The position numbers were made by a program, and so were the translations under genes. A model generated the notes under the pieces. That model was not told the DNA's origin. It made no database searches and saw nothing but the letters and a program-made list of their open reading frames with translations. A stretch of 32,000 bases of DNA from Promethearchaeia archaeon. Lineage in GTDB: Archaea > Asgardarchaeota > Lokiarchaeia > Sigyniarchaeales > SOKP01. The DNA lies in NCBI GenBank assembly GCA_046497275.1, contig JAWOFX010000044.1, positions 4,774-36,773 on the forward strand, in the 5' to 3' direction. Below, one piece after another: positions 1-32,000 of the stretch (positions within the stretch are counted from its first letter, which is position 1; each line of letters begins with the position of its first letter).

Positions 1-192
1 ACGTATTTAAAATAAAAATTATATAGTTTTAATATTAGAATTGGTACTTATATTTTAGATTTACCTTTGAATTTATATTAAATTTTTAGTTTTAAATTAT
101 TAAAGATTAAAATGTGTTTATAAATTCAAATACCCCTTACTTTAAATAACTTAGAAGTAAGTTTGAAAAAAATTTATCTTGTAAATCAAAAT

Positions 193-351
193 TCACATTG
201 AACATATAATCTTATTTTTCGATACCATCGGTGAGAAAACCAAAACTTTCGCTACATTAGTCCTAATTAAACAACTTTTCTCACTCTGACTCTCCACGAT
301 ACCGATGTATGTCTGAAACTCCCATTCATAAGAGCTCTTATAAAAAGCCAT
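193..351 (-). CDS. possible 52-aa small protein (MAFYKSSYEWEFQTYIGIVESQSEKSCLIRTNVAKVLVFSPMVSKNKIICSM); alternatively a structured RNA
   Basis: ATG at 351-349 to TGA at 195-193, in a stretch more GC-rich than its flanks and downstream of the ATPase on the same strand. No family recognised; the region also has nested inverted repeats. Confidence 0.3.
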   Translation of the reverse strand: MAFYKSSYEWEFQTYIGIVESQSEKSCLIRTNVAKVLVFSPMVSKNKIICSM

Positions 352-416
352 AAGATTGATTTAATATTAAAAAAGTTATAAAAATAAAAAAATAAAAAAA
401 AATAAACACAAAACCC

Positions 417-3266
417 TTAACTTGTAAATGTAGTCATCTTTCGCTTTATCCTGATCCTCCATTTTCGAATCTCATCTATAAGAAACACACTAAAAGCCCC
501 TAAGAGAAGAACAATCCAATATTCTAAGCGATAAAGGGGTACTACTTTAAAAGCTATTCCTAAGGGTGTATAGAGGATTAATAACTGTAGTCCTAAGGAG
601 AGTCCAGTTGCCCAGAAAAGATGTTTATTCGGAAATAACCAAAAGGGCTTGATATTTGAAGTACATGCGAATACAAACAATAATTCACATACTACTAAGT
701 TTGTAAATACTATTGTCTGTGCTAATGAGATCGCATATTCTCTTGCTGCCGTACCTGCAATCAAATAATTCATAGTTAAATTTGGATCAATTCCCGCTTG
801 AGCCCATGCTGGAATTAAAACTGACCATAACAAAAGATAAAGTGTTATATCGGTGATTGATGTATATATTCCAAGTAAAAGAACTGGGCCCTTAATTTCT
901 GTTATTAATGAAAAACCTTTTCGGGGCTCTTCTTTCATAACATCAGGGTCTGTAGGAGTCAAACCGAGCACCATTGCGGGAATACCGTCCGTTGCAATAT
1001 TCAACCATAATATTTGAACTGGTACGACGGGTAAAGCGATGAAGGTAAATGCGAAGAACTTCATTACGATATATGCCGTAAGAATTAAAAATATTTCATC
1101 GAAATTCGTACTTAACATATATCTGAAGAATCCTTTTGTCGTTTCAAATATTCCTCTTCCTTCTTCTATTGCATCTACTATTGTAGAATAATCATCATCA
1201 AGTAAAATCATATCAGACGCCTCTCGGGTCACTTCCGTTCCTTTTATTCCCATTGCTACACCAACATTTGCTCCCTTTACTGCTGGGGCATCGTTTACTC
1301 CATCACCCGTCATTGAGACTACTTTTCCTTCACCTTTTAATGCCTTAAGTATCCTTAATTTATGTTCAGAAGTCACACGAGCAAAAACATCTATATTTTC
1401 AATCCTTCGGAGTAGTTCATCATTAGACATTTCTTCTAATTCAGCACCAGTTATCGCTTCTTCATTATCTGTTAATCCAATCTCCTTTGCAATAGCTATA
1501 GCTGTAATTTTGTGATCTCCTGTAATCATAATAGTTCGAATACCAGCCATTCGTGCTTCTTTGATGGATTGTTTTACCTCATCTCTCGCGGGGTCAATTA
1601 TTCCTGCCAATCCGAGATATATAAAATCTTGTTCAACCTCTTCTTTGGAATATCCCTCTTCTAAAGGTTTATATGCTATTCCCAGTACTCGTAGAGCATC
1701 TTTGGCAAATTCTTCGTTTTTAGAAAGATATTTATCTTTAATCTTCTCTATTTGTTTAATTTCTCCGTTATAAAGCCCTTTTCCTGCTTTTTCTATAAGA
1801 ACATCCGGTGCTCCTTTGATTAAGGAAAATAATTCTCCATTCATTCTAACTACAACAGACATCATCTTTCTATCGGAATTAAAAGGGATTTCATCAACTT
1901 TTTCTACTTCAGAATCGATATCCATCTTTTTTGCTAGGACTTTCAAGGATATTTCTGTAGGATCTCCAATAACATCGGTCTTTTTGGAATTTTCGTTTTT
2001 AGGATTGACTGTAGAGTTATTACAATACAAGCATACTTCCAAATATCTTTTTAAATAATCATTTTCATCAATTAAGACTGGTTTTTCGGAATTATCCACA
2101 ATTTTCCCTTCCAGAGAATATCCAACGCCTTCTACATCATATACCTTCCCTCCGAGAAATACCTTTTTAACTGTCATTTCATTTTTCGTCAATGTTCCCG
2201 TTTTATCCGAACATATGATGTTAACTCTTCCTAACGTTTCAACAGCGGTTAAAGTTTTCACTAAAGCATTCCTCTCCGCCATTCTTCGCATCCCTATACT
2301 CATGACTACCGTAATTACAACTACAAGACCTTCTGGTACTGCCGATACCGCAAGACTAATTGCTATTTTAAAAGCTTCAATTATTGCATCAATTTCTTCT
2401 TGATTGAATTGAAGTCCCTCGTCTATTGTAATTAATATAAATTCTATAGCAAAAACGGCAAAACAAATAATTAGGATAATTATTCCTAACAATTTCCCAA
2501 AACTATCAACTTCCTTTTGAAAGGGACTTTTTTCATATTCTTCTTCTTGTATTTTTTCAGCTATTTTTCCTACTTCAGTTTTCATCCCAGTTCTTACTAC
2601 AATCGCAAGACCATTACCTCGTGTGATAACTGTGTTACTGTAGACCATATTTTTTCTATCTGCCAACATTGTTTTTTCGTCATATAATTTAAGATCTTTT
2701 TCAACTGGTTGGGATTCTCCTGTAAGAATTGCTTCATCAGCGTACAAGGAATAAGCTTTTATGAGTCTTCCATCTGCGGCAATTTTATCACCTTCATCTA
2801 ATTTAAGTATGTCCCCTGGGACGACTTCTTTTACTTCAATTTTTTTAACTTTTCCATTTCTAATAACTTTTGCATAATGAGGTGCCATTTCTTTTAGGCT
2901 TTCTAATGCTCTTTCTGCCTTATATTCTTGATAAAATCCTAATATAGCGTTTACGATAAGGATTACAAATATAACAATGGCATCCACAAATTCTGAAGGC
3001 TCTTCACCGGAGTAAATGGAATAAACCCCAATAATAATTGATATAACAATCGCAAAAAATAACAAATAGACCAAGAAATCTTTAAATTGACTAAGAAAAA
3101 TCTGCCAAGCTGAAATTCCTTTAGTTTTCTCAATTTCATTTGTACCGTATTTTTCAATTCGTTTTTTAGCTTCCTCTTCACTAAGACCATTCTTTGTCGA
3201 TGTATCTAATTCATCCGCTACTTTTTCAACTTTTAATGAATGTACGTTTAATTCTTCATTTTTCAT
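417..3266 (-). CDS. P-type ATPase, type IIA (SERCA/PMR1-like) Ca2+-transporting ATPase
   Basis: DKTGTLT phosphorylation motif, TGES, KGAPD, TGD, GDGVNDAPA. M4 PEGL, M5 STNFDE and M6 WLNIATDGIPA match the SERCA Ca2+ ligands N768/E771/N796/T799/D800. About 10 hydrophobic segments. Confidence 0.93.
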   Translation of the reverse strand: MKNEELNVHSLKVEKVADELDTSTKNGLSEEEAKKRIEKYGTNEIEKTKGISAWQIFLSQFKDFLVYLLFFAIVISIIIGVYSIYSGEEPSEFVDAIVIFVILIVNAILGFYQEYKAERALESLKEMAPHYAKVIRNGKVKKIEVKEVVPGDILKLDEGDKIAADGRLIKAYSLYADEAILTGESQPVEKDLKLYDEKTMLADRKNMVYSNTVITRGNGLAIVVRTGMKTEVGKIAEKIQEEEYEKSPFQKEVDSFGKLLGIIILIICFAVFAIEFILITIDEGLQFNQEEIDAIIEAFKIAISLAVSAVPEGLVVVITVVMSIGMRRMAERNALVKTLTAVETLGRVNIICSDKTGTLTKNEMTVKKVFLGGKVYDVEGVGYSLEGKIVDNSEKPVLIDENDYLKRYLEVCLYCNNSTVNPKNENSKKTDVIGDPTEISLKVLAKKMDIDSEVEKVDEIPFNSDRKMMSVVVRMNGELFSLIKGAPDVLIEKAGKGLYNGEIKQIEKIKDKYLSKNEEFAKDALRVLGIAYKPLEEGYSKEEVEQDFIYLGLAGIIDPARDEVKQSIKEARMAGIRTIMITGDHKITAIAIAKEIGLTDNEEAITGAELEEMSNDELLRRIENIDVFARVTSEHKLRILKALKGEGKVVSMTGDGVNDAPAVKGANVGVAMGIKGTEVTREASDMILLDDDYSTIVDAIEEGRGIFETTKGFFRYMLSTNFDEIFLILTAYIVMKFFAFTFIALPVVPVQILWLNIATDGIPAMVLGLTPTDPDVMKEEPRKGFSLITEIKGPVLLLGIYTSITDITLYLLLWSVLIPAWAQAGIDPNLTMNYLIAGTAAREYAISLAQTIVFTNLVVCELLFVFACTSNIKPFWLFPNKHLFWATGLSLGLQLLILYTPLGIAFKVVPLYRLEYWIVLLLGAFSVFLIDEIRKWRIRIKRKMTTFTS

Positions 3267-3554
3267 TTTTAGATCAAATTTTATGTAACATTTTTGTATT
3301 AGATATTAAAAATATATAAGTTAATACTTTAAATTTAATAAATCGATCTAATTCAAAATCTTCGTTTTTATGCTATTTATGAAGAAAGAGTTTATTCAAT
3401 AGATGTGAATTAATTGTTGATTTTGAAAATGCTTAACTCATTTTAGTTTAAGAATAGAACTTATTGAGTCATCCCAAAAAATTTTATGTTAAAAGTCTTA
3501 TTTAATATATAGAATAAAATAGAAACGACAATATAAACTCAAAAAAGGTGGTTT

Positions 3555-3935
3555 TTGTTTAGGGTTAAGATTACAAAAACAGCATTAAAATTCATTTATC
3601 GAGAACAAGAAAAAAAATATCCGGATAACAGCAATCGAAAACCGACAATTGCAGTATTTTATCATCAAAATTCAACGTGAACCACATTTTTCTGTGGTAA
3701 TATCGTCGAAGTGGTAGATAAAAATAAAATTCTGAACGATTCGCATCTTTTTATTCTCTGGGATGATGTGGAGGGAAATCCACCTATCGATATATTTATT
3801 GAAGATCAAGTAATGGATGAGATTGAACAAAAACCGGAATTACTAATTGATGCAGTTATAGGAGAAATAAAAGATAAAGAATATGGGATGCTGTTTATTA
3901 AAAAAGATTCAAATATATATATGGATAAAAAATGA
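3555..3935 (+). CDS. HesB-like selenoprotein 1, 126 aa, Sec at codon 42 (UGA 3678-3680), motif STUTTFFCG
   Basis: The frame of the ORF-track fragment 3711-3935 is open upstream to TTG 3555 except for one TGA. SD-like AAGGTGG at 3545-3551. N-terminus FRVKITKTALKFI resembles HesB-like starts. Paralog 2 has UGA at the same aligned position; a SECIS follows. Confidence 0.85.
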
Positions 3936-3968
3936 TCTGATCTTATAAAACCTCGAAGATTGGGGATT
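3931..3968 (+). promoter_or_regulatory. SECIS element 1 (eukaryote-like form: AUGA/GA core, 9-bp upper stem, A-rich loop)
   Basis: AUGA 3932-3935; arm UCUGAUCUU 3936-3944; loop AUAAAACCUCG 3945-3955; arm AAGAUUGGG 3956-3964; GA 3965-3966. All 9 stem positions pair (Watson-Crick or G-U). Confidence 0.85.
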
Positions 3969-3983
3969 GACGGTGCGTCCGTT
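3969..3983 (+). other. small hairpin GACGG-UGCGU-CCGUU immediately 3' of SECIS 1
   Basis: 5-bp stem; an equivalent hairpin with a UGCG-containing loop follows SECIS 2. Confidence 0.45.
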
Positions 3984-4151
3984 TATAGATTCCATATTAA
4001 TTATGTGCTATAAATTAAAAGACAAATATAGAATAGAATTAAAGTAACTTCTTCTATTAAAATTTTAAAATATAATCTGAATTTTTTATTCAGTTAATTA
4101 TTTAGATTATACTAAGAATATAATTAAGAAAAATAATAAGGTGTTCTTAGT

Positions 4152-4505
4152 ATTAAAATAACTCTTACAGAAGATGCTAAAGAAATAATTAAGGAACAGA
4201 GCAAAAAGATTCGTGAAAGAGAAAAAATACAAAACATAGTATTAGCGATTTATCAATACACGAGTGGATCTTGATCTGGATATTTTTGCATGGATCTTGT
4301 TCAAATGGCAGACAAACGAGACGTTGAAAAAAATAGGAACTTCAAATATATGACAAATAATAATGGAATTGAAATTTATATAGAAAAAGATACCCTAAGC
4401 ACTTTAAATTCAATTGAGGAACTAATAATCGATGGAAAAGGAATCGAAAGATATGGTCAAAAAACTGCTCGACTTACCTTAATTAAAAATTACTTAAAAA
4501 AATGA
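4152..4505 (+). CDS. HesB-like selenoprotein 2, ~117 aa, Sec at codon ~41 (UGA 4272-4274), motif GSUSGYFCM; start codon uncertain (ATT 4152)
   Basis: The frame of fragment 4290-4505 is open upstream from 4140 (in-frame TAA at 4137) except for one TGA. IKITLTEDAKEII is a typical HesB-like N-terminus. Aligns with selenoprotein 1 (LAIYQYTSGSUSGYFC vs IAVFYHQNSTUTTFFC; IEIYIEKD vs IDIFIEDQ; ELIID vs ELLID). SD-like AAGGTG at 4138-4143; a SECIS follows. Confidence 0.82.
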
Positions 4506-4538
4506 TCTAATCTTACAAATATTAGAAGATTAGTGATT
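4501..4538 (+). promoter_or_regulatory. SECIS element 2 (eukaryote-like form)
   Basis: AUGA 4502-4505; arm UCUAAUCUU 4506-4514; loop ACAAAUAUUAG 4515-4525; arm AAGAUUAGU 4526-4534; GA 4535-4536. Same geometry as SECIS 1, with pairing-preserving changes. Confidence 0.85.
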
Positions 4539-4541
4539 TTT

Positions 4542-4562
4542 CAGGTTGCGCCTGTTTTTTTT
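4542..4562 (+). terminator. hairpin CAGG-UUGCG-CCUG followed by an 8-T run; possible terminator or SECIS accessory hairpin
   Basis: 4-bp GC-rich stem 4542-4545/4551-4554 and T8 at 4555-4562, in front of the convergent aconitase gene. Confidence 0.4.
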
Positions 4563-4645
4563 AAATAAATGTGATTTATTCACATTCTTCTTTTATTTTT
4601 AATATAATATGAATATCGTAAAGAAGAAATGAAAAATAAACAATT

Positions 4646-6571
4646 TTATTTTTGTTTGTTTCTGATATATGGCAATTTTCCGCCAGCTCTTAAAATCTCA
4701 GTCATTCTATTACTTAAATTATGAATTACAGGTATTTCAGAATTTTGTGTGAGATTATGTACCATTAATTCTCTTTTCTCAAGAGATTCTAATTCAATTT
4801 CTATCTCATCGTCTTGATCAATAAGATCATAATCATTCAATCTCTGAAAAGTTAAAGGCACAATTCCGAAATTAACAAGATTATCTAAATGGATTCTTGC
4901 AAACGATTTGGCAATAATCGCTTTAATTCCCAAATATTTAGGAGCTATTGCAGCATGTTCTCGACTTGAACCTTGACCATAATTTTCTCCTCCTATAATA
5001 AATCCTCCATCACTTTCCAATGCTCTTTTTGAAAAGCTTGGGTCTATAGGATTGAAAACATATTGACTAATCTCGGGAATGTTACTTCTCAAAGGTAGAA
5101 TTTTTGCTCCCGCAGGCATTATATGATCCGTTGTAATATTATCTTCTACTTTAAGTAATACTTTTCCCTCCAATTTGGCAGCTAACGGAGGAAATTCCGG
5201 TAGAGATTTTATATTAGGCCCTCTGACAATTTGTACATCTTTGGCCTCCCTAGGAGGTAAAGGGGGGATGATCATATTATCATTCACAATGAATTTTTTA
5301 GACATTTGTATTTTAGGAAACTCACCAAATTTCCGAGGATCTGTTATTATTCCTTCGATTGCAGCCATTGCAGCAGTCTCAGGACTTACAAGATATACGC
5401 TAGCACTTTTCGTTCCAGATCTGCCAAGAAAATTTCTATTAAATGTCCTTAAAGACACAGCATCACTTTTAGGAGCTAATCCTTGACCAAGACATGGTCC
5501 ACAAGCATTTTCAAGGATCCTTGCTCCAGCTTCAATAAAATAGGCCATTTCTCCAGAACGAATCATATGGTTCACTACTTGACGAGATCCTGGAGAAATT
5601 GTAAGGACGGTATGTTGACTGATTGTTTTGTTTTTAAGCATATTAGCAGCAATTTTTAAGTCTCTTAGAGAAGAATTTGTACAACTGCCAATACAAACTT
5701 GATCAACATTCAATCCTTCAATTTCATGTATTGGTTTAACATTCCCAGGACTATGAGGTTCAGCTACTAGAGGTTCAAGTTCATCTAAATTAATTTCGAT
5801 AACATCATCATAGATAGCATCCTTATCCGGCTCTAATGAGGTCCACACTTCTTCTCTACTTTGTGCTTCTAAAAATACTCTTGTAATTTCATCCGATGGG
5901 AAAATTGAAGTTGTTGCTCCTGTTTCTGTTCCCATATTAGTGATTGTTGCTCTTTCTGGAACAGAAAGTGTACTAATACCCGGACCAGTATATTCTAATA
6001 TCTTATTTACCGCTCCTTTCACGCCTATTCTTCTTAAAACTTCTAAAATAATATCTTTTGCTGAAACAAATTCAGTCAATCTTCCAGTTAAACGTACATT
6101 AACAATTTCTGGCATTCTAAGATAGAAAGGCTCTCCTGCCATAGCAGCAGCAACATCTAACCCTCCTGATCCGATTGCAATCATTCCTATGCCTCCACAA
6201 GTGGATGTATGACTATCACTGCCTAATAAACTTTTTCCAGGAACAGAGAATCTTTCAAGATGGATTTGATGACATATTCCATTTCCTGGTCGAGAAAAGA
6301 ATAATCCATATTTAGCAGCAATATTCTGAAGATATCTATGATCATCTGCATTTCTAAAATCTGTTTGTAGGATATTATGATCCACATAACTTACGGATAA
6401 TTCCGTTTTTACTCGTGGTACGTCCATTTTTTCGAATTGAAGATATGTCAGCGTCCCTGTTGAATCTTGGGTAAGTGTTTGGTCCATTCTTATTCCAATC
6501 ATTTCACCCTTTTTGGATTCTCCATCGATGAGATGATCCTTTAAGAGCTTTTCCGCAAGTGTGTATCCCAT
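4646..6571 (-). CDS. acn: aconitate hydratase (short ~640-aa single-chain type)
   Basis: DHN, GSDSHT, GSCTN and CGPCLG 4Fe-4S ligands, plus a C-terminal swivel domain with TTDHI and NYGQGSSREHA. Confidence 0.88.
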   Translation of the reverse strand: MGYTLAEKLLKDHLIDGESKKGEMIGIRMDQTLTQDSTGTLTYLQFEKMDVPRVKTELSVSYVDHNILQTDFRNADDHRYLQNIAAKYGLFFSRPGNGICHQIHLERFSVPGKSLLGSDSHTSTCGGIGMIAIGSGGLDVAAAMAGEPFYLRMPEIVNVRLTGRLTEFVSAKDIILEVLRRIGVKGAVNKILEYTGPGISTLSVPERATITNMGTETGATTSIFPSDEITRVFLEAQSREEVWTSLEPDKDAIYDDVIEINLDELEPLVAEPHSPGNVKPIHEIEGLNVDQVCIGSCTNSSLRDLKIAANMLKNKTISQHTVLTISPGSRQVVNHMIRSGEMAYFIEAGARILENACGPCLGQGLAPKSDAVSLRTFNRNFLGRSGTKSASVYLVSPETAAMAAIEGIITDPRKFGEFPKIQMSKKFIVNDNMIIPPLPPREAKDVQIVRGPNIKSLPEFPPLAAKLEGKVLLKVEDNITTDHIMPAGAKILPLRSNIPEISQYVFNPIDPSFSKRALESDGGFIIGGENYGQGSSREHAAIAPKYLGIKAIIAKSFARIHLDNLVNFGIVPLTFQRLNDYDLIDQDDEIEIELESLEKRELMVHNLTQNSEIPVIHNLSNRMTEILRAGGKLPYIRNKQK

Positions 6572-6797
6572 ATTAATTCAAAACTTTCTATTTTATATTT
6601 TGATTAATTAGCTAAACTAATACTAAGGTTCTATTTATATAATTTTTAAGAATTTATACTCAATAAACTAACCTTTTTATTTTATTTAATTTAGAGGAAA
6701 ATAAAAAATTTATAAGCCTACAGTTTTTTATAAAAGTTAATTAAATTTATCTAATAAAACTGAAACTTTAAAAAAAACATTACAGTGATTAAGAAAT

Positions 6798-7328
6798 ATG
6801 AGAGCTGCTCGTGTGTTCAGATGGACAGTACGAATCTTTGTTCTCTTTTTGACAGGAACAATGACTGCAGTATCAGTACTGGGAGGTCTTTCAGCGGTTC
6901 AAATCTTATCAAATCCGGCGAATATACAGATAGCTGATGATCCAGTGTTATTTCAATTTAATTCTACCCAACCCGAAAAAACCAATGTATCAGTTCCTTT
7001 TTATTTAAATAACGATGGATATTATAGTCTCAATGGTCTAAATATTGCTATTAATATAACTTTAGTATATAATAGTACTAGTGAAGAGGCATTTATATTT
7101 AGGAAAAATCAAACCTTTCCTAACATACCAGCTGGTAGTGTCTTAGATTCTAACTTTGAAGCATTAAATGGAGATGGATTTATTCCAGGAAATTTTCCAG
7201 AATCATTTGACGATCCTAATATTGAATTATGGTTTAATATATCGGTTTCTGCCCGTTATTCATTGGATTTATTATCATTTTCAGTTAATATAAACAATTT
7301 AAATTTATGGAGTGACACTCTCTATTAA
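6798..7328 (+). CDS. hypothetical membrane-anchored protein (N-terminal TM, beta-rich Asn-rich external domain)
   Basis: 176-aa ORF with a hydrophobic N-terminal helix and many N-x-S/T sequons; first gene of a tightly spaced three-gene run. Confidence 0.7.
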   Translation: MRAARVFRWTVRIFVLFLTGTMTAVSVLGGLSAVQILSNPANIQIADDPVLFQFNSTQPEKTNVSVPFYLNNDGYYSLNGLNIAINITLVYNSTSEEAFIFRKNQTFPNIPAGSVLDSNFEALNGDGFIPGNFPESFDDPNIELWFNISVSARYSLDLLSFSVNINNLNLWSDTLY

Positions 7329-7334
7329 ATTAGG

Positions 7335-7829
7335 ATGATTAAAATGGGCGCAGCAAAAAATATGGTTAAAGGTTTTTTATTTATGATTGGATATGTTGGA
7401 TTTACCATCATCGTCCCTTTTATAACTTTTTCTTGGATACGAACTTTAGAAATATCCGGTATCGAACTTGGATTAACTCAACAAGGATATGAAAATATTA
7501 TCTTTTGGGTGGTAGCGTTCGGTTTATTGATAAGCGGATGTTCATTTTTCACGTATTCTGCACCAAAACAGTCAATTCGAAAGGGAGTGTTCGCTTTAAT
7601 TCAAATTATCCTAAATTGTATGTATCTCTGGAGCTATAAATTTTCAGGTGCGACTGCCGTTGAATTTGAAATTATTTTATATGATGGATTTGTGACGATT
7701 AATCTGGAACAAATGGTATTGATATATATGGGTATTTACTTTCTAACTATTGCCATAAAGATCTATGACCTTGTTGACTTTACAATTAATAGAGATAAAA
7801 TACGACAAAAAAGGTGGGGGAGAGAATAA
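7335..7829 (+). CDS. hypothetical integral membrane protein (~4 TM)
   Basis: 164 aa with four hydrophobic segments; starts 6 nt after the previous stop. Confidence 0.75.
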   Translation: MIKMGAAKNMVKGFLFMIGYVGFTIIVPFITFSWIRTLEISGIELGLTQQGYENIIFWVVAFGLLISGCSFFTYSAPKQSIRKGVFALIQIILNCMYLWSYKFSGATAVEFEIILYDGFVTINLEQMVLIYMGIYFLTIAIKIYDLVDFTINRDKIRQKRWGRE

Positions 7830-7831
7830 AA

Positions 7832-8245
7832 ATGCTATTTCAATCACTTGATTTCCTGCAAACCATCGCAAATATTTTTGGTACGATATTAACCTATTTA
7901 GGTCCAATTGTGAGTCCAATAGGAGAATTCATGGTATTTTGGATTAGTTATGCTTTAGAATGGTTTCCTGATGACGACTGGACTATCTATATAGTGATTT
8001 TTGTTATCCTTATTATAGCAGGTATTATTATCAATTGTTACTGGCCCGGAGATAAACCACCTAAGAAAGGGGAATTAAAAGAGAAAGAGCCAACTAAAGA
8101 AGAAAAAACTGATTTTAAAGAAGCTTCTTCTTTTGAGGACGAAGAACCTAAGTTTGAGACCGAAGATGACCTTCTGACTGAAGAGGATGAACTTAATTCT
8201 GATTTTGATGAAGATCTTTTACCCGAAGAAGAAAATAACAAATAA
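7832..8245 (+). CDS. hypothetical membrane protein with acidic C-terminal tail
   Basis: ORF track starts at GTG 7814; ATG 7832, 2 nt after the upstream stop, is more likely. One clear TM (IYIVIFVILIIAGIIINCYW) and a D/E-rich tail. Confidence 0.7.
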   Translation: MLFQSLDFLQTIANIFGTILTYLGPIVSPIGEFMVFWISYALEWFPDDDWTIYIVIFVILIIAGIIINCYWPGDKPPKKGELKEKEPTKEEKTDFKEASSFEDEEPKFETEDDLLTEEDELNSDFDEDLLPEEENNK

Positions 8246-8282
8246 GAATAAGAAAAAACTAAATTAAATTTTAATTTTCCTT

Positions 8283-8912
8283 TTATTTTTTATATTTAAT
8301 TAATAGTTCGGCAACTCTTTTTCCTAAATTAATTGCTATAATTCCCGCTAGTTCATCTGTTTCCTCTTTTCGCAAAAACTCCTTTCTTCCATATTTTTGG
8401 AGTGAAGTGACAGGAATATTTTGCTCTAAGACCGGATTACCAAGTGCACCTACGATTATCATCCCCTGAATTATTGCGAAGTTAATTAAATCAGAAATAA
8501 CACCCCCCGCAGCGTCATTTCTCGTGCCAATTGCGACTAAGGGTGCAAATATGATATTTTTTAATCGGTATTTATCCATTTTCCAAGGGCGAGAACGATC
8601 AATTAGAACTTTGAGTTGTGATGAAACACTTCCAAAATAGCTCGGTGAGGCAATTAATATAGCATCTGAATCCAGCAAAGTCTCTTCCAGCTTCTTCATA
8701 TCATCATTTTCCGATAAAGGACATTCATAAGGGTCTCTAAGACATTGATCACAGCCTGTACAAGCGCTAATTTCAAAATCTCCGATATATAGTTTATTAA
8801 TTGATATCTCTTCCGAAATTACTCTTATTCCTTCAATTGCTTTTTCAATTAAAAAATTGCAACTCTTATTTTTACGTGGAGAACCCACAATAAGACTTAT
8901 TTTAAATGTCAT
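8283..8912 (-). CDS. iron-sulfur flavoprotein / NADPH-dependent FMN reductase (flavodoxin-like) family
   Basis: GSPRKN FMN-binding loop, compact C-x2-C-x2-C-x6-C (CTGCDQCLRDPYEC), ASPSYFG and LKVLIDR. Confidence 0.85.
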   Translation of the reverse strand: MTFKISLIVGSPRKNKSCNFLIEKAIEGIRVISEEISINKLYIGDFEISACTGCDQCLRDPYECPLSENDDMKKLEETLLDSDAILIASPSYFGSVSSQLKVLIDRSRPWKMDKYRLKNIIFAPLVAIGTRNDAAGGVISDLINFAIIQGMIIVGALGNPVLEQNIPVTSLQKYGRKEFLRKEETDELAGIIAINLGKRVAELLIKYKK

Positions 8913-9028
8913 ATAATTGGAGAATTTATGAAAGTATTAAATTTTTCGTTATCATATTCAATGCATCGTATATTATTATCAAAATCAACAAGAAATCTTC
9001 TCAAAATGAATATAAAAATCAAATTATC

Positions 9029-9952
9029 TTATAATCCACGATAAAACTCAGGTCGTAAAACTTCTTTATGTGAGAGTCCATATTGTAGAGTATCTAAGAT
9101 CTTTTGTTTATCTTTTTCAAGAATCCCTTTTATAGGAAGATAATTTGATGCATGATTGGATCTAAACACACAATGGGCTTTTTTATTAGGAAAATTTATA
9201 TTTTCGATAAATATTTTCAATTCTCTTAAGATTTGCTCTGATGACATCTCTTCAAACATTCCATTCTGCTTTCTTTTAAACATCTCTGTGCCAGGTGGTA
9301 CCATCAGACTTAAAAATGCGATATACCAAATTCTCTCATCTTCTGGACATATTTTATTCACTAAATCTGCGGATTCTATAGCGTGTTTTTTTGAAAGTTC
9401 GGGATTATTTGCTCCCCCCAATCCATTTATAAAAGTTGCCGAAAGTGTAATATTAGCTTTGAACAATTTTTTTGAAGCTTTAATATGATCTTCTTTTAAT
9501 GCGTGTTTATGCACGTTCTCTAAAAGTTCATTATAACCTGATTCAAATCCGACATATGCAATCTTCAATCCAGCATCGAATAGTGCTTTTAATTGTTCAT
9601 CTGTTTTTTTAATAATATCTTTGGAATGAGCATATACACCACATCGCTCTAAATGTGGAAATATCTCATATGCATATTTTGTTACATCTAATAATTTTTT
9701 AACAGGGGTAACCATTGCGTTTCCGTCTAAGAAAAAGATTCTTCTAACATTTGGTCCATATTGATTTCTCGCAGCATCAAGATCTTGCTTTACTTTAATA
9801 ACCTCTCTTACTTTAAACTGTTTTCTTAAGTTTGACATGCAGAAATCGCATTTGTAAGTACATCCTTCCGTAAGCTGAATCAATAATGAATTACCTTCTG
9901 AGGGAGGTCTGAATACGGGTCTACAATAATAAATATCACCATTATCAGACAT
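9029..9952 (-). CDS. radical SAM protein (RPPSE-type family), paralog 1
   Basis: CTYKCDFC = CX3CX2C; RPPSE, FLDGNA, GFESG and FRSNHASNY motifs. Confidence 0.85.
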   Translation of the reverse strand: MSDNGDIYYCRPVFRPPSEGNSLLIQLTEGCTYKCDFCMSNLRKQFKVREVIKVKQDLDAARNQYGPNVRRIFFLDGNAMVTPVKKLLDVTKYAYEIFPHLERCGVYAHSKDIIKKTDEQLKALFDAGLKIAYVGFESGYNELLENVHKHALKEDHIKASKKLFKANITLSATFINGLGGANNPELSKKHAIESADLVNKICPEDERIWYIAFLSLMVPPGTEMFKRKQNGMFEEMSSEQILRELKIFIENINFPNKKAHCVFRSNHASNYLPIKGILEKDKQKILDTLQYGLSHKEVLRPEFYRGL

Positions 9953-9958
9953 GATTAT

Positions 9959-10651
9959 CTATTTTTTTTTAAATTCTTCTAAATCTATTTTCCCTTCCAT
10001 ATATAATTCTTCTTTTTCTTCGTCAGCTTCATCTGGTCTATCATCACAGTATGGTAAATGCCGACTTAGTCTGACATACTCATTACCACAATAAGGACAG
10101 GGAATAGTTTCTTTTTCCTGCTTTTTTTCTTTCTTTTTCTTAGATTTTCGAGGTCTAGTGGGAATATAATCATCTAGATCTACATCTTCAGGAGCAAATT
10201 CACATTCTGTAATATGTGCCGCTAAATTATCAAATGTTTCTCCACAAAAGGGACATTCTACTGCGAAATCCTCACTTTCATCGATCCCTTTCCCTGTTTT
10301 TCTCTTTTCAAACCTTTCTGGAATTTCCTCTTCTTCTTCCTCGAATTCTTCAACAGATAAGTCAATCTCCTCCTCCTCTTCCATTTCTGCAAGTTTTAAT
10401 TCCTCGGCTTCCTTTTCTTTAATGAGTTTTTCTGCTTTTAATTTACTTTCTTGATATATATCTGAAACTTTTTGATTTGTTTGAGAATAAAGTGAGCAAA
10501 CTTGACAAACATATGCTTTGGTACCTAATACAAGATCTCTCTCTGGACAATAAGCTAGAGGTTGCAAACTACTAGAAATATTACCTAATGGTTCAAGATG
10601 CTTACAAGCATTTTTTCTGATATATTTTAGTTTTTGTTTTCTTCTTGGCAT
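9959..10651 (-). CDS. zinc-finger protein with two C-x2-C-x9-H-x3-C fingers and acidic low-complexity linkers
   Basis: CPFCGETFDNLAAHITEC and CPYCGNEYVRLSRHLPYC, plus an N-terminal Cys/His cluster (CKH...YC...CQVC). Ends 6 nt before the radical SAM start. Confidence 0.8.
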   Translation of the reverse strand: MPRRKQKLKYIRKNACKHLEPLGNISSSLQPLAYCPERDLVLGTKAYVCQVCSLYSQTNQKVSDIYQESKLKAEKLIKEKEAEELKLAEMEEEEEIDLSVEEFEEEEEEIPERFEKRKTGKGIDESEDFAVECPFCGETFDNLAAHITECEFAPEDVDLDDYIPTRPRKSKKKKEKKQEKETIPCPYCGNEYVRLSRHLPYCDDRPDEADEEKEELYMEGKIDLEEFKKK

Positions 10652-10745
10652 TGTATATCACTAAAAAGTAGTAATTAAAAAAATGAATTATAAAATAAAA
10701 TTTTTATGATTAAAATATGATAATTGATTCTATATCAATTATAAA

Positions 10746-12392
10746 TTAAAAATTAAAATTTATAGAGTCCAGATCTTCCCTGATTTTGTTTTGAATATCT
10801 TTATCCTCTAAATTTGGAAGTAATTCTTCTAAAATATTTCTCAAATCTGTAATTTTTTGAACTAATACATCTGTTTTTGTCCATAATGATTTACGTAAAG
10901 GATGATTTTTTATTAGCGCCATATTGTAATTTTCAATAGCCTCTCTATAGAAGAGACAACTATTTTCTAATAAATTTAATCTCGATTGGTATATTGTTCC
11001 TATTTTATGGAAACATTGAGCTGCGCCTACATAATCTTCTACAGATACAAAAAGAGTAGCTGCATTTTCAATTTTATTTAAAGCCTCTTCCAATACACTA
11101 TTCTCTCCTCTTTTTAGGAGTAAATACCCTAATAAATAATCTCCCTCCCCTTGATAAAACAATGAATTTTCTTTTTTTGCGAGGACTTTCAACTTCTCTG
11201 CAAATTCCTCTGCCAGAATTAAATGATTACTGGAAATGCAGTTTTCACAAATAAGTTTCAACAATTCTAAAACACGCCCAATATCTCCAATATTTTCATA
11301 TTTAGCAATTGCTTCACGATATTTCTCCACACCTAGGAAAATATCTCTATTTTTTAAAGCTTGATTTCCTTCATACACTAGTTCTTCTGCCAAAGCTTGT
11401 TTTTGTATGTTCTGATCTTCAAAAGGTTTTTTCTGAGTTCCATAAAATAAATCATCCCCATCAAAAGTAATTTCGTTACCCATAGGAATTTCATCCAACA
11501 TTTCTTTATCAAATTCCATATTGATATTACGAGGGTTTTGAGTTTTTTTCCTTTGATTTTCGATTTGTTCGATATTTCCAGTATAATTAGATTCTAACTT
11601 GAAATCTTCTCCATAAGCCGATTGTAAGGGTTTACCAGCAGAAACAAGTGCAGATAATTCTGAGAGTACATTTGCGAAGAAAAATTTGTTCAGTCCTTTG
11701 ACAATATAATCAACGTCATGATAATTAGAATCATAATTAGGATGATTTGTATCCATCTGTACATCTGAGAGACGATATATTTCAAATCCAGTATCAAATT
11801 TTGTAATTTTATGTTCAGTCCCTTCTATTTGTTCTTTTTTTTTCTTTCCCAGTAAGGTATGATCGAATACTAATCCAATCGCATCTGGATTTGCTCCTTG
11901 AAAACCTAATTGATTAATCAAATCGATATATGAAAAAAATAGACCAAGTCCAGGATGAGAATGAAACCATCCTACTATATATTGGTTTTGATTTTCTTCT
12001 TCTAATTTCTCTTCGATATTTTGAATAAAACCATAATGTCGTTCATCTAATTGAACATCGGTTGCATGTCCAAATGTTAAAGCTTCCGCTCTTTCAACAT
12101 ATACAAATTCTTCATCAGTATATCCTATAAGTATTCCATAGATTTCTTTCCATTTCTCTGGAGGGATAGATTTATTTGCGTATCTACTCGCGTATAAAAT
12201 AATTGTTTTATATGCTTCTGCTTTAATAATGACAGCTTTCTCATATTCCTCTTCTTCTTCACTAATCGTTTTTGACTTTAGATCATAACTATCTATAGAA
12301 TTTCCTGAGTGTTCTTTTAGATCGGATTCATTATCTATTTTCTTTTCAGTTTCACTATCTTCATTATCGGGTTTCTCTAATTCTCTTGACAT
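10746..12392 (-). CDS. JAMM/MPN+ metalloprotease-domain protein with C-terminal TPR/SNAP-like helical repeats
   Basis: EIYGILIG...GWFHSHPGLGLFFSYID gives a complete E...H-x-H-x7-S-x2-D motif. The C-terminal ~200 aa show a TPR-like A/G/Y pattern. Confidence 0.85.
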   Translation of the reverse strand: MSRELEKPDNEDSETEKKIDNESDLKEHSGNSIDSYDLKSKTISEEEEEYEKAVIIKAEAYKTIILYASRYANKSIPPEKWKEIYGILIGYTDEEFVYVERAEALTFGHATDVQLDERHYGFIQNIEEKLEEENQNQYIVGWFHSHPGLGLFFSYIDLINQLGFQGANPDAIGLVFDHTLLGKKKKEQIEGTEHKITKFDTGFEIYRLSDVQMDTNHPNYDSNYHDVDYIVKGLNKFFFANVLSELSALVSAGKPLQSAYGEDFKLESNYTGNIEQIENQRKKTQNPRNINMEFDKEMLDEIPMGNEITFDGDDLFYGTQKKPFEDQNIQKQALAEELVYEGNQALKNRDIFLGVEKYREAIAKYENIGDIGRVLELLKLICENCISSNHLILAEEFAEKLKVLAKKENSLFYQGEGDYLLGYLLLKRGENSVLEEALNKIENAATLFVSVEDYVGAAQCFHKIGTIYQSRLNLLENSCLFYREAIENYNMALIKNHPLRKSLWTKTDVLVQKITDLRNILEELLPNLEDKDIQNKIREDLDSINFNF

Positions 12393-12554
12393 AATAAGAT
12401 GGAGATATTTTTATAGAATTAAGTAAATCTTATAGAATAAATAATAAAATACTTAATTAAAATTATCTATTATCAAAAGACCTAAAAATTTATTAGCTAA
12501 TAAAAAGTGAGAAAGGATAAATACAAAAAAATTTTTAGGTTAATCCAATAAAAC

Positions 12555-13769
12555 CTAAATTACTCCCTTTTTTTTAAGAGTTTTAATTTCATCTCTTGAA
12601 TACCCCAATGTTTTTAATATTTCTTTTGTCTGTTCTCCAACTTTGGGTGCTAAAGATCTAATACTTAAAGGAGTCCTAGAATATTTTATTGGTGTATTTA
12701 CATTTGAGATTTCCCCTACTTTAGGGTGGTACTGCTTAACTACCATATTTCGAGCAATTATTTGAGGATCTTTACAAGCTTCAGAAAATTTTTTAACTGG
12801 TGCGACACATGCGTCCTTACCTTCGAAGATCTCCATCCATTCTTCTTGAGTTTTTTTCATAAATTCCTTTTGGATCTCCTTGAACACTTTTTCTCTTTCC
12901 GCTCCTTGAAGACCTTGTTTTAATTTTAAATCTTCTCTTCCTAATGTTTCACATAGCGTGTGCCAAAATTTCATTTCAATTGCTCCTACTGTTAGATAAC
13001 GATTATCCTTTGTTTTATAAATCTGATAATAAGGTGCTGATCCATGAAGAGGGTTCTCAGGTACTATAGTGCTACTTTTTTCCTCAGAAAAATGATATGC
13101 GGCAGCCATAGGCATAAAGGAAAAGACAGTATCCAGCATACCAATATCAATATATTGTCCTTGATTATTTGGATTATTTTTTCTCTCTAAAATAGCACCT
13201 AAAATTCCTATAGTTGCTAATAAACCCCCTCCAATATCTGCTGCTTGTATTCCTGGAACTACAGGTTTTCTCTCTTGATTTTCTACATCATACTTTTTTC
13301 TCTTTCTATTTAAATCCAACATTCCGCAAATCCCAACATAGTTCATATCATGTCCCGCCCATTGTTCATAAGGACCTGTCTGCCCATATCCTGAAAGTGA
13401 ACAATAAATTATTCTGTTATTTATATTTTTAAGGGTTTTATAATCAATTTCTAATTTTTCCGTTACTTTAGGCCTGAATGTCTCTAATAAAACATCTGCC
13501 TTTTTAATTAAGGTGTAAAAAATTTCTTTTGCCTTTTGGTTTTTGAGATTTAACGTTATAGATTTTTTATTTCGCATAATAATTGCATTAAACGCGCTAT
13601 ATCTGTGTCTGCCTTTTTGATAAAAAGGTGGAGGATTTGCATAAGGGAATTTGGGATTCTCTACTCTTATAATTTCTGCTCCCAAATCTGCCAAGATCAT
13701 TGAACAATAAGGACCAGGGAGCATTCTACTTAGATCTATTACTGTTATATTTTCTAAAGGTAATGTCAT
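12555..13769 (-). CDS. family III CoA-transferase (CaiB/BaiF; AMACR-like)
   Basis: DLSRMLPGPYCSMILADLGAEIIRVE, RNKKSITLNLK, ETFRP, SGYGQTGP, GHDMNY and ADIGGG. Confidence 0.9.
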   Translation of the reverse strand: MTLPLENITVIDLSRMLPGPYCSMILADLGAEIIRVENPKFPYANPPPFYQKGRHRYSAFNAIIMRNKKSITLNLKNQKAKEIFYTLIKKADVLLETFRPKVTEKLEIDYKTLKNINNRIIYCSLSGYGQTGPYEQWAGHDMNYVGICGMLDLNRKRKKYDVENQERKPVVPGIQAADIGGGLLATIGILGAILERKNNPNNQGQYIDIGMLDTVFSFMPMAAAYHFSEEKSSTIVPENPLHGSAPYYQIYKTKDNRYLTVGAIEMKFWHTLCETLGREDLKLKQGLQGAEREKVFKEIQKEFMKKTQEEWMEIFEGKDACVAPVKKFSEACKDPQIIARNMVVKQYHPKVGEISNVNTPIKYSRTPLSIRSLAPKVGEQTKEILKTLGYSRDEIKTLKKKGVI

Positions 13770-14001
13770 ATAAATATAAATTAGTTTTTTATTCTTTTAG
13801 AAATTGGGTTTTTTTTGGATAACCGTGTGACATAATCTCAAAATATATTACTTATTCATAAAAAAACCATAAAAAGAAAAAAAAGACAAATAATAACACC
13901 AAAAATAAAGATTTCTAAAATACCGGCGTATTTTACCGTTATGAAACTGATGATACTATATATTTTCAAGAAAATTCTGAAACTTTCATAAATGAATAAA
14001 T

Positions 14002-14325
14002 ATGGGTCCTTTTAGTGGAAAGGATATTCTACTCAGATGTTTTCGCTGTCGAAAGCTTTTCAGAACGCTTAAAGCGACAAATTGGGACGACTTCAAAAGG
14101 ATCGCCGAAAAAGAAGGAGGAGAAATCTTTCAATGAATTTTCAATAAAATTAGAGAAATTATTTTGATGGATCTTACTCCTTGGGAGAATGCTTCTCTCT
14201 TTATTAGTTATTTTCACTATTTAGAGAAAAAAGGGACTATAAACTTTCCAAATTCCTCATCACCCCCGATCAAATTTTCGCCAAAGAACGATCTTCCTAC
14301 AGAAAAACTAAAAAGAAAAGTGTAA
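14002..14325 (+). pseudogene. 107-codon frame of an unknown family interrupted by TGA at codon 45 (14134-14136); pseudogene, recoded gene or two short ORFs
   Basis: MGPFSGKDILLRCFRCRKLF...EIFQ*IFNKIREIILMDLTPWE...SPPIKFSPKNDLPTEKLKRKV. The part after the TGA matches the C-terminus of ORF 16331-16690 (10 of 19 residues identical). Confidence 0.5.
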
Positions 14326-14353
14326 TTTAATTTCAATAAAATCAAACCACAAA

Positions 14354-14478
14354 GGTATCAAATGAGTCCGAGTAAATTTCTAGTGTTGACTCACAATCTG
14401 CCTATGTATAATATTTGCTAGTAGTGTTACCTAACACCAATTCACGTATTTTTTACGGTCTACAGAGAATTGCACTCT
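14354..14478 (-). ncRNA. putative pseudoknotted structured RNA, copy A (family not recognised)
   Basis: Homologous to 16692-16809. Helices read on the minus strand: GGUGUUAGG/UUUGAUACC, UGAGUC/GACUCA, pseudoknot GUGAAUU/AAUUUAC and 5' hairpin AGAG-N7-CUCU. Confidence 0.6.
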
Positions 14479-14654
14479 TAACAATATATTACTTGAGAGG
14501 GAAAAAAATGAATATTTACCAATCTTTAAATTTCATTTCATTTTTTAATTAACATATTTTTCCTTACAAAAGTTTTTTAAAAACGTTTTACACAATAAGC
14601 CAAGTTTTAAAGGAATTATATAACAAATCATTTATTATAAATCAATAGTAAAAA

Positions 14655-16169
14655 GTGATTTATATGAATCAAAAACTAGAAGAAGAATTAGAAAAAGTAA
14701 TTGAGACTGAGGAATCACAGAAAAAATTTATGAACTATGTAGTACGTTTCGGAAAGTGGCTATTATTTGTATTACCTATCATTTTGGTAATCATCACTAT
14801 CCTAACAATCGTTTTAATTGAGGAGATTCCTGAAGCGACTAAGTGGATTGACTCACCAGTAGATTATAAAATTTTAACCATTTTATATGTAATAGTCTTA
14901 GCGATATATTTTTTCAATTCATTAATATTGATAATAACTTCAAGGAGAACTAATAAATCATTAGAACTTCGATTAGACTATGAAAAAAGAAAAGGAAGAC
15001 CAATCGATAGTCTTGATGGATTCCGATTAGTTATGGATAATATTAATCGTGTATTAATCTTGATGAATATAACAGCCTTAATATCCATAGCATCAGTGAC
15101 ATTATTTGCAATAATGTTAACGATAGGAAATGTCGAGTTAAGTTATATTGCAATGGGAACAACACTTGTAGGATTAGGATTAGCTTTGCTGATAAGAACT
15201 GTTAATTTTAACATAACCGATGTAAATGGTCTTCAAGAATTCTTTGAGCCACTTACCCATAGTATTTTATTAGATAATTTTTTTACTGAAGTTTTTAGTA
15301 ATCATTTAGATCCTGTTACATACTTAAAATGGGATGATTATATACTTGGAATAGAAGATATACTTACTGAAGAATTCGTTCAACTAATTTCTGAAAAAGA
15401 AAAGGAAGAACTTCCAATCACATTCGCTATAGAAAAGATTCTCTTTCTTTATTACCTTAAATATCTAGATGTGTTAACAGAAGAGCAATTTATTCAAGAA
15501 TTTAAAGAAGTTGTAGATTTAGATTCTAAAGATTTCGATATTCAAGATGGATATTGCATCGAAAAAAAATGGGTATTTGCTAAAAAACATATGTATAAAA
15601 TATTTAAATTCATAAAGAAACATAATCCCGAATTTTTCACAATAATAGATAGACTACAACTTGAGTTAGTAGATAATATCGAACGAATTGCTAATGATCC
15701 AATATATTTTGACTCATCTGCCAATGAAGTAGTTAATTTACATTCAGAGCTGAATGTTATGATTATTCTTTATAATAATAGACCCGAACCAAGAGATTAT
15801 AGAATCCGAGTGTATGCTCCCGGATTTGAACCTAAAAAGGTTTCATTAGGTATCGAAGTCGAGGGTAGGGGATCTTTTAAGATTCCCAGTGAAAATATCC
15901 CCTTGGTGTCGGATGGAAGACTGGATATCACGCAAGTTCTCTCCATGATCTTAGAAAATGCAGATACTGTTTGGTTAACACTGGAACCAATAAAAAAGGG
16001 AGAACAAACAATTCAAATCTTCATAGAAACGACCGATGGTCATATTGTTGGAGGTGAAACTAGAACAATAAAAGTCAAAACAAATATTAAAGATTATATC
16101 AAAAAACTTTCTTCTCTCGGCTCTGTTGTAAGTGGAATAGCTGTTGCACTCTCACGAGCTATTTTCTAA
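14655..16169 (+). CDS. hypothetical membrane protein (4 N-terminal TM, helical middle region, beta-rich C-terminal domain)
   Basis: 504-aa ORF with GTG start at 14655 or ATG at 14664. Four hydrophobic segments in the first ~180 aa and alternating beta-like patterning near the C-terminus. Confidence 0.8.
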   Translation: MIYMNQKLEEELEKVIETEESQKKFMNYVVRFGKWLLFVLPIILVIITILTIVLIEEIPEATKWIDSPVDYKILTILYVIVLAIYFFNSLILIITSRRTNKSLELRLDYEKRKGRPIDSLDGFRLVMDNINRVLILMNITALISIASVTLFAIMLTIGNVELSYIAMGTTLVGLGLALLIRTVNFNITDVNGLQEFFEPLTHSILLDNFFTEVFSNHLDPVTYLKWDDYILGIEDILTEEFVQLISEKEKEELPITFAIEKILFLYYLKYLDVLTEEQFIQEFKEVVDLDSKDFDIQDGYCIEKKWVFAKKHMYKIFKFIKKHNPEFFTIIDRLQLELVDNIERIANDPIYFDSSANEVVNLHSELNVMIILYNNRPEPRDYRIRVYAPGFEPKKVSLGIEVEGRGSFKIPSENIPLVSDGRLDITQVLSMILENADTVWLTLEPIKKGEQTIQIFIETTDGHIVGGETRTIKVKTNIKDYIKKLSSLGSVVSGIAVALSRAIF

Positions 16170-16330
16170 ACTTTATTTAAGTATTTTATTTTTGTTTTTT
16201 TTTAGCAGATTTAATGAGTATGAGTATTATTTCTTTTAGGATACCAATCTCTATGAAATTTGAATATGTCTAGAATAAAAATCTAATTAAAATACTTACA
16301 TTTTAAGAAAAATAATTAGGAAAACGGAAA

Positions 16331-16690
16331 TTGGTTGATAAGGGAGTCAAACATAATGGATTATTCCGCTTAAGAAATTGTCATATTATTCACGGAGATA
16401 CCAATGGTGCGGGAAACATCGACAGAAAGAAACATCCAGATCTCTTTTCAATTGAGATAATCGCCTACAATTTTGGTTTAAATTCAGAATTTTACCTTGC
16501 ATATAATTTTCTCCCCGATCATTTGAAATCTAAACATAAAACATTGACTCACTCAGAGAGAAGAAGATTTAAAAGTTTGGTTAATAGATTTTTGATGAGT
16601 CCCCGAATTTTATTTAGTCCGTCGAACGGAATACTCATAAAAGAGTTAAAAAGAGAAGAAAGGCTAAATAAAAGTAAGATTAGAAAATAA
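16331..16690 (+). CDS. 119-aa basic hypothetical protein, homologous at the C-terminus to the 14002 frame
   Basis: TTG start. SPRILFSPSNGILIKELKR matches SPPIKFSPKNDLPTEKLKR, including Ser codons switched between AGT and TCN, which points to protein-level conservation. Confidence 0.6.
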   Translation: MVDKGVKHNGLFRLRNCHIIHGDTNGAGNIDRKKHPDLFSIEIIAYNFGLNSEFYLAYNFLPDHLKSKHKTLTHSERRRFKSLVNRFLMSPRILFSPSNGILIKELKREERLNKSKIRK

Positions 16691-16691
16691 A

Positions 16692-16809
16692 AGTATCAGA
16701 TGAGTTCAAGTAAATTCCTTTCAATTACTCAAACTGCATATACTTAAATAATAGTTTTACCTAATACCAATTCACTTACTTTTTGCGGTTCTTAGAGATG
16801 TACGCTCTA
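16692..16809 (-). ncRNA. putative pseudoknotted structured RNA, copy B
   Basis: GGUAUUAGG (16768-16760)/UCUGAUACU (16700-16692); UGAGU/ACUCA; pseudoknot GUGAAUU (16775-16769)/AAUUUAC (16716-16710); hairpin UAGAG-N7-CUCUA (16809-16793). Confidence 0.6.
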
Positions 16810-16875
16810 AAAAATGCATAAATTTCTTACAATTCGATATTAAGTTTCAAAATAATAAATATAGAAAAAAAGAGA

Positions 16876-17388
16876 TTAAATTTCGATTATTTCAGCTTGC
16901 ATTTTTACCGTATCTACTATTGCAAATGTTGGCTTACCAGTCAAATAACCACACGCTTCTCCAGGATTTACTACTAATGTACCATTTTCATATCTTTTAT
17001 TGATAATATTATGGGTATGCCCTATTAATATTATATCAAAATGTCCAGATTCAGCTAATGCGCTAACTGTGTCCTCACTAGCGATATGTGTTGCATAAAT
17101 TTTTTTTCCATTTAATTCTGTGATTAATTCCATTCCTACTAAATCGCAAAGTCTCCCTAAATTTTCCTTCAAAAAGACACGATCCCCATCATTATTGCCA
17201 TATACTCCCATAAAATTATCTTTAATATTGTCATTTAGCTCCTTAAAAGCATTATATGTAAAAGGGGAAACATAGTCTCCACAATGAATGAGGGCATTAA
17301 CTTCGCGTTGATTAAGAATAGAAACTGCTTCAGAGATATTACTCATATGATCATGAGTATCTCCGATTACACCTATTAACATTTTCAT
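16876..17388 (-). CDS. metallophosphoesterase, YfcE/MJ0936 family
   Basis: GDTHD, HCGD, GNND, H, GHTH and NPGE motifs. Confidence 0.9.
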   Translation of the reverse strand: MKMLIGVIGDTHDHMSNISEAVSILNQREVNALIHCGDYVSPFTYNAFKELNDNIKDNFMGVYGNNDGDRVFLKENLGRLCDLVGMELITELNGKKIYATHIASEDTVSALAESGHFDIILIGHTHNIINKRYENGTLVVNPGEACGYLTGKPTFAIVDTVKMQAEIIEI

Positions 17389-17531
17389 TCAATTTTTTTT
17401 TATTTTTGTTAATAATTGGTAATTTTTTAAATTTCTATTTAAAAGTTTTTAATTTGAATAAATTTTAACCATAAAAATATATTTTAATAGAGATTTGTTA
17501 AAGATAATTAAGAATCTAATTTGCGATTTAT

Positions 17532-18602
17532 ATGAGTATTCAATATTTAAATTTAGAAAAAAAGTCAGTTGATAAAGAACTGCAGAGATATTTCCAAACT
17601 CTTGAAAAAAGAGAAGTAGATGAGATATTTAAAGATTTTATTAACGAATTTAAAGGATTTATATTAAATGAGAAGGCGAAAAGATTACATCCCTCATTAT
17701 TAATAGCCGCATTTAAAGGAATCATTAATCCTATGTATTTGGAAGATCAAATAACTGATATCCGAAAAGTCTCTCTCTCAGTAGAATTTTTACATAACGC
17801 TCATTTAATTCAAGATGATCTAATAGATGATGATGAATATCGGAGGGGAAAGTTATCTTTTCATAGACAATTTAAAAATAATTTAAATCAATATTATGAG
17901 CATAAAAAGGAAGCACTTGATCAAAGAATTACACAATATGGTAAGGATATGAGTGTTTTAGGAAGTACATATGCTTATAACTTGGGTGTGGATATAATAA
18001 AAGATTCTGAATTTCCCGAAAAATTAAAATTAATGGCAATAAAAGAATATTCAGATGCTATTGATTATCTATTAAGAGGGCAAATAATAGAAGAATATAT
18101 GACAAATTACAGCATGGTTATGTCTTTAGAACAATATCTTAATATTGAGGAATTGATGAGAGCGAGAGTTTTTGAAAAATCAGTGAAAATTGGCGCCATA
18201 TTAGCAAAAGGAAATATTCATTATCAAATTAAGCCACTCTCAGAAGCTATGCTTAGGATTGGTCAAGCTTATGCGATTAAAGATGATCTGTTGGATGTTG
18301 AAGAAGATATTAAAGCAAGAAAGAAAAAAATAGTGTATATCCTTGCGATACAGAATACCAATGAAGAGCAATCAATTAAACTAAAAGAATTATTTTTAAA
18401 GGATAATATTTCGGATGATGATGTAAAAGAAATAAAAGAGATCTTTGAGGAAACGAGTGCTATGAAAATTGCTGAACATCTTTCAAAAAATTTAATTTCT
18501 CAAGCAAAAACATATTTAGAAGATATGTACCCTGATCTCAATAAGGATCAAAAAAAGTTTTTTATGACTTTTTCAGATTATGTTTTTGAAAGAGAATCAT
18601 AA
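17532..18602 (+). CDS. trans-isoprenyl diphosphate synthase (polyprenyl synthetase family), divergent
   Basis: KRLHP, first Asp-rich motif DDLIDDDEYRRG, GQ and second motif KDDLLD. The KT and FQ motifs are replaced. Confidence 0.8.
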   Translation: MSIQYLNLEKKSVDKELQRYFQTLEKREVDEIFKDFINEFKGFILNEKAKRLHPSLLIAAFKGIINPMYLEDQITDIRKVSLSVEFLHNAHLIQDDLIDDDEYRRGKLSFHRQFKNNLNQYYEHKKEALDQRITQYGKDMSVLGSTYAYNLGVDIIKDSEFPEKLKLMAIKEYSDAIDYLLRGQIIEEYMTNYSMVMSLEQYLNIEELMRARVFEKSVKIGAILAKGNIHYQIKPLSEAMLRIGQAYAIKDDLLDVEEDIKARKKKIVYILAIQNTNEEQSIKLKELFLKDNISDDDVKEIKEIFEETSAMKIAEHLSKNLISQAKTYLEDMYPDLNKDQKKFFMTFSDYVFERES

Positions 18603-18643
18603 ATAAAAAAGAAAGACTTTAGATAATTAATTCTTTTAAAATT

Positions 18644-19240
18644 CTATATTATTTCGGCATTTAACTCATAATTTTCTAACATCAAACAATTAATGGCCTT
18701 AAAAACTTCCAATACGTTATAATTCTCTAAGGCTGATGTCCGATAAAAGCCATCTAAATCGTTATTCTCTATAAACTCTTGGATAAGATGTTCTTTCACA
18801 ATTTCCATTTGAGAAGTTTTATCTAATAAATCAGTCTTACTCGCGACCAAAATCATTGGAATTTGTTTTTTTAATTTTTCTTTTAATAAATTATACCAAT
18901 ATTCAAGTTGTTGGAAAGAAGAATAACTAACCGAGTCGAAAACTAAAAGAGCACCATCAGCACCCTTTATAAATCTTGGAATCAATGGTTTAAAACGATC
19001 TTGCCCTCCAAAATCAAATATTGAATTAACGATACATTTTTCTTTCTTCTTATCAGAAAATTCATCCTTTAATTCAATGTCTATATAAGTAGAATGAAAA
19101 TTAATACCGATGGTAAGTTCAGTATTCATATTGAAAGAATTAAAGCAATATCTATTGAATAAACATGTTTTTCCAGCACCTCCACCTCCAACTATAACAA
19201 TTTTGAAGCAATAAGCGACTTCTTTACTAGCTTTCATCAT
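18644..19240 (-). CDS. Ras-superfamily small GTPase (Rab/Roc-like)
   Basis: G1 GGGGAGKT, G2 TIG, G3 DFGGQ, G4 SKTD, G5 TSAL; no C-terminal Cys. Confidence 0.9.
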   Translation of the reverse strand: MMKASKEVAYCFKIVIVGGGGAGKTCLFNRYCFNSFNMNTELTIGINFHSTYIDIELKDEFSDKKKEKCIVNSIFDFGGQDRFKPLIPRFIKGADGALLVFDSVSYSSFQQLEYWYNLLKEKLKKQIPMILVASKTDLLDKTSQMEIVKEHLIQEFIENNDLDGFYRTSALENYNVLEVFKAINCLMLENYELNAEII

Positions 19241-19432
19241 TAAGCTTTGTTATTAGCTCTTAAATACTGAATTAATTTCCAAAGAGTTTATGGTTAATCT
19301 AATTACTCATAGTTAAAAAAATAATTGAAAATCATCTATAATATAAGCATAAAATCTAAAAGTTTAATTTTCTTTATTTAAATAATTGATTTTAATTCAA
19401 ACTTCGATTAAATTATATTTAAGATTCTTATT

Positions 19433-20341
19433 ATGCTTGAAAAACTTCCTCCGGATAATATTGTAATACGTCCACCAGTAGAAGCATATTCTGTTCTAAT
19501 TCCCGTCACAGGGGGGTGCTCATGGAATAAATGCCGGTTTTGCGGAACCTATAAAGGAGTTTATGGAGTGATACAGGAATATGCCATTCGAGATTTAGAG
19601 AATGTAAAAAAAGATATTGATTATTATGCTGAAAAAAATTATCATGGATATCCCGTATTTTTAGCAGGGGGTAATCCCACTTCAGCTCCTACAGAATATC
19701 TTGTAGAAATATTATCATATGTAAGGAAAAAGATTCGAAATGTTCCACGTTTAAGCTGTTATGCAAAAGCCTTAGATATTCTAAGAAAATCAGATGATGA
19801 ATTAAAGCAATTAGCAGATGCAGGGCTGGATATCGTATATATGGGATTAGAGAGCGGTTCAAGCAAGATTTTACGGATAATGAAAAAAGGAACTAATGCG
19901 GAATCAATAATTGAAGCAGGAAAGAGGGTTATGAAAGCAGGAATTAAATTATCGCTTTATATAATTTTAGGATTAGGGGGTAAGAAATACTCTAAAGACC
20001 ATGTAGAAGGAACAGCAAGAGTCTTAACTGAGGTAAATCCTACTATTTTTCGATTTAGAACATTGAATATTCTCCCAAATACTCCTCTTTGGGATGATTG
20101 GAAATCTGGAAAGTTTGAATTATTAAGTCCCGTTGAGAATCTAAAGGAAGAAAAGCAAATAATTGAGTTATTAGGGGAAAACGTTGACTCCGAAGTCTAT
20201 AATGACCATGTTTCTAACTATTGTAATATAGAAACCGATAATATAAAAGAGGATAGGGAACGTTTCATAATAACATTAGAAAACATGATTAATGACCCCG
20301 CTATAAAAAGTATGCCTAGGATAAATCGCACAAGAATGTAA
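19433..20341 (+). CDS. radical SAM protein (RPPxE-type family), paralog 2
   Basis: CSWNKCRFC (CX4CX2C), RPPVE, FLAGGN, GLESG and NDHVSNY; clearly similar to 9029-9952. Confidence 0.85.
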   Translation: MLEKLPPDNIVIRPPVEAYSVLIPVTGGCSWNKCRFCGTYKGVYGVIQEYAIRDLENVKKDIDYYAEKNYHGYPVFLAGGNPTSAPTEYLVEILSYVRKKIRNVPRLSCYAKALDILRKSDDELKQLADAGLDIVYMGLESGSSKILRIMKKGTNAESIIEAGKRVMKAGIKLSLYIILGLGGKKYSKDHVEGTARVLTEVNPTIFRFRTLNILPNTPLWDDWKSGKFELLSPVENLKEEKQIIELLGENVDSEVYNDHVSNYCNIETDNIKEDRERFIITLENMINDPAIKSMPRINRTRM

Positions 20342-20546
20342 ATTCTTTTCACAATCATTAGGAGAGATTAATAGTAAACTAATTTTTTTTGATCATCAAT
20401 AAAATTTATTTTAAATGGGTTTACATATTATTAAAGATATTTCATTTAATCTCTATTATTCAAAAAACTTAATAGTTAGAAATATCTTAATTATTAACAT
20501 TCAAATTTCAAATAATTATTAGAATAATTAATTTATCTCTTTAAAT

Positions 20547-22007
20547 ATGACAGACTATTTTCGAAAAAAAATACATTATAATGATATTATCGCGACATTT
20601 GACGATATTTTAATTTTACCAGGGTATACTCAATCATATGAAGTTGATATTTCCGCTAAATTAGATAAGTATCATTTTAAAATCCCAATTATGACGGCTG
20701 CTATGGATACAGTGACAGAAGAGGAAATGGCCATAAAGATGGCTCTTCTCGGGGGGCTTGGAGTTCTACACCGAAATTGTTCTTATGAAAAACAATTAGA
20801 AATGTGTAAAAATGTAAAACGAGCACGCTCTTTTATAATCCGTGATGTTGCCACTATTGATGTAAATGCACCGGTTAGAAAAGCAAAACATTTGATGGAA
20901 AATACTGGGATTAGTGGACTTGTGGTCTTAAATAACGAAAATAAGGTTTGTGGGATCTTTACTAAACGAGATATTCCCTATTCAGAAGAGGAAGCACGTA
21001 AAGGAAAAGTTAAAGATTATATGACACGGGATCTAATTTCTATCGAACCAAATGTTTCAAGACAAGAAGCATTGGATGTACTCTATAAAAATAGAATAGA
21101 AAAGCTCCCAATTATTGAAGACGGATACTTGAGAGGGTTAATAACCAAAAAAGACTTGAAGCCTGAATTTCCTCATGCATCTATCGATAAGGAGGGTCGA
21201 TTATTATGTGCATTAGCAATCAGTCCAAAAATGCCTGAATCTAGTTCGACTCAAAAAAGACTAAAAGAAATTGATCAATTTGTTGATATTTTCTTTATTG
21301 ATGTTGCTGATTTTTATAAAGAGAAGGATATAGAGAGTGTTAAAAAGCTAATGGAATTTTTAGAATCGGAATTTGTACTTGGAAACATAGGCACCTATGA
21401 AGCTGCAGAACATCTTCTCTCAAAATGTGACTTTTTTGAAGATCGTTTTATTGGAATAAAAGTTGGAATGGGCTCGGGCTCAATTTGTTCAACTTCAATT
21501 CAAACTGGGGTTGGTGCTCCCACATTATTCGCAACTGCGCAAGTGGCTGATGCTATAAAAGATTATAACTCCAATATAGGATTAATTGCTGATGGAGGGT
21601 TTAAAAATCCTGGCGATTTACCTAAAGCATTTTCGGTTGGAGCAGATATGATCATGTCGGGTCATTTTTTTGCTGGCTGTACAGAAAGTCCTGGATATAT
21701 TGATACAATTCAAGGACGCAAGGTTAAAGTATATAGGGGAATGGGTTCTAAGGAAGCTAGGACCACTAATTATGTCCTTGATAGATATGTGGAAGGCGCA
21801 AAAACTTTGCCAGAAGGCGTATCAGATTATGTTCCTTATGTGGGCGAAGTATCTGGAGTTATAGAATCTCTTACTGAAGGACTCTCAAACGGAATGATCT
21901 ATGCTGGAGCACGGAATATAGACGAAATGAAAAACAATAAAATTGGTTTAGTAAGTGCTGTGGGGATGATTGAACAGAAACCACACGATCTGTTAGGAAA
22001 ATACTAA
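20547..22007 (+). CDS. guaB: IMP dehydrogenase with CBS pair (GMP reductase not fully excluded)
   Basis: TFDDILILP, AAMDTVT, GGLGVLH, two CBS domains, catalytic loop GMGSGSICST, IADGG, YRGMGS, flap RY and PEG. Confidence 0.78.
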   Translation: MTDYFRKKIHYNDIIATFDDILILPGYTQSYEVDISAKLDKYHFKIPIMTAAMDTVTEEEMAIKMALLGGLGVLHRNCSYEKQLEMCKNVKRARSFIIRDVATIDVNAPVRKAKHLMENTGISGLVVLNNENKVCGIFTKRDIPYSEEEARKGKVKDYMTRDLISIEPNVSRQEALDVLYKNRIEKLPIIEDGYLRGLITKKDLKPEFPHASIDKEGRLLCALAISPKMPESSSTQKRLKEIDQFVDIFFIDVADFYKEKDIESVKKLMEFLESEFVLGNIGTYEAAEHLLSKCDFFEDRFIGIKVGMGSGSICSTSIQTGVGAPTLFATAQVADAIKDYNSNIGLIADGGFKNPGDLPKAFSVGADMIMSGHFFAGCTESPGYIDTIQGRKVKVYRGMGSKEARTTNYVLDRYVEGAKTLPEGVSDYVPYVGEVSGVIESLTEGLSNGMIYAGARNIDEMKNNKIGLVSAVGMIEQKPHDLLGKY

Positions 22008-22125
22008 ATTTCAAGAAGATTCTTAATTATTTTTAATAAAAAAAAGGATCTAATTCATAAAGATAGTGAAATAAAAAAAGTTATATAATATATTTTTTAA
22101 GAAAAAATTAATCCTTTGAGTAGGT

Positions 22126-23811
22126 TTAGACTTCTTCTCCTCGTCTCTTTGCTTCTATGTCTTTAAGATCTTTTCTTTGTACTTTTCCTACTAGAGTTTC
22201 AGGGAGTTCTTTTCTAAATTCGATAAATTTTGGAGCTTTATATGGTGCGAGATTTTCCCTAGCAAATCCTTTAATTTCTGCTTTCATCTCATCAGTTTCC
22301 CTATATCCACTTTTTAGAACCACATAGGCTTTAACTAACTCACTTCCAGGAAGCTTCTCGTTTGGAATACCAATTATAGCCACATTTTCAATTGCTTCAT
22401 GTTCAAATAGCAAATCCTCTACTTCTCGAGGATAAACTTTAAATCCACTAACATTTACCATGTCTTTTTTCCTATCAACGATATATAAATAACCATCCTC
22501 GTCTATTTTGCCTATATCACCTGTTAGAATCCATCCATCTTTCAATTGATTTGCCGTCTCTTCTGGTTTATTCCAATACCCTTTCATCACTTGTGGGCCT
22601 TTTATCATTATCTCTCCTCTTTCCCCGATAGGTACAATTTTCGTATAATCTTCGACGTCAACTAATTTTACTTCTGTATCGGGAAACCCTAATCCGACTG
22701 AACCTATTTTTCTCTCACCATTTACTGGATTACTATGAGTTACAGGAGATGTTTCAGTCATTCCGTATCCCTCGAGGATCTTTCCCCCTGTTCTTTCTTC
22801 AAATTCCTTCAATACTTCTGGAGGCATAGGAGCTGCCCCTGTATTACATACTCTTATTGATTTTAAGTCTTTTGCATAATCCTCAAGATCATCTCTTTCC
22901 AACAAACGCATATACATAGTTGGAACTCCTGGAAATAATGCTGGTTGAGTAGATTTAATTATTTCGAAAAGTGACTTTTGATCTCTCGGATCCGGGTTCA
23001 AAGCAATTGTGGATGCATTATATATAGGAGTATTCATACAAACGGTCATTCCATAGATATGAAACAAGGGTAAATTTGTTAGAGCTGTATCTTTCCCTCT
23101 TTCTGTTTCTGCAGCGACCCATGTTGCTGTTGCCACACAGTTAGATACAATGTTATAATGAGTTAACATAGCACCTTTAGGGAGACCAGTTGTCCCTCCT
23201 GTATACTGTAGAATTGCAATATCCTCTTTTGCATTTGTTTCGAATTTTGGGGGATTAGGTTTTGTATCTCTAATTAGATTCAAGAATTGTTTAGTTCCAG
23301 CTATTTCAGGAGGCTTAATGGGAGGATTCGGTGAATAATCAAATACATTCGTAATAATGATATGTCGTAATCGTGTTCGTTCCTTGATATTGTTTATCTT
23401 TTCTAATTGATTATCCCAAGCTATTATAATTTCCGCTCCTGCATCATTTAATTGATATGCAAGTTCATGCTCCGTGTGAAGTACACTACAAGCTGTTACA
23501 ATTCCTCCAGCTTTCTGAATTCCATAAAAACTAAAAAGAAACTGAGGAAAGTTTGGCAACATAATAGCAACTCTATCACCTTTCTTCACTCCAAGATTGA
23601 CTAAAGCTGTCGCTAATCTATCTGCAATATCTTTGAAATCTTTGTAGGAAATCTTATTTTTCATAAACCAAATTGCTGTATTTCTTCCAAAATCTTTAGC
23701 AGCACTATCAAGAAATTCTTTTATATTAATTTCAGGATAGTCAATATGATGGGGAACTTCCTTATCATAGTGTTTTAACCACGGTTTTTCGACATATGGA
23801 TTTTCACTCAT
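22126..23811 (-). CDS. fadD: long-chain fatty acid--CoA ligase
   Basis: LQYTGGTTGLPKG, LPLFHIYG, EGYGMTETSP, TGDIG, DRKKDM and terminal GKVQRK. Confidence 0.88.
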   Translation of the reverse strand: MSENPYVEKPWLKHYDKEVPHHIDYPEINIKEFLDSAAKDFGRNTAIWFMKNKISYKDFKDIADRLATALVNLGVKKGDRVAIMLPNFPQFLFSFYGIQKAGGIVTACSVLHTEHELAYQLNDAGAEIIIAWDNQLEKINNIKERTRLRHIIITNVFDYSPNPPIKPPEIAGTKQFLNLIRDTKPNPPKFETNAKEDIAILQYTGGTTGLPKGAMLTHYNIVSNCVATATWVAAETERGKDTALTNLPLFHIYGMTVCMNTPIYNASTIALNPDPRDQKSLFEIIKSTQPALFPGVPTMYMRLLERDDLEDYAKDLKSIRVCNTGAAPMPPEVLKEFEERTGGKILEGYGMTETSPVTHSNPVNGERKIGSVGLGFPDTEVKLVDVEDYTKIVPIGERGEIMIKGPQVMKGYWNKPEETANQLKDGWILTGDIGKIDEDGYLYIVDRKKDMVNVSGFKVYPREVEDLLFEHEAIENVAIIGIPNEKLPGSELVKAYVVLKSGYRETDEMKAEIKGFARENLAPYKAPKFIEFRKELPETLVGKVQRKDLKDIEAKRRGEEV

Positions 23812-23890
23812 AAATTATAAACCAAATTTGTTGTTATTTTTTTTATTTTTTATTAGTTATTTATATTTTAATATTTGCTCTTAATAAAAA

Positions 23891-25228
23891 TCAACCTTCT
23901 ATATTATCTATAGCATTAATAGCAGATTCACATACATAATCACATTCATCATGAACTAAACTTTCTAAGCCAGAAAGTACTTCAGAAGTCTTCACTCCCA
24001 TTTTACCTAAAGCTTCAGAAGCTCTCCATCTTACATCGGGTTCTTTATCATTCAAAGCCTCTAATAAGGAAGGAATAGCACTTTCTGCATTTTTTCCAAT
24101 ATTACCAAGTGAGAGTGCGGCTTCACGTCTCACAGTACTTTTCGAATCTTTCAACGCTATTTCTAAAGCGTGAACAGCTGCATCGGAATTGAGACCAATT
24201 TTACCTAAAGTTCTTGCCGATTCTGCTCGAATAGTTTTTTTACCATTTTTTAGATAATTTATTACATCTGGTATAGCATTTTCAGCTTTTACTCCCATTC
24301 CTCCGATAGAGAATAAAATAATTCTTCTCATACTCTTATTCGCAGATTCTAGGTTATCAGTTAAAGCAGAAAGAGCCTCTTCTCCAATATTTTTCATTGC
24401 ATCGGCAGCCTTCCCTCGAACAGCCTCATCTTTATCACTTAATAATTTTGATAGGTTTTGAATCACTTTTGGATCTGGAATTTCTAAATCTCCTAATGCT
24501 TCTGTTGCGGTTTTTCGAATAACAGAGTTCTCATGATCCAAAACATTTAAAAGAGAAGGAATAGAAGCTTCTCCAATTTCTACTAAAGTATCTATAACTT
24601 TATATCTAACTCTCCAATCATAATCTCCAAGCGCATTAATCAATGCAGGAATAGCTTTTTCAGTATTTCTTCCGATTTCACTAATTGCCTCAGCAGCAGC
24701 AGATCTTACCTCCCAATTTATATCCTTCAATGCTTCCATCAACTCAGGAATAGCATCATACGCATCTGTTCCAATCTTTCCTAATGAATTAGCAGCTTCA
24801 ATCCTCACCTCGGGTGATTCATCCTTTAAGGTTTTTATTAGGTTCACAATAGCTTCATGTTTAGCACTCCCAATTTTACCCAAAGTAACAACGACGGCTT
24901 TCCTAATAGAGACTTCTTCATCATTTATAAAATTCGTTAATTCAGGAATGGCTTTTTCAGCGACATTACCAATTTTTCCTAAAGTTCTTGCGGATTCACG
25001 ACAGACACTCCAGTCTTCATCCCTTAAGCATGAAATTAATTCATCGATCGCACCTTCTGATTTATTTCCTAATTCACCTAAAACTAAAATAGCGTTGAAT
25101 CGGACAGATCTACTTTCACTATTTAAAAAATTAATTATATCATTAATAATAGAAGAATCTTTTTCAACTCTTGAAACAATTAAATCTATTCTTGCATTTC
25201 TTAGCAATTTTTCTAACGATGCTGACAT
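23891..25228 (-). CDS. HEAT-repeat (PBS lyase-like) protein
   Basis: About 12 repeats of ~31-aa units of the type L..D....VR..AA.ALG.IG. Confidence 0.9.
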   Translation of the reverse strand: MSASLEKLLRNARIDLIVSRVEKDSSIINDIINFLNSESRSVRFNAILVLGELGNKSEGAIDELISCLRDEDWSVCRESARTLGKIGNVAEKAIPELTNFINDEEVSIRKAVVVTLGKIGSAKHEAIVNLIKTLKDESPEVRIEAANSLGKIGTDAYDAIPELMEALKDINWEVRSAAAEAISEIGRNTEKAIPALINALGDYDWRVRYKVIDTLVEIGEASIPSLLNVLDHENSVIRKTATEALGDLEIPDPKVIQNLSKLLSDKDEAVRGKAADAMKNIGEEALSALTDNLESANKSMRRIILFSIGGMGVKAENAIPDVINYLKNGKKTIRAESARTLGKIGLNSDAAVHALEIALKDSKSTVRREAALSLGNIGKNAESAIPSLLEALNDKEPDVRWRASEALGKMGVKTSEVLSGLESLVHDECDYVCESAINAIDNIEG

Positions 25229-25242
25229 TTTTTTAAAACCTC

Positions 25243-25959
25243 CTATATTCCCAAATAAACCTCTTTTATTTTTGGTTCTCTCATCAATTCCTCTTTAGTT
25301 CCTCTCATCTCTATTTTTCCTTCTTCAAGAACATAAATGAGATCCGCAACTTCCATTGCTAAGGTGGCATCTTGTTCAACTAATAGAATAGTTGTGCCTT
25401 CTCTTCTGATTTTCTCGATTGCTTCAAAAATATTTATTTTTACCTTAGGGGCTAATCCTAATGATGGTTCATCCATCAAAAGCAATTTCGGATCGCCCAT
25501 AAGAGATCTGCCTATAGCAAGCATCTGTTGTTCTCCTCCACTTAGAGTACCCGCTCTTTGTTTTTGTCTCTCTTCAAGTCTCGGAAAAATTTCATATACA
25601 AATGATAATAATTCCTCATATCTGTCTCGATCCTTCACATTATGAGCACCAACATCTAAGTTTTCTAAAACTGTCATATCATAGAATAACCTTCGTCTTT
25701 CTGGACAGTGTATAATCCCTCTGGAGGAAATTTCATAAGGTTCTAATTCATCAATTCGCTCTTCCATAAAAAAGATTTTTCCTCTGTCTGGCTCTTCCAA
25801 TTTTGTAATCACTCGTAGAAGTGTAGTTTTTCCTGCTCCATTAGGCCCTATAACCGCATCGAGTGAACCTTCCTCTATAGTTAAATTGATCTCCTCTAAT
25901 GCTCTTGCTTTACCATAATAATGATATATTTTACTTATTTCAAGCAAATTCCTCTGCAC
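25243..25959 (-). CDS. livF: ABC transporter ATP-binding subunit, LivF-like (true start possibly TTG 25947)
   Basis: GPNGAGKTT, PERRRLF, LSGGEQQML and LLMDEPSLGLAP. Confidence 0.9.
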   Translation of the reverse strand: MQRNLLEISKIYHYYGKARALEEINLTIEEGSLDAVIGPNGAGKTTLLRVITKLEEPDRGKIFFMEERIDELEPYEISSRGIIHCPERRRLFYDMTVLENLDVGAHNVKDRDRYEELLSFVYEIFPRLEERQKQRAGTLSGGEQQMLAIGRSLMGDPKLLLMDEPSLGLAPKVKINIFEAIEKIRREGTTILLVEQDATLAMEVADLIYVLEEGKIEMRGTKEELMREPKIKEVYLGI

Positions 25960-26692
25960 CTCCTAAATATGCCTCTAAAACAATTTTATTGTTTGCAACT
26001 TCTCTTGGGGGTCCATCAGCTATAAACTTCCCTTGATGCATCGCAATTACTCTTGGAACTAAATTCATTAATTCGTGTAAAACATGACCTGTTATAAAAA
26101 TACTAACGCCATCATCATTTAATCTTTTTATTAGGTTTGTTATTTTCCCTTGTTCTTCATGAGTTAGACCACTAAAAGGTTCATCTAAAAGCAATAATTT
26201 CGGATTGGTTGCGACTGCTTTACCTATTTGTAGTCTTCTTAGATCGCCATGAGGTAAAATCACGGGAGGTAACCGAGCTTTATCAATCAATCCTACTGAT
26301 GTAAGGACTGTACTAGCATATTCATTTATTCCAATATCTTTTGAAACTCTTTTACCACGAGGTGACAAGCAAGAGACTTTAATGTTATCTAATAAAGTAA
26401 GGAATTTAAATGATCTAACTATCTGAAACGTTCTAGCAATTCCTATATTAACTATTTTATCGGGTCTTTTACCAGTAATTGTCATTCCATCAAATCTTAT
26501 TATCCCGCTATTTGGTTTCTCAAATCCTGAAATTAAATCAAATATAGTTGTTTTTCCTGCTCCATTAGGACCAATTAACCCAACAAATTCACCTCTATTT
26601 ATTTCAAGACTAAAATCGTTCACAGCGGTTAACCCACTAAATCTTTTTGTTAAATTTTTTATTTCTAAAATAATACCCATAATAATATACAC
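25940..26692 (-). CDS. livG: ABC transporter ATP-binding subunit, LivG-like
   Basis: GPNGAGKTT, GIARTFQ, LPHGDLRRL, LLLDEP and terminal V.EAYLG. Confidence 0.9.
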   Translation of the reverse strand: MYIIMGIILEIKNLTKRFSGLTAVNDFSLEINRGEFVGLIGPNGAGKTTIFDLISGFEKPNSGIIRFDGMTITGKRPDKIVNIGIARTFQIVRSFKFLTLLDNIKVSCLSPRGKRVSKDIGINEYASTVLTSVGLIDKARLPPVILPHGDLRRLQIGKAVATNPKLLLLDEPFSGLTHEEQGKITNLIKRLNDDGVSIFITGHVLHELMNLVPRVIAMHQGKFIADGPPREVANNKIVLEAYLGGAEEFA

Positions 26693-26704
26693 CTTTTTCG
26701 ATTT

Positions 26705-27763
26705 TTATTTTGCCATTAATACATCATATAGATCTTTCAAATGTTCGACTGCTGGTTTTAACATACCTTCTTCAGCAAAGCGAATCACGATTAATAAAAT
26801 TATTGATAAAATTAGTAGACCAATAGCAACAGAACCTCCAGCATAAACCAAGGATTCTAACACAAGAATAAAGAAAAATGCTCCCAATGCAGAACCAGTA
26901 ATCGTAGCAATACCTCCTATAGAGGCAAATATAACAGGATAGAAGGAGAATTGAACTTGAAAGCTCCCATAATCAGCACTTCTTGTGAACATAGCAAATA
27001 ACCCACCAGCTATGCTCGCAAATAATGCACTAATTATAAAGGCAATAATTTTTTTTTTTGAAATGTTTATTCCTGAAGCCCTTGCTCCTTTATCATCATC
27101 TCGTATTGCTTTAAGAGTTGTGCCAAAGTTAGACTTAGTAATAAGAAGCAGAGTGATAAGCGATATGATCATGAATATAAAATGAATATAATATGAAATG
27201 ACTGGGTTAGTAGATAGTTTTGGTATTCCAGTTATTCCAGGAATAAAATCATCAAAAACAGGCATTTTAAAAATAGTATATAAAATCACACCAAAAACTA
27301 AAGTTCCTAAAGCAAAATAAGGTCCCTTTAATCTCAACGCAGGGATTGCAATTATTAATCCTAATGCAATGGCTCCTAATGCACCTATCAAAAGAGCTAG
27401 TATCCAGTTCATATTTAAATTAACCAAAAGGAATCCAGTAATGTATCCTCCCATCCCAAGAAAAATTGCGTGTCCAAAACTTACTTGACCAACGAACCCA
27501 GCAAGGAAATCCCAACTAGCGGCAAAAATAGTATAAATCATTGCTTTGATGAAGAAACTTCTTAAATAGTATGGATCCTGTATAAATATTGGAATAATTG
27601 CTAAACCTATTAAACATAACATAGTTAAACCACCAATAAATTTTTTCAGCCAGAATTTTAAATTTATCGATTTTTCTTTAACTATTTCGATCAGTCTGTC
27701 AAAATTTCCGTTTTCTTTATATTTTTGCAATTTATTTGACCTCCTTTTTTCCAAATAGACCAC
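26705..27763 (-). CDS. livM: ABC transporter permease, LivM-like
   Basis: GQVSFGHAIFLGMGGY, LRLKGPYFAL and KAIRDD..A.ASGIN. The GTG start overlaps livH, so the real start may lie downstream. Confidence 0.85.
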   Translation of the reverse strand: MVYLEKRRSNKLQKYKENGNFDRLIEIVKEKSINLKFWLKKFIGGLTMLCLIGLAIIPIFIQDPYYLRSFFIKAMIYTIFAASWDFLAGFVGQVSFGHAIFLGMGGYITGFLLVNLNMNWILALLIGALGAIALGLIIAIPALRLKGPYFALGTLVFGVILYTIFKMPVFDDFIPGITGIPKLSTNPVISYYIHFIFMIISLITLLLITKSNFGTTLKAIRDDDKGARASGINISKKKIIAFIISALFASIAGGLFAMFTRSADYGSFQVQFSFYPVIFASIGGIATITGSALGAFFFILVLESLVYAGGSVAIGLLILSIILLIVIRFAEEGMLKPAVEHLKDLYDVLMAK

Positions 27764-28610
27764 GTGGTCTTATTAAAAGAACAATTAGTATTATAATAAT
27801 AGGAATCAAATTTGAGTAATCAGATCCCCAAACAACGCTTACAAAACTTTGTGAAATACCTATAATATAAGCGGCAAGAAAACTTCCTTTTATACTTCCT
27901 AATCCCCCCAAAATTACGACAGAAAAAGCATTGGTTAAAACAGTCCATGCCATAAAAGGAGCAATTGAGCCTCCAGGCACACGGAGGATCGCTGCTAATC
28001 CTACTAAGAAGGCAGAAATAATCACAGTATATAGTAATATCCTATCGGCATTTATACCAGATAACATAGCTGCTTCTCGGTCTTGAGAAACTGCTCGAAT
28101 TGATTTTCCTAATTTTGATTTCAAAATAAATAATCCCAATACTGAAACTATTATTAAGGTAGATATAATCATGAAAGCACTCTGGGCTGAAAAACCCACT
28201 TCAAAAATATATATAGTTCCAGGGATTAAGGGCTCCAAAAATTTACCTTTTCCACCATAATAAAGAGTAATAATCTGCTCAAAAAAAAAAGCTAATGCAA
28301 ATGTGACTATTAAAATGGTTGTTTCACGTTCTTGTAAAGGTTTTATTAATAATATATAAGAAACTCCCCCTATAATCGAAATAAGTATTAATGAAATAAT
28401 CATTGCTATTGGCAATGATAAACCTAATTCTCTAATTAATATATAAAGAAGATAACCTGTAATTAAATAAAAACCCCCATGAGCGAGATTTAATATTTTT
28501 CCAACTCCATATACCAAGGTGAACCCCATAGCTAATAATGCATTTACACTGCCAAAAATAACACCAAAAATTAAAACATTGATAATAATATCCAGCATAT
28601 TTTTTATCAT
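27732..28610 (-). CDS. livH: ABC transporter permease, LivH-like
   Basis: ALLAMGFTLVYGV..ILNLAHG, GKSIRAVSQD..AA.LSGIN, VVILGGLGS and RPRGLFG. Confidence 0.9.
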   Translation of the reverse strand: MIKNMLDIIINVLIFGVIFGSVNALLAMGFTLVYGVGKILNLAHGGFYLITGYLLYILIRELGLSLPIAMIISLILISIIGGVSYILLIKPLQERETTILIVTFALAFFFEQIITLYYGGKGKFLEPLIPGTIYIFEVGFSAQSAFMIISTLIIVSVLGLFILKSKLGKSIRAVSQDREAAMLSGINADRILLYTVIISAFLVGLAAILRVPGGSIAPFMAWTVLTNAFSVVILGGLGSIKGSFLAAYIIGISQSFVSVVWGSDYSNLIPIIIILIVLLIRPRGLFGKKEVK

Positions 28611-28757
28611 CTCCTTTTTATTTTTAATGTTATTAATATTTGTAAGTATTTGCTTGATTCATTTTCCATTCTTTTGATTCACTTTTCATTTATTATCTTT
28701 ATATCTAAATTTTTTTCTAAATTTACATGTCACACTTTATATTATCATATATTTTGG

Positions 28758-28817
28758 TTTAATAGTATTTAAATATTTTCGAATATCTTCATAGTAAAAA
28801 TAATTTTACTTCAGTAA
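28758..28817 (-). promoter_or_regulatory. promoter cassette for livHMGF (BRE CGAAAA, TATA TTTAAATA, upstream palindrome TTACTGAAGTAA); left arm of an inverted repeat
   Basis: On the minus strand: TATA 28773-28766, BRE 28781-28776, palindrome 28817-28806. 28758-28799 is the exact reverse complement of 29062-29103. Confidence 0.7.
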
Positions 28818-29044
28818 GTTTAAATTTCCAGAAAATATAATTTTTATCTTATTTCAAATTATTTATTAAAATATCAAATAGAATATCATTCAATCAAAAT
28901 ATTGCTTGAATATGAGGAAAATTATTAAAATATTCTCAAAATTTATTAAATTCAATTTTTATGATTTTTAATCCATCAATTGTTCTTTTTTTAATATAGA
29001 TTTCTTCCTCTTCTATTATTATGATATATAAATTTAATTGTTTT

Positions 29045-29103
29045 TTACTGAAGTAAATCAATTTTACTATGAAGATATTCGAAAATATTTAAATACTATT
29101 AAA
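29045..29103 (+). promoter_or_regulatory. promoter cassette for the binding-protein gene; right arm of the inverted repeat
   Basis: TTACTGAAGTAA 29045-29056, BRE CGAAAA 29080-29085 and TATA TTTAAATA 29088-29095. Confidence 0.7.
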
Positions 29104-29183
29104 ATCAAAATAGTTAATATAAAGTTTGATATCTAAATAAAAAAAAAGTTTTAATTATAAATTCAAAAAGAGTGAATTAAAAA

Positions 29184-30659
29184 ATGGAAAGAAGAACAAA
29201 GCAATTAGTTGCCGTTGTAGCAATTGTTGTCATTGCCACCGCTTCAGGAGTGGGTATTTGGTTATTCTTATCCCTAAGAGGTCCTACTTGGTTACTGCCT
29301 GGAGCTCCTAGTGGGATCCCTGAAGATCAGTGGATAAAAGTTGGATGTTTAGGAGATCTAAATGACATTCAAGGAATAGGAAATTATGAGGGGGCACATT
29401 TTGCAGCCTATGAAATAAATAGCAATGGAGGTGTCGAAGTAAATGGGACCACCTATTATGTCGCAGTAGCAAAAGAGGATACCGCCGAGTCTCGTCCCGT
29501 GTATGATGCAACAATAGGTGTGGCTGCTGCTGAAAGAATGTTGGAAGTACATGGAGCTGAATATATTGTGGGAGGGTTTAGAACAGAAGTATTAGAGGCA
29601 TATATAGAAACTGTTATGGATGCTGAAACATTGTTTTTTGGCACTGGAGCCGCAACTGATGATTTCTGCGAAAATGTAGCTGATGATTATGGCAGATACA
29701 AATACTTTTTTAGATTTATGCCTATTAACTCAACTGCGTTAGGTACCCAAATTATAAGTTTTGTATTAGGATTAATAATGTGGCTTAATTCCACGCATAC
29801 AGAAGATCTTAAAAATGCTGTAATTTTACGAGAAGATTTAAGTTGGACTGCAGGTATGGGACCTTTGATACAATATGCTCTAACGCATAATACTGCTTAT
29901 AATTTTACTAATGTGCAGGATAAGCCATATCCCGCTGATTCAACTGCCGATTATTTTGATCAATTATGGCAACAGATTGAGACTTACCAGACTGATGGAG
30001 CACATCTTGTAGTTCCCATAATATCCGCAGGAACGGGTGTTTTTATGATGGATAAATACCACTCAAGACAGCCAGATTGTGTAATTGTTGGAATTAATGT
30101 TGAGTCTCAACTAGATGAATATTGGACCGACACTCTTGGTGATGCTCGCTATGAAACGATGATGCAACCTCTCGTAAGAACAAATAAAACTGAGAAGACG
30201 ATAGAATATTATGATGCATATAAAAATTATACTGGACATTCTCCCCTGTATACTGCGAGTGGTGCTTATGATAGTGTGAAGATGTTAGTCCATGCGATAA
30301 ATGAAACTCAAGGATTTAATAACACTGAGATCATAGAATTTTTAGAAGATAATACCTTTGAGAATTTCAGCCCTTTTGTCAGAAAGCTTAAATGGAATCA
30401 ATTTCATGATCTCGTAGCCTATATGGAATTTGGTGATGATTTTGAACTTGCTCAGACATTAATGGCACAATGGCAAGAGGGAGGAGAGAAAGTAGCTGTA
30501 GATAGTTGGCCCGACTGGTTTATAGAACAAGTGAATTTCACTGCTGGCGGATTATTACCTTCACCTATTAACCCATTCTCCTTTTATCCAACTGATATGG
30601 AAACAGAGCCATATTCGCTTCCTAGTTGGGTAAATACAAGTTGGGGATCATTAGTTTAA
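29184..30659 (+). CDS. ABC transporter substrate-binding protein, LivK/periplasmic binding protein type 1 family, N-terminal membrane anchor
   Basis: N-terminal TM; IKVG...G..AA.EIN.NGGV, GGFRTE, YFFR and GAYD motifs; divergent from livHMGF. Confidence 0.85.
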   Translation: MERRTKQLVAVVAIVVIATASGVGIWLFLSLRGPTWLLPGAPSGIPEDQWIKVGCLGDLNDIQGIGNYEGAHFAAYEINSNGGVEVNGTTYYVAVAKEDTAESRPVYDATIGVAAAERMLEVHGAEYIVGGFRTEVLEAYIETVMDAETLFFGTGAATDDFCENVADDYGRYKYFFRFMPINSTALGTQIISFVLGLIMWLNSTHTEDLKNAVILREDLSWTAGMGPLIQYALTHNTAYNFTNVQDKPYPADSTADYFDQLWQQIETYQTDGAHLVVPIISAGTGVFMMDKYHSRQPDCVIVGINVESQLDEYWTDTLGDARYETMMQPLVRTNKTEKTIEYYDAYKNYTGHSPLYTASGAYDSVKMLVHAINETQGFNNTEIIEFLEDNTFENFSPFVRKLKWNQFHDLVAYMEFGDDFELAQTLMAQWQEGGEKVAVDSWPDWFIEQVNFTAGGLLPSPINPFSFYPTDMETEPYSLPSWVNTSWGSLV

Positions 30660-30998
30660 ATTAAAAATAATAAAATATTCTAATTTTTTTTTTAAATTTT
30701 ATTCTTTATTCTTAATTATTTTTATTTGAAATAGAAAACTAACGGTCTTTTTGATAAGTAAATCTCCTTAAATTTACAAAAGCATTAAGATCATATGAAT
30801 AAATTTATGAAATATAGCATAATATAATTTTAGAAATAAAGTTATTTCTAATCAATTTTTATTAAGACGATATTAAATAAGGATTTTAAAAAAATCTTTT
30901 TTTAAAGCAATTATCTCAAATTCAACTCTACTGAGATTTTTTGAATAGATGAATTAATATGCTAATCGATACTATTACTATTTATATCATTAAAACTA

Positions 30999-31014
30999 TT
31001 TTACTTAAGTAAAA
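30999..31014. promoter_or_regulatory. palindromic operator-like site TTTTACTTAAGTAAAA (core TTACT-N2-AGTAA)
   Basis: Perfect 16-bp palindrome ~10 nt downstream of a TATA-like TTTATATC (30981-30988) and 14 nt upstream of ATG 31029. Same half-sites as the liv promoter palindrome. Confidence 0.5.
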
Positions 31015-31028
31015 ATCTTTAATGGAAG

Positions 31029-32000
31029 ATGAAAATTGGAAAGGGAAGAATTACAGAAAAAAAATCAGGAAATCGAGGATATAAAAGCACTTGGTTATAT
31101 GTTCCCAGTAAAATTTCAAAAGATAAATTATTTCCCTTTAAAGATGGAGAAAGAGTCTTAATAGATTTAAAGGATAATGAGTTAACAGTTAAAAAAATCT
31201 TTACTCTGAGTGATCTCACCCAAGAATATGGAATCCCGGATGCAACTCTGCCTAAGTTAGTAGAAAAAAAAGCAGAATATAATAGAGATAAGCCTTTATT
31301 GATATTTCCCGAGAAAATATTCTCTTACCAGGAAGTAAATGAAATTTCAAATAGAACAGCTCATGGACTTTTAAATCTATTCAAGGAATTAAATTTAAAT
31401 AATCCTAAAATAGCAATCTTCCTTCCGAATTGTCTAGAAGCGATTACATCTTGGTTTGGAATATCTAAAATTGGAGGAATAAGCGTTCCAATAAATTTTA
31501 TGCTAAGTGATAATGATTTAGAATTTGTTTTAAATAATAGTGACTCAGAAATTCTTATCATAGATTATAAATATTTTAAGAACATTAAGAAAATTTTAAA
31601 TACTTTAACAAAAATTAAGCGGATTATAATTCAAAATGCTCCCGCTGGATTTGAATATAATCGAAAATTACTTGATTTCAAAGTAATCACTTCAAAGAAT
31701 TCAGAAAATCCAAATGTAAATATTAAATCTTCTCAACCGCTAGAAATTTTATATACAGCTGGAACAACCGGACATCCTAAGGGAGTGGTATATAAAAATC
31801 ATCATATGTTATCTGGAATCAGCGTAGGAACAAAATTAGAAGATATAGGATTTGGTGCAGATAATCATAAAGTTTATTGCCCTTTACTCTTATTTCAGGC
31901 TTTTTCACGATATTTAGTTATCATTCCAGCGATGTATTACAATTCAGCAATAATAATTCCAAAGGAATTTGAATTATCAACTTTTTGGGATGATATAAAT
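31029..32000 (+). CDS. AMP-binding acyl-CoA synthetase (CaiC/FadD-like) with an N-terminal AbrB/SpoVT-like domain; truncated by the window end
   Basis: Open from ATG 31029 to 32000 (324 codons, no stop; absent from the ORF track). Motifs SYQEVNEISNRTAHGL, IAIFLPNC, VPINF and EILYTAGTTGHPKGV. The first ~57 aa read KSTWLYVPSKISKDKLFPFKDGERVLIDLKDNELTVKK. Confidence 0.85.
   Translation, partial: MKIGKGRITEKKSGNRGYKSTWLYVPSKISKDKLFPFKDGERVLIDLKDNELTVKKIFTLSDLTQEYGIPDATLPKLVEKKAEYNRDKPLLIFPEKIFSYQEVNEISNRTAHGLLNLFKELNLNNPKIAIFLPNCLEAITSWFGISKIGGISVPINFMLSDNDLEFVLNNSDSEILIIDYKYFKNIKKILNTLTKIKRIIIQNAPAGFEYNRKLLDFKVITSKNSENPNVNIKSSQPLEILYTAGTTGHPKGVVYKNHHMLSGISVGTKLEDIGFGADNHKVYCPLLLFQAFSRYLVIIPAMYYNSAIIIPKEFELSTFWDDIN

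Follow-up and report, generated by a model that had tools for sequence, protein, structure and literature searches.

A putative selenoprotein family with an IscA/SufA/HesB-like fold encoded by tandem genes in Lokiarchaeia

A-type carriers have three ligand Cys residues, one located in a loop and two in a C-terminal C-x-C motif. The HesB-like selenoprotein has been labelled with 75Se in Methanococcus maripaludis and is of unknown function (PMC11097638, PMC13188914). Its family, TIGR01911, is listed with the motif UxGP, and a second family, the CC/Se motif family NF041239, is predicted in Moorella thermoacetica and listed with the motif CxxU (PMC13188914 Table 1). For Loki, the 2016 study by Mariotti et al. 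describes five selenoprotein families and defines the lokiSECIS element as an AUGA followed by a 9-bp stem, whose 11-nt loop opens with adenines and closes with G, and then a GA; the element is placed near the end of the coding sequence, and the stop codon of VhuU.1 is contained in the AUGA core (PMC4989117). A later survey of >400 genomes, Huang 2024, reported seven Asgard families by homology to known selenoproteins (PMC11227280), and a 2026 review counts eleven archaeal families, of which only Prx-like, AhpF-N and DsbA-like are exclusive to Asgard archaea (PMC13188914).

A family with the IscA fold is absent from the Asgard selenoprotein lists of 2016, 2024 and 2026. The supplement of Huang 2024 (87 files) holds no HesB, IscA or 'hypothetical protein' entry, and a full-text literature search returned nothing that links Asgard selenoproteins to IscA or HesB. 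The Lokiarchaeia-wide family of putative selenoproteins described below is thus missing from the searchable published Asgard surveys.

Two tandem genes and their decoding signals

Gene a lies on the forward strand at positions 3555–3935 of the window, the 32,000-nucleotide stretch of DNA that we analysed, and would encode a 126-aa selenoprotein of the a-type with an IscA/HesB-like fold. A single frame runs from TTG 3555–3557 to the TGA at 3933–3935, its sole break is the TGA at 3678–3680, and the called 74-aa ORF (GTG 3711 to 3935) lies in the same frame. The standard ORF list splits the gene into a 41-aa piece and a 74-aa piece. The original prediction had joined the two across this one in-frame TGA, and we found both the frame and the motif to be as it described them: read-through gives the 126-aa product ...HQNST-U-TTFF-C-GNIV..., in which the putative Sec is residue 42 and Cys47 (TGT, 3693–3695, forward strand) is its U-x4-C partner. 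The Sec column is TGA in all fetched a- and b-type homologs and Cys in c-type and other homologs. The Cys47 column is invariant in the A1 alignment, and the a-type motif reads U-T-x-x-F-C-G-N.

The start of gene a had been assigned to a TTG linked to an SD sequence, and this assignment held only in part. A GGTGG does precede TTG 3555 by 3 nt, and this TTG remains the probable start, but the codon aligned to it is TAG in the L003 ortholog and TGT in the L005 ortholog. Because the TTG is not universal among orthologs, the exact start codon is not settled. The window is AT-rich, and the G+C content of the genome is 30%.

About 200 nt 3′ of gene a, on the same strand, positions 4140–4505 form one open frame but for the TGA at 4272–4274. 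We refer to this tandem paralog as gene b (~4152–4505, b-type, ~117 aa). Its predicted Sec context is ...YTSGS-U-SGYF-C-MDLV..., with the partner Cys of the U-x4-C pair at 4287–4289 (forward strand) and a b-type motif U-S-G-x-F/Y-C. Proteins a and b are only ~21% identical in an end-to-end alignment, in which the forward-strand TGA codons fall in the same column and the Cys+5 columns also coincide. No in-frame ATG, GTG or TTG was found upstream of the gene b Sec codon (4140–4290), the only ATG being 3′ of it. An ATT at 4152 is kept in 4/4 genus-level b genes and is preceded by GGTG or GGGG at 8 nt in 3/4 of them; in the remaining gene, L001b, the distance is 2 nt, with a TTG at 8 nt. These comparisons suggest that gene b uses an AUU start at ATT 4152, the likely start codon.

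Both genes end in a kink-turn-like element that matches the lokiSECIS definition of PMC4989117. The element of gene a spans 3932–3966 (forward strand) and consists of the AUGA at 3932–3935, a stem of 3936–3944 with 3956–3964 in which 9/9 pairs form, the 11-nt loop AUAAAACCUCG at 3945–3955 (AUAAA...G), and the GA at 3965–3966. That of gene b spans 4502–4536 (forward strand), with the AUGA at 4502–4505, a stem of 4506–4514 with 4526–4534 (8/9 pairs), the loop ACAAAUAUUAG at 4515–4525, and the GA at 4535–4536. In both genes the stop codon is the UGA within the AUGA core. The strict lokiSECIS pattern gave 10 matches in the 3.85-Mb genome and 1 in each of four order-1 Markov simulations. Two of the ten sit exactly at the ends of genes a and b, and two others lie 3′ of VhuD-like genes with several in-frame TGAs. 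Neither element was matched when the window was run through Rfam at gathering thresholds and ARAGORN, which returned no match at all, and RNAfold of the 3′ UTR alone gave a z-score of -0.36 and did not draw the SECIS. The elements are hence recognised by the published definition and not by RNAfold.

Several further observations concern the 3′ ends. Two of the other strict matches follow ORFs that are not obviously known selenoproteins: on contig C100 (reverse strand, ~58.5 kb) a 70-aa hydrophobic ORF with ...GEPSG-U-AY..., and on contig C167 (reverse strand, near 665) a small CxxC...CxxC ORF. Relative to L006, which is 97% identical, gene a carries two additional bases within an (AT)n run at 3918–3935; these change the conserved ...YG-stop C-terminus to ...YMDKK and make the SECIS UGA the stop. 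At the end of gene b (4490–4505) a TAA of L006 is replaced by TAC, likewise shifting the stop to the SECIS UGA. These differences may be real variants or assembly slips.

Small hairpins follow both elements. Directly after SECIS a lies ACGG-UGCGU-CCGU (3970–3982, forward strand), which is kept with changed arms in homologs. SECIS b is followed by CAGG-UUGCG-CCUG (4542–4554) and then a run of eight T, the whole occupying 4542–4562 on the forward strand. A hairpin with a (U)GCG loop is seen 3–6 nt after the SECIS GA in both genes and in most homologs, again with changed arms, and other lokiSECIS elements of the same genome (contigs C100, C109 and C167) are followed by CCUUGCGAAGG. We found no description of such a hairpin in the text of PMC4989117, as far as it was accessible. 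Either a role in the Sec signal or one as a terminator is conceivable.

The genome encodes the Sec machinery on which the original prediction depended: a tRNA-Sec, SelD, SepSecS, a PSTK-like protein and an EFSec-like factor were all found. The tRNA-Sec scores 49.4 bits (cut-off 47) and lies at the ends of contigs C33 and C165. The two matches (C33:11–129 and C165:63–181) have identical scores and are probably one locus split by assembly; each is 119 nt long, enough to hold an intron. SepSecS is encoded beside the tRNA-Sec on C33 (486 bits, above cut-off) and an EFSec/SelB-like factor beside it on C165 (234 bits, full length, below the cut-off of a non-Asgard model). The PSTK-like protein on C60 is also full length and below its non-Asgard cut-off (173 bits), and SelD on C114 (173 bits, above cut-off) itself contains one in-frame TGA. 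As inferred from established Sec decoding, EFSec and Sec-tRNA would read the upstream UGA, 254 nt from the SECIS in gene a and 230 nt in gene b, as selenocysteine. The UGA embedded in the core of the SECIS would act as the stop because it is too close to the element to be recoded, an argument already made in PMC4989117.

Parts of the stretch are contained in 12 metatranscriptomic runs from three studies of salt-lake samples, and RNA contigs from four of the 12 runs were placed on the window. The Sec codon of gene a is bridged by contigs 3547–3721 and 3610–3872, and further contigs pass through SECIS a up to position 4035. Contigs 4126–4396 and 4141–4391 bridge the Sec codon of gene b, and SECIS b is covered by 4183–4552 and 4194–4552. 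Each of these contigs differs from the window by at most one letter, and both Sec codons and both SECIS elements are spanned without any difference. On the evidence of these RNA-library contigs genes a and b are expressed, with the reservation that DNA carry-over is not excluded. Assembled contigs of this kind report presence only, not transcript ends or levels, and the stretches without contigs (3300–3546 and 4036–4125) are not evidence of transcript ends. Position 4552, which falls in the 3′ arm of the hairpin that follows SECIS b, is where two RNA contigs, each from a different study, run into Illumina adapter; this hints weakly that an RNA has its 3′ end there or that reverse transcription stopped.

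Conservation of the Sec column across Asgard archaea

A word-based protein search returned six relatives, all of them C-terminal fragments of 71–85 aa from Lokiarchaeota/Promethearchaeota MAGs and metagenomes, labelled 'hypothetical protein' where named at all. The DNA of all six has an in-frame TGA in the same column, conserved coding sequence upstream of it, and a lokiSECIS past the stop. An exhaustive HMMER search yielded 58 representatives, many of which are fragments that begin near profile position 43, and the full-length ones have W or C at the Sec column. In the one representative that was looked up, the W is a TGA read under code 4. Cys at this column is found in P0032, P0033, P0043, P0045, P0046, P0052, P0057, P0058 and the c-type paralogs; the original prediction had proposed a search for Cys-containing forms, and such homologs exist.

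The c-type is a third paralog that lies between the a and b genes in loci L039, L046 and L052 (genomes G170, G175 and G176), and its clade includes the database proteins P0043, P0046, P0052 and P0057. It is Cys-only, with the motif C-A-G-S-Y-L/S, and lacks both the +5 Cys and the SECIS. In a maximum-likelihood tree the a-type sequences group in a single clade (95/90) that also attracts P0058, a Cys form on a long branch, and the c-type forms one clade (100/99) nested among the Sec-bearing b-type; more distant Sec forms lie across a 98/96 branch. Because Sec occurs on both sides, the simplest reading would be that the c-type arose by a change from Sec to Cys, with the caution that the tree has only a midpoint root.

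The full-length proteins with W raise the possibility that near-cognate or reassigned decoding places Trp or Cys at this UGA, since it was gene callers using code 4 that produced them. We regard this as highly improbable. TGA terminates 322 of 2206 long ORFs in the genome (15%) and is for this reason an ordinary stop and not a general sense codon. In-frame TGA is confined to SECIS-bearing genes, the Cys paralogs being without SECIS, and no W encoded by TGG stands at the Sec column in the loci that were read. The presence of a complete Sec machinery also speaks against such decoding.

Approximately 49 Sec-bearing gene copies in about 37–38 loci keep the TGA at one column. All have U-x4-C except two with U-x3-C, one among the loci and one a database representative. 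A strict SECIS lies 4–45 nt 3′ of the stop in 33 of the ~49 copies, and the remaining copies have near variants, for example with ACGA as the core or with one bulged base in the stem; no such element was found at the four Cys-only genes of these loci. Across 28 distinct SECIS elements, 94% of stem cells are paired and 7/9 pairs have changed on both sides. This is reached by 0/500 shuffles, and sliding the partner by 1–3 columns leaves only 43–59% paired. In a six-frame profile search the family was present in 73/400 Asgard genomes and 22/85 genera, including 53/134 genomes of the family to which the window genome belongs, and nearly every full-length match in Asgard genomes contains exactly one TGA. 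A scan of 185,579 species genomes for the a-type motif gave 33 loci, all in Asgard MAGs.

These data bear on a second alternative, namely that the UGA genuinely terminates translation or marks a decaying nonsense mutation, so that the locus makes two short peptides or is a pseudogene, and the hairpin is a terminator. Such a reading would fit the annotation pipelines, which call the 3′ fragment only, the fact that TGA normally serves this genome as a stop, and the T-run after the gene b hairpins. It does not fit the retention of the TGA column, both of its flanks and the SECIS in either paralog across tens of genomes. Around and upstream of the TGA, differences between orthologs fall on codon positions 1/2/3 in a ratio of 42/24/144, with 108 synonymous and 56 non-synonymous codon differences; judged by these counts, the putative coding region upstream of the TGA is under purifying selection. 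A single predicted fold extends over both halves of the protein, Cys homologs exist, and a separate N-terminal peptide would lack a start codon in gene b, whose only ATG lies past the Sec codon. The true stop is already contradicted by this comparative evidence, and we consider it very hard to sustain. As patterns in genomes, the conserved TGA column, the third-position bias and the SECIS enrichment are together more than chance.

We conclude that genes a and b are very probably real selenoproteins with an IscA/SufA/HesB fold, although selenium incorporation is unmeasured. The central claim of the original prediction, a real selenoprotein truncated by standard pipelines, has gained support from the database fragments, the W residues that represent TGA under code 4, the Cys homologs, the Sec machinery and the lokiSECIS elements, which both genes carry.

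More distant Asgard relatives (L067–L081), from other families and classes, have TGA in the same column in the context G-U-[C/S/G]-G. These have no +5 Cys, often carry a C-terminal G-S-C, and in some cases have a clear lokiSECIS. Relative to them, the Lokiarchaeia family has no tail Cys and has the Cys+5.

Predicted fold and possible roles of the Sec–Cys pair

An AlphaFold2 model of the gene a protein, built with the family alignment, has a pLDDT of 80.5 and a pTM of 0.74, and one predicted fold spans both halves of the product. The model is weak at residues 41–50, the loop around U42–C47 (pLDDT 57). The best ten PDB matches in Foldseek are IscA, SufA, Aquifex AQ_1857, HI1723 and two Lactobacillus 'putative Fe-S biosynthesis' proteins. 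An exhaustive VIA-align comparison ranked IscA 1r94 (Z 8.0), SufA (7.8), IscA 1x0g (6.7) and DsrR (6.7) at the top, followed by 2qgo, 2apn and 2p2e (Z 6.4–5.4) and then a fall to 3.1. The ten Foldseek matches and these seven are without exception IscA, SufA, HesB-like or DsrR proteins. At the sequence level the relation is faint. Pfam gave nothing significant for gene a, and no PF01521 match; gene b matches PF01521 (Fe-S_biosyn) at 23.2 bits (E 8e-5, model positions 2–79), short of the gathering score of 26.3. The family profiles A1 and A2 had only chance matches among PDB sequences, with no IscA. An hhalign comparison with canonical Asgard IscA was weak (E 5e-4, probability 31%) and placed the Sec column on the Cys of the IscA GGC*AG motif. 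By model and alignment together, the predicted Sec occupies the loop position that in A-type carriers belongs to the first ligand Cys. Neither a nor b has a counterpart of the C-terminal C-x-C of these carriers.

The original prediction had called the protein HesB-like and noted that it lacks a C-terminal CxC. The second point is borne out, since the C-G-C of canonical Asgard IscA is unmatched in the family alignments. The first stands for the fold (IscA/SufA/HesB/DsrR) and for the position of Sec on the IscA Cys, and fails for the curated HesB-like family TIGR01911, to which the proteins do not belong. We place the proteins in the IscA/HesB fold superfamily and in no curated family, because the fold matches and TIGR01911, NF041239 and PF01521 all failed.

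The product would thus be an IscA/SufA/HesB-fold protein of ~120 aa with a Cys five residues past the Sec. In the reading that we tentatively favour, without giving it even odds, the Se/S pair would serve as a ligand site that, like that of A-type carriers, binds iron, an Fe-S cluster or some other thiophilic cargo, and the second ligand would have moved from the C-terminal tail to +5 in this lineage. The ligand site is favoured because Sec occupies a carrier ligand position and because the distant relatives combine Sec with a Cys in the tail, which is the IscA arrangement. The function, whether redox or metal binding, is inferred only, as it was in the original prediction, and several points weigh against a ligand site. 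To our knowledge, experiments have yet to show a natural Fe-S carrier ligated by Sec. A single Cys remains in the c-type relatives. The conserved neighbour codes for a Ca-type P2 ATPase and is not an Fe-S assembly gene. A homodimer prediction for the a-type protein, with W at the Sec position, scored 0.01 and is neither for nor against binding.

The neighbour in question is a P2-type cation ATPase with a PEGL motif (417–3266, reverse strand), divergent from gene a; it adjoins the a-type gene in 31/38 loci, with 54–100% ATPase identity. An aconitase (4646–6571, reverse strand) is convergent with gene b. It was considered as a functional partner and set aside, as the adjacency occurs in only part of the loci and is not used as evidence here.

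It is also possible, and nearly as likely as the ligand site, that U and C form a redox pair on an IscA fold that serves as a mere scaffold, in which case Sec would attack an oxidised substrate or disulfide and Cys+5 would resolve the selenenylsulfide. Every Lokiarchaeia Sec form has a nearby Cys (at x4, twice at x3), and the Cys-only c-type has lost it. Redox selenoproteins typically couple Sec to a resolving Cys; their usual spacings are UxxC and CxxU, and an x4 spacing is no known redox motif (PMC13188914). The model has U42–C47 in a flexible loop, and the third and fourth carrier ligands are absent, which is against classical cluster binding; on the other side, the fold does not resemble thioredoxin, the neighbourhood encodes no reductase partner, and in the distant relatives Sec is partnered with a C-terminal Cys at the ligand places of IscA. 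We consider the redox pair less likely than not, and favour the ligand site only slightly over it.

Stated in full, the ligand-site proposal is that Sec and Cys+5 replace the three-Cys carrier site in an Asgard-specific family with three types (Sec a, Sec b and Cys-only c), in a lineage mostly without canonical A-type carriers, and that the a-type is encoded beside a P2-type pump. This combined statement is more speculative than the ligand site by itself, and we put it forward as a possibility that may well prove wrong in part. Canonical PF01521 proteins were found in 4/121 Asgard genomes searched; there were none in 15 genomes of the same family (0/15), and none in the genome of the window.

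Relation to known selenoproteins and A-type carriers

If these inferences are true, the genes represent a previously unrecognised, Asgard-specific selenoprotein family that is among the more widespread in Lokiarchaeia. It occurs in 40% of the genomes of one Lokiarchaeia family and is nonetheless truncated in public annotation. Asgard selenoproteomes serve to reconstruct the origin of the eukaryotic Sec system, and their census is incomplete: selenoprotein counts per genome are too low, because a family present in 73 of 400 genomes is unlisted and is truncated in annotation. The family also supplies dozens of independent lokiSECIS elements with rich covariation, which are useful for SECIS models. 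Finally, IscA-fold Sec proteins beside Cys-only paralogs in one cluster provide a natural experiment on what selenium contributes to a carrier or ligand site.

Among described selenoproteins, TIGR01911, whose methanococcal member is the nearest relative with a name, is alike in being small, distantly related to IscA, with one Sec, in both Sec and Cys forms, and of unknown function. The curated model (cut-off 66.35 bits) gave no match for a or b and nothing above 13 bits in the genome, and only a weak one for the c-type relative P0043 (22.1 bits, E 1.8e-4). The two families differ in their motifs, UxGP in TIGR01911 and U-x4-C (U-T-T-F, U-S-G-Y) in a and b, and in their SECIS elements, since that of the window genes is eukaryote-like (loki type) and not of the euryarchaeal GAA_A or bacterial type. 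They also differ in distribution: TIGR01911 is found in Methanococcales and anaerobic bacteria, whereas the family of the window was found only in Asgard archaea in the collections searched.

NF041239 is the best curated sequence match of the wider Asgard family, with L067 at 38.3 bits, L078 at 29.4 and gene b at 16.8, all below the cut-off of 40 bits; gene a has no match to it. It is a bacterial family, with the listed motif CxxU. Going by these scores, the distant relatives L067–L081 may be unannotated Asgard CC/Se motif selenoproteins.

IscA, SufA and ErpA (PF01521; PDB 1r94, 2d2a, 1x0g) share the predicted fold (Z 8.0, 7.8 and 6.7 over 89–97 residues), and the putative Sec of the window proteins falls in their first ligand Cys column. 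The window proteins differ from them in having Sec for Cys, a second thiol at +5 and no C-terminal C-x-C. The lokiSECIS genes VhuD, HdrA, VhuU and PrxL have a signal of identical architecture and position (Mariotti 2016, PMC4989117), and the window genes encode a different protein family. The kinds to which this locus belongs, HesB-type selenoproteins and loki-type SECIS elements, are thus known, and what is new is the sequence family, its motif and its lineage.

Follow-up and report, generated by a model that had tools for sequence, protein, structure and literature searches.

Two eukaryote-like SECIS elements in an Asgard archaeon whose AUGA core holds the gene's stop codon, an arrangement probably left by recent loss of stop codons

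Within the 32,000 nucleotides of archaeal DNA analysed here (the window), two neighbouring genes each contain an in-frame UGA and each end on a second UGA that lies inside the AUGA of a hairpin resembling a SECIS element. This locus raises the question of whether the hairpins are SECIS elements at all and, if so, whether a stop codon placed in the core is a selected design that serves both decoding and termination or has some other origin. The features involved are as follows.

3555–3935, + strand: gene 1 (paralogue A), a predicted selenoprotein of ~126 amino acids with a U-x4-C motif, translated with TGA as U
3678–3680, + strand: Sec codon UGA of gene 1, 254 nt upstream of the AUGA
3932–3966, + strand: lokiSECIS 1, with AUGA, 9-bp stem, 11-nt loop and GA; 50.2 bits with our covariance model
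3932–3935, + strand: AUGA of lokiSECIS 1 (stop TGA at 3933–3935), followed by the 5′ arm (3936–3944), the loop (3945–3955, AUAAAACCUCG), the 3′ arm (3956–3964) and GA (3965–3966)
~4152–4505, + strand: gene 2 (paralogue B), a predicted selenoprotein with the motif SUSGYFC
4272–4274, + strand: Sec codon UGA of gene 2, 230 nt upstream of the AUGA
4502–4536, + strand: lokiSECIS 2, with AUGA, a 9-position stem, 11-nt loop and GA; 63.8 bits with the same model
4502–4505, + strand: AUGA of lokiSECIS 2 (stop TGA at 4503–4505), followed by the arms (4506–4514 and 4526–4534), the loop between them (4515–4525, ACAAAUAUUAG) and GA (4535–4536)

LokiSECIS elements have been defined by an AUGA, a 9-bp stem, an 11-nt loop and then GA (rarely AA); the first five bases of the loop are A-rich, its last base is a G that usually follows an A, and the element is found near the gene end (Mariotti 2016, PMC4989117). 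The type I eSECIS-like structure of Asgard archaea (Huang, Xiao & Zhang 2024, PMC11227280) is the same element. Both hairpins of the window share the AUGA, stem, loop and GA of this definition, and both lie at the 3′ end of a UGA-containing gene in a genome that has Sec machinery. All nine positions of the element 1 stem are paired, three of them as G•U, and element 2 has eight pairs and a U•U at the first position. The stems differ there (U•G versus U•U) and at two further pairs (U•G to U-A and G•U to A-U), every change being one-sided. The loops begin with AUAAA in element 1 and ACAAA in element 2 and both end in G; their last two bases are CG and AG, respectively, element 1 thus differing from the published pattern by a C in place of the usual A before the terminal G.

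Matches to this motif are rare and well placed. The strict form occurs six times in the 3.85-Mb genome, with no occurrence in the reversed genome or in five order-2 Markov genomes. With a covariance model that we trained on 28 elements, the genome yields nine sites, each at the 3′ terminus of an ORF that has a UGA in frame. These ORFs comprise four VhuD-like genes, three small ORFs and the pair in the window; within the window the model reports elements 1 and 2 and nothing else. Searched at the gathering threshold, Rfam had no family that matches the window, and its SECIS families stayed silent within 3500–4650 even at E≤10; this was to be expected, as standard SECIS tools are stated to miss elements of this type (Mariotti 2016, PMC4989117; Huang 2024, PMC11227280). 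The one weak Rfam match, to a C/D-box snoRNA model (E 0.21) on the kink-turn-like words AUGAUCUGA, was rejected as chance. These results support the identification of both hairpins as eukaryote-like SECIS elements of the Lokiarchaeota type, and we predict that each gene's own element licenses the internal UGA 230–254 nt upstream. A preliminary description made from the letters of the window had proposed two eukaryote-type SECIS elements, each with a 9-nt arm, an 11-nt loop, a second 9-nt arm and GA, with the UGA of the core as the gene's stop, Sec codons ~250 and ~230 nt upstream and stem changes between the copies; the lokiSECIS definition, the strict-motif controls and the covariance model bear out the identification, and the parts, distances and stem changes are as it described them.

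Comparison with orthologues adds support for the RNA structure. Across 23 orthologous elements the stem is 93.7% paired, and seven of its nine pairs have changed on both sides, a number reached by none of 500 shuffles. The GA that follows the stem is invariant, and the core tetranucleotide is AUGA in 21 of the 23, the others being GUGA and ACGA (one each); in the literature AUGA is invariant or rarely GUGA. The ACGA lies at L010:1873–1876 (paralogue B of G002) and the GUGA at L013:518–521 (paralogue B of G017). The first stem pair is unpaired in 11 of the 23 elements, as is expected at a tolerant position beside the tandem G•A pairs, and the tolerance that the preliminary description had ascribed to this pair is therefore visible across the family. 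Judged by sequence, the surroundings of the core also have the makings of a kink-turn. At least two consecutive flanking pairs can form in 73 of 86 elements, compared with 50 when partners are shuffled, and none of the 86 is without a flanking pair, compared with 19 expected; the pairs span a 2–3-nt bulge around the core and vary by gene family, being AAA/UUU in the window genes, UAG/CUA in VhuD and GG/CC elsewhere. At this level the elements have the flanking stem, the tandem G•A/A•G pairs and the tolerant 3b•3n pair of a kink-turn.

These observations bear on a simpler reading, in which the hairpins are ordinary 3′-end or terminator hairpins, the internal TGAs are the real stops of split or decayed genes, and there is no SECIS. 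The absence of an Rfam match would fit this reading, as would the very A+T-rich region, where hairpins are frequent, and the T-run after element 2. It does not account for the fixed 4+9+11+9+2 geometry, the invariant GA/GA, the covarying stem and the restriction of the elements to the 3′ side of UGA-containing ORFs, nor for the UGA found in 23 genes at an invariant aligned position and followed by an invariant Cys; moreover, the genome has Sec machinery. We consider this reading extremely improbable, and in what follows we treat the hairpins as SECIS elements.

The genome itself is a metagenome bin with 30.4% G+C and 4.4% contamination. Its tRNA-Sec scores 49.4 bits with the Rfam model, over the cut-off, in two matches of 119 nt each (C33:11–129 and C165:63–181), both at contig ends. 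This length suggests an intron, and an aragorn run without intron handling did not find the tRNA-Sec that the Rfam model did find. An EFsec-like gene adjoins one copy and SepSecS (381 bits) adjoins the other. A nearby aconitase-family gene is most similar, at 72–75% identity, to genes in MAGs labelled Promethearchaeota, the phylum to which the Lokiarchaeia lineage belongs. We take the source to be an Asgard archaeon of the Promethearchaeota/Lokiarchaeia lineage that decodes selenocysteine; this forms one part of an explanation of the locus that, taken whole, we hold to be very probable.

The two host genes are paralogues of each other and belong to a family in which paralogues A and B often occur in tandem. 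Gene 1 probably starts with TTG. Gene 2 has no in-frame ATG, GTG or TTG between an upstream TAA (4137–4139) and its Sec codon; its probable start is the ATT at 4152, which comes 8 nt after a GGTG and aligns with a Met in the orthologues. Homologues of these proteins were found in 14 of the 24 genomes of the same family that were searched, nearly all with a single in-frame TGA, at the aligned position, and a lokiSECIS downstream; the Sec and Cys of U-x4-C are invariant in 23 orthologues. None of the 16 genomes searched in other families of the order contains this family.

What these proteins are is best indicated by structure prediction. An AlphaFold (AF2) model of gene 1 from the 23-sequence alignment has a pLDDT of 85.7, and its top eight PDB hits are all IscA/SufA/HesB-like (1r94, 2d2a, 1nwb and others; TM 0.42–0.64, probability 0.95–1.0), with NfuA N-domains and IscA1 as matches in AFDB. 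The gene 1 protein is thus predicted to have the fold of an A-type carrier (IscA/SufA). Sequence profiles give fainter signals: Pfam PF01521 (Fe-S_biosyn) aligns with gene 2 at E 9e-5 and 23.1 bits, below the cut-off of 26.3, does not match gene 1, and reaches E<0.01 in only one of the 23 family members; TIGR01911 gives no match at E≤1, and a profile of the 23 proteins found nothing among PDB sequences. The seven Asgard selenoprotein families listed so far (Huang 2024, PMC11227280; a 2026 review) include no HesB/IscA-like one, and the U-x4-C family of IscA fold is absent from them; in this respect the hosts of the window elements differ from those of published lokiSECIS elements, with which they share geometry, position at the gene end, an in-frame UGA and an AUGA used as stop. 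A close known counterpart is the HesB-like selenoprotein (TIGR01911, motif UxGP) known from bacteria and Methanococcales, which is likewise small and of IscA/HesB fold, with Sec near the first conserved Cys position; paralogue B reads U-S-G-(Y/P). Unlike it, the window family has a second invariant Cys four residues after Sec and does not have the C-terminal CxC.

We now turn to the stop codons. With the internal TGA translated as U, both genes first meet an in-frame stop at the core UGA, and both end in AAA-TGA. That AUGA can double as a stop has been described for VhuU.1, and many Lokiarchaeota selenoprotein genes end in UGA, whose recoding would be precluded by the proximity of the SECIS through a 'minimal distance requirement' (Mariotti 2016, PMC4989117); UGA stops were later said to 'often overlap' the AUGA motif (Huang 2024, PMC11227280). 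The layout and the argument against recoding are therefore already published, which answers the preliminary description's question of whether a stop-embedded element had been described. The argument is physically reasonable. A ribosome with the core UGA in its A site would hold the core and the 5′ arm in its mRNA channel; a SECIS unfolded in this way could not deliver Sec-tRNA, and release would win. The same steric logic would have to hold for stops at −3 or −4 relative to the AUGA.

From the shared TGA, and from the stops of the other 24 window ORFs of at least 90 amino acids (18 TAA, 4 TAG and 2 TGA, a tally that we reproduced exactly), the preliminary description had concluded that this arrangement looks selected. 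The orthologues do not bear this out. In the other genomes of the family all 22 of them stop short of the AUGA, 4–45 nt upstream; the codon is TAA in 21 and a TGA at −14 in the remaining one, and none has the stop-in-core layout. DNA alignments, made for gene 1 with three same-genus orthologues and for gene 2 likewise with orthologues of the genus, locate where the two window genes depart from this pattern.

3913–3922, + strand: run of AT dinucleotides in gene 1, containing a 2-nt AT insertion
3923–3928, + strand: ancestral GGA-TAA of gene 1, intact and now out of frame
4491–4493, + strand: TAC in gene 2, at the position of the TAA stop of the same-genus orthologues

These alignments suggest that the ancestral stop of gene 1 was lost through a 2-nt insertion in the AT run and that of gene 2 through a TAA-to-TAC change, after which translation would run on to the next in-frame stop, the UGA within AUGA. 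In paralogue A the C-terminus ...(V/T)YG-stop, present in 12 of 13 full-length orthologues, is replaced in the window by ...NIYMDKK. Past its TAC, gene 2 continues for only three more codons (TTA AAA AAA) before the core UGA. We propose that the stop-in-core layout of the window is a recent by-product of lost stop codons, not a conserved selected design; this is the second part of the explanation that, as a whole, we hold to be very probable.

One could instead suppose that the layout is adaptive, with one motif both licensing the internal UGA and guaranteeing termination, as the preliminary description proposed; it might also couple termination to unfolding of the SECIS and thereby restrict the loading of ribosomes. 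The genome did arrive at this layout through two different mutations, and the layout recurs in VhuD/HdrA genes of at least three relatives and in the published VhuU.1, and the A-run before AUGA, conserved in the orthologous elements and the source of the window genes' Lys codons, would make an extension harmless. Against these points stand the 22 orthologues of both genes without the layout and the fact that stops at −3 or −4, which are far commoner, would place a terminating ribosome on the element equally well. We therefore think it improbable that the layout is adaptive in this general sense. That one genome should have lost two stops independently, both times coming into frame on the core UGA, is nonetheless an odd coincidence, and because this double event is set against a base rate of ~5–8% for the layout (see below), selection specific to this lineage possibly lies behind both losses.

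The gene 1 insertion lies in a dinucleotide repeat and could be an assembly error. If so, the extra AT would be a consensus error, and the gene would really end in ...YG-TAA, 4 nt before the AUGA. The replacement of a C-terminus so widely conserved and the survival of GGA-TAA out of frame both agree with this. However, 2-nt consensus errors from short reads are uncommon in a 10-nt repeat, and gene 2, which arrives at the same layout by a plain substitution, is left unexplained by it. We judge an artefact in gene 1 quite unlikely and retain the loss of two real stops as the better reading.

To place the window in context, we compiled stop positions for 60 more hits of the model, taken from 30 family genomes, together with the hits in the window's own genome. 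Among 28 VhuD-type genes, 18 have a UAG 4 nt upstream of AUGA and two a UGA at −3; four have a TAA 15–21 nt upstream, and three clearly end on the core UGA (L064, L097 and L113), with two ambiguous cases of core UGA besides (L058 and an HdrA-like ORF in L098). The core UGA serves as stop in 3–5 of ~61 SECIS-linked genes other than those of the window, or ~5–8%. TGA stops of any position number ~8 of 60 such genes (~13%), compared with 14.4% of stops genome-wide. TGA is thus neither enriched nor avoided among SECIS-linked genes, which counts against selection for it in the window, where two stop-loss mutations account for the layout. The UAG of VhuD pairs with a CUA after the GA; therefore, in most VhuD genes the stop codon itself would form the flanking stem of the kink-turn. 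Stops within the SECIS are the rule in this archaeal family, and the stop-in-core is one end of a continuum that runs from −45 to +1 relative to the core.

The survey also turned up, in 38 of 61 family genomes, a zinc-ribbon ORF of ~38 amino acids (CxxC...CxxC) that ends ...FK-UGA-UAA/UAG (in the window's own genome at C167:699–809 on the − strand; elsewhere at L054:179–295, − strand, and L116–L130). In its Sec forms the SECIS core lies 33–53 nt downstream of the UGA, the lokiSECIS starting 30–50 nt past the stop codon; Cys forms end ...K-Cys-stop and have no SECIS, a pattern that also speaks against the reading of these hairpins as terminators. The ORF is a candidate for a new, tiny selenoprotein with C-terminal Sec. 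Because Sec forms carry the SECIS and Cys forms do not, a UGA as close as 33 nt upstream of the core appears to be decoded. Other lokiSECIS-linked ORFs lie at C118:75990 (−) and C100:58512 (−) in the window's own genome and at L063, L068, L071, L110, L087 and L106 elsewhere. One encodes a protein of ~155 amino acids in which two UGAs stand side by side (...SGC-U-U...); others encode a small membrane protein (...GGGG-U-AC / GEPSG-U-AY), a larger protein containing ...DT-U-CALD... and a Prx-like protein with W-U-HA-U.

RNAfold predicts further structure on the 3′ side of both elements.

3969–3983, + strand: second small G+C hairpin, directly 3′ of SECIS 1
4542–4554, + strand: second small G+C hairpin, 3′ of SECIS 2, followed by eight T (4555–4562)
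3991–3997, + strand: UCCAUAU, complementary to AUAUGGA at 3919–3925, from the RNAfold of the whole element

When hairpins were counted sequence by sequence with controls (loci L009–L134 included), 81 of the family's 88 lokiSECIS elements had a second hairpin beginning no more than 8 nt from the GA, with 62 distinct arm pairs among them; the corresponding figures were 15.5 of 88 for shuffled tails and 1 of 88 for the 34 nt that come next downstream. As a T-run follows in only 35 of the 81, this hairpin probably belongs to the element and does not serve solely as a terminator. We found no description of it in the text of Mariotti 2016 or in Huang 2024. When the 3′ tails were aligned with MAFFT, which misaligned the second hairpin, RNAalifold predicted no structure. 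The UCCAUAU/AUAUGGA pairing is a weak candidate for a lower helix that would close a three-armed structure: a duplex search found AUAUGG/CCAUAU complementarity in several paralogue-A genes, with mostly non-significant z-scores, and no long lower helix in paralogue B.

Eukaryotic SECIS elements are built around a kink-turn with an AUGA...GA quartet, carry an AAR apical motif and are bound by SBP2. SBP2 is not known from these archaea (Mariotti 2016, PMC4989117). The window elements resemble the eukaryotic ones in the AUGA/GA core of tandem sheared pairs, in the unpaired adenines ~11 nt into the upper part, in their predicted action on a UGA that lies some distance upstream and in a minimal UGA–SECIS spacing. 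They differ in a shorter upper stem, in a lower stem of only 2–3 bp and in touching or overlapping the coding sequence, where eukaryotic elements lie in a long 3′ UTR.

A broader idea would give the layout a function: the core UGA of every Asgard SECIS would be a universal back-up terminator that makes a gene's own stop dispensable, and the embedded state would be favoured in this lineage. We offer this as a conjecture with only a small chance of being right. The advantage could, for example, be that termination on the core makes the element unfold and refold once per ribosome and thereby meters the decoding of the upstream Sec codon; such selection would then have left its mark in the two stops that this genome lost independently. 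The two elements are a clean, comparatively supported example of a SECIS intermediate between archaeal and eukaryotic forms. The survey puts numbers on stop positions that the literature gives only in words and, together with the zinc-ribbon ORF, would bracket the zone in which recoding is excluded between 0 and ~33 nt from the core.

Follow-up and report, generated by a model that had tools for sequence, protein, structure and literature searches.

A tandem pair of predicted selenoproteins with an IscA-type fold and Loki-type SECIS elements in an Asgard archaeon

Positions 4152–4505 of the forward strand of the window (the whole stretch of 32,000 nucleotides of contig JAWOFX010000044.1 that was analysed) very probably represent, judging from comparative sequence data and with the explanation given here taken as a whole, a functional selenoprotein gene in the genome of an Asgard archaeon of the Loki type. 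The gene is split by gene finders at an in-frame UGA that is predicted to be read as selenocysteine (Sec), and it lies about 570 nt downstream of a diverged paralogue on the same strand. The host genome is 3.85 Mb long, has a G+C content of 30% and is 98.9% complete.

Results

Reading Frame and Tandem Paralogue

When TGA is read as U, no TAA or TAG is present between 4140 and 4505 on the forward strand, and the sole internal TGA is the one at 4272–4274, in the sequence YTSGS-U-SGYF-C-MDLV; the frame closes at the TGA 4503–4505. The first-pass annotation, which was made from the letters of the sequence, had described this frame as open apart from the one TGA with a Cys five residues after it, and the translation bears this out. 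Its further claim that a well-diverged pair of genes keeps the UGA column, the Cys and the SECIS element also holds good. The upstream gene (hereafter type 1), whose loop reads ST-U-TTFF-C, shares 25% identity with the flagged gene (type 2; BLASTP E 7e-11), U and C are aligned in register, and the hairpins after the two genes are nearly identical. The coordinates of these and the neighbouring features are collected in Table 1.

The type-1 consensus, AIF-x-x-S-x-x-U-T-x-x-F-C-G-N, describes the upstream gene and is the widespread form, and the group to which the flagged gene belongs has the consensus YQY-x-x-R-S-U-S-G-x-x-C. Type 1 is found without type 2 in many genomes and is therefore at least independent of it. 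The order of the cation ATPase, type 1, type 2 (where present) and aconitase is kept in more than 30 loci, all of them from one taxonomic family, and it may be an order inherited within that family. The pN/pS ratio between the host genome and its closest relative is 0.34 before the TGA and 0.31 after it (uncorrected values, with pS near saturation), so that both halves appear to be under equal purifying selection in one frame.

Table 1. Features of the locus, in coordinates of the window
Feature	Position	Strand	Remarks
P2-type cation ATPase	417–3266	−	Divergent from the type-1 gene
Type-1 paralogue, CDS	3555–3932	+	126 codons from TTG 3555; Sec TGA 3678–3680; Cys TGT 3693–3695; stop TGA 3933–3935
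Loki-type SECIS, type 1	3932–3966	+	AUGA 3932–3935; stem 3936–3944 with 3956–3964; loop 3945–3955; GA 3965–3966
Small hairpin after type-1 SECIS	3970–3982	+	
GGTG, Shine-Dalgarno-like motif	4140–4143	+	Putative role; in orthologues GGTG(A) precedes the coding region at a constant phase
Type-2 IscA-fold selenoprotein, CDS	4152–4502	+	117 codons; stop TGA 4503–4505; putative start; from orthologue alignment, pN/pS and AlphaFold2
Sec codon, in-frame TGA	4272–4274	+	Residue 41 of 117; column kept in about 70 homologues, Cys at the same column in Cys forms
Invariant Cys codon TGC of U-x4-C	4287–4289	+	Five residues after Sec; one of four invariant columns in A3
Loki-type SECIS, type 2	4502–4536	+	AUGA 4502–4505; stem 4506–4514 with 4526–4534; loop 4515–4525; GA 4535–4536
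Small G+C hairpin (4542–4554), then T8	4542–4562	+	Terminator-like or an extra arm of the SECIS region; position conserved in orthologues
Aconitase	4646–6571	−	After the type-1/type-2 pair

Orthologues and Natural Cysteine Forms

A six-frame search of about 40 relatives revealed homologues in about 16 of them, including 15 of the 24 genomes of the same family, and nearly all of these homologues contain exactly one TGA. The profile A3, which was built from an alignment of 20 sequences with both types taken together, matched 65 out of 400 genomes of the phylum (53 of the 134 belonging to the family of the host), and each of some 67 strong matches (E < 1e-23) contains exactly one in-frame TGA. 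The UGA falls at one column among the orthologues, with conservation on both sides of it, and no frameshifts or further stops were found in the aligned sequences. Only four columns of A3 are invariant, and two of these are Sec and the Cys at +5. It had been argued earlier that a random nonsense mutation would not explain such a pair, and this argument is strengthened by the retention of the TGA column in about 70 homologues and by the presence of a strict SECIS pattern on both stop codons.

Cys occupies the UGA column in the type-3 paralogues, in the proteins P0023, P0025, P0035, P0040 and P0027 and, according to the hhalign alignment, in canonical IscA. The type-3 genes are situated between type 1 and type 2 in three genomes of a single genus (loci L040, L047 and L065 of G188, G184 and G189, respectively); they contain no TGA, the Sec column being occupied by Cys and position +5 by Leu. 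At the type-2 position of another locus (L079:4001–4381, protein P0027), between the same cation ATPase and aconitase, a four-Cys loop CxxC-x5-CxxC replaces U-x4-C and the gene has an ordinary ATG start; the type-1 gene next to it retains both its TGA and its hairpin. Downstream of the type-3 genes, of the gene in L064 and of that for P0027 neither a SECIS element nor a hairpin was found. The pattern among these sequences is consistent, in that the predicted Sec forms carry SECIS elements and the Cys forms do not. Some of the more distant Asgard homologues likewise have Sec in this loop, and they possess a C-terminal Cys as well as a SECIS element of their own.

Three other positional orthologues of the type-2 gene (P0034, P0052 and P0071) also possess a longer loop with four or more Cys residues in place of U-x4-C, and their genes have a normal ATG and neither TGA nor SECIS. 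The family has few members: a profile search of 1.84 billion representative sequences returned 72 clusters, all of them unnamed or annotated as hypothetical.

SECIS Elements and the 3′ Region

Both genes of the window use the UGA of the SECIS core itself as their stop codon; most orthologues stop at a TAA a few bases earlier, and in all 20 orthologues examined the element lies 0–46 nt past the stop. The type-2 element consists of a 9-bp stem and an A-rich 11-nt loop, ACAAAUAUUAG. As set out in the accessible portions of the paper by Mariotti et al. (PMC4989117), the AUGA...GA kink-turn core of a lokiSECIS carries a stem of 9 bp capped by a loop of 11 nt, with adenines on top, and the same portions describe an AUGA that doubles as a stop codon for VhuU.1. 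The elements studied here agree with this description in the AUGA/GA kink-turn core, in the length of the stem (9 bp) and in the 11-nt apical loop, which begins with adenines.

The core nucleotides G8, A9, G39 and A40 are invariant in 20 elements. In the alignment of these 20 sequences, 90% of the cells are paired and compensatory changes are found in seven of the nine stem pairs; the covariation score is 0.383, compared with 0.205 for shuffled alignments (none of 500 reaches the observed value) and at most 0.171 for slid registers, and RNAalifold recovers the identical stem unprompted. A strict SECIS pattern has only eight sites in both strands of the 3.85-Mb genome. Two of them fall exactly on the two stop codons, which is far beyond chance, and two further sites follow VhuD genes, each of which contains two Sec codons. 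A permissive Rfam scan of positions 3400–4700 yielded no SECIS family and one weak chance match of the first hairpin to a C/D-box snoRNA model; the Rfam SECIS models also miss Loki elements according to the accessible part of the text of Mariotti et al. (PMC4989117).

The cores, the stem, the loop and the place directly after the coding sequence are shared with the lokiSECIS, or Asgard type I eSECIS-like element, as presented in the accessible portions of PMC4989117 and PMC11227280. The difference is that the elements described here serve a protein family absent from the lists in those portions, and that nearly all copies are followed by a small G+C hairpin with a U-run, of which we found no description in the same portions of the two papers. 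Directly after the SECIS element of 20 orthologues (alignment A4) this hairpin is mostly of the form CGG...CCG and sometimes CTC...GAG. This hairpin could serve as a terminator or belong to the SECIS region as an additional arm. Variants of the core itself occur as well: ACGA stands in place of AUGA in the type-2 element of G002 (L008:1868–1913), and the type-1 element of L079 (3776–3830) has AA in place of the 3′ GA.

Selenocysteine Machinery

The genome encodes Sec machinery, as judged from a tRNA-Sec gene and a SepSecS gene that adjoin each other. The tRNA-Sec scores 49.4 bits with the Rfam model and has the anticodon UCA in the anticodon loop CUUCAAA; 30 nt are inserted in the region of its T-arm, and ARAGORN made no call for this insertion-bearing tRNA-Sec. 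SepSecS was recognised with 381 bits (E 5e-114).

Two identical copies of the tRNA-Sec gene are present, both at contig ends (L001:11–129 and L002:63–181, on G000:C33 and C165), and the duplication may be an artefact of the assembly. Approximately 1.3 kb downstream of SepSecS, near the tRNA-Sec gene on the same contig, there is a Cys-form relative of the proteins considered here (L082:1489–1821, forward strand, equal to G000:C33:4765–5097); it has 110 residues, an EEGC loop and a C-terminal Cys, and scores 21.3 bits with NF041239. Its position could link the IscA-type fold to selenium metabolism, or could be a coincidence.

Start Codon and Leader

No ATG, GTG or TTG is present in frame between the stop at 4137–4139 and the UGA at 4272. 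The codon ATT 4152–4154 is located 8 nt after the GGTG motif and is aligned with the ATG of four orthologues and also with that of the L079 gene, in which the ATG follows GGTG by 7 nt. Because of this spacing and alignment, ATT 4152–4154 is taken as the likely start of the type-2 gene, with ATA 4158 as the alternative. The codon GTG 4141–4143 was considered as a leaderless start and rejected, being out of frame and followed by a stop six codons on.

Some type-1 orthologues present the same picture. In L018, L020, L021 and L008 there is no ATG, GTG or TTG between the GGTG(A) at its fixed phase and the conserved N-terminus, and the usual place of the TTG is occupied in such genes by CTG, TCG, TTT or AAT and in one of them by TAG. 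The missing canonical starts suggest either that the leader is very short or that initiation is non-canonical, at ATT or ATA.

Independent DNA and RNA-Library Contigs

A DNA run from another study (X2) covers positions 4118–4571 without one difference. RNA libraries from three further studies, all of them salt-lake metatranscriptomes, yielded contigs that cover 4141–4391 (X5), 4183–4552 and 4194–4552. The X2 and RNA-library contigs that run across 4272 have either no or one differing letter, and none is listed at the TGA; this agreement indicates that the TGA is no assembly error, a possibility the first-pass annotation had itself raised.

The UGA and the SECIS element are found together on the RNA-library contigs, and the gene is in this sense expressed-looking, RNA libraries being able to hold DNA as well, so that contigs of this origin are no proof of transcription, of the strand or of the transcript ends. 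In two of the studies the contigs stop at 4552, inside the small hairpin, and continue into adapter sequence, which is a weak hint of a 3′ end. Positions 3300–3540, 4036–4117 and those beyond 4571 have no contig cover, and these gaps are not interpretable since the DNA run breaks there too. A piece from X6 with a 2-nt deletion at 3867 was set aside as coming from another organism, only 32 nt of it being matched.

Fold and Family Placement

With the 20-sequence alignment as input, AlphaFold2 predicts a single domain whose strands come from both sides of the UGA (pLDDT 89.1, pTM 0.80). In a Foldseek search of the PDB with this model, ranks 1–9 are all of the IscA, SufA or HesB type, with probability 1.0 and TM scores of 0.42–0.63 (E 2.5e-5 for 1r94), and the two methods together place the predicted protein in the IscA fold. 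The A3 profile found nothing meaningful among PDB sequences, so that a fold search was needed to see the relationship.

In A-type carriers, the cluster ligands are one Cys in the GGCxGF loop and two in the C-terminal CGC. When A3 was aligned with canonical Asgard A-type carriers by hhalign, Sec fell, with weak support, on the Cys of GGC(A/S)GF (E 0.002, probability 13%). The predicted protein shares with the A-type Fe-S carriers IscA, SufA and ErpA (PF01521) the fold, with Sec in place of the first ligand Cys; it differs from them in that the C-terminal C-G-C pair is absent and the second Cys is located in the Sec loop instead. Of the three ligand cysteines, the first is replaced by Sec, and A3 has no conserved C-terminal Cys. 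The match to PF01521 (23.2 bits, E 8e-5) stays below the gathering score of 26.3, and the flagged gene is the only PF01521-like match in the genome.

The best-scoring named family is NF041239, the CC/Se motif family (Moor_selen_rel, predicted in Moorella thermoacetica), with 16.8 bits (E 0.005) against a cut-off of 40; four of the 20 members of the alignment match it weakly. Its proteins are likewise small and have Sec in the same loop, the difference being that here the Cys stands five residues after Sec and not adjacent to it. Distant Asgard homologues with the loop R-G-U-C-G score 37.5 and 31.4 bits with the same model. The CC/Se motif family is listed for bacteria in the table of a recent review (PMC13188914).

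The HesB-like selenoprotein of Methanococcales and anaerobic bacteria (TIGR01911) is also small and has a HesB/IscA-related fold, and it is the only selenoprotein family of this fold listed for archaea (PMC13188914). It is distinguished by its UxGP motif, where the proteins studied here have U-S-G-Y (type 2) or U-T-x-x (type 1), and by the SECIS element, which here is of the Loki and not of the methanogen type. Against a TIGR01911 cut-off of 66.35, one of the 20 members matched with E 0.054 and nothing in the genome rose above 13 bits, the two tandem genes giving no match in this search. By the curated cut-offs the flagged gene lies outside TIGR01911, NF041239 and PF01521. It is therefore placed as a Lokiarchaeial branch of the IscA-fold superfamily that is linked via intermediates to the CC/Se family.

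Discussion

The tandem pair of Sec-containing paralogues proposed in the first-pass annotation is corroborated along several lines, the orthologues, the Cys forms without SECIS, the covariation, the Sec machinery, the independent DNA and the RNA-library contigs all being in agreement. We propose that the mRNA would begin near 4141 and be translated from ATT 4152, with the SECIS element, located 229 nt downstream of the UGA at 4272–4274, recruiting the Sec-specific elongation machinery. The terminal UGA, lying inside the SECIS core, would be too close to it for recoding and would terminate translation. The predicted product is a single domain of 117 residues with the fold of the A-type carriers (IscA/SufA/HesB), in which Sec41, in the loop between strands 2 and 3, would replace the first cluster-ligand Cys of IscA and be followed by Cys46.

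The Sec/Cys loop may serve to bind or to pass on a metal or an Fe-S cluster, for which two subunits would supply four ligands, two Sec and two Cys. We tentatively prefer this reading, because Sec stands at a ligand position, an orthologue has a four-Cys loop, no canonical A-type carrier was found in this genome and the gene adjoins that for aconitase, which is an Fe-S enzyme. In a sample of 81 genomes of the phylum, PF01521 is matched above its cut-off in three, all of one family, and in none of the nine sampled from the family of the host. A bolder version of the idea, which we consider rather unlikely, is that the Sec proteins took over the role of the A-type carriers, the cluster or metal being held by two selenolates and two thiolates; the subunits could then be type 1 and type 2 where both exist and a type-1 homodimer elsewhere. 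If this were true, it would provide a natural example of Fe-S or metal trafficking by a protein with selenium ligands, and the many orthologues without a canonical start would point to unconventional initiation on very short leaders.

The same selenoprotein may, however, have a redox function, with U-x4-C forming a selenenyl-sulfide couple between Sec41 and Cys46 in a small oxidoreductase or in a selenium or persulfide relay built on the IscA scaffold. Sec and the Cys at +5 are both invariant, there is no C-terminal CxC of the kind required by A-type carriers to bind a cluster, and most of the uncharacterised prokaryotic selenoproteins bear Sec near Cys in redox-type motifs (PMC13188914). The Cys-form IscA-fold paralogue about 1.3 kb from SepSecS and tRNA-Sec would also fit such a role, and the CxxC pairs of the Cys-rich variant are classical redox motifs too, although four Cys residues arranged as CxxC-x5-CxxC are more usual in a metal site. 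On the other hand, the fold and the position of Sec match the cluster-ligand site, and the type-3 copy, where the Cys in the Sec column is followed by Leu at +5, would need no resolving partner. We regard a redox role as doubtful in itself and yet nearly as likely as the metal or Fe-S role.

The remaining alternatives concern the identity of the UGA. It might be decoded as something other than Sec, by read-through with Trp, Cys or Arg or through a local change of the code, the hairpin acting as a stimulator or as a terminator. Several database entries indeed show W at the UGA column; these are full-length entries whose most likely origin is gene calling with TGA set to Trp, to judge from their Logan and ENA sources. 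Among 1555 long open frames of the genome, 217 end in TGA, a number similar to that for TAG, and so the genetic code is not reassigned and TGA is an ordinary stop here. The hairpin has the published lokiSECIS shape, which also follows the two-Sec VhuD genes, the homologues that lack the TGA have Cys and not Trp at this column and are without the hairpin, and the genome possesses both tRNA-Sec and SepSecS. Against this background, decoding by anything other than Sec is very improbable.

Were the TGA to act as a genuine stop, the gene would be a pseudogene in decay or would fall into two separate small ORFs, one for a peptide of some 40 residues and the other for a protein of 71 residues that starts at ATG 4290. 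Translation table 11 does yield only the 71-residue frame 4290–4505, no canonical start precedes the TGA, and the databases contain many fragments of 40 and of 65–85 residues. Many of these fragments, however, start exactly behind the Sec column or stop immediately ahead of it, as expected from gene mis-calling. About 70 genes from many genera retain the TGA column, purifying selection is equal on either side of it, frameshifts and other stops are lacking, the predicted fold is one domain made from both halves, and the independent DNA has identical letters. A true stop accordingly has very little probability in our estimate. Least probable of all, to the point of being negligible, is an error of assembly or sequencing, for which nothing speaks except the general error rate of metagenome-assembled genomes, and against which stand the X2 DNA and the three RNA-library studies, covering 4272 with no difference listed at the TGA, and the orthologues of dozens of other genomes, which share the codon.

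Five families of Asgard selenoproteins are given in the accessible portions of Mariotti et al. 2016 (PMC4989117), and seven, drawn from more than 400 Asgard genomes, in those of Huang et al. 2024 (PMC11227280). Together with a review of 2026, the surveys as far as accessible count between five and eight families for the Asgard archaea and 11 for the archaea as a whole (PMC4989117, PMC11227280, PMC13188914). The review marks the HesB-like family as archaeal and does not have it among the families named for Asgard (PMC13188914). No selenoprotein with an IscA/HesB fold appears on the Asgard lists in the accessible text of these three sources, and a full-text literature search that combined selenoprotein, Asgard and IscA found no paper. 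The decoding mechanism, lokiSECIS, is a known one, and the protein family is absent from the published Asgard lists as far as these accessible portions extend.

The approximately 70 orthologues add a predicted selenoprotein family that gene callers have systematically missed. In its members Sec would occupy a ligand site within the fold of an Fe-S carrier, and the organisms that have them stand near the stem of the eukaryotes. The replacement of Sec by Cys, or of the Sec loop by a four-Cys loop, at one chromosomal position provides ready-made comparisons for experiments. At least 20 new Loki-type SECIS elements with clear covariation are also added, and the two in which the stop codon is part of the core may be useful for modelling the minimum recoding distance. 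Two more exact lokiSECIS shapes occur on the reverse strand, near 58512 of contig C100 and near 665 of contig C167, and a short frame upstream of the C100 element contains a TGA in the context GEPSG-U-AYIM.

Follow-up and report, generated by a model that had tools for sequence, protein, structure and literature searches.

Two repeat modules flanking a Lokiarchaeal membrane-protein gene are probably decaying right-end stubs of a giant-TnpB mobile element

What are the two similar modules that bracket a membrane-protein gene in this Lokiarchaeal genome? The stretch of DNA analysed here (the window) comprises 32,000 nucleotides of a Promethearchaeia archaeon assembly (GCA_046497275.1, contig JAWOFX010000044.1, positions 4,774 to 36,773), in which a first-pass annotation had described two direct copies of a unit made of a small ORF and an antisense structured RNA, with a 504-aa ORF (14655–16169, + strand) between them. 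Both the repeat and the intervening ORF are real. Copy A extends from approximately 13942 to 14489 and copy B from approximately 16331 to 16819, their terminal parts being about 70% identical (blastn E 5e-9 to each other) and matching other copies in the genome with blastn E values of 1e-12 to 3e-30. The conserved units run slightly further than originally drawn, ending at 14489 and 16819 as opposed to 14478 and 16809. The peptide S-P-x-I-x-F-S-P-x-N...L-K-R is indeed common to A and B (BLASTP of A against B, E 2e-4), and the interval from its Arg codon (14314–14316; 16652–16654) to the sequence GTATCA (14355; 16693) is exactly 38 nt in both copies. Searches of Pfam, and of Rfam at gathering thresholds and at E ≤ 10, gave no match for the small-ORF/RNA pair, and no tRNA or tmRNA was found.

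The answer lies in the rest of the genome, where the same element is found at 13 loci. Full copies carry ORFs of 759–878 aa (1,819 aa in a metagenomic relative) that end ...TTPPIKFSPSNGIPTKELKRKERLNKSKxxPQRYQMSPxxFLxMTxxAYV*. Intact copies match the Pfam family OrfB_IS605 (6e-9, 36.6 bits; cut-off 30.5) and the Cas12f1-like TNB domain (28.4 bits in the 878-aa copy, cut-off 26.3; 22.2 bits in the 759-aa copy), together with NCBIfam guided_TnpB at E 5e-19 to 2.6e-21, scores that lie under the curated 100-bit cut-off. The motifs ISIDFGVNN, PEWYTSKC and HGDINGAANI, which we provisionally assign to RuvC I, II and III by their likeness to TnpB motifs, are invariant in six full copies. The intact copies are, as judged from these matches, proteins with a predicted TnpB RuvC domain and TNB domain; searching the PDB by sequence, with a single protein and with a profile, gave no match for the TnpB family. 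A related-locus search across genome contigs found no relative. A weak Pfam RVP match (19 bits, under the 20.7 cut-off), which would have indicated a retroviral-protease domain, occurred in P0122 only and was rejected; this protein has only the N-terminal extension in common with the 878-aa copy. Another subgroup of the family possesses a different 5' module with a Cys-rich ORF on the opposite strand and is present in at least seven copies.

The last ~20 tnpB codons and the ~130 nt that follow are conserved as DNA, and the conserved non-coding end stops at an invariant ...AAATGCAT. All 26 aligned copies, drawn from three genomes, end at ATGCAT (ATATAT in stub A), beyond which they are unrelated, and most of the metagenome copies that reach the end (n = 17) stop at ATGCAT as well. 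Aligned with these, each window module is the 3' end of a 2.3–5.5 kb element, made up of a predicted TnpB C-terminal coding tail and ~130–165 nt of conserved non-coding end. We consider it likely that the modules derive from a multicopy mobile element which is present in this Lokiarchaeal genus and encodes a giant TnpB, each of them being a stub that preserves a decaying right end and lacks tnpB. The constant spacing of 38 nt is explained by the reading frame, which in intact copies continues across it (...KRKERLNKSKxxPQRYQMSP...AYV*); the supposed RNA element is not purely RNA, since its first third codes for protein on the + strand in those copies.

The two small ORFs, whose N-termini had been regarded as diverged versions of one sequence, correspond to different parts of one long gene. 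Stub A is an internal piece of tnpB fused to the tail by a ~600-bp deletion, and stub B is the contiguous last ~115 codons. The internal remnant in A (13942–14242, + strand) covers approximately positions 1512–1809 of the 2667-nt reference element C108, is 72–74% identical by blastn to C108, C118, C92 and C30, and contains an in-frame stop at 14134–14136; its translation, LRCFRCRKLF..NWDDFKRIAEKEGG..Q*IFNKIREIILMDLTPWEN..YFHYLEKKG, aligns with intact TnpB. The deletion junction and the remnant of the C-terminal tail (SSPPIKFSPKNDLPTEKLKRKV*) follow at 14243–14325 (+ strand). Read in this way, "ORF A" is evidently a pseudogene, internally deleted and with a stop codon. The 119-aa "ORF" of stub B (16331–16690, + strand) was assigned to the last ~115 tnpB codons by BLASTP and alignment to TnpB (50% identity to residues 763–858 of the 878-aa copy, E 2e-30) and displays the RuvC-III motif HGDTNGAGNI, the tail SPRILFSPSNGILIKELKR, an 18-codon insertion and a premature stop. 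This third RuvC-type motif is the only one that B retains, and A retains none. Copies with internal deletions are frequent in this family, examples being stub A and the metagenome copies L111 and L113, and no left end of the element was recognised at either stub. The small ORFs are leftovers of tnpB without a function of their own.

The conserved 3' ends of the stubs, delimited by alignment and per-segment identity in A, lie at 14326–14489 and 16691–16819 (both + strand), the latter finishing in the family-invariant AAAAATGCAT. To gauge their decay we measured the identity of each segment to the consensus of the copies across the 26 aligned copies. Decay has gone furthest in the two window copies: they are 75% identical to the consensus, while 21 of the 24 others reach 81–91% and the lowest of the others 77%, and over the best-preserved stretch the value is 0.76 for the window copies and 0.86–0.97 for the rest. 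The joint selection on ORF and RNA that had been proposed was not seen.

The first-pass annotation proposed that the small protein and a structured RNA from the opposite strand belong together as a functional pair. The minus strand does offer a 7-bp long-range helix (GGUAUUA/UGAUACC) with 98.9% of cells paired, in which 15 one-sided changes all keep G.U pairs and no pair is changed on both sides, and copy B on this strand is the only single-sequence fold that beats shuffles (z −2.3). However, consensus folds contain no significant covariation on either the + or the minus strand, so base-pair counts do not separate the strands; copy A has no folding advantage over its shuffles on the + or the minus strand (z −0.1), the ORFs represent unequal stretches of tnpB, one of them with an internal stop, and intact copies use the 5' third of the "RNA" as coding sequence. 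The pair is largely refuted by the TnpB homology, and we regard it as extremely improbable. Since the small ORFs are fragments of a 759–878 aa TnpB gene, they constitute neither a toxin-antitoxin-like pair nor a small ribonucleoprotein; what stands of the proposed protein-RNA unit is its origin in a TnpB nuclease and its putative guide-RNA scaffold, without a conserved small protein. A false lead is thereby removed, there being no new small protein/antisense-RNA system here, and the 3' ends of TnpB elements evidently pass readily for "ORF plus structured RNA" modules.

The conserved end is most likely a putative sense-strand omega (right-end) guide-RNA scaffold, an assignment made by analogy. 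Characterised TnpB and Fanzor nucleases all use RNA from exactly such a 3'-end position (PMC10530073, PMC10055086) and, on the model of these systems, the omega-RNA would be transcribed in the sense direction with its guide drawn from the flank past ATGCAT. A CAC-loop-GTG hairpin carries GNRA loops in 16 of the 26 copies and occurs in length variants (CACA-GCGA-TGTG, CACA-GCAA-TGTG and a stem of 8 bp whose U.G pair fits the + strand only); these GNRA-loop variants favour the + strand. The antisense orientation is supported neither by the biology of the family nor by this hairpin, although base-pair counts are compatible with the minus strand. The conserved end might instead be a DNA signal for the transposition machinery with no RNA gene in it, as the two terminal motifs are palindromic hexamers (GTGCAC and ATGCAT), a hairpin sits 11 nt from the end, helices are possible on both strands as DNA hairpins would be, and synonymous-site identity along tnpB shows no clear rise over the coding tail. 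The position from which the characterised nucleases take their RNA, and the GNRA loops and length variants that point to RNA, make a signal of DNA alone quite unlikely. DNA-signal and RNA roles can coexist in such an end.

If the scaffold is an omega-RNA, the stubs could be working stand-alone guide-RNA genes (of the PATE type, or "ghost" omega-RNAs), loaded in trans by intact TnpB paralogues and guided by the adjoining DNA. Eleven further tnpB loci are available in trans, of which at least five have a complete ORF and several others are truncated where a contig ends, and the long hairpin H1 is retained in both stubs (14348–14408 in A; 16686–16744 in B, where two C-G pairs have changed on both sides, one to A-U and the other to U-A, with pairing kept). 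Omega-RNA elements that lack the gene and are served in trans have also been described (PMC10055086). Set against this, the stubs are most diverged above all where every other copy conserves best, the CAC-GNRA-GTG hairpin is gone from both, and the terminus of A is worn to ATATAT. The would-be guides, moreover, lack a match elsewhere in the genome: that of A (14490–14509, + strand, directly past the point at 14489 where copy homology stops) has no second near-match besides a 12-nt seed at window position 21126, and that of B (16820–16839, + strand), which is ancestral intergenic DNA aligning to the G043 spacer, has no other near-match. What a search for second targets of these two guides did return was at the level of chance. 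Contigs from two RNA libraries cover the 504-aa gene and not the stubs, which is weak evidence since these libraries are uninformative for small RNAs. Taken together we consider working guides unlikely and retain the reading of the modules as decaying stubs.

How did two such stubs come to flank a host gene? The gap between the neighbouring CoA-transferase and phosphoesterase genes is 74 bp in one sister species (G043:C26), 93 bp in another (G002:C227) and 3106 bp here: a 3.04-kb block (13782–16819, + strand), which holds both stubs with the 504-aa gene between them, is missing from the orthologous spacer of both. The insertion ends exactly at the terminus of B and is bracketed by the direct repeat ATAAAT, with the left copy at 13776–13781 (a further ATAAAT lies at 13770–13775) and the right copy at 16818–16823, which overlaps the element end by its first two bases. 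In G043 and G002 there is a single ATAAAT-like stretch, followed directly by the sequence that lies 3' of 16823 in the window; ATAAAT is a candidate target-site duplication. The left 160 nt of the block (13782–13941) match nothing. Within them, the 12-nt AATATATTACTT (13842–13853) recurs across the end of stub A (14482–14493) and is possibly a target duplication made when A inserted as a nested copy; 12-mer repeats are not rare in AT-rich DNA here, and it is the placement at the end of A that counts. The sequence TTACT is located upstream of stub A.

Similar repeats accompany some other copies. Copy C92 has the direct repeat TATGA, single at the ancestral G043 site, and the orphan G43_C56 has a terminal direct repeat ATATGG; for this copy and G2_C145 the sequences at the empty sites are too diverged for a clean reading. 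Overall, terminal direct repeats were found in only 4 of ~10 evaluable copies, with none at C25, C108, L119, L113, G2_C145 or G43_C126. A TTAAG/TTAAA repeat at C71 was withdrawn because homology runs on upstream in C116, C18, L115 and L121. No shared motif was found at the left junctions of the copies, and no TAM could be defined. In G002 and G043 the majority of copies are located at the ends of contigs.

The 504-aa gene is an extra, divergent copy of a Lokiarchaeal core-like family with homologues in 45 of the 61 genomes of the family, the closest at 74–77% identity, and in a quick tree it groups, on a long branch, with G043-type sequences. The syntenic copy of the genus adjoins MetF-like genes and is a pseudogene in this genome (C103). 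RNA-library contigs cover 14574–16224, and at a T-run behind the gene (16190–16203, + strand) contigs end in adapter sequence, the loose ends at 16203/16205 in X4 and X5 carrying Illumina adapter letters. The insertion of stub A, 504-aa gene and stub B, and the pseudogenised native copy, are new in this analysis. Because the block is missing from two sister species, the gene probably came as a passenger of the element. The mobile-element origin suggested earlier is accordingly upheld in outline, the gene sitting within an inserted segment of 3 kb that stops on its right at the end of B. A composite transposon is not: its cargo would lie between two IS copies that are complete and possess left and right ends, and both modules are right-end stubs in direct orientation.

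The history of the block can be proposed in outline. At a donor site, a 5'-variable copy of the element would have reached into the host DNA upstream of it, taking the gene along; this gene would then have arrived as one unit with stub B, whether or not A was included; stub A would be a second, nested, truncated insertion; and the incoming gene would have displaced the native copy, now the C103 pseudogene. That gene and stub B formed one unit, with A nested and the native copy then replaced, strikes us as an evenly balanced proposition. No locus turned up that joins the gene to stub B and could have served as donor, and the exact junction between the 3' flank of the gene and stub B had 0 matches in metagenome contigs. 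The block may instead have been assembled in place, a long element (with the ATAAAT repeat and the end of B) arriving first and later unrelated events, such as recombination or a further insertion, adding the gene and A and deleting most of tnpB. The frequency of internal deletions in the family, the closeness of 3.04 kb to the 2.7-kb element length and the missing donor locus all speak for such a course, as do the nested or tandem element arrangements that occur in G002. It demands several extra events, however, and the traceless entry of a complete, promoter-bearing host gene, and chimeric copies, in which a foreign 5' module goes together with terminal repeats, demonstrably exist and have multiplied; we find it rather unlikely.

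Returning to passenger transport, we tentatively suggest, as something short of an even prospect, that the element spreads anchored at its right end, with variable 5' ends, short variable target duplications and read-on into upstream host DNA, and that it carried a complete, expressed membrane-protein gene to a new locus, where this gene replaced the native copy. If true, an Asgard archaeon would offer a case of gene transduction by an element that bears TnpB, and a TnpB-family element near the eukaryotic stem lineage would move host genes.

Among known systems, the element resembles the IS200/IS605 TnpB and omega-RNA loci (ISDra2 and the G. stearothermophilus ISGst; PMC10055086, PMC10097598) in its TnpB-family RuvC nuclease, in a structured region that overlaps the 3' end of the gene and has a sharp boundary and a flank different in each copy (the expected guide), and in its many copies without a transposase. 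The protein here is 2–4 times larger, however, and whereas IS200/IS605 elements make no duplication and use a fixed motif, 5' ends here are variable and several copies have short target repeats, of which ATAAAT and TATGA were checked against element-free sites. The genome, which is 98.9% complete, gave no match to the Y1 (HUH) TnpA (PF01797), which control genomes do match. A fixed right end, a variable left end, short duplications and no Y1 transposase depart from the textbook IS200/IS605 mechanism. A constant 3' end, a variable 5' end and carriage of upstream host genes are familiar from Helitrons, IS91/ISCR read-through, one-ended Tn3-family transposition and 5'-truncated LINEs, and some systems with one fixed end make short target duplications. 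The likeness to this kind of capture is one of pattern only, with no Rep/HUH protein, DDE transposase or reverse transcriptase linked to the element here. Two reverse-transcriptase ORFs of ~1,025 aa occur on C81 and C10. PATE-like IS200/IS605 derivatives and stand-alone omega-RNAs (PMC10055086) also present right-end modules without a working nuclease gene alongside intact tnpB elsewhere, but PATEs are themselves mobile and retain two ends as well as an intact scaffold, whereas the window stubs are 5'-truncated or internally deleted, with no left end and a scaffold that is 75% identical to the consensus and has lost its GNRA hairpin. Large relatives of the TnpB2/Fanzor type (PMC10530073) likewise combine an enlarged TnpB nuclease with a non-coding RNA beside the right end, and some Fanzors are carried by transposons whose insertion duplicates the target (PMC10530073). 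TnpB2 is defined by a rearranged RuvC-II glutamate, whereas PEWYTSKC here looks canonical in position; the insertion pattern bears on how TnpB/Fanzor-type nucleases got into many kinds of transposon.

The two modules flanking the 504-aa membrane-protein gene, stubs A and B, are the decaying right ends of a giant-TnpB mobile element, itself of a known kind, rather than the new protein–RNA module proposed in the first-pass annotation. Its underlying observations stand: two copies exist, with terminal ~135 nt that are ~70% identical; the C-terminal peptide common to both ORFs is significant (BLASTP of A against B, E = 2e-4); and, read from the sequence, exactly 38 nt separate the Arg codon from GTATCA in both copies. 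The conserved units extend slightly past the limits first given, ending at 14489 and 16819. Thirteen loci with the same sequence are found in the window's own genome (G000). At complete loci, the peptide S-P-P-I-K-F-S-P-S-N-G-I-P-T-K-E-L-K-R-K lies near the end of a 759–878 aa ORF that stays open across the '38-nt spacer' and GTATCAAATGAGTCC (translated as R-Y-Q-M-S-P), with the stop ~13 codons later; the spacing is therefore fixed because the intact ORF reads through it. The supposedly diverged N-termini of one ORF are different parts of one gene, and are unlike each other because A is an internal piece joined by deletion to the tail and B is the last ~115 codons. ORF B (16331–16690; 50% identity to TnpB, E = 2e-30) contains an insertion of 18 codons and stops early. 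In stub A, a ~600-bp deletion fuses ~300 nt of internal tnpB (13942–14242, stop at 14134–14136) to the C-terminal tail, and metagenome contigs L111 and L113 hold copies with similar internal deletions.

The complete ORF encodes a TnpB-family nuclease (Pfam OrfB_IS605 and Cas12f1-like TNB; NCBIfam guided_TnpB, E = 5e-19 to 2.6e-21), in which the ISIDFG, PEWYTSKC and HGDINGAANI motifs are invariant in all six full copies compared. A metagenomic relative, 1,819 aa long, shares 80% identity across 864 residues, indicating that the G000 copies are themselves 5'-shortened. A retroviral-protease domain was seen solely as a sub-threshold hit, in a protein whose resemblance is confined to the N-terminal extension. 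Across the family the right end is constant and the left ends are diverse, with 1,819-aa, 878/842-aa and 759–775-aa forms as well as stubs of about 680, 600, 475, 250 and 210 nt. At least seven copies form a subgroup whose 5' module is of another kind and includes a small Cys-rich ORF in the opposite orientation, which shows that chimeric copies multiply. This ORF (~112–128 aa; FHFCSYCKKF.NC.CIPPYP.CK) lies opposite to tnpB at G000 contig C92:7382–7717 (L031:452–787, minus strand), and its 5' module also occurs at C71, C116, C18, C118, C133 and C134. In a seven-copy tnpB alignment, synonymous-codon identity (0.63–0.89 in 20-codon windows) and amino-acid identity (0.50–0.92) are about equal, suggesting that the protein is under weak purifying selection, though the 2.3-kb frames stay open. 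Two contigs of the sister-species genome G002 (C366, L041:1–40; C229, L053:1–40) open with ...AATGCAT followed directly by a truncated element unit (ATCCGATCAAG...), so that an element end abuts another copy's interior and that genome must contain nested or tandem copies.

Three genomes of the genus supplied 26 copies for alignment; their homology ends at ...CTCTTAAAAATGCAT, a terminus that has decayed in stub A, and all flanks beyond it differ; most of the 17 metagenome copies reaching the right end stop at the same terminus. The same anatomy is known from TnpB elements, whose right end carries the omega-RNA and whose guide is taken from the flank (PMC10055086, PMC10530073). An Rfam search of the window modules gave no match. 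The plus-strand RNA model (94.5% paired) comprises a long hairpin (CACA-GGU-GAGUC/GACUC-GCC-UGUG), a CAC-loop-GUG hairpin, an AGAG/CUCU hairpin and a possible GUGCA/UGCAU pseudoknot. For the minus strand, a model containing the long-range helix GGUAUUA/UGAUACC reaches 97.8% pairing. No covariation above shuffle controls was seen for either model. The CAC-loop-GUG hairpin has a GNRA loop in 16 of the 26 copies, favouring the plus strand. Metagenome copies carry CACA-GCGA-TGTG and CACA-GCAA-TGTG variants of it, and another has a stem of 8 bp in which one pair, U.G, can form on the plus strand only. To our knowledge, all TnpB and Fanzor RNAs characterised so far are sense. We consider it fairly likely that the right-end RNA is transcribed from the plus strand.

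Stubs A and B are probably no longer in use. Over the last 235 nt, both match the family consensus at 75%, compared with 81–91% for 21 of the 24 other copies and 77% for the lowest, and they score 0.76 in the stretch best kept elsewhere (0.86–0.97). Both no longer have the GNRA hairpin's 3' half, and A has also lost its terminal ATGCAT. In stub B the coding remnant is no less conserved than the RNA part (78.6% versus 69%), so no selective retention of the RNA is seen. Some constraint is suggested by the long hairpin in B: its outer stem went from CACA/UGUG to AAUA/UACU by two double changes that left three of the four pairs intact. The would-be guides, directly beyond the element ends, have no other match in G000. 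An exact 12-nt match to the first 12 nt of the stub A guide (TACTTGAGAGGG) lies at 21126–21137 in the window; chance alone would give ~0.5 matches of this kind in the genome. In two RNA libraries, contigs span the 504-aa gene (14574–16224) and not the stubs, which is uninformative for small RNAs; they end with adapter sequence after a T-run (16190–16203).

By synteny, the block made up of stub A, the 504-aa gene and stub B (13782–16819) is an insertion. The CoA-transferase and phosphoesterase genes lie 74 bp apart in G043 and 93 bp apart in G002, the two sister-species genomes, which also carry the element, versus 3,106 bp in the window. The ancestral spacer aligns to 16820–16875, straight after the stub B ATGCAT, and only ~11 nt of it is left on the CoA-transferase side, near the gene start. 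ATAAAT flanks the block on both sides (13776–13781 and 16818–16823), and the same arrangement is present in two DNA runs of another study. Of 61 genomes sampled across the taxonomic family, 45 encode a member of the 504-aa protein's family, and the gene's syntenic place in the genus is beside two MetF-like genes (G043:C14, G002:C380, G000:C103). The G000 copy there (C103:11744–13242; L092:3236–4570) is broken by stop codons; the window copy is intact and found in RNA libraries. The latter is just 72–77% identical to its nearest relatives, and a quick tree places it on a long branch within the G043-type group, apart from the C103 pseudogene (SH-aLRT 98). Together, its divergence, its tree position and the broken C103 copy indicate that an extra copy entered with the block and the native copy decayed.

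Most economically, the block would have formed when copying anchored at the right end ran on from stub B into upstream donor-site DNA, carrying the 504-aa gene along as a passenger, with stub A a later, nested insertion. Stepwise assembly of the block in place has an about equal claim. No donor locus was found, and an exact search of metagenome contigs for the junction of the gene's 3' flank with stub B gave no hits. Two RVT_1 ORFs of ~1,025 aa each are present in G000 (C81:1063–1812, E = 3e-34; C10:2966–3724, E = 2e-33); they have no known link to the element and would be relevant if 5'-variable copies arise through RNA. The C92 copy, of the Cys-rich subgroup, has TATGA on both sides and a single TATGA at the ancestral site in G043; a 210-nt orphan (G43_C56) has ATATGG on both flanks; and the end of stub A falls in a 12-nt repeat (13842–13853 and 14482–14493). 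Flanking direct repeats are absent at six other copies examined, so they are not a rule. At the C92 spot, G043 (C104; L095:1027–1362) contains an unrelated insert of ~330 nt, after which ~30 nt repeat the final codons of the upstream gene; this may be a second, different insertion. The G000 genome contains no Y1 TnpA gene. The insertion pattern does not fit IS200/IS605, and what is new here is this disagreement together with a 3-kb gene-carrying insertion.

Follow-up and report, generated by a model that had tools for sequence, protein, structure and literature searches.

Two repeated blocks in a Lokiarchaeia contig are very probably relic right ends of a tnpB-only insertion element with a candidate guide-RNA scaffold

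The window analyzed in this study, a stretch of 32,000 nt from a Promethearchaeia archaeon (Lokiarchaeia; Sigyniarchaeales; SOKP01; assembly GCA_046497275.1, contig JAWOFX010000044.1, positions 4,774-36,773, forward strand), contains two related blocks within its positions 14,354-16,809. Both blocks are very probably the right-end (RE) termini of a decayed, multi-copy, tnpB-only element of the IS200/IS605 type (IS1341-like), whose TnpB RNA-guided nuclease is unusually large. The initial annotation had described them as two diverged minus-strand copies, at 14354-14478 and 16692-16809, of an unrecognized RNA with a series of listed motifs, which could be a new riboswitch, a ribozyme or a guide/antitoxin RNA. 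The coordinates and motifs were verified, and both copies exist, but the genome holds 11 copies and not two. Moreover, a TnpB insertion element is of a known kind, and the block represents its right end or omega-RNA region; the guide-RNA region was thus borne out, but a new class of RNA was not. The features of the two relics, designated A and B, were located as follows:

14243-14489, plus strand: relic A, a solo RE of approximately 250 nt of the TnpB element; its alignment with the family reaches about 14243
14348-14408, plus strand: relic A, long irregular hairpin (CACA..AGGUA..UGAGUC / GACUCA..UGCCU..UGUR), which overlaps the last tnpB codons in intact copies
14443-14452, plus strand: relic A, remnant of the tetraloop hairpin, from alignments and a loop census
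14464-14489, plus strand: relic A, terminal module, from alignment and pair counts
14490-14509, plus strand: relic A, flank where the guide of an omega-RNA would sit; flanks differ among all copies
14655-16169, plus strand: predicted membrane protein of 504 aa between the two relics, given as context only; no Pfam match and no similarity to TnpB
16307-16741, plus strand: relic B, disrupted 3' portion of tnpB with the RuvC-III region and the C-terminal tail, from BLASTP and a six-frame match
16681-16819, plus strand: relic B, right-end block, which covers 16692-16809, from alignments and pair counts
16820-16839, plus strand: relic B, flank at the guide position; flanks differ among copies

With a profile built from both window copies, nhmmer detected nine additional copies in the genome (E = 1e-20 to 1e-23), which indicated that the resemblance is homology and not chance. 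Two other genomes of the genus contain 14 and 8 copies of the block, and a search with a sequence-only model found it in no other of the 135 genomes of the family. This confinement to three genomes of one genus makes deep covariation within the family impossible. In addition, the block was present on 13 metagenome contigs, where it adjoins TnpB genes that are 65-79% identical. Of 11 weak covariance-model matches in other genomes, one adjoins tnpB and another (in G083) is a solo relic; the remainder, which fall within or close to unrelated genes, were set aside as chance matches.

In intact copies, the block spans approximately 140 nt and consists of the final 22 or so codons of tnpB followed by about 70 non-coding bases, which identifies it as the right end and omega-RNA scaffold region of the intact element. 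The tnpB stop codon lies 57-79 nt ahead of the ATGCAT end, and about half of the annotated motif is coding sequence on the other strand in these copies. The adjoining ORF encodes a giant TnpB of 763-878 aa, which matched OrfB_IS605 in Pfam above the cut-off (4e-10 and 5e-12) and Cas12f1-like TNB slightly under it (1e-4), and which carries the RuvC-III-like motif HGDINGAANIGRK; a phmmer search of the TnpB against PDB sequences gave no match. Diversity at the three codon positions of the tnpB tail was 0.16/0.12/0.35, a coding signature, and the 70 non-coding nucleotides were conserved even more (0.137), with the lowest diversity in the final 20 nt (0.078). Every copy ends exactly at the ...AATGCAT position, and the flanks beyond it are unrelated in all copies. 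Read on the minus strand, conservation begins abruptly at ATGCAT, about 11 nt past the 5' end given in the initial annotation, and continues for hundreds of bases past the 3' end given there, into the reverse complement of tnpB. No common left boundary was found across the copies; their 5' limits differ, and some metagenome copies are homologous for more than 1.5 kb upstream of tnpB. The elements carry a single ORF. A Y1 (HUH) transposase (TnpA, PF01797) was found neither in the elements nor in the 98.9%-complete genome, with positive controls; hence, the element is classified no more closely than as a tnpB-only (IS1341-like) relative of IS200/IS605.

Three copies lack tnpB or carry a broken one, namely the two window copies and the copy at C115:3726. 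Relic A, whose nhmmer match at C185:19264-19114 corresponds to 14491-14341 of the window, contains no ORF in the tnpB frame, and its tnpB coding capacity is gone. Its terminal hexamer is mutated from ATGCAT to ATATAT, its tetraloop hairpin reads CACGUAUUUU against CAC-GAAA-GUG in intact copies, so that the stem is destroyed, and two of the five pairs of its loop-to-tail helix are broken. Its stem AGAG (14464-14467) / CUCU (14475-14478), which is the first hairpin of the initial annotation, is intact. In relic B, the longest open piece of tnpB (16331-16690, 119 aa) is 51% identical to residues 648-743 of an intact TnpB (BLASTP, E = 1e-30), and the six-frame match at C185:21080-21514 contains two TAA stops. 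The tetraloop hairpin of this copy is also destroyed (CACUUACUUU); the terminal stem AGAG (16794-16797) / CUCU (16805-16808) is intact, four of the five positions of the loop-tail helix are paired, and the copy ends in ATGCAT at 16814-16819. Within the family, both relics have diverged furthest and score lowest of all copies against the family model. Since neither relic retains an intact tnpB or the tetraloop hairpin, and relic A has further losses in the terminal hexamer and the pseudoknot, both window copies are most likely non-functional.

These remnants might instead be kept as orphan guide-RNA genes, whose transcripts would be taken up in trans by intact TnpBs encoded elsewhere in the genome. 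Such a role is favored by the RE block with a precise end in relic A, relic B and the copy at C115:3726, and by the outer stem of the long hairpin in copy B, which was kept through two both-side changes. However, the lesions listed above and the lowest family scores argue against it, and the flanks at the guide position match nothing else in the genome: for the 20-mers of both relics, no other genome match with fewer than 3 mismatches was found. Retention as orphan guides is therefore considered highly improbable, and decay remains the preferred explanation of the window copies.

The 9-bp closing helix annotated on the minus strand is fully paired in both window copies, and its three differences (G-C/G-U, G-U/A-U and G-U/G-C) were confirmed in a per-pair table. 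Over 26 copies, pairing in this helix amounts to 93.6% on the minus strand and approximately 64% on the plus strand, where its G.U pairs become A.C mismatches. These counts would suit a discrete pseudoknotted RNA of about 125 nt, transcribed antisense to the 3' end of tnpB and acting as a riboswitch, a ribozyme or an antisense/antitoxin-like regulator of tnpB or of the guide RNA. Consistent with such an RNA, single copies fold well (z = -3.2 and -2.4 for two of 11), and its 5' end reads ATGCATTTTTAAGAG in this genome, resembling an archaeal TATA box. However, the TATA-like run is missing or altered in the two sister genomes, and the two outer closing pairs are U.U in the most numerous subfamily. 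In the larger alignment of 26 copies, not one pair changed on both sides, and the percentage paired and the covariation score equaled those of shuffled controls; the transitions that preserve the helix are synonymous or conservative changes of tnpB codons (AGG to AAA or TAT to TAC, for example). The GUGAAUU/AAUUUAC pseudoknot does pair in the two window copies, but it is only 72.5% paired over the 26 copies, with four of its seven pairs broken in 8-19 of them, and the switch that had been suggested between ACCG and UGGU found no support. Known riboswitch and ribozyme families are not matched: the Rfam search gave no hit at gathering score in any part of the window, and within 14000-17100 it gave none even at E <= 10, which likewise speaks against a minus-strand RNA, and no tRNA or tmRNA was found. 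Together with the tetraloops and the conserved terminal G.U, which indicate the opposite strand, these results render a discrete minus-strand RNA very unlikely.

On the tnpB-sense strand, the same 3' layout was found in sequences from ten genomes (three of them of this genus) and one metagenome contig. Among these relatives, the tetraloop hairpin occurs as CAC-GAAA-GUG, CCC-GUAA-GGG, CCC-GAAA-GGG and AC-UUCG-GU. The terminal stem covaries as AGAG/CUCU, AAGG/CCUU, AUGG/CCAU, CGUG/CACG and GAGG/CCUC, and the AGAG-N7-CUCU hairpin of the initial annotation is thus a real element that covaries in distant relatives. The loop of this 4-bp stem, GUGCA, pairs with the last five bases of the element, UGCAU, to form a terminal pseudoknot, and this loop-tail helix also covaries (GUGCA/UGCAU versus GUACC/GGUAU). 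In 16 sequences, from which the structure was itself derived, which are related to one another and of which four rows are mis-registered in the stem, 90.8% of the cells are paired versus 80.7% in shuffles, with 20 compensatory cells versus 6.7 +/- 2.5 and a covariation score of 0.40 versus 0.19. None of 500 shuffles reached the observed value, and all slid registers scored lower. The module was found in none of the 3' flanks of 40 ordinary TnpBs of about 400 aa from the same archaeal family, which indicates that the module is confined to the H(S/G)D(V/I)NGA sub-clade. Minimum-free-energy folds of most copies contain the long irregular hairpin of the 5' half, whichever strand is folded; over 23 copies, its sense-strand version is 88-98% paired, with three pairs changed on both sides, which is not significant against shuffles. 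An all-against-all analysis of column covariation in 27 copies yielded no contiguous helices, and clade-specific substitutions dominated it.

With regard to the strand, folding z-scores of 11 copies average about -0.75 and -1.0 for the two strands; these values are weak and do not tell the strands apart. Wobble counts (G.U versus A.C) within the family are mixed, with some helices favoring each strand, and are confounded by codon-level transitions. The GNRA and UUCG tetraloops and the conserved terminal G.U, which is the first loop-tail pair in 15 of the 16 sequences, occur only on the tnpB-sense strand, and this strand is therefore favored. These data suggest that transcription proceeds on the window plus strand and that the minus-strand orientation assigned previously was probably wrong.

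By analogy with TnpB systems, transcription on the tnpB-sense strand would turn the block into the 3' portion of an omega-RNA (reRNA) scaffold, which the TnpB presumably binds. This scaffold would bear a small hairpin with a GNRA tetraloop and would close in an H-type pseudoknot, in which the loop of the 4-bp AGAG/CUCU stem pairs with the last five bases. The adjacent flank would be used as a guide. The TnpB and its RNA would then cut guide-matching DNA beside a transposon-adjacent motif, which may allow the element to persist.

The ends of IS200/IS605 elements are recognized as single-stranded DNA hairpins, and the right end described here might accordingly serve as a DNA signal only, read by the transposition machinery as a subterminal hairpin with a cleavage site and having no RNA role. 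The exact boundary of the element and the minimum of diversity in its last 20 nt are in agreement with such a signal. However, the absence of a Y1 transposase gene from the elements and the genome weighs against it, as do the covarying stems of just 4-5 bp, which are short for a DNA hairpin, the GNRA and UUCG loops, which are RNA-specific stabilizers, and the conservation, which reaches well past a typical end signal. Furthermore, TnpB nucleases require a right-end-derived RNA (PMC10530073). A purely DNA-level function is thus unlikely; a role as a DNA signal is nevertheless compatible with the omega-RNA explanation, and the last bases may serve both. It is quite unlikely that both strands function, with a sense omega-RNA scaffold and a minus-strand antisense regulator of tnpB or the guide RNA closed by the G.U-rich 9-bp helix, or that the tnpB-less relics are orphan guide genes loaded in trans as a step towards guide arrays, when these possibilities are taken together.

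The preferred reading, an omega-RNA region at the right end of a TnpB element, agrees in several respects with known systems. The non-coding RNA of TnpB systems, including that of TnpB2 with a rearranged RuvC site, maps beside the RE (PMC10530073), and a core feature common to TnpB and Fanzor2 is a pseudoknot in which scaffold nucleotides -4 to 0 take part (PMC11832414). Like the omega-RNAs of ISDra2 TnpB and of the rearranged-RuvC TnpB2 'TvTnpB', the block is situated at the 3' terminus of tnpB, overlaps the final part of the reading frame and extends precisely to the right end of a multi-copy element; a conserved scaffold is followed by a flank at the guide position that differs in each copy, and the pseudoknot is likewise built with the last scaffold nucleotides (PMC11832414). 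Unlike the usual TnpB, the protein here is about twice as large, with a tail of about 100 aa translated across the scaffold region. Moreover, the putative pseudoknot here is made with the loop of the neighboring 4-bp hairpin in place of a distant 5' segment; the block has no sequence similarity to an Rfam family, and no transposase partner was found here. In the Fanzor2 omega-RNA (cryo-EM structure of ApmFz2, PMC11832414), the pseudoknot also lies at scaffold positions -4 to 0 beside the guide, where the block has the covarying UGCAU/GUGCA helix. However, the Fanzor2 partner lies approximately 160-200 nt upstream and the Fanzor2 RNA contains a pseudotriplex (PMC11832414), whereas the putative partner here lies 11-16 nt upstream. 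The window copies also resemble solo or truncated IS ends in that an intact nuclease gene is missing and the terminal few hundred bases remain; they differ in that the retained part is the RNA-encoding end, which may have a residual role in trans.

In conclusion, the main value of these findings is corrective: a candidate new class of RNA very probably represents the guide-RNA-encoding end of a mobile element of a known kind, probably read on the wrong strand, and both of its copies in the window are most likely dead relics. Beyond this correction, in this clade of archaeal TnpBs, which are very large, the guide-RNA scaffold seems to terminate in a compact pseudoknot that covaries and adjoins the guide, and the putative scaffold boundary, ...AAUGCAU followed by the guide, offers a concrete starting point for testing these nucleases.

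Inspection of the minus strand of window 14200-17000 recovered both copies of the ~125-nt pseudoknotted RNA proposed in the initial annotation, together with its listed motifs, and the two showed ~78% column identity when aligned. In the 9-bp helix, GGU(G/A)UUAGG with U(U/C)UGAUAC(C/U), all pairs form in copies A and B, and the three differences preserve pairing. Rfam gave no match at gathering score across the whole window and none at E <= 10 over window 14000-17100, and no tRNAs were found. The features of this region are as follows.

12555-13769, minus strand: family III CoA-transferase (Pfam 2e-98), an ordinary neighbour gene
14354-14478: copy A; element end at 14489, ~250 nt left, no tnpB frame
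14655-16169, plus strand: predicted membrane protein between the copies, 504 aa, several hydrophobic segments, unrelated to TnpB and without a Pfam match
16331-16690: 119-aa ORF upstream of copy B
16692-16809: copy B; element end at 16819
16876-17388, minus strand: calcineurin-like metallophosphoesterase (Pfam 4e-31), an ordinary neighbour gene

In the window's own genome (G000), searches with BLAST and nhmmer detected 11 copies of the block, spread over 9 contigs. In the orientation first proposed, conservation began abruptly at ATGCAT, ~11 nt upstream of the first hairpin, and ran for more than 450 nt downstream from there. On the other strand this downstream part encodes ...HGDINGAANIGRK..., and seven copies keep the frame open for 704-879 codons. 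The proteins encoded beside the block matched Pfam OrfB_IS605 (4e-10, 5e-12) and a Cas12f1-like TNB domain, and they are very large TnpBs. Moreover, AATGCAT terminates every copy, relatives' copies included, and divergence beyond it is complete. The shared end, the divergent flanks and the adjoining TnpB gene together identified the block as the right end (RE) of a tnpB-only insertion element, which is a known kind of element.

A sequence-only model run over 135 genomes of the archaeal family detected the block in just three, all of one genus, with 11, 14 and 8 copies. In addition, 13 metagenome contigs bear the block adjoining TnpBs of 65-79% identity. Members of this TnpB family span 763-878 aa, about twice the usual size; copies in G000 lie at C118:194-2485 and C71:38327-40651 and on contigs C92, C25, C108, C128 and C30, and contigs C133 and C134 end in partial copies.

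Where copies are intact, the stop codon of tnpB falls 57-79 nt before the RE end, so that the 3' half of the proposed RNA corresponds, in reverse complement, to the last ~22 codons. Downstream of RuvC-III, a tail of ~100 aa carries a coding signature, with codon-position diversity of 0.16/0.12/0.35 against 0.18/0.14/0.32 in the core. Translation of this tail runs through the guide-RNA scaffold region, and relatives lack the tail. In the last 22 codons the third positions are less free (0.216), and diversity in the non-coding 70 nt is 0.137 overall and 0.078 in the last 20 nt, below first and second codon positions, which indicated that a nucleotide-level constraint is added to the coding constraint.

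The originally proposed fold was compared with shuffled alignments, using 26 copies aligned in its own orientation. It paired 88.5% of cells, exactly the shuffled mean, with zero pairs changed on both sides and a covariation score equal to that of the shuffles. The GUGAAUU/AAUUUAC pseudoknot did not hold up either, being 72.5% paired, with four of its seven pairs broken in 8-19 of the 26 copies. A minus-strand RNA of that design draws its sole real argument from the closing helix, which is 93.6% paired and includes minus-strand-specific G.U pairs. Against this, the helix is preserved by transitions whose effect on tnpB is synonymous or conservative (AGG to AAA, TAT to TAC, AAA-GG to AGC-GG), and in the most numerous subfamily both of its outer pairs are U.U. 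Within the family, folding z-scores were weak on both strands, and an unbiased all-column covariation scan was dominated by clade signal. In a sense-strand alternative, a long hairpin covers the end of the ORF, and a small hairpin, a tetraloop hairpin and a terminal helix complete the fold. Its pairing reached 92.4%, and four pairs had changes on both sides, which was not significant.

The nearest TnpBs outside the genus are at most 44% identical in the C-terminal region, and the 3' flanks of relatives' TnpBs were fetched for comparison. A sense-strand architecture was common to the sub-clade with an H(S/G)D(V/I)NGA RuvC-III motif (represented by seven other genomes and by a solo relic from an eighth, G083) and to one NADVNA relative, and 40 ordinary ~400-aa TnpBs had no similar end. 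Its first element 3' of the stop codon is a short hairpin with a stable RNA tetraloop, CAC-GAAA-GUG in the window's family (GNRA loops in 23 of 39 copies) and CCC-GUAA-GGG, CCC-GAAA-GGG or AC-UUCG-GU in relatives. The second is a 4-bp stem (by lineage AGAG/CUCU, AAGG/CCUU, AUGG/CCAU, CGUG/CACG or GAGG/CCUC) whose loop of 6-9 nt contains GU(G/A)C. Next, an A-rich spacer leads to a terminal pentamer complementary to that loop, the pairing being GUGCA/UGCAU in most and GUACC/GGUAU in two. This arrangement appears to amount to an H-type pseudoknot whose 3' strand would be the last five bases of the element.

The pseudoknot was tested on a 16-sequence alignment with 500 shuffles, the sequences being related and the structure having been read from them; four rows are mis-registered in the stem, and the result holds regardless. 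Pairing reached 90.8% of cells (80.7% shuffled), with 20 compensatory cells (6.7 +/- 2.5) and a covariation score of 0.40 (0.19), and none of the 500 shuffles attained any of these three values. The five pairs changed on both sides (3.1 shuffled) were attained by 41 of the 500, and every slid register scored below the chosen one. Furthermore, 15 of 16 sequences have G.U as the first loop-tail pair, which would be C.A on the other strand, and GNRA and UUCG loops, once reverse-complemented, no longer form stable motifs. These asymmetries favour an RE-block RNA on the tnpB-sense strand, the plus strand of the window.

The RNA used by TnpB nucleases comes from the tnpB 3' end and the RE. In the case of a TnpB whose RuvC site is rearranged, bound RNA was mapped beside the RE (PMC10530073), and in the cryo-EM structure of Fanzor2 a pseudoknot uses scaffold nucleotides -4 to 0 and was called a core feature common to TnpB (PMC11832414). 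The predicted terminal pseudoknot fits this pattern, except that its partner is local here and distant there. Given this fit, the AGAG-N7-CUCU hairpin of the initial annotation is real but would constitute stem 1 of the pseudoknot, on the strand opposite to that proposed. The observation was confirmed and its interpretation only partly supported.

The elements carry tnpB alone, a Y1 (HUH) transposase (PF01797) was not found in the 98.9%-complete genome G000, and no common left end was definable among the copies compared; membership in IS200/IS605 proper is therefore incomplete. The Y1 search came up empty although G000 holds at least 11-13 copies of the element. The metagenome contigs at loci L083-L086 and L088 share their exact 3' end with the G000 copies, the 5' limits being nested at ~250 nt, ~500 nt, ~2.6 kb and ~2.75 kb. 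In some metagenome copies homology reaches beyond 1.5 kb upstream of tnpB, and the full element may therefore far exceed the length of the G000 copies.

Against the family model, copies A and B had the two lowest scores of the whole set. The ORF upstream of copy B is 51% identical to intact TnpB residues 648-743 (E = 1e-30), and two stops lie within the six-frame tnpB match. The tetraloop hairpin is gone in copies A (CACGUAUUUU) and B (CACUUACUUU); copy A has ATATAT in place of ATGCAT and two broken pseudoknot pairs, and copy B keeps four of five pairs. The 20-mers at their guide positions, directly 3' of the RE, had no other match with fewer than three mismatches in the genome. On these sequence features, copies A and B are read as probable dead relics.

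In G000, a second pair of directly oriented REs (C115:3726-3861 and 6273-6419) is separated by ~2.5 kb, resembling the window pair, and one member is without tnpB. Modules resembling an RE are tandemly duplicated at two further loci: at L097 (G099:C57), a slightly degenerate second unit of tetraloop hairpin and terminal stem follows the first, ~80 nt past the element end, and at L095 (G007:C2) a different hairpin module is repeated twice in tandem after the tnpB stop. The solo relic L156 (G083:C275, 1501-1568, minus strand), from a related UUCG-type element, has the stem GAGG/CCUC and terminus AUGCAU and lies between unrelated genes, which showed that RE relics of this sort are common in the archaeal family. 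A modestly useful by-product of this analysis is a covarying terminal pseudoknot, as predicted here, and an exact scaffold-guide boundary for the present TnpB clade.
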